Assembly (NCBI GenBank): GCA_024275415.1
Contig: JAJRZD010000012.1
Coordinates: 30,001-62,000 of the forward strand
Length of the DNA stretch: 32,000 bases
Direction: 5' to 3'
Origin: an archaeon
Lineage (GTDB): Archaea; Asgardarchaeota; Thorarchaeia; Thorarchaeales; Thorarchaeaceae
The position numbers and the translations under genes were made by a program. Below are positions 1 to 32,000 of this stretch, piece by piece; within the stretch, counting starts at the first letter, position 1, and the number at the start of each line of letters is the position of its first letter. The notes under the pieces were generated by a model. The model worked only from the letters and a program-made list of their open reading frames with translations, searched no databases and was not told where the DNA came from.

Positions 1-1497
1 CCGCAGCTGAAAGGCACCTGCAAAGAGATCCTCGGAATCGTTGGCTGTAAGGATACCCCCCTCATAACTTGCTGATGCAAAGTACTTGCTTGTAGCAACT
101 ACCTTCCTCAGCCGAATCTCATCATCGCTAATAGCGACAGTACCATTCTCAAGACAGTAGATGGGGAACCGGAACCTTCGAGTGCTCAATGACAGGTCGC
201 GAGGCCCCTCCAACTCCAAGTGCATAAGCAATTCATGAGTACCACTGGGCAGTGATGGCGAAGCATGCGCCACAATCGTCGCCCCAGAGATGCCCTCGGG
301 CTGGACTGTGATATCCACTGATGAGGGCTGCACCTTGATCAGGTCGGTCGAGCTTTCAATAACAAGCCTTCCTGATATCGGGAAACTAGCAGAGCTGATG
401 ATGGAAAGGGGGAGTGTCGTGTCACCACCAGCAGCAATCCGACTGTGTCTTGCGACGTTTCTAATTTCGGCAGCCGGCTTGATGACGAGACCCGTACGCA
501 ACAAGGATTTTGTTCCACCGAGTTCGACCTCTGTATCAATTGTAGGAGTCCTGAGATTTCTTCTGTGGATTGGGGCATCCGAAGAAACTGTGAAGGGAAC
601 CTCCCATACCGTTTCGCTGCTCGCCTTGACGACAAGCCTTTGCTTGGTGGTCTTATCAAAATGGATTGCATCAATACTGGAGATGCTCACTCCAATCTCG
701 ATGTCATCATGTGTGTCGTTCTCTATCTTTAGGAAGTACTTCGAGGGCACACCGCAGAGAACAATGTGATCTAGTACACTACAGCGTACCGCAATCCTAG
801 CACCATCAACGATTCTGTCAATGGCCGTGATATGACGGGAGTGTTTATCGACGACGACCGATAGCACATTGTCTTCGTACATGAAACGATAGGGGAATAT
901 CTCCATGCCGTCCTCCTTGAAGTCGTCGGGTGCTTGCACGATATCGCGCTGGAGGACATCATACCATATCAGATGTTCAGGGAGTGTGTCGAAGAAAGGC
1001 TTAGTGAGAGGGTGTTCAAGGATGCCAGGAATATAGCTTTCCATCTGGACTCCATCACCGGTAGGATTCCACATCATCCCCACTTTCTTGTAGAGTGGTA
1101 CAGCCCGCATGTTCCCGGGCCATGTGTTGAGATCAACCCGAGTCTTACCATGTTGCTGAGAAATCTCGATTGCTCGCAAGAGGAGCTTCTTGCCTACTTT
1201 TTTGTTCAATGCTTCAGGGGAAACGCCAAGAGTGCCGACATATGCTGCATCATTGTCCCTCCAGTGGTGATGCAATGTGCAGGATCCTACTGGTTTGTTC
1301 GTGGCGGTGTCAATTGCGATGAGGATAGCTATGGCTGCCATCGTGCCAAATTGCTTCTTGATCCTATCCTCGTCGTAGGGGACGCCTTGAGTGTAACCTC
1401 CGGGCCAGAGGTCGTCCCAGCCATTGTACATTTCTGCAAGATCCTTTGCCAGATCGTCGGAATATTGGACTATGCGGATATCCTTCTGTTCACTCAT
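1..1497 (-). CDS. Large GNAT-family N-acetyltransferase (N-terminal GNAT plus long beta-rich C-terminal region), 3' end outside the window
   Basis: Manual translation of the minus strand from ATG at 1497 is open to position 1 (499 codons): MSEQKDIRIVQYSDDLAKDLAEMYNGWDDLWPGG...AYVGTLGVSPEALNKKVGKKLLLRAIE...VDLNTWPGNMRAVPLYKKVGM. These are GNAT motifs A and B. It is not in the ORF track because there is no stop codon in the window. Confidence 0.85.
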   Translation of the reverse strand, partial: MSEQKDIRIVQYSDDLAKDLAEMYNGWDDLWPGGYTQGVPYDEDRIKKQFGTMAAIAILIAIDTATNKPVGSCTLHHHWRDNDAAYVGTLGVSPEALNKKVGKKLLLRAIEISQQHGKTRVDLNTWPGNMRAVPLYKKVGMMWNPTGDGVQMESYIPGILEHPLTKPFFDTLPEHLIWYDVLQRDIVQAPDDFKEDGMEIFPYRFMYEDNVLSVVVDKHSRHITAIDRIVDGARIAVRCSVLDHIVLCGVPSKYFLKIENDTHDDIEIGVSISSIDAIHFDKTTKQRLVVKASSETVWEVPFTVSSDAPIHRRNLRTPTIDTEVELGGTKSLLRTGLVIKPAAEIRNVARHSRIAAGGDTTLPLSIISSASFPISGRLVIESSTDLIKVQPSSVDITVQPEGISGATIVAHASPSLPSGTHELLMHLELEGPRDLSLSTRRFRFPIYCLENGTVAISDDEIRLRKVVATSKYFASASYEGGILTANDSEDLFAGAFQLR

Positions 1498-1660
1498 GAT
1501 AGGTTGCACCATTCCCATTATCAAAGGGCTTTTGGTTCAAGCATGAACCACTGATAATGATGGATGGTCACCTGATATTACTCTTCTGAGCAAAAGTGAC
1601 CACTGCGATGGCGCTTGCAGTAAGAGTTATCCCCTGATGGTACTCTAAGTGTTCTGAGAG

Positions 1661-4063
1661 ATGACTACCAAGAGATACTATTCTGCTTGTGCGTTGAATT
1701 GCCCCGACATCTGTGCTTACGTCGTGCATGTCGAGGATGGACGAGTGGTCAGGATAGAAGGTGATGAGAAACACCCGTACACGTTGGGGCGTTGTTGTCC
1801 GAAGGGATATGCTCATGTGTTGAGAACATACTCGGAGGATAGACTGCTATATCCCATGAGAAAACAGTCAGACGGGACATTCAAGAGGGTTTCATGGAAC
1901 GAAGCATTAGACGAGATAGCAAAACGAATGAGGACAGCCAAACAAGAGCATGGTCCCATATCAGTGGGTGTCTACTCCGGCTCAGGAAACGATGGGATGG
2001 CTCCAAGGTACGCCGCACGGTTCGCTAATGTGTTCGGTTGCAGGATGATCCCAGGGATTGTCGAGATATGCTTCGAGGGAGCATACGAAGGTGCTCGGTT
2101 CAATGTGGGCGCATTCCCGCCCCACGAACTCAGTGACTGGGCGAACTCGCGTTGCATTGTCATATGGGGAACGAACAAGTTCGAGTCAAGCATTCATAGC
2201 AAGAGGGTTATCAACGAAGCAATCTCAAAGGGTGCAAAACTCATCGTTATCGACCCAAGAAAGACACCATACGCAAAGATGGCAGACATCCATACCACCA
2301 TCCGTCCTGGGACTGATGGGGCTCTTGCATTGGGGATTGCGAACGAGATTATCCGAAGAGGTCTCTACGACCACGAGTTCGTGAAGCAGCATGTCCTTGG
2401 GTTCGATGAGTACAAGAAAAGAGTATCTGAGTATTCCAAGGAGAAGGTCAGTGAGATTACATGGGTCGATGTCAACATGATAGAACGGATCGCAGTAACG
2501 TTTGCGACTCATGGTCCTGCCCTTATCACAACTGCTCCCGCAGGAATGAATCATTATACCAATGGCACATGGGCGGCTAGAGCAGTCCATAGCCTACTGG
2601 CGATTTGTGGGTATCTCGGGGTCTCAGGAGGAGGGTTCCAATACCTTTCCTCGGATAACAGCCCCTTCAATGGCAAGGCTATCACACTTGATCATCTACT
2701 TGATGAGGGTGTCAAGCCTATCGTCCCATCGGGAACTTACATCCCTGATTACGTACTGAACCATAACGACCCACCACTTGAAGTCTTGGTCATTCAGGCA
2801 GCTAGTCCGCTCACTCAATGGCCCAATACAAACAAGGCGATTGAAGCGTTAGAGAAGATTCCATTCAAGGTCTGTATCGACTTGGAGCTGACAGACACTG
2901 CAAAGTTGTGCGACATCGTCCTGCCTGCAACGTTCATCTTCGAACATCACAACCTCGTTCACAGCGAGTTACATAGGATTGTCCAGTATGCACCAAAGAT
3001 AATCGAGCCTGTAGGAGAAGCGAAAAGCGAACTGGATATCTGGAAAGGATTGGCGGAACGTCTAGGTTTCGCAGACTACTTCAAAATCACTGAGATTGAT
3101 GCAATCAAGCTGGCACTCCAATCAGAAGAATGCACACATATCACACTGGAGAGCCTGATGGAGCATCCAGAAGGGATTCGGACAAGCGCCCCTTCAATAG
3201 TCTTCGAAGACAGGAATTTTGGCACTCCTTCGGGAAAGGTCGAACTGTACTCCGAGTCATTGGAACGGTTGGGATATGACCCGCTCCCATTCCACGAAGA
3301 ACCGGCTGAGAGTCCTGTTGCGAACCCGGATGTTTTTAACGAGTTCCCTTTGATCATGATATCAGGGCGACTGCGTGAAAGGCTTCATTCTCAATATACA
3401 ACTGTCGAGGTCGGGGGCAAAGTGAAGAGCTTTGCCTATTGTACGAGCTGCCAGAAGTGCATCAAGGAGTGTCCGGATAAGGCGATAGCACTGGTTCCTC
3501 CCAGTGTGAAACAGATCTCAAAAGTTTCAGGGCAAGAGATGTCGATGGCTCCAATGCGTCAGACCCTTGGGGATTTGGTGAGAAACCTCGCTGTCAGAGT
3601 ACATAATGCCACGATTGACATACCATCAGACATCACAAGTCTACAAGTGCCGGTCTGGGACTCTAAGAAGTGTATTGGCTGTCGAGAGTGCGCTCTGGAT
3701 GTTTGTCCATACGATGTGATTGAGCCACCTATTCGAATGCCCTCAAGAAAAGAATCCGAAAAGAACCGCATGTATCTGCTGATGCACCCTGCAACGGCGG
3801 AGTTTCTTAGGCTAAAGGATGGTGATAGAGTGGATATAAAATCTCGACGAGGGCGGATAGAAAACGCACGATTACGTTTGACCAAGGACATTGACCACAG
3901 AGTCGTGTGGTCATCAGATGGCTGGTGGCATGAAGACGGCAACATCAACTTCCTGACGGATGACAAGCATACAGCCTTCGGACATACACCAGGGTTCAAT
4001 TCAGTCCTAGTCATGGTTTCAAAAGCGGAATCATTGGGAACACAGAACCCTTCCAATTCATAA
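1661..4063 (+). CDS. Molybdopterin (bis-MGD) oxidoreductase of the DMSO-reductase superfamily, MopB_3-like, with an internal 2x[4Fe-4S] ferredoxin insert
   Basis: N-terminal CALNCPDIC...GRCCPKG [4Fe-4S] motif, DRLLYPMRK, SWNEALDEIA, WGTN, LIVIDPRKT, RPGTDGALALG, DIVLPAT, GTPSGKVELYS, and a C-terminal MHPATAEFLRLKDGDRVDIKSRRG molydop-binding domain. No Tat signal. Confidence 0.92.
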   Translation: MTTKRYYSACALNCPDICAYVVHVEDGRVVRIEGDEKHPYTLGRCCPKGYAHVLRTYSEDRLLYPMRKQSDGTFKRVSWNEALDEIAKRMRTAKQEHGPISVGVYSGSGNDGMAPRYAARFANVFGCRMIPGIVEICFEGAYEGARFNVGAFPPHELSDWANSRCIVIWGTNKFESSIHSKRVINEAISKGAKLIVIDPRKTPYAKMADIHTTIRPGTDGALALGIANEIIRRGLYDHEFVKQHVLGFDEYKKRVSEYSKEKVSEITWVDVNMIERIAVTFATHGPALITTAPAGMNHYTNGTWAARAVHSLLAICGYLGVSGGGFQYLSSDNSPFNGKAITLDHLLDEGVKPIVPSGTYIPDYVLNHNDPPLEVLVIQAASPLTQWPNTNKAIEALEKIPFKVCIDLELTDTAKLCDIVLPATFIFEHHNLVHSELHRIVQYAPKIIEPVGEAKSELDIWKGLAERLGFADYFKITEIDAIKLALQSEECTHITLESLMEHPEGIRTSAPSIVFEDRNFGTPSGKVELYSESLERLGYDPLPFHEEPAESPVANPDVFNEFPLIMISGRLRERLHSQYTTVEVGGKVKSFAYCTSCQKCIKECPDKAIALVPPSVKQISKVSGQEMSMAPMRQTLGDLVRNLAVRVHNATIDIPSDITSLQVPVWDSKKCIGCRECALDVCPYDVIEPPIRMPSRKESEKNRMYLLMHPATAEFLRLKDGDRVDIKSRRGRIENARLRLTKDIDHRVVWSSDGWWHEDGNINFLTDDKHTAFGHTPGFNSVLVMVSKAESLGTQNPSNS

Positions 4064-4152
4064 CTAAGTTCAGAGGTCGGTCAGAAAAAACCTATAGGAT
4101 GGATCTCGGATAGAAAATTGCAGAGCTTCACAAGGGCACACCTAGAAACGAA

Positions 4153-4431
4153 ATGAGGTATTCTGGGAGATATAAGATGGGACATGACAGATTAGGACAC
4201 TATAGCGTCTGTGAGAAGTCATTGCAGGTGACAAAAAAGAAGGCAGAAACGGATGATGACGTTCTTGCACTCGTTGTATTCGGGAGCTATGCTAGAGGCA
4301 AGCCCTACGATGATGTAGATATGGCAGTTGTCATATGGCCCTCAAGAACCGATTCACGTTGCATCTCATTCGCTGAGAGAATGGAACGATTTTCGCCTTC
4401 GATATTATTTGTATCTGGAAGGGATTCTTGA
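4153..4431 (+). pseudogene. Truncated or degenerate minimal nucleotidyltransferase (MNT)
   Basis: VLALVVFGSYARGKPYDDVDMAVV is the GS..DxD nucleotidyltransferase motif. The C-terminal half degenerates and stops early, and there is no adjacent HEPN partner. Confidence 0.65.
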
Positions 4432-4719
4432 TGAATGAGCGACTCTTGGTTCAGATAGAAGAGGATGACCCGGCACAGGATAGGTAATCTCGTATGCCTC
4501 CTTCGGGAATCCGTAATAATCGTAGAACACGTGCAGGTTTCGTGCTCCCAGCAAGGTCGCTTCACTCTCTTCCCAATGGGCACTTGTCACGACTATTACA
4601 TCAGGTATGGTCAATTGGTCAGGAAGACGCTGCATGAACTCAATCATCATCACATGGCTTGGGTCGCCAAGTATTGACAATGGGCCACCACCATGGGAGA
4701 GGTAGACTATCTCGACCAT
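4405..4719 (-). pseudogene. 5' fragment of a LigB/DODA-type (YgiD-like) extradiol ring-cleavage dioxygenase
   Basis: MVEIVYLSHGGGPL...VVTSAHWE...YDYYGFPKEAYEITYPVPGHP matches the DODA N-terminal motifs. The ORF ends at about 105 aa, before the DHG motif (full-length members are about 260 aa). Confidence 0.8.
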
Positions 4720-4952
4720 TTCAAAAAACAAAACTCCTAGTTGACAGATTAGTCATTCGACCAGTCTTCCGAATCATTACTATTTGTCCATGTGGCAGGA
4801 GGTTATGCAATGCACTCACTTGCGGTGCTCACATCTTAGTACATTGCGACCAAGAGTTCATGCCTGCTTCAAGATTGACGACCTTGCTCAATTCACTCAG
4901 AGTCCCTTCCAATATCAGACAGGACAACTGTTACGTTCAGTGCTACCTCGAT

Positions 4953-5560
4953 TCAATTGTAGAATTCGACACCTTGGTCAATGTCGGAATGTACATTCGT
5001 GCCGTCCTTTGTCCTGCCTTCTTCGTAGGTTGTACGGGATTCCATCGGAGCAACCGAGATGATTTTCGCAATCCCATGATATTCAAGGAGTTTCCTGTTA
5101 GAGATGTCGTTCCCTTGCTCATCTTGGATAATCCATTCATGTCCAGGCTCTATTGAGTCAAATTGCCAATCTTTCAAGCACGCCTCTCGAAAAGTGTCAT
5201 CATCATCTTGAAGTATGTTCTTTGTTCTGTTCAAGTAATGTGAACTTTCAAGCACGCCTCTCGAAAAGTGTCATCATCATCACCATTGACAATGACTTCT
5301 TTGCCAGTGTAAGCATCAATAACCACCCGCTGAATCAGAGAAGGATCTCGCGCTTCAGGAACCCGTCGTCTGAACCGAAAATCATCGGATATGAGAGTAC
5401 TCTGTCCTGTTAAGAAAATCAGTAAAACTGACAGTGCCAGGCCAACTGACATCAGAAAACCAGTATATACCGGCATTGCCAATGAGATACCAGTTGTTGT
5501 CACAGCAATAACGACGATACACATGACTAGATAGCCAAAGTTTGTTTTTCTCGCTCTCAA
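4953..5560 (-). pseudogene. Two-TM membrane protein with a probable ubiquitin-like (beta-grasp) domain, frameshifted by a 74-bp insertion/duplication
   Basis: ORFs 5231-5560 and 4953-5255 both contain DDDDTFREACLK. Removing one repeat plus the spacer (74 bp) gives a 534-nt continuous frame of 177 aa. Confidence 0.7.
5171..5281 (-). repeat. Exact 37-bp direct repeat pair (5171-5207 and 5245-5281) flanking a 37-bp unique spacer (5208-5244)
   Basis: On the + strand both copies read CTTTCAAGCACGCCTCTCGAAAAGTGTCATCATCATC. The spacer is TTGAAGTATGTTCTTTGTTCTGTTCAAGTAATGTGAA. No third copy was seen nearby. Confidence 0.95.
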
Positions 5561-5634
5561 AAGGTCATAGGCCCCCTAAAGGTTTAATGAGGTTGTAATA
5601 TAGTTCCACCAAGTTTCACTGTTACTTCGTTCAC

Positions 5635-6480
5635 TTGAAAGGTTATATAATTTTCAATGCCGAGCGAGGAATAATACAATACAACGAGGGGTTATATTTG
5701 ATACACACAGCCACAGATGAGGATGTGCAAGAAGCGCTATCGATTGTGACGCAGGAGCCGCTTGAGAACATCACACTCATCGCAGACCTCACACAGCTAC
5801 GAGATTGGTGCGACATTCGAGCCTGTAGACAGGATGGCAGAATAAGGGGGATCTTTGCTCTATACCATGATCTAGACTTCCTTGCAGGAGCGTTCTGGGC
5901 TGAGAGCAGCAGTATCCTAAGTGCGCTCGTCAATGATTACGGCCAGAAATTGAAGAGAGCCCAGATGGTCTTCATCTGCACAGAGGAGCATCTCGAAACC
6001 ATCCGTCAAGTAGCCAAGAGTGTCGATGCCATCAAGGAACGACAAATGGTCATGGATTGTCACTCGCAACTAATGTGTGACAGTTCCATCCGAGCCGACC
6101 TGCTGACCTTTGAGGATACGGAGGATCTCAGGGAACTGTATCACCTCTCGGGAACCCCTGCATGGACTCCCAATGCATTGAAACTTGGGCCGTTCTTTGG
6201 GGTGCGGGATGACAGAGGAAAGGTCGTTTCGGTAGCGGGAGTGCATTTCGTCAACCAATACAGTGCAGAGATTGGGAACATCGCGACACACCCTGAACAT
6301 AGAAGGAAAGGTTATGCTCAAAGCTCGGTGGCTGCTGTGACGAAAGAATTGCTCAATGAATCAGATACAGTAGTTCTTCATTTCTTCGATGACAATATCG
6401 CAGCCCAGAAGCTCTATGAGAAAATGGGGTTCAGGTACTCGTCTGCCGACCCAATCTACTTCACTAAGGTGGAGTTCTAA
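5635..6480 (+). CDS. GNAT-family acetyltransferase (FR47-like C-terminal GNAT domain)
   Basis: AEIGNIATHPEHRRKGYAQS (motif A, R-x-x-G-x-A) and DNIAAQKLYEKMGF (motif B). The start may be the TTG at 5698. Confidence 0.88.
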   Translation: MKGYIIFNAERGIIQYNEGLYLIHTATDEDVQEALSIVTQEPLENITLIADLTQLRDWCDIRACRQDGRIRGIFALYHDLDFLAGAFWAESSSILSALVNDYGQKLKRAQMVFICTEEHLETIRQVAKSVDAIKERQMVMDCHSQLMCDSSIRADLLTFEDTEDLRELYHLSGTPAWTPNALKLGPFFGVRDDRGKVVSVAGVHFVNQYSAEIGNIATHPEHRRKGYAQSSVAAVTKELLNESDTVVLHFFDDNIAAQKLYEKMGFRYSSADPIYFTKVEF

Positions 6481-6490
6481 GGGACATCTA

Positions 6491-7774
6491 TCACATGAAC
6501 ACGAATGCGACGGCGATACAATACACTGTGATGATTACCAGATGCAGGAGTGCCAGAGGAAATACAACTTTGGTGAACTGCTTGAATGAGATTGGACGAC
6601 GCCCTTTTTCTGCTAGATCCATCGCAATCATGTTGGGAGCATCGCCAAAGGGAATCGTGTACCCACCGATGTTCGTCCCTGCGAGAAGAGCCATCGGGAC
6701 AACAGGATTCAGGTCTCCGAGTTGCAGCGCCAGAGGAGAGAGGACGGCTGCGATTGGAATGTTATCGACTACAGACAGGGCAAAGCCAGGAACCCACACC
6801 ATGAAAATGATAGCAATGAAGATGTTACCACCAGTCAGATAGCCCAGCCCGCTTGCAAGTCCATCGACTATGCCTGTGATGTTAAGTGACACGACTAGCC
6901 CAAACAGACCAATTAGGAAGAAGATGGTGTCCCATGAAAGCTGCCTGATGAAATCCTTAGCCCGTTTCTCTGAGAATACCAGCATCCCTGATGCTACTAA
7001 CAACGCAATCATCGTCACATCAATTCCAGCTCCAGGTGCGAACATGAATCCTGTCAGCAGGACAAGCATTGCAATAAGTGAAAGGTAGAAATCCCTCCTC
7101 GAATTGATCATGGTTGCAGGCGGGATAAGGAAAATGAAGTCTGACTCATGCGAGTCATCATCGACCAATGAATCTTTGAAGATATGAAGTAGGATAGGAA
7201 TGGTGATGAAGAACAGGATGAGGGCAAGGGGCATCAGGATGATGAACATCAGGCTCGCATTCACGCCAGTCCAGAGGGCAATGACCAGGTTGGGCACAGA
7301 TCCTACGATTGTTGGGATAGATGCAAAGTTGGCGACCACGACCTCAGAGATGAGCAGCGGTCGAAAGTCCATATCGATTGCCCGACAGATTTCCACTGTG
7401 AAGGTGCCCATTACGAGCATAGTAGGTAGCGGGTCGAGGAACAGGGAGATGCCAAACACGAAGCCTAGCATGGTAAGGAAGACTTTCTTTGGGTTCCCTT
7501 GCGTCCGGTGTAACAGGACTAGGGCGAGATACTGGAACATCCCCGAACTTGCTGCAACAGCAACGATGATGAGCATCGCAGCAATGAACATGATGGAGTT
7601 CCATTCTATCGCAGCAAGGAAGCTCCCGAAGCTTATCCCGTCAAGCGAAAAGAGCACTATCCCTGCGAACGACATCCCAAAGAGGGCAACTGCTGTCTCG
7701 TCAATTCGCTCTGACATTATCACGATTAGCGTGACAACAAATATGATCAGGATAAGAACCGCTGAAAGCCCCAT
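6491..7774 (-). CDS. ArsB/NhaD-family anion permease (CitMHS / P-protein-like)
   Basis: 427 aa with about 11-12 hydrophobic segments. Motifs ANFASIPTIVGSVPNLVI, VVDNIP and GTNIGGYTIPFGDAPNMIA are typical of the ArsB/NhaD superfamily. Confidence 0.88.
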   Translation of the reverse strand: MGLSAVLILIIFVVTLIVIMSERIDETAVALFGMSFAGIVLFSLDGISFGSFLAAIEWNSIMFIAAMLIIVAVAASSGMFQYLALVLLHRTQGNPKKVFLTMLGFVFGISLFLDPLPTMLVMGTFTVEICRAIDMDFRPLLISEVVVANFASIPTIVGSVPNLVIALWTGVNASLMFIILMPLALILFFITIPILLHIFKDSLVDDDSHESDFIFLIPPATMINSRRDFYLSLIAMLVLLTGFMFAPGAGIDVTMIALLVASGMLVFSEKRAKDFIRQLSWDTIFFLIGLFGLVVSLNITGIVDGLASGLGYLTGGNIFIAIIFMVWVPGFALSVVDNIPIAAVLSPLALQLGDLNPVVPMALLAGTNIGGYTIPFGDAPNMIAMDLAEKGRRPISFKQFTKVVFPLALLHLVIITVYCIAVAFVFM

Positions 7775-7925
7775 CGTTCCTCAAAACCTGAATGCTACCT
7801 CATAGACCTATAAACGTACGCGAAAGGCATTAGTCGCAGAGTGACGAAAGGACTGGTTCTTGCATGGGAACGCCATGAGGAACTTATATGTTGAAGTAGT
7901 GTTCCTGTGTTGCTGGGTACAGACG

Positions 7926-8987
7926 ATGGATCCCAGAGTAGAGGAACACGCAAGGATAATTGTCTAATGGAGCACCCAAATCAAGAGAGGCGAGATGGTA
8001 GCAATCGTTGCAAGTCCACTCTCTCATGATCTTGCGGTAGCGGTGACACGTGAGGTCGCTAAGGCAGGTGGTGTACCACTGGCACTGATGGGTAGCGAGG
8101 AGATAATGAGAGCATTCTTTGATGGAGCAGATGACGAAACACTCGCAATAGAACCTGCACATACGAGAGCTGCGACTGAGAAGTGTGATGCCTTCATCTT
8201 CATACGCTCTCCGATGAATATCAAGGCAATGGCCAATGTAGACCCGAAAAGGATAATCTTGTACAGTAAGACCAATCAAGAGATACAGGCGATACGTCTA
8301 TCAAAGAAGTGGTGTCTTACAGTCCATCCATGTCTTACGCTTGCTCAACAAGCTAACATGAGCATGGATGAATACCAAGATTTCGTATATGGTGCCACAC
8401 TCATTGACTGGGAAGAGGAGAGCAAGAATCTCTTCCTGATGAAGGAACACCTAGAGCGTCATAGTGACATCAGGTACGTCGGGCCTGAAACTGATCTTTA
8501 TGCAAAGACTGAAGGGCGCATTTGGATCGCATCAGACGGGAAACGTAATCTCCCAAGCGGGGAGGTCTTTACGGCTCCGATCGAGGACTCGGTGGAGGGT
8601 AAGATCTACTTTGACATCCCATTCCTCCAGCAGGGTAAAGTGATAGAGGGTGTCCGCTTGACTTTTGAAAAGGGCGAGGTCGTTGATTTCTCTGCCGAGA
8701 AATCTGAGGGAACCCTCAAGACGATAATCGAAACCGACTAAGGGTCAAGACGGCTTGGGGAGATTGCCATCGGCACCAACCGTGGCATCAAGCAATACAC
8801 CCTGAACATGCTCTTCGATGAGAAGATAGGTGATACCATACATTGTGCATTAGGGAGAGCATATGCCGAGTGCAATGGCACAAACAACTCAGCCGTCCAT
8901 GTGGACATGATAAAGACGATGCTTGAAGGAGAGATTATTGCAGGCGACGAGGTGATCTATTCAAAAGGCAAGTACTTCTACGAATAG
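7926..8987 (+). pseudogene. ampS: Aminopeptidase of family M29 (AmpS/AmpT-like) with two in-frame TAA codons (7965-7967 and 8739-8741)
   Basis: A single frame runs from ATG 7926 (MDPRVEEHARIIV*WSTQIKRGE) to TAG 8987, 353 codons. It contains NLPSGEVFTAP, ETD*GSRRLGEIAIGTN, LFDEKIGDTIHCALGRAY and SAVHVDMIK. Confidence 0.88.
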
Positions 8988-9015
8988 GTTGTAAAATTCC
9001 AATGGAGCAGTTTCA

Positions 9016-10053
9016 CTAAGATGCCGAATTGGGAATGACTTTTCCTGGTTTGGGGAGTATAATGGTGAATTTCGCTCCGCTCATCTCAGTTTCACCTAGC
9101 TTCGGTTTGAACTTGATAACCCCACCATACTTCTTTACTATGCGGATGGACTGGGCAATCCCGATACCACCAAACCTGCGACTAGTGTCAAAGAGGCTCC
9201 CAATGACATGGGCAGGGATACCGGAGCCATTGTCTATTATGTGTACTGTGTAGAGGTCATCATTCGGTGTGGCGTGAATCCAAACTACCTTCTTAATTGA
9301 ATGATTATGTATTATTGCATTCTCTAGTATGTTTAGAAAGAGATTCTCAAGAAACGGGTCAGCTTTGATGAGAGCATTTTGAATCTCGATTCTAAGATTG
9401 ACCTGAACGTCCGGGAAACGGAACCGTAGGATTTTGACGGCATGCATCAACGTGTCTTCAAGATAGACATCCTCAAGGGGCATGTTCAGGAACCCCTTTG
9501 TGGAATGCACCTTTTCAATGATAGTGCTCAGTGAGCTGATCGAGTCGAGAATGACAGCGACGGCGGCTTCTGATGTTTTATTCCTACAGATGTCCCGAAG
9601 AATTTCCGCGCCCAGCAGTGTCGCTTGAAGCCTGTTCCTGAGGTCATGAGCCATGATATCAAGAATGGCTTCGACTTCCTCTTCAGCACGGTAGCGGGCG
9701 GTGACATCTGTGGCAATGTGAATCACTCGTTCAATCTGGCCGTTGTCATCAAGTATTGGGGTGCATGATACAAGAAACATGCCTCCCAATGCTTCTATGA
9801 GCATGTCATTCGTTTCAAGTTTGCCAGAGTCAGTGAGGCTTTTCAAGGGACAGCCACAAGCAGGCTCGGTAGAAGAGTGAAAGACCTCATAGCAGTACTT
9901 CCCAATCAATTCCTCTTTGGGTTTCTCCACAGCTTTGACAGTAGCATCATTGACCTCGAGAATCCTGTGGTCTTTATCAAGTATCATAGTTGGATGACCA
10001 ATCGCTTGAAAGATATTCTCCCACAGGATAGGATGTTCATTCGTTCCTTCCAC
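9016..10053 (-). CDS. PAS-domain sensor histidine kinase
   Basis: PAS/PAC region (ILDKDHRILEVN...ELIGKYCYEVFH...IHIATDVT), H-box AHDLRNRL, N-box NILENAIIHN, G1 IDNGSGIP, G2 GGIGI. Confidence 0.92.
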   Translation of the reverse strand: MEGTNEHPILWENIFQAIGHPTMILDKDHRILEVNDATVKAVEKPKEELIGKYCYEVFHSSTEPACGCPLKSLTDSGKLETNDMLIEALGGMFLVSCTPILDDNGQIERVIHIATDVTARYRAEEEVEAILDIMAHDLRNRLQATLLGAEILRDICRNKTSEAAVAVILDSISSLSTIIEKVHSTKGFLNMPLEDVYLEDTLMHAVKILRFRFPDVQVNLRIEIQNALIKADPFLENLFLNILENAIIHNHSIKKVVWIHATPNDDLYTVHIIDNGSGIPAHVIGSLFDTSRRFGGIGIAQSIRIVKKYGGVIKFKPKLGETEMSGAKFTIILPKPGKVIPNSAS

Positions 10054-10284
10054 AATGTCACCCTCCGGTTACTTCATGTAAGGCCAAAGTTCCTTTTGAC
10101 TTTTATCAGAGAACAGTACGCAAGAGTCATATGTTGAGAAACGCGTGATCTCTTACAAATCCAAGTGTTTCTGAAAGCATAATGGTACAGAGTTCAAAAC
10201 GAGTTTGCCAAAAGTATAGAGATAGCCTTTTTACAAAAGTGGAGAGTCTGTGTCTATCTTTGCCTGCAAGAAGAGATGAGGTTA

Positions 10285-10854
10285 ATGTCCAAGCGAATCT
10301 ATACTGGGATAGGTGATAAGGGCAAGACTGGACTTCTATCTGGTGAGAGGGTGTCCAAGGATCATCCAAGAGTGGAAGCCTATGGGACAGTGGACGAACT
10401 CATAACAAGTCTGGGGGTCGCAAAGATCTATTCTAGCGAGCGCATCGCCAAACACATCCATGCGATACAACAGATCCTTTTCTATATTGCCGCCGAGCTT
10501 GCGACTGATAGTGATACGCTTCAAGATGATGACCCCATCCTGAATCTACGCAGGGTGAACAAGGATGATGTCATTGGACTCGAAAGGATTGCAGACGTAC
10601 TTGTGGAGGAACTTCCCCTGTTGAAGAATTTCGTCATCCCCGGGGGCACGAAAGGTTCAGCATTCCTGCATGTTGCCCGCACTGTTTGTAGGAGGGCTGA
10701 GCGCAGGGTCATCTCACTATCAACAGAGGCTCAAGTCAATCCGGAGATTGTGAGATTCGTAAATAGACTCTCAGACCTACTGTTTGTAATGGCACGCTAT
10801 GAGAATCGTGAGTCTGGTGAGGGCGACACGCTGATCTCACGAGAGAGTGATTAG
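10285..10854 (+). CDS. pduO: ATP:cob(I)alamin adenosyltransferase, PduO type
   Basis: MSKRIYTGIGDKGKTGLLSGERVSKDHPRVEAYGTVDEL, FVIPGG, LHVARTVCRRAERR and NRLSDLLFVMAR are PduO hallmark motifs. Confidence 0.96.
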   Translation: MSKRIYTGIGDKGKTGLLSGERVSKDHPRVEAYGTVDELITSLGVAKIYSSERIAKHIHAIQQILFYIAAELATDSDTLQDDDPILNLRRVNKDDVIGLERIADVLVEELPLLKNFVIPGGTKGSAFLHVARTVCRRAERRVISLSTEAQVNPEIVRFVNRLSDLLFVMARYENRESGEGDTLISRESD

Positions 10855-10878
10855 AAGGTTCAAAGAACGAATCAGGTT

Positions 10879-12357
10879 CTATTGGCTGCAACGAACCGCA
10901 AGGAACCTGAGATACGCCTGCATCTCCTCTGAAAGATGAGGAGGCTTCCAATCTGAGCCATAGTCGCGGATATTGAGAGCATCAATGCCAGTCCTTTTTA
11001 GTTCCAGCTCGATACGTTCAAGCCCATTCAAGTCTGTAGACAAACCAATGCCCAACGCATTAAGTACCTCACAGCCATACACTGTGTACCACAAGAGGGT
11101 AGTATCATAATACTCGTCCTTTTTCACGATGTGGGCGCACTCCAACTCCTTTCTTCTTGCCTCAATGATTGTCGGAGAAAGCAATGCGATTGACGGAAAT
11201 CTGTCTGCTAGGCTGAGATCGATGAAGTGTGTGGAACCTCCCTGTTTCACTTGCTTCACCAATGCGTCAGAGAGTCGTTCCATCAAGACTGCTCTCGCGT
11301 CTTCAAATGAGGACTCAGCATCAATGTCGTCAATGTGATCCAAGAGTGAGCCATCGTAACCTTGGAGGTGTTCTAGTTTCATGATCTCCAAGAAAGATAT
11401 TCTAAGATGGTATCGAGCAAGATTGTTGAGCTTTGCATGGATCTCCCTGAACCTCGCTCTCACCACTCCAAACTCGTGAGCTCTCCATTCCTCACGCTGA
11501 GCTGAGGTGGATATTCTAGACCTGATACTTTCAAGTCCCAGTGGCCAGACTGCTGAGCTAAACGGGAATGAGTCTATTGAGATGCGGGGCGAGATGTGGG
11601 CTTCCTTCAAAAAGGGGAGCCCAAAGAGCGGCCACAGGTCTATTGTGGTAGAATCGATTCCTGAGATGTTGACCTGCTCTAATCGCTCACATTTGACCAA
11701 AGGATACAGGTCTAGGTCGCGAACCTTATTCTGTGATATTCCAAGAACTCGTATGTTCGGGGTGGATGCAAAAGGCGAAAGGTCAAGCATTTCGATTTTT
11801 GTCCAATCCACTAACAGTGTGTCGAGATTAGGACTGGTGTGCAGGAATGTGAGGTCTAGTGATGCGATAGGGTTCTCATTCAGAATGACATGCCGTAATT
11901 GCGGTTTGTTAGATAGGGGTGTCGTGTCAACTGCGCGTATCCAGTTGTGCGAAACATCGATGCTTTCAATCAGATGTGCTTGTTCAAGAGGTGAAAGGTC
12001 GAGCTCTTCCAATTGGTTGTCGCTGAGATTCACTTTTCGAATGCCAGGGCACCTGCGAAGAGGATTGAGATTTACAGCATGAATGTGGTTGTGTGAGATA
12101 TCAATGGATTCCAAGGTCTCACCATTGGGCGAGCAAATGAATTCAGATAGTTCAATTCCCTCAAGGCGATTGTGACTAAGGTTCAGTGTTCTGAGATGAG
12201 GCATCCTTGCTGCCTCGTTCAAGTCGACCTCGATGATGTCCAGACCAGAAAGGTCAAGGGTCTCATTATCAATTGGAAAAGAAAGGGTTTCTTTTTGCCG
12301 AGGTGAGTGTAAGATTTGTATCTCGATATATGGCATTGAGGCTGCAAGACTCCGCAT
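10879..12357 (-). CDS. Leucine-rich repeat protein with a helical C-terminal domain of unknown function
   Basis: About 8-9 LxxLxLxxN repeats (LRTLNLSHNRLEGIEL, IRKVNLSDNQLEELDLSPL, IESIDVSHNWIRAVDTTPL, LRHVILNENPIASLDL). Confidence 0.92.
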   Translation of the reverse strand: MRSLAASMPYIEIQILHSPRQKETLSFPIDNETLDLSGLDIIEVDLNEAARMPHLRTLNLSHNRLEGIELSEFICSPNGETLESIDISHNHIHAVNLNPLRRCPGIRKVNLSDNQLEELDLSPLEQAHLIESIDVSHNWIRAVDTTPLSNKPQLRHVILNENPIASLDLTFLHTSPNLDTLLVDWTKIEMLDLSPFASTPNIRVLGISQNKVRDLDLYPLVKCERLEQVNISGIDSTTIDLWPLFGLPFLKEAHISPRISIDSFPFSSAVWPLGLESIRSRISTSAQREEWRAHEFGVVRARFREIHAKLNNLARYHLRISFLEIMKLEHLQGYDGSLLDHIDDIDAESSFEDARAVLMERLSDALVKQVKQGGSTHFIDLSLADRFPSIALLSPTIIEARRKELECAHIVKKDEYYDTTLLWYTVYGCEVLNALGIGLSTDLNGLERIELELKRTGIDALNIRDYGSDWKPPHLSEEMQAYLRFLAVRCSQ

Positions 12358-12443
12358 CTTCGATAGACAGGTTGGCTAATGAGTCTTACATTAAGGGATA
12401 AAACCATGTTGCTTGGATGACACCGGTCACAGCAGGTAGCGTT

Positions 12444-12734
12444 TTACGGCCTCCAGCCCAATCCAGCAGGAGGAGTTCTAATTACAGAATCAAGCACATA
12501 CTCGGCCAAGACCGACTTGGGAATCTCATTGTTCATAACATAGAGGGGCTTCCGCATATCGCTGAGGTTCGGGATTCTCTTACAGATCCGGTTCTCTGTA
12601 AGAGTTGAAAGTGCAAGTGTTACGGTTCTAGGAGAGAGTTCTACTTTCTCGCATATCTCGTGAGGACTGATTGGCCCATAGTTTGCTACGACTTGTAGGA
12701 CTGTAAGGATTCCTGCTGAAAGTTGAGTCGCCAT
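12444..12734 (-). CDS. Winged-helix (MarR/ArsR-like) DNA-binding protein
   Basis: GPISPHEICEKVELSPRTVTLALSTLTENRICKRIPNLSDMRKPLY fits the HTH plus wing pattern (D-x-R wing motif). Confidence 0.8.
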   Translation of the reverse strand: MATQLSAGILTVLQVVANYGPISPHEICEKVELSPRTVTLALSTLTENRICKRIPNLSDMRKPLYVMNNEIPKSVLAEYVLDSVIRTPPAGLGWRP

Positions 12735-12927
12735 TTCTAAGTATGCACCCCGATGATTCTTTTAGCACAGATATATCCATTCCATCTCATATTGTGCATC
12801 AGAGATAGTATATCCACTTGTGTAAGCCGACACACAATGATTGAGATGATGTCGGAATCATCGGATTTATGACTAGGAATTTGTAACCCATATCTCAAGT
12901 ATGTAGTATGTACACGGAGGCAGCAGG

Positions 12928-13359
12928 ATGGCTGATGCCAAAGAACGACTGGTTGACCTAGTGAAGAACCGAGACCTCAGCTCAATACAGGTGATGGCGT
13001 CGGAGCTGTCGCTTGACGAGGATGAAGTAAGGAGTTTCCTTGCCGAACTTGCAACAGAGGGCAGACTCAACGGGTATATCACAGAGGACGGAAAGCGCTT
13101 TTTCAGGTCTGACATAACGGTACCAACACCGGGACATACTACTCCTGAGGACGTTCCTGAATTCCTGAAGTACGACACACTACCAGGAAAGTTCTTGGCG
13201 TTCGTAGGGCTTATGATAATGGTCATAGCAGGTGTCTTACTGGCAATCTTCTCAGGTACCATATATTATGAGAATCTTGGGACTGCACTCCTGCTCATTG
13301 GATTGGTCACTACGATGGCTGGGTGCTACCACATTGGACGCAGAAAGACGCCTCAGTGA
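12928..13359 (+). CDS. Small membrane protein with an N-terminal PCI-like winged-helix domain and two C-terminal TM helices
   Basis: SIQVMASELSLDEDEVRSFLAELATEGRLNGYITEDG resembles the PCI wHTH. It is followed by two hydrophobic stretches and a basic tail (RRK). Confidence 0.7.
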   Translation: MADAKERLVDLVKNRDLSSIQVMASELSLDEDEVRSFLAELATEGRLNGYITEDGKRFFRSDITVPTPGHTTPEDVPEFLKYDTLPGKFLAFVGLMIMVIAGVLLAIFSGTIYYENLGTALLLIGLVTTMAGCYHIGRRKTPQ

Positions 13360-13425
13360 ACGATGTTCATACAAAGCTGTTTAAGTAGGAGACTTCCTCG
13401 CCCAAACGATGAAGGCGACGCTAGA

Positions 13426-14358
13426 ATGCAAGACATGGTCGTAGAGATACTTATGATTGCAGCTTTCGCAGTTGCTGTGGGGACTATTTCATCAATGGTC
13501 GGCATTGGGGGAGGCATCATCAACACCCCGCTTCTTATCATAATATTTGGGCTGACTGCTCAGACCGCGCCTGCTACGGCACTTGTAGCTGCGCTCTTCG
13601 TTGCGGCAGCTAGCACTGTTGCCTATTATAGGCAAGAACCGAGACCTATCATGTTCAAGCCTGGGCTCTTTCTTGCCATTACGACTATCCCCGGATCTTT
13701 TGCGGGGGTAGCTCTACGGGAGTTCATCGTGGATGATTATGTGCTCCGTATCATCTTTGGGGTCGCGTTGTTTCCTGTGGCGTTGAAAATGCTTTTTGCC
13801 AAAAAAAGAGGGAAGGCAGATGAGGTTACTGCATTCAAGTTCTCAGACATCTCTAGCGGAAGGCTTGCCCTCACATTATTTGGTGGATTCATCGGTGGCG
13901 TATCGGCAGGGCTTCTCGGAATAGGGGGCGGTGCTGTGGTCGTACCCGTCCTCACAATACTCATGGGACTTCCGATCCATGCAGCAGTAGCGACATCGAT
14001 GTTCACAATGGTATTCACCGCATCAGCAGGCACAGCTCGCAATTTCATGGGTGGACACATCGACCCGTTCTATGCCTTGGCGCTTGGCATGGGGATGGTC
14101 ATCGGTGCTCAAATCGGTCCGAGGCTTGCATCTAAGGTAAACGCTGTACAGCTCAAGCAGGTATTCGGTCTTGTCCTTGTGTTCCCATTGGTAAAGATGA
14201 TGTACCTAGGACAGATGCTGCTCGACCCTGCTGGTGAGAGCTTTGTTATGGCCACCATTGGAGACCTCATCATATGGGTCATCATCGTAGTCCCTATCGG
14301 GTTGCTCCGCCTATATCAACTCAGGAAGTCAAAGGAGTTGCGTGTCGTCACCAAATAA
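13426..14358 (+). CDS. Sulfite exporter TauE/SafE family permease
   Basis: Duplicated SSMVGIGGGIINTP / AGLLGIGGGAVVVP motifs, AVATS, GAQIG and multiple TM helices. The likely start is ATG 13426 (the ORF track starts at 13363). Confidence 0.93.
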   Translation: MQDMVVEILMIAAFAVAVGTISSMVGIGGGIINTPLLIIIFGLTAQTAPATALVAALFVAAASTVAYYRQEPRPIMFKPGLFLAITTIPGSFAGVALREFIVDDYVLRIIFGVALFPVALKMLFAKKRGKADEVTAFKFSDISSGRLALTLFGGFIGGVSAGLLGIGGGAVVVPVLTILMGLPIHAAVATSMFTMVFTASAGTARNFMGGHIDPFYALALGMGMVIGAQIGPRLASKVNAVQLKQVFGLVLVFPLVKMMYLGQMLLDPAGESFVMATIGDLIIWVIIVVPIGLLRLYQLRKSKELRVVTK

Positions 14359-14622
14359 GGTTCACAATTGCAAGTCCATTGACATGAGTTGCAGACGGGC
14401 ATTCGGCTAAGGCTACAGCCTCCGTTTTATCAGCAGCAGGATGATGACCAATACAACTACACTATCTTTGTAAAGTGGGAATTATGACAGCCTCACCCAG
14501 CTCAGTGCCTGCACCAATTAGGCAAGACTCTATCTGCGAAAGAACCATGATGTAGGAGCTATTTTAAGAAGTTTTGATATGTAATAATGTAAAATCAGAG
14601 TAACTCGGCGGAATGAATTAGA

Positions 14623-15030
14623 GTGGATGAGTCTAGGAAGATTCGATACAAAACAAAAATGCGATACGTTATCGACAGATTATCCCTTGCAGAGGGATTG
14701 ATTGTGAATCCGACTGAAACCGAATTGATGGCACTATATTATTCGTTGCTCACATCTATTGAGAGTGTAATGGATATGATTGCCATGATGATAAAAGACT
14801 TGGGCGAAATTGGTAAAGGTGATCGACACAACATCGAACTGTTAAGAACAAAGGACCACATCACCGAAGAACTCTCAAAGGATCTAATGGCATGCAATGG
14901 TCTGAGAAATGTCCTTGTGCATCAGTATAATGGAATAGATAAAACAATAGTCATCGAGTCGTTTGCTAATGTCAAAAAAGCACTTGGAGGAATGATTGAA
15001 ATTGTCGAGCGATTCATCGAAGAATCTTGA
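14623..15030 (+). CDS. HEPN (DUF86/HepT-like) ribonuclease toxin
   Basis: GLRNVLVHQY contains the R-x4-H HEPN motif followed by Tyr. The protein is 135 aa and helical, and overlaps the downstream MNT gene. Confidence 0.9.
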   Translation: MDESRKIRYKTKMRYVIDRLSLAEGLIVNPTETELMALYYSLLTSIESVMDMIAMMIKDLGEIGKGDRHNIELLRTKDHITEELSKDLMACNGLRNVLVHQYNGIDKTIVIESFANVKKALGGMIEIVERFIEES

Positions 15031-15397
15031 ACTCATAAGAGAAGATCTACAGGTGATTTCAGACAGAGATGTGCTTCTGTTTGGTTCCTTCCTCACAGGT
15101 GAGTTTCGAGATGGCTCTGACATTGATGTTGCTGTTCTTGCATACTCCGAAGATCAAAATATCATGAAGAACCTCAAGATGCAGATAATCCAAGAAATCC
15201 CAGCAATCTATGATGTGTCTATCTTTGAGGCACTTCCCACCATAGTAAAGAAAAACATCCTTGAAGAATATGTAGTGGTGTTCGGAAATCCTGTAGAGAT
15301 TGCAGAATACCTGAGGAGGTACTGGAAAGAGTGTCGGGATTATGCGTTTCGCTTGGAATTGCCATCTTTAGAAGAAATGAAACGAAACATTCGCTGA
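14996..15397 (+). CDS. Minimal nucleotidyltransferase (MntA-like antitoxin)
   Basis: LLFGSFLTGEFRDGSDIDVAV is GS-x10-DxD. YDVSIFEALPTIVKKNILEEYVVV is the typical MNT C-terminal region. Confidence 0.9.
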   Translation: MKLSSDSSKNLELIREDLQVISDRDVLLFGSFLTGEFRDGSDIDVAVLAYSEDQNIMKNLKMQIIQEIPAIYDVSIFEALPTIVKKNILEEYVVVFGNPVEIAEYLRRYWKECRDYAFRLELPSLEEMKRNIR

Positions 15398-15605
15398 TCA
15401 GGTGAGCCCAAAACCACTATTCGTTCGTACTGGATGCAATAAGTCCACCTCTAGTGACAAGGACACACTTTCCTCATACACCAAGGTTACTTGATGCAGC
15501 TAATACTAATATAGAAACTAACAGGAATATAAACGGCAGAATGTGAATTGGTCTAAGTGATGCTAGACAAGTCGGTGTTTTGTCCATGTCCATTGGTGAG
15601 CAATA

Positions 15606-15959
15606 ATGCTACAAGGAGTAGTCGTGCTGAACGAATCTGGTGAAACCGTCATTTCTCTAGGGAAGAATGGCATGGGTTGTAACACCGAGATGGTCGGCGA
15701 CTTGGTCGGGGCAGTCCAGATGTTCATACAACAGATGACTGGCGATACTGTGAAATCGATAGCCTTCGGTGAAATTACCCTGTATCTGTGCCAGACTGAG
15801 AATGGTCATGTGATAACAATGTACGACTTGGATGATGACTCTGGCAAGGTACAAAGCCAGCGAATTGCCGAACTCGTAACGGACAACCGAACTATGGAAG
15901 ACACTTTCAGGTTCATCAATCAGATCTCGCAGATGCTTGATGAGGGCAATGACACCTGA
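15606..15959 (+). CDS. Stand-alone longin/roadblock-like domain protein
   Basis: Pattern beta (GVVVLNESGETVI), helix (MVGDLVGAVQMFIQQMTG), beta (VKSIAFGEITLYL), beta (VITMY), helix. This is the longin topology common in Asgard archaea. Confidence 0.65.
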   Translation: MLQGVVVLNESGETVISLGKNGMGCNTEMVGDLVGAVQMFIQQMTGDTVKSIAFGEITLYLCQTENGHVITMYDLDDDSGKVQSQRIAELVTDNRTMEDTFRFINQISQMLDEGNDT

Positions 15960-16049
15960 TTGTTGTACCAACCCAATCTGCAACGCCGCATTCTAAGGAC
16001 TCTGACAATCCTAGAGGACTCGTTGACATCCAATACATGGGACTTCCTG

Positions 16050-17063
16050 CTACAGGTAGAATCTCTTACAATACGGCGTTGAGTGCCTTGACTGCATTTC
16101 ATGTGTCCATGAGGCAGGCAGACTGAATCCTGAACACTTGTACGCGATATCAGATAGGATCCAGGGGCCATTCAATGGCTGAAGAAGCCAAGGATAATCA
16201 GACATGTCTTCCGTTAGCAATGGTTTCCATTGGTACAGCTGTGTCGATACAGGTCCATCCTGTGTGACTGAATATATCGCATTGATCACCGCCCCGTCAT
16301 TCTGCCATTGATGTGCAAAACACCGGATATTCCGCCACTCAACTGTATCGATGACGACTCCGGACATAAAGCGACCAAGTTTCTTTCCCTGTACCCAGTA
16401 ATAGCCGTTCTTGCCTGCTGCAAATAGAACGCCATTCTCGATGTCATTACCGTCCCGCAGCGATTCCTCCAAGAGGAATGGTTCCGATCCTAAGAACTTC
16501 TCTGCCTCTCGGACAAGCATGTCATGAATGGGTCTGTCACGCAGGACGGTGTTCAGGTCAAGAACCGCGTTGTAAGTCAGGCTCGCGGGCATTCTCTCAA
16601 GATATGAGAGGCCCCTCATGATAGGTTTCTCCTCTGTGAAAGACTCGCCAGTCCTGATGTCCTCAATGATGTCAAGACACAGACGCATCGTAGACTGGAA
16701 ATGATCCCTGATATCCTGCTTGGTCTGGCCACTTTCTCCCCTGGGTGCCTTGACTTCGAAGGAACTCGTTTCAGTAGTGTGACAGCCGTATTGATCCAGC
16801 GCGATGCCCGAAATCAAAACCCTATCATCCTTCTTGGGCTCGACGCCTCGGATACAATCATAGGGAATTACCTTCGAAATGCGGTATGCTTGCTTACGAT
16901 TCTTTTCTAAAAGCACAGTTCTTCTGCTGGTCAGGACAAAGAACCCATTCTGGATCTCACAGACAAGGTGGACTTCCTCATTGGGCAAAAGGCACTGCCG
17001 AGCAACCTTGAACATCTCGGCTCCAGAAGGTGTAAGGGTTTCGATTGTTTCGACCATGCACAT
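16050..17063 (-). CDS. Hypothetical protein, possibly with two PH-like domains
   Basis: 337-aa ORF. LLPNEEV...GFFVLTSRRTVLL...IPYDCIRGVE resembles bacterial PH-like domains, and a second similar unit reads GVLFAAGKNGYYWV...VEWRNIR. Confidence 0.6.
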   Translation of the reverse strand: MCMVETIETLTPSGAEMFKVARQCLLPNEEVHLVCEIQNGFFVLTSRRTVLLEKNRKQAYRISKVIPYDCIRGVEPKKDDRVLISGIALDQYGCHTTETSSFEVKAPRGESGQTKQDIRDHFQSTMRLCLDIIEDIRTGESFTEEKPIMRGLSYLERMPASLTYNAVLDLNTVLRDRPIHDMLVREAEKFLGSEPFLLEESLRDGNDIENGVLFAAGKNGYYWVQGKKLGRFMSGVVIDTVEWRNIRCFAHQWQNDGAVINAIYSVTQDGPVSTQLYQWKPLLTEDMSDYPWLLQPLNGPWILSDIAYKCSGFSLPASWTHEMQSRHSTPYCKRFYL

Positions 17064-17069
17064 ACCTCG

Positions 17070-17516
17070 CTATTTTAAGAAACTACGTTTTAGTTTGTCC
17101 ATGGGACATGCCTTCGTCTTGAGCATTACATCAGGGTTGGCAGCTTGTAGCTTCTCCTTGAACACACCATCTGGGAGCCTGACATACCCGGACTTCTCAA
17201 TCTCGATGAACGCAATCCACGGGCTTTCCTGAAGGGTTTCAATCAACCTCTGGAGATTCTTTGCAGGCTCCTTGGCAGCGGTATCAATCAATGCCTTGCA
17301 GTTGTCACACATAAAAAAGAAACCAGGAAGCTTTACGAGAACCTGCGTGTGTCGCTTGTCTTGACGAGTGGTCTTTTTGTCGACGTGAAAAAGACCTATG
17401 ATTGCATGATGGGAATCCACAGTGTCTGGGACATCACATCCACAGGACAGACACGCCTTTGGCCATCTAAGGGCTATCACATCTTCGCGATTCTTCATAT
17501 CTGAGAATTTGTACAA
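17070..17516 (-). CDS. Hypothetical protein with two CxxC pairs (possible zinc ribbon)
   Basis: CLSCG and CDNCK motifs. It lies 6 bp upstream of the 16050-17063 ORF on the same strand. Confidence 0.65.
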   Translation of the reverse strand: MYKFSDMKNREDVIALRWPKACLSCGCDVPDTVDSHHAIIGLFHVDKKTTRQDKRHTQVLVKLPGFFFMCDNCKALIDTAAKEPAKNLQRLIETLQESPWIAFIEIEKSGYVRLPDGVFKEKLQAANPDVMLKTKACPMDKLKRSFLK

Positions 17517-17639
17517 TGGTATACTCCAAGCCCAACAGGGACAACTATCTTGATATGAAATTTTGGGAAACTAGTGTACATAAACGCAACATACTAGTCC
17601 ACCGCCTGTTCATTTTTCACAGGATGGCCCCCGTAGTGT

Positions 17640-19031
17640 CTACTGGACATCGACCTCGGTGGAGGTCTTGCCAGTGTCCCCAACAGATTCTTTGAGACGT
17701 TCGAAATCAGGGTCTATATTCGTGTACCTCAGGATTATCGCAGACACGATCAGAAATGGAGCGAAGAACGGCCCCCACCAAAGATATCCAAAGAGCTCAC
17801 TGCCTGTGTTTATCACAGAGTAGTCCATGAACCATCCCAAGAGGAATGCTGACGCAGCCTGAAACAGATTCAAAGGTACTCCCTTGAAGCCCTCGTAGAT
17901 TCCAGCCCTGCTCTGTCCAGTGACCAGCTCATCGACATGAGCTATGTCCGCAGGAACGATGTAGCTCATCAGATAATAGACCGCCATGCAGGCAGCCAGT
18001 GGGACAAAGTACAATGACGCCACGAGCACATTTGATATGAATGCCGAGAACTCCCCGAGGAATGGTGTCAATGACATCAATCCAGCAAGTGCCAAAAGCG
18101 AGTAGAACATTGGTTTCCCCTTTCCTACTTTTTTCACAAGCTTGACCCAGATGTACAAGAACACCATTATCGAAACAAGCAAAGCCATTGCTGGTGGAAG
18201 GAGCTTATCGATGCTGTCCAGCAGGAGAACCGACTGGGAGTATCCTACCACCTGAGAGGTAATAGCAGAGTAGCTGAACGACAGGAATCCTATAATGAAC
18301 ATCCATTTCACATAAACGTCGTTCTTCAGTACCAGAGAGGTCTCTGCGATGAGGCTCCTCTTAGGTATCACAATATCGGGTTTTTCGCGGATGAGGGCGA
18401 TGGATGGCAAGTAACAGAGAACCGTGATGATAGCAAATACCAGCACGATCATGAAACCAATCGAGGTTAGACCAGGCGTAGGGGACAAGACAAAGAGGAG
18501 AGGTGTCACGAACCCAATGACCACGCCCAGACCATTGGCAATCCAGTTCGCAGTGTTCTGCATACTAGACACCAGTGGACGTTCATCCTCATCGGTTATC
18601 TCGGGCATCCATGCTTGGAACGCTGTAAGCAAAAACGCATAGAAGAACTTGAAGGTGCATATCATCAAGAGATAATATCCAAATACCAACATCTCATTGG
18701 CTGGATCCGCAGTATTGATGAACCAGTTCGGCACGAACAGCAAGAATCCAGTCACTGCAAGACCAGGGGCTCCTATCACAACGAAAGGCTTCCTACGGCC
18801 CCAACGAGTGTCAATAGAGTCACTGAAGTATCCCGTGAGCCAGTGAGTCAGACCAATGACCACAAACGAAGCAGAAATAGCAATCCCATTGAGAAGCCAA
18901 TTCAGCTCAAAGATTGTTCCGTAGATCCAGAAGGTAGTCAATCCAGCTAGGGACAAGAGGAAAGAAGAACCGAATCGACCCATGCCATAGGCGAATTTCT
19001 TGTAAAAGGGGAGCACTCTACTACACCTCAT
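17640..19031 (-). CDS. MFS transporter, glycoside-pentoside-hexuronide (MelB-like) family
   Basis: FAYGMGRFG, GYFSDSIDTRWGRRKPF, AWMPEITDEDERP, DELVTGQSRAGIYEG, and about 12 TM segments. Confidence 0.92.
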   Translation of the reverse strand: MRCSRVLPFYKKFAYGMGRFGSSFLLSLAGLTTFWIYGTIFELNWLLNGIAISASFVVIGLTHWLTGYFSDSIDTRWGRRKPFVVIGAPGLAVTGFLLFVPNWFINTADPANEMLVFGYYLLMICTFKFFYAFLLTAFQAWMPEITDEDERPLVSSMQNTANWIANGLGVVIGFVTPLLFVLSPTPGLTSIGFMIVLVFAIITVLCYLPSIALIREKPDIVIPKRSLIAETSLVLKNDVYVKWMFIIGFLSFSYSAITSQVVGYSQSVLLLDSIDKLLPPAMALLVSIMVFLYIWVKLVKKVGKGKPMFYSLLALAGLMSLTPFLGEFSAFISNVLVASLYFVPLAACMAVYYLMSYIVPADIAHVDELVTGQSRAGIYEGFKGVPLNLFQAASAFLLGWFMDYSVINTGSELFGYLWWGPFFAPFLIVSAIILRYTNIDPDFERLKESVGDTGKTSTEVDVQ

Positions 19032-19132
19032 TTGCTGTACGCTAATCGATGAAGAAATGTTCTCGAAGATATAAATCTACGGAGTAGCAATCCGTGACCA
19101 ATGAGCGGCGTAGAACTCGCTGTCCAGGTATA

Positions 19133-19615
19133 TTAGGTATGTCTATGCCCATTATGAAGCTCATTCTTGTATGCCCTTGCACAGTGGACGCAGCAGAATC
19201 CCAGTGTCACTCCATCAACCTCCTCATAATGCGCCCCATCATAGACCCTCGCACCGCAACTTGCACAGGTGGACAGTGAAGGTTCCAGTGCGGAAACCGT
19301 TATGGCTGCAAACCGTTTGAATAGCCGATTCGTGAACTCGACTCCTTTCTTAGTCAGCGAGTATACAATCTTCGGTCTCTTTCCCGATGATGCATCAGAC
19401 TTGGTGACAAGCCCACGAGCCTCCAGCTTCTGTAAGAATGGGTAGAGCGTGCCCGCGCTCAATGAATTGCCTGTGCGGTTCTTGAAGGCTCTCATTATCC
19501 CATAGCCGTGGAGTGGGCCTTCATGCAATAGCATCATGATATAGAACTGTGAGAAGTCTGAAAGGATTGAAGAGATCTCGCTACCGGAAGAGTCCTTTGG
19601 TTCACTGTCATTCAT
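19133..19615 (-). CDS. PadR-family transcriptional regulator fused to a C-terminal TRASH/YHS metal-binding domain
   Basis: GPLHGYGIM...LSAGTLYPFLQKLEARGLV...KIVYSLTKKG is PadR. CASCG...GVTLGFCCVHCARAY is TRASH (CxxC...FCCxxC). Confidence 0.9.
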   Translation of the reverse strand: MNDSEPKDSSGSEISSILSDFSQFYIMMLLHEGPLHGYGIMRAFKNRTGNSLSAGTLYPFLQKLEARGLVTKSDASSGKRPKIVYSLTKKGVEFTNRLFKRFAAITVSALEPSLSTCASCGARVYDGAHYEEVDGVTLGFCCVHCARAYKNELHNGHRHT

Positions 19616-19655
19616 TCTTAAGCCTCATAGGAAGTCACACTGATAGGATATATCT

Positions 19656-19677
19656 ATACGGATATATATATCGGTAT
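19656..19677. promoter_or_regulatory. 22-bp AT-rich palindrome (one mismatched pair) upstream of the PadR gene; candidate operator overlapping the TATA region
   Basis: ATACGGATATATATATCGGTAT, with a second palindrome GATATATC at 19647-19654, lies 30-60 bp upstream of the PadR start codon. Confidence 0.4.
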
Positions 19678-19709
19678 TGATGTGGCACCTTTGATGGTGA
19701 GAAATATCT

Positions 19710-20297
19710 TCACCCAATAAAATGATTGCTTTCCTTCGTTTCTTGAGATTCAGACATCATCCTTAGAAGGTCATTGAAAGTACTCTCGATATTATATCCT
19801 GTCTTAGCTGAGGTTTCCTTGAAGACCGCAGGAACGCCCAGTTTCTCGATGAAATACTCTGTGAACTTCCGTCCTTCGTCGGCAGTTACACGTTCCTCCT
19901 CTGGAACCGTTTCACGAAGGTCTGTCTTGTTACCTACAATGACTGTAGGTGGTAGAGGTCCCATATTCTTGTAGGCCTCTACTAACCACTTGCTCGCGTT
20001 GTCAAAGGAGTCCCGATCCACTGTGGAATAGACTAGAATGATACCATTGCAGCCGTGGTAGTAATGTCCTCGAACCTGTTTAAATGATGGCTGACCAGCA
20101 AGATCCCATATTATGAATTTGACGATCTCATTATCGAACAGGACTCGTTTCGTGGCGAGGTCAACACCAATGGTTGCGATGTGTCCTTCAATGAACTCAT
20201 CTCCGAGATAGTTACGTCTAATCGATGTCTTACCTACCGCACCATCCCCAATTAGGACAGCTTTCATTATTTTTGAGCCATCATCTTGATCTCTCAT
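19710..20297 (-). CDS. Small GTPase, Rab/Ras-like
   Basis: G1 GDGAVGKTS, G2 ATIGVD, G3 WDLAGQ, G4 GNKTD, G5 ETSAK. No C-terminal prenylation cysteines. Confidence 0.95.
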   Translation of the reverse strand: MRDQDDGSKIMKAVLIGDGAVGKTSIRRNYLGDEFIEGHIATIGVDLATKRVLFDNEIVKFIIWDLAGQPSFKQVRGHYYHGCNGIILVYSTVDRDSFDNASKWLVEAYKNMGPLPPTVIVGNKTDLRETVPEEERVTADEGRKFTEYFIEKLGVPAVFKETSAKTGYNIESTFNDLLRMMSESQETKESNHFIG

Positions 20298-20419
20298 ATG
20301 GACGAATCCTCTCTCAATTTGGATACCCTTTCAAATATATCCGGCATAGCAATCCTTTGTACTATAGCTTTGGCATCCTACAAAATAAAGGTTAGTGTCT
20401 TTCAGTCCGAGCTGTAATA

Positions 20420-21676
20420 TTACGAGCCTATTCCTTCCAGTATTTTGCCTATTCTCTGTGAGAACCTTCGAGGTGTAACTGAATTGCACCTGACATTTGT
20501 GCATTTGTGAAATGTAGCAAAGTTCTCAAGTCCCTTGCACAGCCTTGCAACCCCATCATCGGTCTGCAGTCTGTCATCTTCAAGGTAGAGTGATACAAGT
20601 TCGAGGACGCCAGTCTTTCTGTGTACTTTCGCGTCAACACGCCCACGCAATTCGTCTTGGTCAAGGATTGGCAGAACGAAATAGCCATACTTGCGCTCCG
20701 CAACAGGCACATAGCATTCGATGCGATAGTCAAAGTCCCATAAAGTCTTGGGATAGTGTCTTTCTCTGAGGATATTATCAAAAGGGGTCAGAATCTTCAC
20801 AGGCTCATCCGCCACGGGGACAGGATCTTTCTCGATACGCGAAGTATAGTTGCTGTGCACAAAATACTTGCCGCTTTGTCCAAAGTCAATCTCTTCCAAG
20901 AGGTCGCCGCACAAATCTGCGAGGTCTGCTTCGATGTTTGCTTTTCTATTCTGCCAGAGATGTCGTGCGGTCAACCTGCCCGTGTAGAGTTGTATATCAC
21001 GATAATCAGCCACACCCAACGAGCGGAACACCAAATCGATTACAAAGCGGGGGATATCCTCTAGCGGCATCGGTTCAGTATCTATCCCTGCAGGAACAAC
21101 GCGTTCTGTGATATCATAGTATTTCTGAAATCCCTCTCGATAAGCAACCATCAGTCGGCCTATGTTCATCAGGTATTCCAGAGCACGCTTCTCGTGTTTC
21201 CAATCCCACCAGCTCTTGCTTTTTGACTCTATACGACCAATATCCTTACTTCGTGTAGGCCCATCTTGCTTGACTTTCTTGTAGACTGCCTCGACGATAT
21301 CGCTGTGCTCAAGACCCCACCTGACGAACCAGCCAGTCTTCTGCTCTCGCATCCTTGCCATCTTCCACGAATAGAAGGAGAACGTATCCATCGGGAGAAG
21401 GCACATAGCATGTGACCAGTATTCGAATAGATTGCCCTTTCGTTCTTCTTTCCAGACAGCACCTTCTTCGTAATCTTGGAAACGGTTGAAGACTATCAAA
21501 TTGTGGCTACGACTCACGACCGAGATTGTATCGATCTGGATATTGTGGATGCGGCGCGCCACCTCGATGATTGAGGTACACGGCTTCCTAGTCCTGAGAC
21601 CCTGTGTTTCTAGAATGAGCCTTCTTACCTGTTCAGGGGATGCCACAATCATAACAACCTGAAAACGAAACCTCAT
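20420..21676 (-). CDS. ycaQ: YcaQ-like (HTH_42 / AlkZ superfamily) DNA glycosylase for interstrand crosslink repair
   Basis: IQIDTISVVSRSH (QxD motif), LFEYWSHAMCLLP, WWDWKHEKRALE, ILTPFDNIL, DYRIECYVPVAERKYGYFVLPIL, GRVDAK. Confidence 0.88.
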   Translation of the reverse strand: MRFRFQVVMIVASPEQVRRLILETQGLRTRKPCTSIIEVARRIHNIQIDTISVVSRSHNLIVFNRFQDYEEGAVWKEERKGNLFEYWSHAMCLLPMDTFSFYSWKMARMREQKTGWFVRWGLEHSDIVEAVYKKVKQDGPTRSKDIGRIESKSKSWWDWKHEKRALEYLMNIGRLMVAYREGFQKYYDITERVVPAGIDTEPMPLEDIPRFVIDLVFRSLGVADYRDIQLYTGRLTARHLWQNRKANIEADLADLCGDLLEEIDFGQSGKYFVHSNYTSRIEKDPVPVADEPVKILTPFDNILRERHYPKTLWDFDYRIECYVPVAERKYGYFVLPILDQDELRGRVDAKVHRKTGVLELVSLYLEDDRLQTDDGVARLCKGLENFATFHKCTNVRCNSVTPRRFSQRIGKILEGIGS

Positions 21677-21766
21677 TTAAGTAGAGTTCTCTCTGTAGAG
21701 GCAAGTATTCACAGACATTGGCTGAAAAGTCGCTCGCGAACGGACATAGGTGAGTCTTGCCGGATA

Positions 21767-22240
21767 CTAAGTCTGATAGTATTCAAGATGGACATCAATG
21801 GCTTGCAAGCCCTGTGCCGTACTTGTTGCCTCACAGCCCAGAACGTAATCTTCGAATTCGGCAATATCAGCAGGGGAGTCGCACCAAAGACCACCCGGCC
21901 CGAGGTCACGAAGCTGGTGGGTTGGCTCGTATTTTAGTGTCAGCGAAAGTTGCCATATTTCGCTCTCAACCGATGTCCCATATTCGCTCGTGTGTTTCAC
22001 AGGAAAGATGAACTGACGAGTTATGTTGTAGTCGAAAACCTCGCCTTTCCCCCAATCATATGTCCCCCACTGGAACAGCAACATATCGCCGTCATCTTCA
22101 ATGACGCAGTTTTCAGCTCGGATCTCCTTGTAAAACTCGATTATCAATTTGACAGCATCGATTGGCTTCAACGCCTTTAGTTCAGCACCCTTCGTCTTCA
22201 TGAATACCTGAAACTCTTGTAATGCATTTTGCGCTAACAT
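21767..22240 (-). CDS. Conserved-looking hypothetical protein
   Basis: 157-aa ORF with protein-like composition (FY...DGDMLLFQWGTYDWG...FDYNITRQF). No function recognised. Confidence 0.7.
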   Translation of the reverse strand: MLAQNALQEFQVFMKTKGAELKALKPIDAVKLIIEFYKEIRAENCVIEDDGDMLLFQWGTYDWGKGEVFDYNITRQFIFPVKHTSEYGTSVESEIWQLSLTLKYEPTHQLRDLGPGGLWCDSPADIAEFEDYVLGCEATSTAQGLQAIDVHLEYYQT

Positions 22241-22517
22241 CTATCTCACTCATCTCTAGAACCAATGGATTCTCTATACATCCACATCCTATTGGTGCTT
22301 CAATCAACGTAGTGATATAAGGAATGTTATGAGGCGACTCCAGACCTTGTATCAAGCGATGATATCCATTTGGTAATGATATCAAAGCATTTACCGACAC
22401 AATGTAACCATCGTCCGAAAGCCAGATATGGTTTCGAAAAATGGAACGCATTGAACACGGAGAGTCTTATATGCTGTGGGGAATAGCCAAACCCAGAGAT
22501 ATTCAGAAGGTCGTTAG

Positions 22518-25415
22518 GTGAAGCGTGTACTGTTGCTCCTAGGGCTAGTTCTGTCGCTAGTAGCCCTAGGAATACCTATCTGTCCCGACAGAGTGCCCGA
22601 TGAACAAGTTGCCAAACCAGTCGCCACCCCAGAGGAGTTTGTGGATGTCGGCGAGAAGAAGGATGTGACGATCAGGTTCGAAAGGGAGTTGACTGTAAAT
22701 GAGATTGAAAATTTCCGGAGGCAGGGAATCTATTTCGATGAAGACCCGAAACACATCGGGGATGTATACCTAGCACGGGCATCTGATGTGGCTCTGGAAT
22801 ATCTGGAAAGGAATCCTATATTTGAAAGGGCCGAACCTCTCAAAAGATCATTCTACCAGTTGCCTAGGGACGTTTCAGCAGGTGAAACTTTTACAAATCT
22901 GACTTGGAACATAAAAGACGGCCAAGGACTGAATCTCACGGGAAAGGACATCATGATTGCCGACCTCGATACTGGGATACAGTGGAGGCATCCGGACTTC
23001 CTCTTTCCTGATGGCGGCGAATACAGCTGGTTCGATGTGTCAATCAATTGGGTCTTTGATAATGGCACGGACGGGATCGATACCAACGGTGACTTGTCGA
23101 TATCTGCGAAAGAAAAGCTCTATTCCATCGACACTGACAACAACTCCGTATTTGATATGGAGTACGATTGGCTCTGGATGGACAACGGGTCTAGCATTGG
23201 TGTGATAGATGATGGTGACTCCTTCTTTATCGTGAACGATACGAACTCTGACGGTAATTTCGATTCAGGAGATACCCTCGTCGGACTGAAGACGCCAAAG
23301 ACGAAGTACATCGTACACAAACCAAGTGGGAGCATCCAAGTCTGGGATCGCGACGTCAACTTGACCTCTAGCACATACTACGATACAGATGGCCATGGCA
23401 CAGGGGTTGCCGGCATATTGAATGGGGGACACCTTGGATTCAGTAGGCAATTCGTCGGCATGGCCCCAGATGCGGAACTCATGGCAATCAACATATTCGG
23501 CTCAGATGGACTCTCGGTCGAAGAGGGTTTGATATGGGCCCGAGACCATGGTGCAGATGTCGTTCTGATCGAGGTCGGGTCGTGGACATACGACTTCTTG
23601 GATGGCTCAAGTAATGCTGAAGCTATGATAGACTCATTAACGGAACAAGGAATCCCAGTGATTGTGCCAGCAGGGAATCTAGGTGGGGCAAAGAGACACA
23701 CTGACACGGCGATAACTGGTAATGTCACTCTTACAGAGCAGTTCGGCGCACCAACTGGGACAGGCATCGGCACTTTTTACATAACGCTCCTGTGTGACCA
23801 GTTGCTAGATAATGCAAAGGTCAATATCACTGAACCCACATCAAGTGGCTCGCTGACCCATCAAATCTCCTTGGGAAGCGGTTATAATTCGTGGTCGTCC
23901 ATATCAACACCTAACGTAACTATCTGGGCATTCGTCGCTAATTCCACGAAACCTGGAAATCACATGATTGCCATTGCTATATCGGGCACAATAGAAGATA
24001 CACAGTTGTGGTCTGTAGATATCCAAATCCAGACGACCGGACACATTCATTTCTATATCTCTGATGATGCAACCTCGTGGAGCGGAGGTGCATATTGGAA
24101 CACTTCGACAAACACGCATTTGATCACATGGCCTTCTACAGCAGACACTGCAATATCCGTGGCATCATATATGTCCCGAAATCTGTGGATTCCTGGCTAT
24201 GGTCAGATTGCCCCCTATTCAGCTGTCGGTCCAAGGATTGACGGGACGCCAAAAATATCAGTTGCGGCCCCGGGTGGATGGGACATTGTTTCGGCATGGT
24301 CCAATGACTCTGCATGGGCAAGTTGGATGACTGGGAAAGGAGGACTGCCCCTATATCCACGCTTTGGCGGGTATCAGCTCTTCAGCGGCACATCAGCGGC
24401 AGGACCACATGTCGCAGGAGCTGCTGCATTGGTTCTTCAGCTCGATATTACCCGAAACCTCAGAATGAAAGATATCATAGAGGCATCTGCATACCAGGAC
24501 ATCTACACAGGAAACCTTGCAAGATACCCGGCAATTCAAAATTCAACAGTCTGGGGTTATGGCAAGCTCAACGCCTGTGCAGCTGTAGAAGAAGTGATGC
24601 AATATCCTGTCATTAATGACCTCTTGCATTCACCTTCAAGTCCAGAATACAACGATACAGTCACAGTGACAGCGAATGTTTCAAACGCGGACTATGTTGG
24701 AATTCATTGGACGACTAACAATTGGACAACAGGCTACGACGCTAACATGACATTCACAAATGGTTTGTACGTATTCGACATACCAGAGTATCCGTACGGG
24801 ACTCGTGTTGACTATAAGATCACCCCGGTGAATACGTCTGCCCTGATGAATCCAGAACAGTCGAGTTGGTATACAGTTGGGGACATGACCCCACCAATAA
24901 TAGACCTCTTTGCTCACAATGCTTCAAGTAGTGTGTTCGATAATACTAGCGTACACGTATCCGTGCTTGTATCAGAACCGCCCGGGTCGTCAGGAATAGA
25001 TTCAGTCGTCCTTGAGGTTTCAGTGGACAACTGGGTCACACTGACGACTACAGTCATGGTATCCAACGGGACACACTATGAGGGGACGATTCAGCCTCAC
25101 ACGTATCCTGCTACTGTCACGTTCAGAGTCGCTGTCAACGACTCTGCTGGAAACAGTAAGGCAAGCTCAGAAGTCACCTATACGATTGAGGAGTCTGGCT
25201 CTACTACGACGACTACCACTTCGACCACTACTACAACTACGACCACAACAGATACCTCGACTACAACAACGTCCGACACAGACACGACTGGGCCTGGCTC
25301 GACAACACCCACAATTGGGATAACTGACTGGATACGTGAGAACATGCTCGTGATGCTTGGAGCAGCATTTGCAGTGTTCATCATCGTGTTAATCATGGTA
25401 GTTCGCAGAAGATAA
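22518..25415 (+). CDS. Secreted, C-terminally membrane-anchored subtilisin-like S8 serine protease
   Basis: Signal peptide. Catalytic D151 (ADLDTG), H293 (DGHGTGVAG), oxyanion N (PAGN), S626 (FSGTSAAGPHVAGAAAL). Ig-like C-terminal domains, Thr-rich linker, TM helix and RRR tail. Confidence 0.95.
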   Translation: MKRVLLLLGLVLSLVALGIPICPDRVPDEQVAKPVATPEEFVDVGEKKDVTIRFERELTVNEIENFRRQGIYFDEDPKHIGDVYLARASDVALEYLERNPIFERAEPLKRSFYQLPRDVSAGETFTNLTWNIKDGQGLNLTGKDIMIADLDTGIQWRHPDFLFPDGGEYSWFDVSINWVFDNGTDGIDTNGDLSISAKEKLYSIDTDNNSVFDMEYDWLWMDNGSSIGVIDDGDSFFIVNDTNSDGNFDSGDTLVGLKTPKTKYIVHKPSGSIQVWDRDVNLTSSTYYDTDGHGTGVAGILNGGHLGFSRQFVGMAPDAELMAINIFGSDGLSVEEGLIWARDHGADVVLIEVGSWTYDFLDGSSNAEAMIDSLTEQGIPVIVPAGNLGGAKRHTDTAITGNVTLTEQFGAPTGTGIGTFYITLLCDQLLDNAKVNITEPTSSGSLTHQISLGSGYNSWSSISTPNVTIWAFVANSTKPGNHMIAIAISGTIEDTQLWSVDIQIQTTGHIHFYISDDATSWSGGAYWNTSTNTHLITWPSTADTAISVASYMSRNLWIPGYGQIAPYSAVGPRIDGTPKISVAAPGGWDIVSAWSNDSAWASWMTGKGGLPLYPRFGGYQLFSGTSAAGPHVAGAAALVLQLDITRNLRMKDIIEASAYQDIYTGNLARYPAIQNSTVWGYGKLNACAAVEEVMQYPVINDLLHSPSSPEYNDTVTVTANVSNADYVGIHWTTNNWTTGYDANMTFTNGLYVFDIPEYPYGTRVDYKITPVNTSALMNPEQSSWYTVGDMTPPIIDLFAHNASSSVFDNTSVHVSVLVSEPPGSSGIDSVVLEVSVDNWVTLTTTVMVSNGTHYEGTIQPHTYPATVTFRVAVNDSAGNSKASSEVTYTIEESGSTTTTTTSTTTTTTTTTDTSTTTTSDTDTTGPGSTTPTIGITDWIRENMLVMLGAAFAVFIIVLIMVVRRR
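25200..25320 (+). repeat. Low-complexity Thr/Ser-rich linker (ACN codon repeats) within the S8 protease
   Basis: STTTTTTSTTTTTTTTTDTSTTTTSDTDTT encoded with mixed ACT/ACG/ACC/ACA codons. Confidence 0.85.
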
Positions 25416-25467
25416 AGAATGGTCTGCCTCGCCTTGGATGGAAAATCGAAGGAGAGGAGATGCTTCT

Positions 25468-27510
25468 TTATACCAAGTCAAGGGTGTCGAGTATGAACGC
25501 ATAGATAAAGGCAAAGTCCTTCATGTAGTCGTATCTGCCACTTGCGCTGAAGTGTCCCGTTTCCATCTTGGTCTTGAGCAATAGCAGGTTGTTGTCTGTC
25601 TTCAGAGCACGGAGCTTTGCAGTCCATTTCGCAGGTTCCCAGTACTGCACTCTGGGATCGTTATAGCCGGCTGTGACGAGTATCGCTGGGTAGTCCTTTG
25701 CCTCAACATTATCGTATGGCGAGTATTCAATCATCCAGCTGAACTGTTCTTCGACCTTGGGGTTCCCCCATTCATTGAACTCGAAGGTCGTGAGTGGGAT
25801 CGACTCGTCCAACATGGTGTTTATGACATCGACAAAAGGCACAGAAGCGACGACACATTTGAACAGGTCGGGACGCATATTAGTGACAGCACCCATTAGG
25901 AGACCTCCGGCACTCCCACCATAAATTGCCAGTCTGTTGCTGGACGTGAATTTCTGTTCAATGAGATACTCAGCACAAGCAATGAAGTCTGTGAAGGTAT
26001 TCATCTTCTTCGCCAATTTGCCTTCGTGATACCACGGTTTCCCATATTCGCCGCCACCGCGTATGTGAGCGATGGCAAAAATAATCCCCCTCTCAATCAA
26101 TGATAGGCGCTTGAAGTCGAAATGGGGATCCATCGGGTACCCGTAAGAGCCGTACCCGTAGAGAAGCAAAGGGTTCGAGCCGTCCATCTTCGTCCCACTC
26201 TTGTAGGCAAGAGAGATTGGTATCTTTGTGCCGTCTGGAGCTGTTGCATACCTACGCTCAGTGATGAACTGTGAAGGGTCGTAGTTCTTAATCTCCTCGA
26301 CCTTCTTCAACTCCAGTTCTCGGGTTGCCATATTGTAGTCATAAGTCGTCTGAGGGGTGACGGGCGAGCTGAACACAAATCGATAGATGTCAGACTCGAA
26401 CTCATAATGACCGATGGGACGGATGCCATAGATGTCTTCAGGAAACTTGACATCATGTAGTTCGCCATTCGAGAGGTCGTAGACCATCAGGTTCGCGTAG
26501 CCCCCTTGTCGCTTCTGTATCACGAGGAAGTTTTGGTACGCCTCTACAGAGTTCAGGCGGACATCGGGGTCGTGTGGGATGATCTCATCCCAATGCTCAG
26601 GTGCCACCTTTGAAACGGGGGTTCTCATCAGTTTGAAGTTGATCGCACCGTCCGCGCTTGTCAAGAAATAGAAATACCCGCTGTGGTGGTCAATATTGAA
26701 CTCGATACCCCGAGTCCGCGGAAAGAAGACTTCCAAATCCAGTGAAGGCTCTGACAGGTCGATGTACCTGATCTCATTGGTTTCAGAGCTGGATGCTGAG
26801 ATGGTGATGAAGAGATACTTCTTGTCCTTCGATTTGGACATTCCCAGAAGGAAGGTTGTGTCCTTCTCCTCGTAAATCCTGATGTCATCTGATTGAGAAG
26901 TCCCCAGCCTGTGAAACAATACCGCATAAGGACGGTGGATGTCGTCAAGCTCCGTGTAGAAGATTGCGTCATTGGTGAGGGCCCATTGGATTTGTCCGCC
27001 CACACCTGTTATCGTGTCGAGGGTTTCACCACTCATCAAATCCACAATCCGAGTTTCGTAGGTCTCTCCACCTGTGAAGTCAACAGAATATGCCATCTTT
27101 GATTGGTCAGGACTTATCTTCCATGTGCCAACACTCATGTACTTCCTGCCTTCAGCCAAGGCGTTCTCGTCAAGGACGATCTCCTCCTGCGCGTCAAGAC
27201 TTTTATATTTCCGGCAATGGATACGGTAGTTCTTCCCTTCCTCAGTTCGCGAATAATAGTAGTAATCACCATACCTCATGGGCACAGACTCATCGGTTTC
27301 TTTGATTCGCCCTTTCATCTCTTGGAATAGGAATTCTTGTAGGGTTTCGGTGTGTTTGGTCATTTCCTTAGTGTAGAAGTTCTCGGCTTCTAGGTACTCG
27401 ATGACCGCAGAGGTGTCCTTTTCTCGTAGCCAGTAATAATCATCAGTGAATGTTCGTCCGTGCAGCTCGAATGTACGAGGCTCTTTTTTTGCGATAGGCG
27501 GAGATGTCAT
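25468..27510 (-). CDS. ptrB: Oligopeptidase B (prolyl oligopeptidase family S9A)
   Basis: PPIAKKEP...DDYYWLRE, beta-propeller region, LLYGYGSYG, IAHIRGGGEYG, GGSAGGLL nucleophile, NDPRVQYWEPAKWTAKLR, GHFSASGR. The likely start is ATG 27510. Confidence 0.96.
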   Translation of the reverse strand: MTSPPIAKKEPRTFELHGRTFTDDYYWLREKDTSAVIEYLEAENFYTKEMTKHTETLQEFLFQEMKGRIKETDESVPMRYGDYYYYSRTEEGKNYRIHCRKYKSLDAQEEIVLDENALAEGRKYMSVGTWKISPDQSKMAYSVDFTGGETYETRIVDLMSGETLDTITGVGGQIQWALTNDAIFYTELDDIHRPYAVLFHRLGTSQSDDIRIYEEKDTTFLLGMSKSKDKKYLFITISASSSETNEIRYIDLSEPSLDLEVFFPRTRGIEFNIDHHSGYFYFLTSADGAINFKLMRTPVSKVAPEHWDEIIPHDPDVRLNSVEAYQNFLVIQKRQGGYANLMVYDLSNGELHDVKFPEDIYGIRPIGHYEFESDIYRFVFSSPVTPQTTYDYNMATRELELKKVEEIKNYDPSQFITERRYATAPDGTKIPISLAYKSGTKMDGSNPLLLYGYGSYGYPMDPHFDFKRLSLIERGIIFAIAHIRGGGEYGKPWYHEGKLAKKMNTFTDFIACAEYLIEQKFTSSNRLAIYGGSAGGLLMGAVTNMRPDLFKCVVASVPFVDVINTMLDESIPLTTFEFNEWGNPKVEEQFSWMIEYSPYDNVEAKDYPAILVTAGYNDPRVQYWEPAKWTAKLRALKTDNNLLLLKTKMETGHFSASGRYDYMKDFAFIYAFILDTLDLV

Positions 27511-27622
27511 GGCACCGCAATTGTCCAACTAGAAAGATAAACGTTCTTCAAAAGGAGAAACAGGCTATACTATCCACTCTCAGGCTATCAGAGAGATAAA
27601 ATAGTGCAAGGGGAAGATATAA

Positions 27623-30268
27623 TTGGCTTCCCTCAAGCCAGAATACAACAAGGTGTTTTTTATGCTCAGTAAAACGCGCGCCATAATGATATTTGGAATT
27701 ATCATATTCCTTCTTGGCTCTACAATCTCCGTCAATTTGACAGACAATGCCAAGACAAATCAAACTCAGGACAGCATGGATGGTTCCACGTCGGATGAGT
27801 TCTCTGCTTCATCGGTCAATTTGCAGACTGACTCTTGGAAAATGAACCATCTTCCAAATGGGGATTTTGAGGGGTGGACAAATCCACATAACCCACAGTA
27901 TTTTACTACCACACGAACCACTGAAAGATATGTGTGGTACGCATCGTCGCCGTATCCTGTCAACGAGTCCAGTAGGTCTCTAGGGATGCAGGTACGCGCT
28001 GTAGACAATGCCTATCCTTCCGAAGCACGGTTATCGCCACAGAATCAGGTATTCTGGAATAACCCCACGAATCTCACGATGAGATTTGACTACTTTTTGG
28101 ATGCTTTCATGAACCCATCTACAAACAGCTATTTCAAGCTTGAAATCACAGTTAAAGCGCTTTCCAACATCCGGCTGACATATTATCTGGCTGGAAATAC
28201 GACCCTCTCGAACTCTACATACTACGGATATTATGTCCTAGACAGTCCACTATCACAATGGAATCGTTTTGATAGGAACGTCACTCAAGACTTGATTGCT
28301 GCGACTGGAAATACTCCTACTCAATTCAATACGTTCTATTTCTATCTTAAGACTAACGAGAGTTCCTATCAAAGAACATTCATTGATGACTTTTATCTGG
28401 TGAATGGCACAGTACGGATTGGAGGAAGCGTGAACAATGGCAATTTTGAAACCTCAGGGACATGGTATTGGCTGACAAACAATGATCCAGGGGATATCGT
28501 TCAGACTTCGGATCGCCAGAACGGTGATTGGGCAGCTAACATGACCGTGGTATCACGAGGGAACATTAGTAAAGCAACAATCTCCCAGCGAGCAGGTGTA
28601 AGACTTGCAGACCAGAACCCTGACCGTTTCATGTTCTATTGGAAGATTGATCAGTGGATTAATCCCAATCAGTACTCATATGCTTACTTGTCTGTGGAAA
28701 TGGAAAATCAAACAAGTTCATTCTATCTATACTATTGGTTTGCATACGCAGGGACACCGGCTCCATTCTCATACAGTGGCTACAACCATGTCCAAGTAGA
28801 TGGCTTCAACACTACGGGTTCTTGGAACCTGTTCGACCGCAGCATATGGGAAGATATAACGTCGTTCAACTCGACTTCAGAGGTCTTTGTCAGGGACATC
28901 GAGTTCATCGTTTATGCTGACAGATATCCAAGCACGGTCAGTCTCTTTGTTGATGACTTGAAGGTTGAGGCTGCTATTCTGAACGACATGAGCTACGAAG
29001 ATCAAGGAGATGTTGGAGATTATGTCCGTTCTTGGGGATCATGGAATATCGAAACAGCAAACGAATTCAGAGTTACAGACTTCGCATATACCGGCTCTAA
29101 GGCTGCAAACCTGACAATGACACCCTCAACCTATGTAGGTTTTTATCGGAATCTGAAAGCCATGCCCTTCAACGCATCGACTGAGGTTATCCTAGACTTC
29201 AATTGGTACTTAGACGAATTTACATCTACTGGGAACGACTACATCGAGTTCTATTTTTACTTTGGAACCGATGTAGGAATTCATTACTTGATTGCTGCTG
29301 GGCCTGGTGCGTCGGTGTCCAACACATCTACTGAGAAGTATATCTATATTGAAGGCGCCAATATGACGGGGGCATGGCGCAACGCAGAACTGGATCTCGC
29401 GGCGGATTACTTGGCCCTATTTGGGACTGTGCCTGATACCACTATTAGCGACATTTCTCTGATTGCCGAGGGGGATGCTGGTGGCCGATTGGAACTCATT
29501 CTTGATGACCTGTACCTTGTTGAAGGGACATGGCCCAGAGTGTCTGGTCTGACTCAATTACCAGCACTGCCAGAAACAGGGATGGATGTCAACATTTCTG
29601 TATCAACATACGATAAGAATCTAGATTCTGTTCTCTTGCGGTATCGGGTCGATGGCAGTTCGTGGAATTCTCTCCCGATGAGCAAGGAGGGTGCGTCCAT
29701 ATTCACCGCTACTATTCCCGGGCAAGACTGGGCGTCATTGGTAGAATACTACATCTATGCGAATGACACCTACGGACATGAAACTCTAGGAATGTCTGGC
29801 TCGGAGTACTACTCGTTTACCGTGCAGGATACGATAGCTCCGACAATGCAGGTTCAAGGTCTTACCAATGAGTCGACAGTTGGCGGAGTGGTAGACATGA
29901 CCGTTATACCAGACGATAACAGTTCAGGCATCCAACGAGTCGAGATATCTGTTGATGGAACCACTGTATCGAATGATACCACATCGCCTTACGAATACAG
30001 CTGGGACACGGTTTCTGAAGATAATGGACAGCATGTCATCGTGATAAAGGCTGTCGATAATGCTGGGAACACGTACGAGATGAAGTACATTGTCACAGTG
30101 TATAACGCTGAGACCTCAACACCAACCACACCGACTACCTCAACGAATACACCAGAGCCTCCTGGTTCACCGGACATGCTACTGATCGTTGTGATTGGAA
30201 TCGCAGTTGTTGCTGGCGTGGTCGTCATTCTCTTCGTTCTCTTGCGACAACGAACCTTGAGCCATTAG
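27623..30268 (+). CDS. Large cell-surface glycoprotein: three CBM/galactose-binding-like jelly-roll repeats, two Ig-like domains, S/T/P linker and C-terminal TM anchor
   Basis: Repeat starts NGDFEG, NGNFET, DMSYED. Repeat ends FIDDFYL, FVDDLKV, ILDDLYL. DTIAP...YEYSWDT...AVDNAGN is bacterial Ig-like. Many N-x-S/T sequons. Confidence 0.8.
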   Translation: MASLKPEYNKVFFMLSKTRAIMIFGIIIFLLGSTISVNLTDNAKTNQTQDSMDGSTSDEFSASSVNLQTDSWKMNHLPNGDFEGWTNPHNPQYFTTTRTTERYVWYASSPYPVNESSRSLGMQVRAVDNAYPSEARLSPQNQVFWNNPTNLTMRFDYFLDAFMNPSTNSYFKLEITVKALSNIRLTYYLAGNTTLSNSTYYGYYVLDSPLSQWNRFDRNVTQDLIAATGNTPTQFNTFYFYLKTNESSYQRTFIDDFYLVNGTVRIGGSVNNGNFETSGTWYWLTNNDPGDIVQTSDRQNGDWAANMTVVSRGNISKATISQRAGVRLADQNPDRFMFYWKIDQWINPNQYSYAYLSVEMENQTSSFYLYYWFAYAGTPAPFSYSGYNHVQVDGFNTTGSWNLFDRSIWEDITSFNSTSEVFVRDIEFIVYADRYPSTVSLFVDDLKVEAAILNDMSYEDQGDVGDYVRSWGSWNIETANEFRVTDFAYTGSKAANLTMTPSTYVGFYRNLKAMPFNASTEVILDFNWYLDEFTSTGNDYIEFYFYFGTDVGIHYLIAAGPGASVSNTSTEKYIYIEGANMTGAWRNAELDLAADYLALFGTVPDTTISDISLIAEGDAGGRLELILDDLYLVEGTWPRVSGLTQLPALPETGMDVNISVSTYDKNLDSVLLRYRVDGSSWNSLPMSKEGASIFTATIPGQDWASLVEYYIYANDTYGHETLGMSGSEYYSFTVQDTIAPTMQVQGLTNESTVGGVVDMTVIPDDNSSGIQRVEISVDGTTVSNDTTSPYEYSWDTVSEDNGQHVIVIKAVDNAGNTYEMKYIVTVYNAETSTPTTPTTSTNTPEPPGSPDMLLIVVIGIAVVAGVVVILFVLLRQRTLSH

Positions 30269-30339
30269 ATTCGCAGAAGGATTCAAGTCCCTCACCGTTC
30301 TATTGAGGGCTGAGTCCTCCTTTCCTTTTTTGCTAATAC

Positions 30340-31440
30340 TCATGGCAGCACAGAAGACGATATCGAAACGTCATGTAACATGAGGAGATCCACCATCACG
30401 AAAGCCGTCAAATTCTCGACGACCGGGACAGCGCGAGGGACGATACACGGATCATGTCGTCCAGTTACCCTCAACTCTGTTGTTTTTATTTCCGCCAAGT
30501 CAATAGTTGTTTGAGGCTTAGATATGCTTGGAGTGGGTTTGAAGGCGGCTCTGAACACGATTGGAGCCCCAGTGCTCAACCCACCTAGGATACCGCCTGC
30601 GTTATTGCTCCTCCAAACGAGTCCATTGGATGTGTATTCCACCTGGTCATTGTGGTCAGACCCGTTCATAGAAGCAGCCTTGAACCCAGCCCCGAACTCG
30701 ATGCCCTTCACACCGGGGATACTGAACATAGCGTGGCTTATACGACTCTCGATGGAATCAAACAACGGCTCACCTACTCCTATAGGGAGATTCAGTACAC
30801 GACACTCGACTATACCACCAACCGAATCACCTTCACTTCGCGCCCGAAGGATCTCCTCTTCCATAAGTCGAGATACATTGGTATCAATGCATCCAGTGGA
30901 GTTGGAATGCTTGCATCGAGCAAGCTCGTCGTCGGTAGGGTTCTGCTCCAAAGCGATATTTCCAACTTGGACTGTATGAGCTAGGACACTAATGTTCCGT
31001 ATAGAAAGGATTTGCTTTGCGACTGCCCCTGCCAACACGTACACTGCGGTCATGCGTCCAGAGAAGAATCCGCCACCCCGATAGTCGTTGAATCCATTGT
31101 ATTTGTAGAATGCGGTGAAGTCTGCATGTCCGGGTCGCGGAGTGTTTTTCATACGCTCATATGCATCCGACTGAGAATCCCTGTTCTGAATCACCATCAT
31201 AATCGGCCCTCCAGTGGTGACTCCATCAACGACACCTGTTTTCACATCGAACTGGTCTGTTTCATCCCGTGAGGAACTTGTGTGATACAGTCCGGGTCTT
31301 CGCCGTGCAAGCTCGTCCTCGATTATCTTGTAGTCCAGTTCGAGACCTGCTGGACAGCCCTCGATGCTGACCCCGATACACTCTCCATGACTTTCCCCAA
31401 ACACATGAATCTTGAAGTGTCTACCCATGCTAAAGGTCAT
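30340..31440 (-). CDS. aroC: Chorismate synthase
   Basis: FGESHG, RRPG, PRPGHAD, RGGGFFSGRMTA, GDSVGG, SNNAGGILGGLS, FKPTPSI, GRHDPCIVPRA. Confidence 0.98.
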   Translation of the reverse strand: MTFSMGRHFKIHVFGESHGECIGVSIEGCPAGLELDYKIIEDELARRRPGLYHTSSSRDETDQFDVKTGVVDGVTTGGPIMMVIQNRDSQSDAYERMKNTPRPGHADFTAFYKYNGFNDYRGGGFFSGRMTAVYVLAGAVAKQILSIRNISVLAHTVQVGNIALEQNPTDDELARCKHSNSTGCIDTNVSRLMEEEILRARSEGDSVGGIVECRVLNLPIGVGEPLFDSIESRISHAMFSIPGVKGIEFGAGFKAASMNGSDHNDQVEYTSNGLVWRSNNAGGILGGLSTGAPIVFRAAFKPTPSISKPQTTIDLAEIKTTELRVTGRHDPCIVPRAVPVVENLTAFVMVDLLMLHDVSISSSVLP

Positions 31441-32000
31441 GACGCATATCCACTCCTCTGGATTAGGGTCGCACGAGCGCCCAGGGTCAGCATATCACGC
31501 ATGAAACTCGGATAGCTTTTTGTGCTACACTCGAAGCAGTCTATGGTGGTGGTGCCCTCAGCAACAGTACCAGCAACGAATGCAGCCATAGCAATCCGGT
31601 GGTCATTATGGGGATTCACACTGGCACCATGCAGTCGTGTGGGTCCCTCAATCCGTAACGAGTCCTGCTCGTGTGCGATATCAACATTCATCTTAGACAG
31701 TTCGCTGATCGTGGTCTGGATCCTATCGCTCTCTTTCAACTTGAGCCTGCGGACGTTCTTCAAGACCGTAGTGCCATCAGCCTGAGATGCCACGACTGCG
31801 AGGATCGGGACGAGGTCTGGAATATCGCTGACATCGACCGTGATTCCTTGCAGGGGACGTTTCCTCACAATGACTCCTTTCTGATAACATTCAACGGATG
31901 CACCCATCTCTCTGAGAAGCCTCACAAACTTGGAGTCGCCTTGTACCGAAGCCTCGTGCAGTCCGATGACCCCGACACTCCCTGTAAGGGCACCAAACGC
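31437..32000 (-). CDS. aroA: 3-phosphoshikimate 1-carboxyvinyltransferase (EPSP synthase), 5' part outside the window
   Basis: The frame is open to the window edge (AFGALTGSVGVIGLHEASVQGDSKFVRLLREMGA). Motifs DIPDLVP, LKLKESDRI, HNDHRIAMA, KSYPSF. ATGA overlap with aroC. Confidence 0.96.
   Translation of the reverse strand, partial: AFGALTGSVGVIGLHEASVQGDSKFVRLLREMGASVECYQKGVIVRKRPLQGITVDVSDIPDLVPILAVVASQADGTTVLKNVRRLKLKESDRIQTTISELSKMNVDIAHEQDSLRIEGPTRLHGASVNPHNDHRIAMAAFVAGTVAEGTTTIDCFECSTKSYPSFMRDMLTLGARATLIQRSGYAS

What the first reader, a model, noticed from the sequence alone, without database searches (positions are those of the whole stretch)
5171..5281. Repeat-spacer-repeat (37/37/37 bp) inside a gene: candidate off-target CRISPR spacer integration
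Seen: two identical 37-bp copies separated by a unique 37-bp segment that resembles neither flank. The duplicated 37 bp is native coding sequence (DDDDTFREACLK), and deleting one repeat plus the spacer exactly restores a 177-codon frame. On the minus strand the repeat is GATGATGATGACACTTTTCGAGAGGCGTGCTTGAAAG. Established: many archaeal CRISPR repeats are 30-37 bp and end in (A)TTGAAA(G/C). Cas1-Cas2 integration duplicates one repeat length around a spacer-sized insert, and ectopic integration at repeat-like sites has been observed experimentally. Inference: the adaptation machinery mistook this coding stretch for a repeat and knocked out a gene, leaving a natural fossil of CRISPR-driven mutagenesis or of the birth of an array. 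Replication slippage would not supply a foreign 37-mer. No cas gene is in the window.
Basis: partly seen in the sequence, partly recalled or inferred. Interest (0 to 1): 0.8.

Follow-up and report, generated by a model that had tools for sequence, protein, structure and literature searches.

The report
Off-target CRISPR spacer scar in gene
A small membrane-protein gene of an uncultured Asgard (Thorarchaeota) archaeon is split by a 37-base foreign-looking piece flanked by an exact 37-base duplication, most likely a spacer that the cell's own type I-D CRISPR integrase inserted at the wrong address; this kind of event is known but rarely seen this cleanly in nature.

Summary
Window 5171-5207 and 5245-5281 are identical 37-mers around a unique 37-mer (5208-5244). 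Removing 74 bp restores one open frame that aligns end to end with uninterrupted homologues.

The same genome (a Thorarchaeota MAG) carries an intact Cas1-Cas2-Cas4 module within a type I-D locus. It also has four arrays whose repeats are exactly 37 nt, start with G and end in ATTGAAAG (one array ATTGAAAT). Their spacers are 34-41 nt, mostly 37-38. On the gene's sense strand the duplicated segment starts with G and ends in TTGAAAG. That heptamer occurs at about 1.2e-4 of positions. Beyond G1 and the heptamer, the resemblance to the repeat is not significant. No other isolated repeat-insert-repeat of this geometry exists in the 3.5-Mb assembly.

Not shown:
- No protospacer was found in any collection searched.
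- No same-species empty allele was found.
- No sequencing run was listed, so read support is untested.

Best reading (about 0.85): a recent ectopic integration by the type I-D adaptation complex. This is a natural counterpart of the "neo-CRISPR" events of Nivala et al. 2018. This scan has already reported similar scars in other genomes, so it is a new, well-supported member of a known kind.

The parts
5245..5281 (-). Pseudo-repeat copy 1 (upstream in gene orientation). It is native coding sequence (DDDDTFREACLK), begins with G and ends in TTGAAAG.
   Evidence: It is identical to 5171-5207. Aligned in register it shares 17 of 37 positions with the genome's 37-nt CRISPR repeat, including G1 and the 3' heptamer.
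5208..5244 (-). Spacer-like insert of 37 nt with 30% GC (genome 47%). It is unique in the genome and contains the in-frame TGA (5233-5231) that ends the 5' gene fragment.
   Evidence: Its length falls in the mode of the host's spacer lengths (34-41 nt). No match was found in any collection.
5171..5207 (-). Pseudo-repeat copy 2, followed by the native continuation of the gene (DWQFDS...).
5231..5560 (-). 5' fragment of the disrupted gene. It encodes two N-terminal hydrophobic helices and the start of the conserved domain. The start is TTG 5560 or ATG 5524, and the stop lies inside the insert.
   Evidence: the called product is 97 aa.
4953..5207 (-). 3' fragment of the disrupted gene, shifted by +2 relative to the 5' fragment. 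Its frame stays open upstream through the insert to a GTG at 5255.
   Evidence: It is 46-59% identical to the C-terminal part of intact homologues of about 160-200 aa.

Best explanation
This is a scar of ectopic (off-target) spacer integration by the organism's own type I-D CRISPR adaptation complex (Cas1-Cas2, with Cas4). Inferred mechanism: the integrase, loaded with a 37-nt prespacer, engaged a coding stretch that happens to begin with G and end in TTGAAAG, the same termini as the genuine 37-nt repeat. It then made its two staggered strand-transfer attacks exactly one repeat length (37 bp) apart. Gap repair duplicated the 37-bp target on both sides of the insert. The 74-bp gain shifts the frame and brings in a TGA, which splits a small membrane-anchored protein gene. 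The event looks recent: the two copies are still identical and neither gene half carries any other lesion. Shown here: the geometry, the match to the host's repeat and spacer lengths and repeat termini, intact adaptation genes, uniqueness in the genome, and that uninterrupted genes are the ancestral state. Inferred: that Cas1-Cas2 did it, that the 3' heptamer plus a 37-bp ruler set the cut sites, and that the insert is foreign DNA.
For: (1) The structure is exactly 37/37/37. (2) The genome holds four arrays (on C113, C29, C6 and C98, the last apparently continuing on C100) with repeats of exactly 37 nt. Their pattern is G...AAGCTTCA.. AAAGAAGATTGAAAG, with a final T in C98. Their 83 spacers are 34-41 nt long, with 19 of 37 nt and 27 of 38 nt. 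(3) Full-length Cas1 (341 aa, 258 bits to TIGR00287), Cas2, Cas4 and Cas6 lie next to the C113 array. The type I-D effector genes Cas10d-like, Csc2 and Cas3' lie at the end of C6, and Cas3' continues at the start of C113. The genome's other adaptation module is type I-B on C26. It belongs with 30-nt repeats and so does not fit a 37-bp duplication. (4) The duplicated segment ends exactly in TTGAAAG, which has a frequency of 1.2e-4 per position and strand (874 sites in the genome). It also begins with G like all four repeats. In-register identity is 17/37 (p about 0.016 against random 37-mers), while the reverse orientation gives 10-12/37. (5) The restored protein aligns without gaps across the junction with intact homologues. 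The conserved motif TFR-x-AC-x2-W-x-F spans the junction. Three homologues sit next to the same molybdopterin oxidoreductase gene. (6) The insert is single-copy and unlike either flank, and no inverted repeats were found. Its 30% GC is in the lowest 6% of the host's own spacers. (7) No other such structure exists in the assembly. (8) Precedent: Pyrococcus furiosus Cas1-Cas2 integrates in vitro at non-CRISPR sites that share features with the repeat. Those attacks are a fixed repeat length apart and fall at G/C borders (PMC6698737). Off-target genomic integration was detected in E. coli by Nivala et al. 2018, as cited in PMC7054753 and bioRxiv 10.1101/148544.
Against: No protospacer was found, so a foreign origin and a PAM are not shown. 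The assembly is a metagenome bin (92.9% complete, 4.46% contamination). That the window's contig and the CRISPR contigs share one cell rests only on binning and on composition: GC is 47.5-48.5% and the tetranucleotide correlation is 0.95-0.98. Among 796 non-array TTGAAAG sites, 12% resemble the invariant repeat columns upstream of the heptamer at least as well as this site, so similarity beyond G1 and the heptamer is not significant. The upstream flank does not resemble the conserved leaders. The nearest intact homologue is only 59% identical over the C-terminal part, so there is no true empty allele of the same species.
Confidence: 0.85

Rival explanations
1. Assembly artefact or chimeric join. 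On this reading the repeat-insert-repeat loop was produced by the metagenome assembler and does not exist in any cell.
For: The genome is a MAG of 127 contigs. No read-level check was possible.
Against: The insert occurs nowhere else in the assembly, so there is no second locus to be chimeric with. An artefact would not be expected to reproduce the host's exact repeat length and modal spacer length, nor to end the duplication on the repeat's own terminal heptamer. The contig is 86.8 kb and is syntenic with relatives on both sides.
Confidence: 0.04
2. A CRISPR-independent insertion. Candidates are a repair-associated duplication with filler DNA, or the footprint of an unknown element that makes long target duplications.
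For: No protospacer or PAM ties the insert to the adaptation pathway. Similarity to the repeat is limited to G1 and 7 terminal bases.
Against: From general knowledge, known transposases and casposases make target duplications far shorter than 37 bp, and their inserts carry terminal inverted repeats; none is present here. A tandem-duplication origin requires the insert to be native sequence, but no homologue has extra residues at this point and the insert carries an in-frame stop. The triple coincidence of 37-bp duplication, 37-nt insert and TTGAAAG end would remain unexplained.
Confidence: 0.07
3. A selected, functional unit rather than an accident. It could be a nascent mini-CRISPR array that yields a crRNA, or an adaptive knock-out of the gene.
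For: The pseudo-repeats lie in the sense orientation of a gene, so they would be transcribed in crRNA orientation. The would-be 8-nt handle CTTGAAAG differs from ATTGAAAG by one base.
Against: There is no leader. 20 of 37 repeat positions differ, including the whole 5' half. Neither the real nor the pseudo-repeat folds better than shuffled sequence. There is only one spacer.
Confidence: 0.04

Closest known systems
Non-canonical (off-target) Cas1-Cas2 spacer integration giving 'neo-CRISPR' units (Nivala, Shipman and Church, Nat Microbiol 2018; not held in the library, known here through citations in PMC6698737, PMC7054753 and bioRxiv 10.1101/148544)
   Same: A spacer-sized insert is flanked by a duplication of one repeat length, at a genomic site that partly resembles the repeat and lies outside any array.
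   Different: Those events were seen in E. coli type I-E with over-produced Cas1-Cas2 and 28-bp duplications. This one is a fixed natural event in an Asgard archaeon with a type I-D module and a 37-bp duplication, inside a coding gene. According to bioRxiv 10.1101/148544, natural cases in that paper were only circumstantial, in two other species.
In vitro off-target integration by Pyrococcus furiosus Cas1-Cas2 (Grainy et al., NAR 2019, PMC6698737)
   Same: It is an archaeal integrase. Its non-CRISPR sites share sequence features with the repeat, its attacks are a fixed repeat length apart, and they fall at G and C borders. From my own knowledge, the P. furiosus repeat also ends in ATTGAAAG.
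   Different: There the repeat is 30 bp, and the critical elements were the leader-repeat junction and an A-rich mid-repeat block. Here the only clearly shared elements are G1 and the 3' heptamer, and the evidence comes from a genome scar, not from biochemistry.
Isolated or mini CRISPR arrays proposed to arise by off-target spacer acquisition (Shmakov et al., CRISPR J 2020; cited for this in PMC13142298; paper not held)
   Same: It is a single repeat-spacer-repeat unit away from cas genes in a genome that has a cognate system.
   Different: Isolated arrays are recognised by repeats like the host's. Here the 'repeat' is unrelated coding sequence except at its ends, so array finders that rely on repeat families would not link it to the system.
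Similar scars reported earlier by this scan in other genomes (for example e1-5242581, e1-2136164, e1-3619437)
   Same: They share the exact repeat-length duplication around a spacer-length insert inside a gene or element.
   Different: In several of those cases the host's CRISPR system could not be examined. Here repeat length, spacer length and terminal motif could all be compared with the host's own arrays.

Membership tests
Off-target Cas1-Cas2 spacer integration (neo-CRISPR unit) | The target duplication equals the host's repeat length. | tested here: met
   The duplication is 37 bp. Four host arrays have 37-nt repeats.
Off-target Cas1-Cas2 spacer integration (neo-CRISPR unit) | The insert length lies within the host's spacer-length distribution. 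| tested here: met
   The insert is 37 nt. The 83 host spacers are 34-41 nt with a mode of 37-38.
Off-target Cas1-Cas2 spacer integration (neo-CRISPR unit) | The host encodes an intact adaptation module cognate to that repeat. | tested here: met
   Full-length Cas1, Cas2 and Cas4 lie beside the C113 array, and type I-D effector genes lie on the adjoining contig. Catalytic residues were not inspected. Co-residence in one cell rests on binning.
Off-target Cas1-Cas2 spacer integration (neo-CRISPR unit) | The target resembles the repeat at the integration borders. | tested here: met
   G1 and the terminal TTGAAAG are shared. The rest of the repeat is not significantly similar.
Off-target Cas1-Cas2 spacer integration (neo-CRISPR unit) | The insert derives from a protospacer with the system's PAM. 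| tested here: inconclusive
   No match was found in the own genome, IMG/VR, JGI metagenome contigs, GTDB genome contigs, INPHARED, PLSDB or 85 family genomes.
Off-target Cas1-Cas2 spacer integration (neo-CRISPR unit) | An empty (pre-integration) allele exists. | tested here: inconclusive
   Homologues, including syntenic ones, are uninterrupted with one copy. No same-species empty allele was found.
Off-target Cas1-Cas2 spacer integration (neo-CRISPR unit) | The structure is supported by sequencing reads. | not testable with these tools
   No run could be listed.
Canonical CRISPR array | It has a leader, repeats of the host's family, and several spacers. | tested here: not met
   The upstream flank is coding sequence unlike the conserved leaders. 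20 of 37 repeat positions differ. There is one spacer only.
Transposon, IS or MITE insertion with target-site duplication | It has terminal inverted repeats, is multicopy, and makes a short target duplication. | tested here: not met
   No inverted repeat was found. The insert is single-copy. The duplication is 37 bp.
Tandem duplication by slippage | The duplicated unit is contiguous native sequence. | tested here: not met
   The 37-nt insert matches neither flank and has no counterpart in any homologue.

The most novel reading that the evidence does not exclude
The scar records the minimal in vivo target of a type I-D integrase: a 3' TTGAAAG anchor plus a strict 37-bp ruler ending on a G, with no leader needed. 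The resulting unit, transcribed in sense within the host gene's mRNA and carrying a near-native 8-nt handle, would be a nascent CRISPR locus that can yield a crRNA. That would be a snapshot of array birth in an Asgard archaeon.
Probability: 0.08. Interest if true: 0.75.

Novelty: new member of a known kind. Interest (0 to 1): 0.5.

Why it matters
Off-target spacer integration is well documented in the laboratory, but natural, datable examples are few. Here the host's own arrays can be laid beside the scar, which makes the attribution unusually firm. It shows three things:
- CRISPR adaptation can inactivate host genes in wild archaea.
- A type I-D integrase keeps its 37-bp spacing away from any leader.
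- The repeat's terminal heptamer may be enough to attract the integrase.

It also gives a concrete substrate, the empty allele, for biochemical study of Asgard type I-D adaptation and for models of how new arrays originate.

Tried and rejected
Protospacer searches, all negative or at chance level:
- Own genome: the best hit was 19 nt with one mismatch.
- IMG/VR: the full spacer and two 20-mers.
- JGI metagenome contigs and GTDB genome contigs: a 26-nt core.
- INPHARED phages and PLSDB plasmids: only hits with E at least 0.1.
- 85 genomes of the same family, allowing up to 3 mismatches.

Other alleles:
- A 28-nt core of the pseudo-repeat in metagenome contigs found nothing.
- A DNA search of 40 relatives found nothing.
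- Exact-protein look-ups of the neighbouring transporter and of the called gene fragment returned nothing.
- The contig of the closest homologue, P0005, could not be delivered as DNA.

Sequencing runs: none was listed.

Second candidate: a 40/32/40 repeat on C38 turned out to be two adjacent leucine-rich-repeat units, not a scar.

Repeat family in relatives: the 25-nt repeat core was not found in the 85 family genomes searched. These are MAGs, where arrays are often unassembled. The nearest Cas1 relative (59% identity, G014) had no array within the 4 kb fetched.

Function of the broken gene: there was no Pfam family and no usable ESM Atlas hit.

RNA folding of the real and pseudo-repeats showed no significant structure.

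The Nivala 2018 and Shmakov 2020 papers are not held in the library. Their content is taken only from citing papers and from my own memory.

Full report
**Observation.**
- Window 5171-5207 and 5245-5281 are identical 37-mers, and a unique 37-mer lies between them at 5208-5244.
- The bases just outside the two copies differ on both sides, so the structure is exactly 37/37/37.
- On the minus strand a gene is split into two open frames. The first is 5231-5560, which stops at a TGA inside the insert. The second is 4953-5255.
- Deleting the insert plus one repeat copy (74 bp) gives a single frame. It has 177 codons from the TTG at 5560, or 165 from the ATG at 5524 that a gene caller chose.

**The uninterrupted gene is ancestral.**
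- The C-terminal fragment finds open frames of about 160-200 aa in 23 of 36 genomes of the same family, at up to 47% identity. A 160-aa metagenomic protein is 59% identical.
- The restored protein aligns with these without a gap at the junction. The conserved motif TFR-x-AC-x2-W-x-F runs straight across it.
- In three relatives the homologue lies beside the same molybdopterin oxidoreductase gene as in the window.
- The duplicated 37 bp are therefore native coding sequence, and the 74 bp are a derived insertion.
- The protein family has no Pfam match and remains of unknown function.
- The oxidoreductase's closest relatives (67-73% identity) are all Thorarchaeota MAGs, so the organism is an Asgard archaeon.

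**The host's CRISPR systems.**
- The window lies on contig C110 of a 3.53-Mb, 127-contig bin.
- The bin has two Cas1 genes.
- One belongs to a complete type I-B operon on C26. Both ends of C26 run into the leader and first bases of a 30-nt repeat that is also found on C63.
- The other Cas1 lies on C113 with Cas2, Cas4, Cas6 and a DUF2797 gene, directly next to an array.
- Type I-D genes (Cas10d-like, Csc2, Cas3') sit at the end of C6, and Cas3' continues at the start of C113.
- Four arrays (C113, C29, C6, C98) have repeats of exactly 37 nt. They share G1, a conserved AAGCTTCA core and the end AAAGAAGATTGAAAG (final T in C98). They also share conserved leaders and degenerate distal repeats, which fix their orientation.
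- Their 83 spacers are 34-41 nt long, most often 37 or 38.

**Comparison of scar and system.**
- Read on the gene's sense strand, the duplicated segment starts with G and ends in TTGAAAG.
- That heptamer occurs at 1.2e-4 of position-strands, or 874 sites in the genome.
- In-register identity to the real repeats is 16-17 of 37, against 10-12 in the opposite orientation. About 1.6% of random genomic 37-mers score as high.
- Most of that signal is the heptamer. Among 796 other TTGAAAG sites, 12% match the invariant upstream repeat columns at least as well.
- The upstream flank is unlike the leaders.
- The duplication length (37) fits the type I-D-associated repeats and not the 30-nt type I-B repeats.
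- The insert is 37 nt, single-copy and 30% GC. Only 6% of the host's own spacers are that AT-rich.
- Genome-wide scans for exact or about 90%-identical repeat-gap-repeat structures found nothing comparable outside arrays and tandem coding repeats.

**Mechanism.** The simplest account is an ectopic integration.
- Cas1-Cas2 carrying a prespacer attacked the two strands 37 bp apart, at a site whose ends mimic the repeat's ends.
- Gap filling then duplicated the target.
- This matches what P. furiosus Cas1-Cas2 does in vitro at non-CRISPR sites: a fixed spacing, G/C borders, and partial repeat-like features (PMC6698737).
- It also matches the genomic off-target events reported for E. coli by Nivala et al. 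2018, as cited.
- Off-target acquisition is also one proposed origin of isolated arrays (Shmakov et al. 2020, cited in PMC13142298).
- That the heptamer acts as an anchor and the complex as a 37-bp ruler is an inference from a single event.

**What remains open.**
- No protospacer was found in any collection, which is usual for archaeal spacers. Foreign origin and PAM are therefore unproven.
- No same-species empty allele was found.
- No sequencing run could be listed, so an assembly artefact is excluded only by argument. The insert exists nowhere else in the assembly, and an artefact would not copy the host's repeat length, spacer length and repeat terminus.
- The link between the scar's contig and the CRISPR contigs rests on binning and matching composition.

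**Verdict.** The phenomenon is known, and this scan has already reported similar scars in other genomes. This is therefore a new and unusually well-documented member of a known kind, not a new kind.

Noticed in passing
G000 contig C113, about 5471-5581 (L013): Two consecutive spacers of the type I-D array are identical 37-mers (spacers 3 and 4). This is a duplicated repeat-spacer unit near the leader end.
   Followed up: no
G000 contigs C6 (about 22,900-28,134) and C113 (1-4,767): The type I-D locus is split across two contigs, with Cas3' broken at the contig ends. It appears to be flanked by two 37-nt arrays (C6 and C113). A DUF2797 gene sits between the leader and cas1 on C113.
   Followed up: partly
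G000 contig C26 (L014), both ends: The type I-B operon contig ends on both sides in the same leader plus the start of the 30-nt repeat, as an inverted pair. This implies two divergent arrays, and C63:1-1236 carries one of them.
   Followed up: partly
G000 contig C63, 37,434-38,863: A further array has a 31-nt repeat (GTTTCAACCCTACTTCTAGTCTGATTCAAAC) with spacers of 35-39 nt. It is a third repeat family in this genome.
   Followed up: no
G000 contigs C125, C53, C8, C9, C80, C45 (contig ends): Tandem coding repeats of 54 or 87 nt, encoding (D/E)KRFEAMQKQ-like units, sit at several contig ends. They are probably one or a few repeat-rich genes that break the assembly.
   Followed up: no
window 4153-4731: A short MNT-type nucleotidyltransferase ORF converges on and overlaps a truncated LigB/extradiol-dioxygenase fragment (Pfam hits). 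It looks like a remnant of a rearrangement just downstream of the oxidoreductase.
   Followed up: no
window 4953-5255 (-): The frame of the 3' gene fragment stays open through the whole insert, back to a GTG inside the upstream repeat copy. A truncated C-terminal domain could in principle still be translated.
   Followed up: no
L042 (G030:C4) 1-370: A long T/G-rich low-complexity tract lies upstream of a Cas1 homologue in a genome of the same phylum.
   Followed up: no
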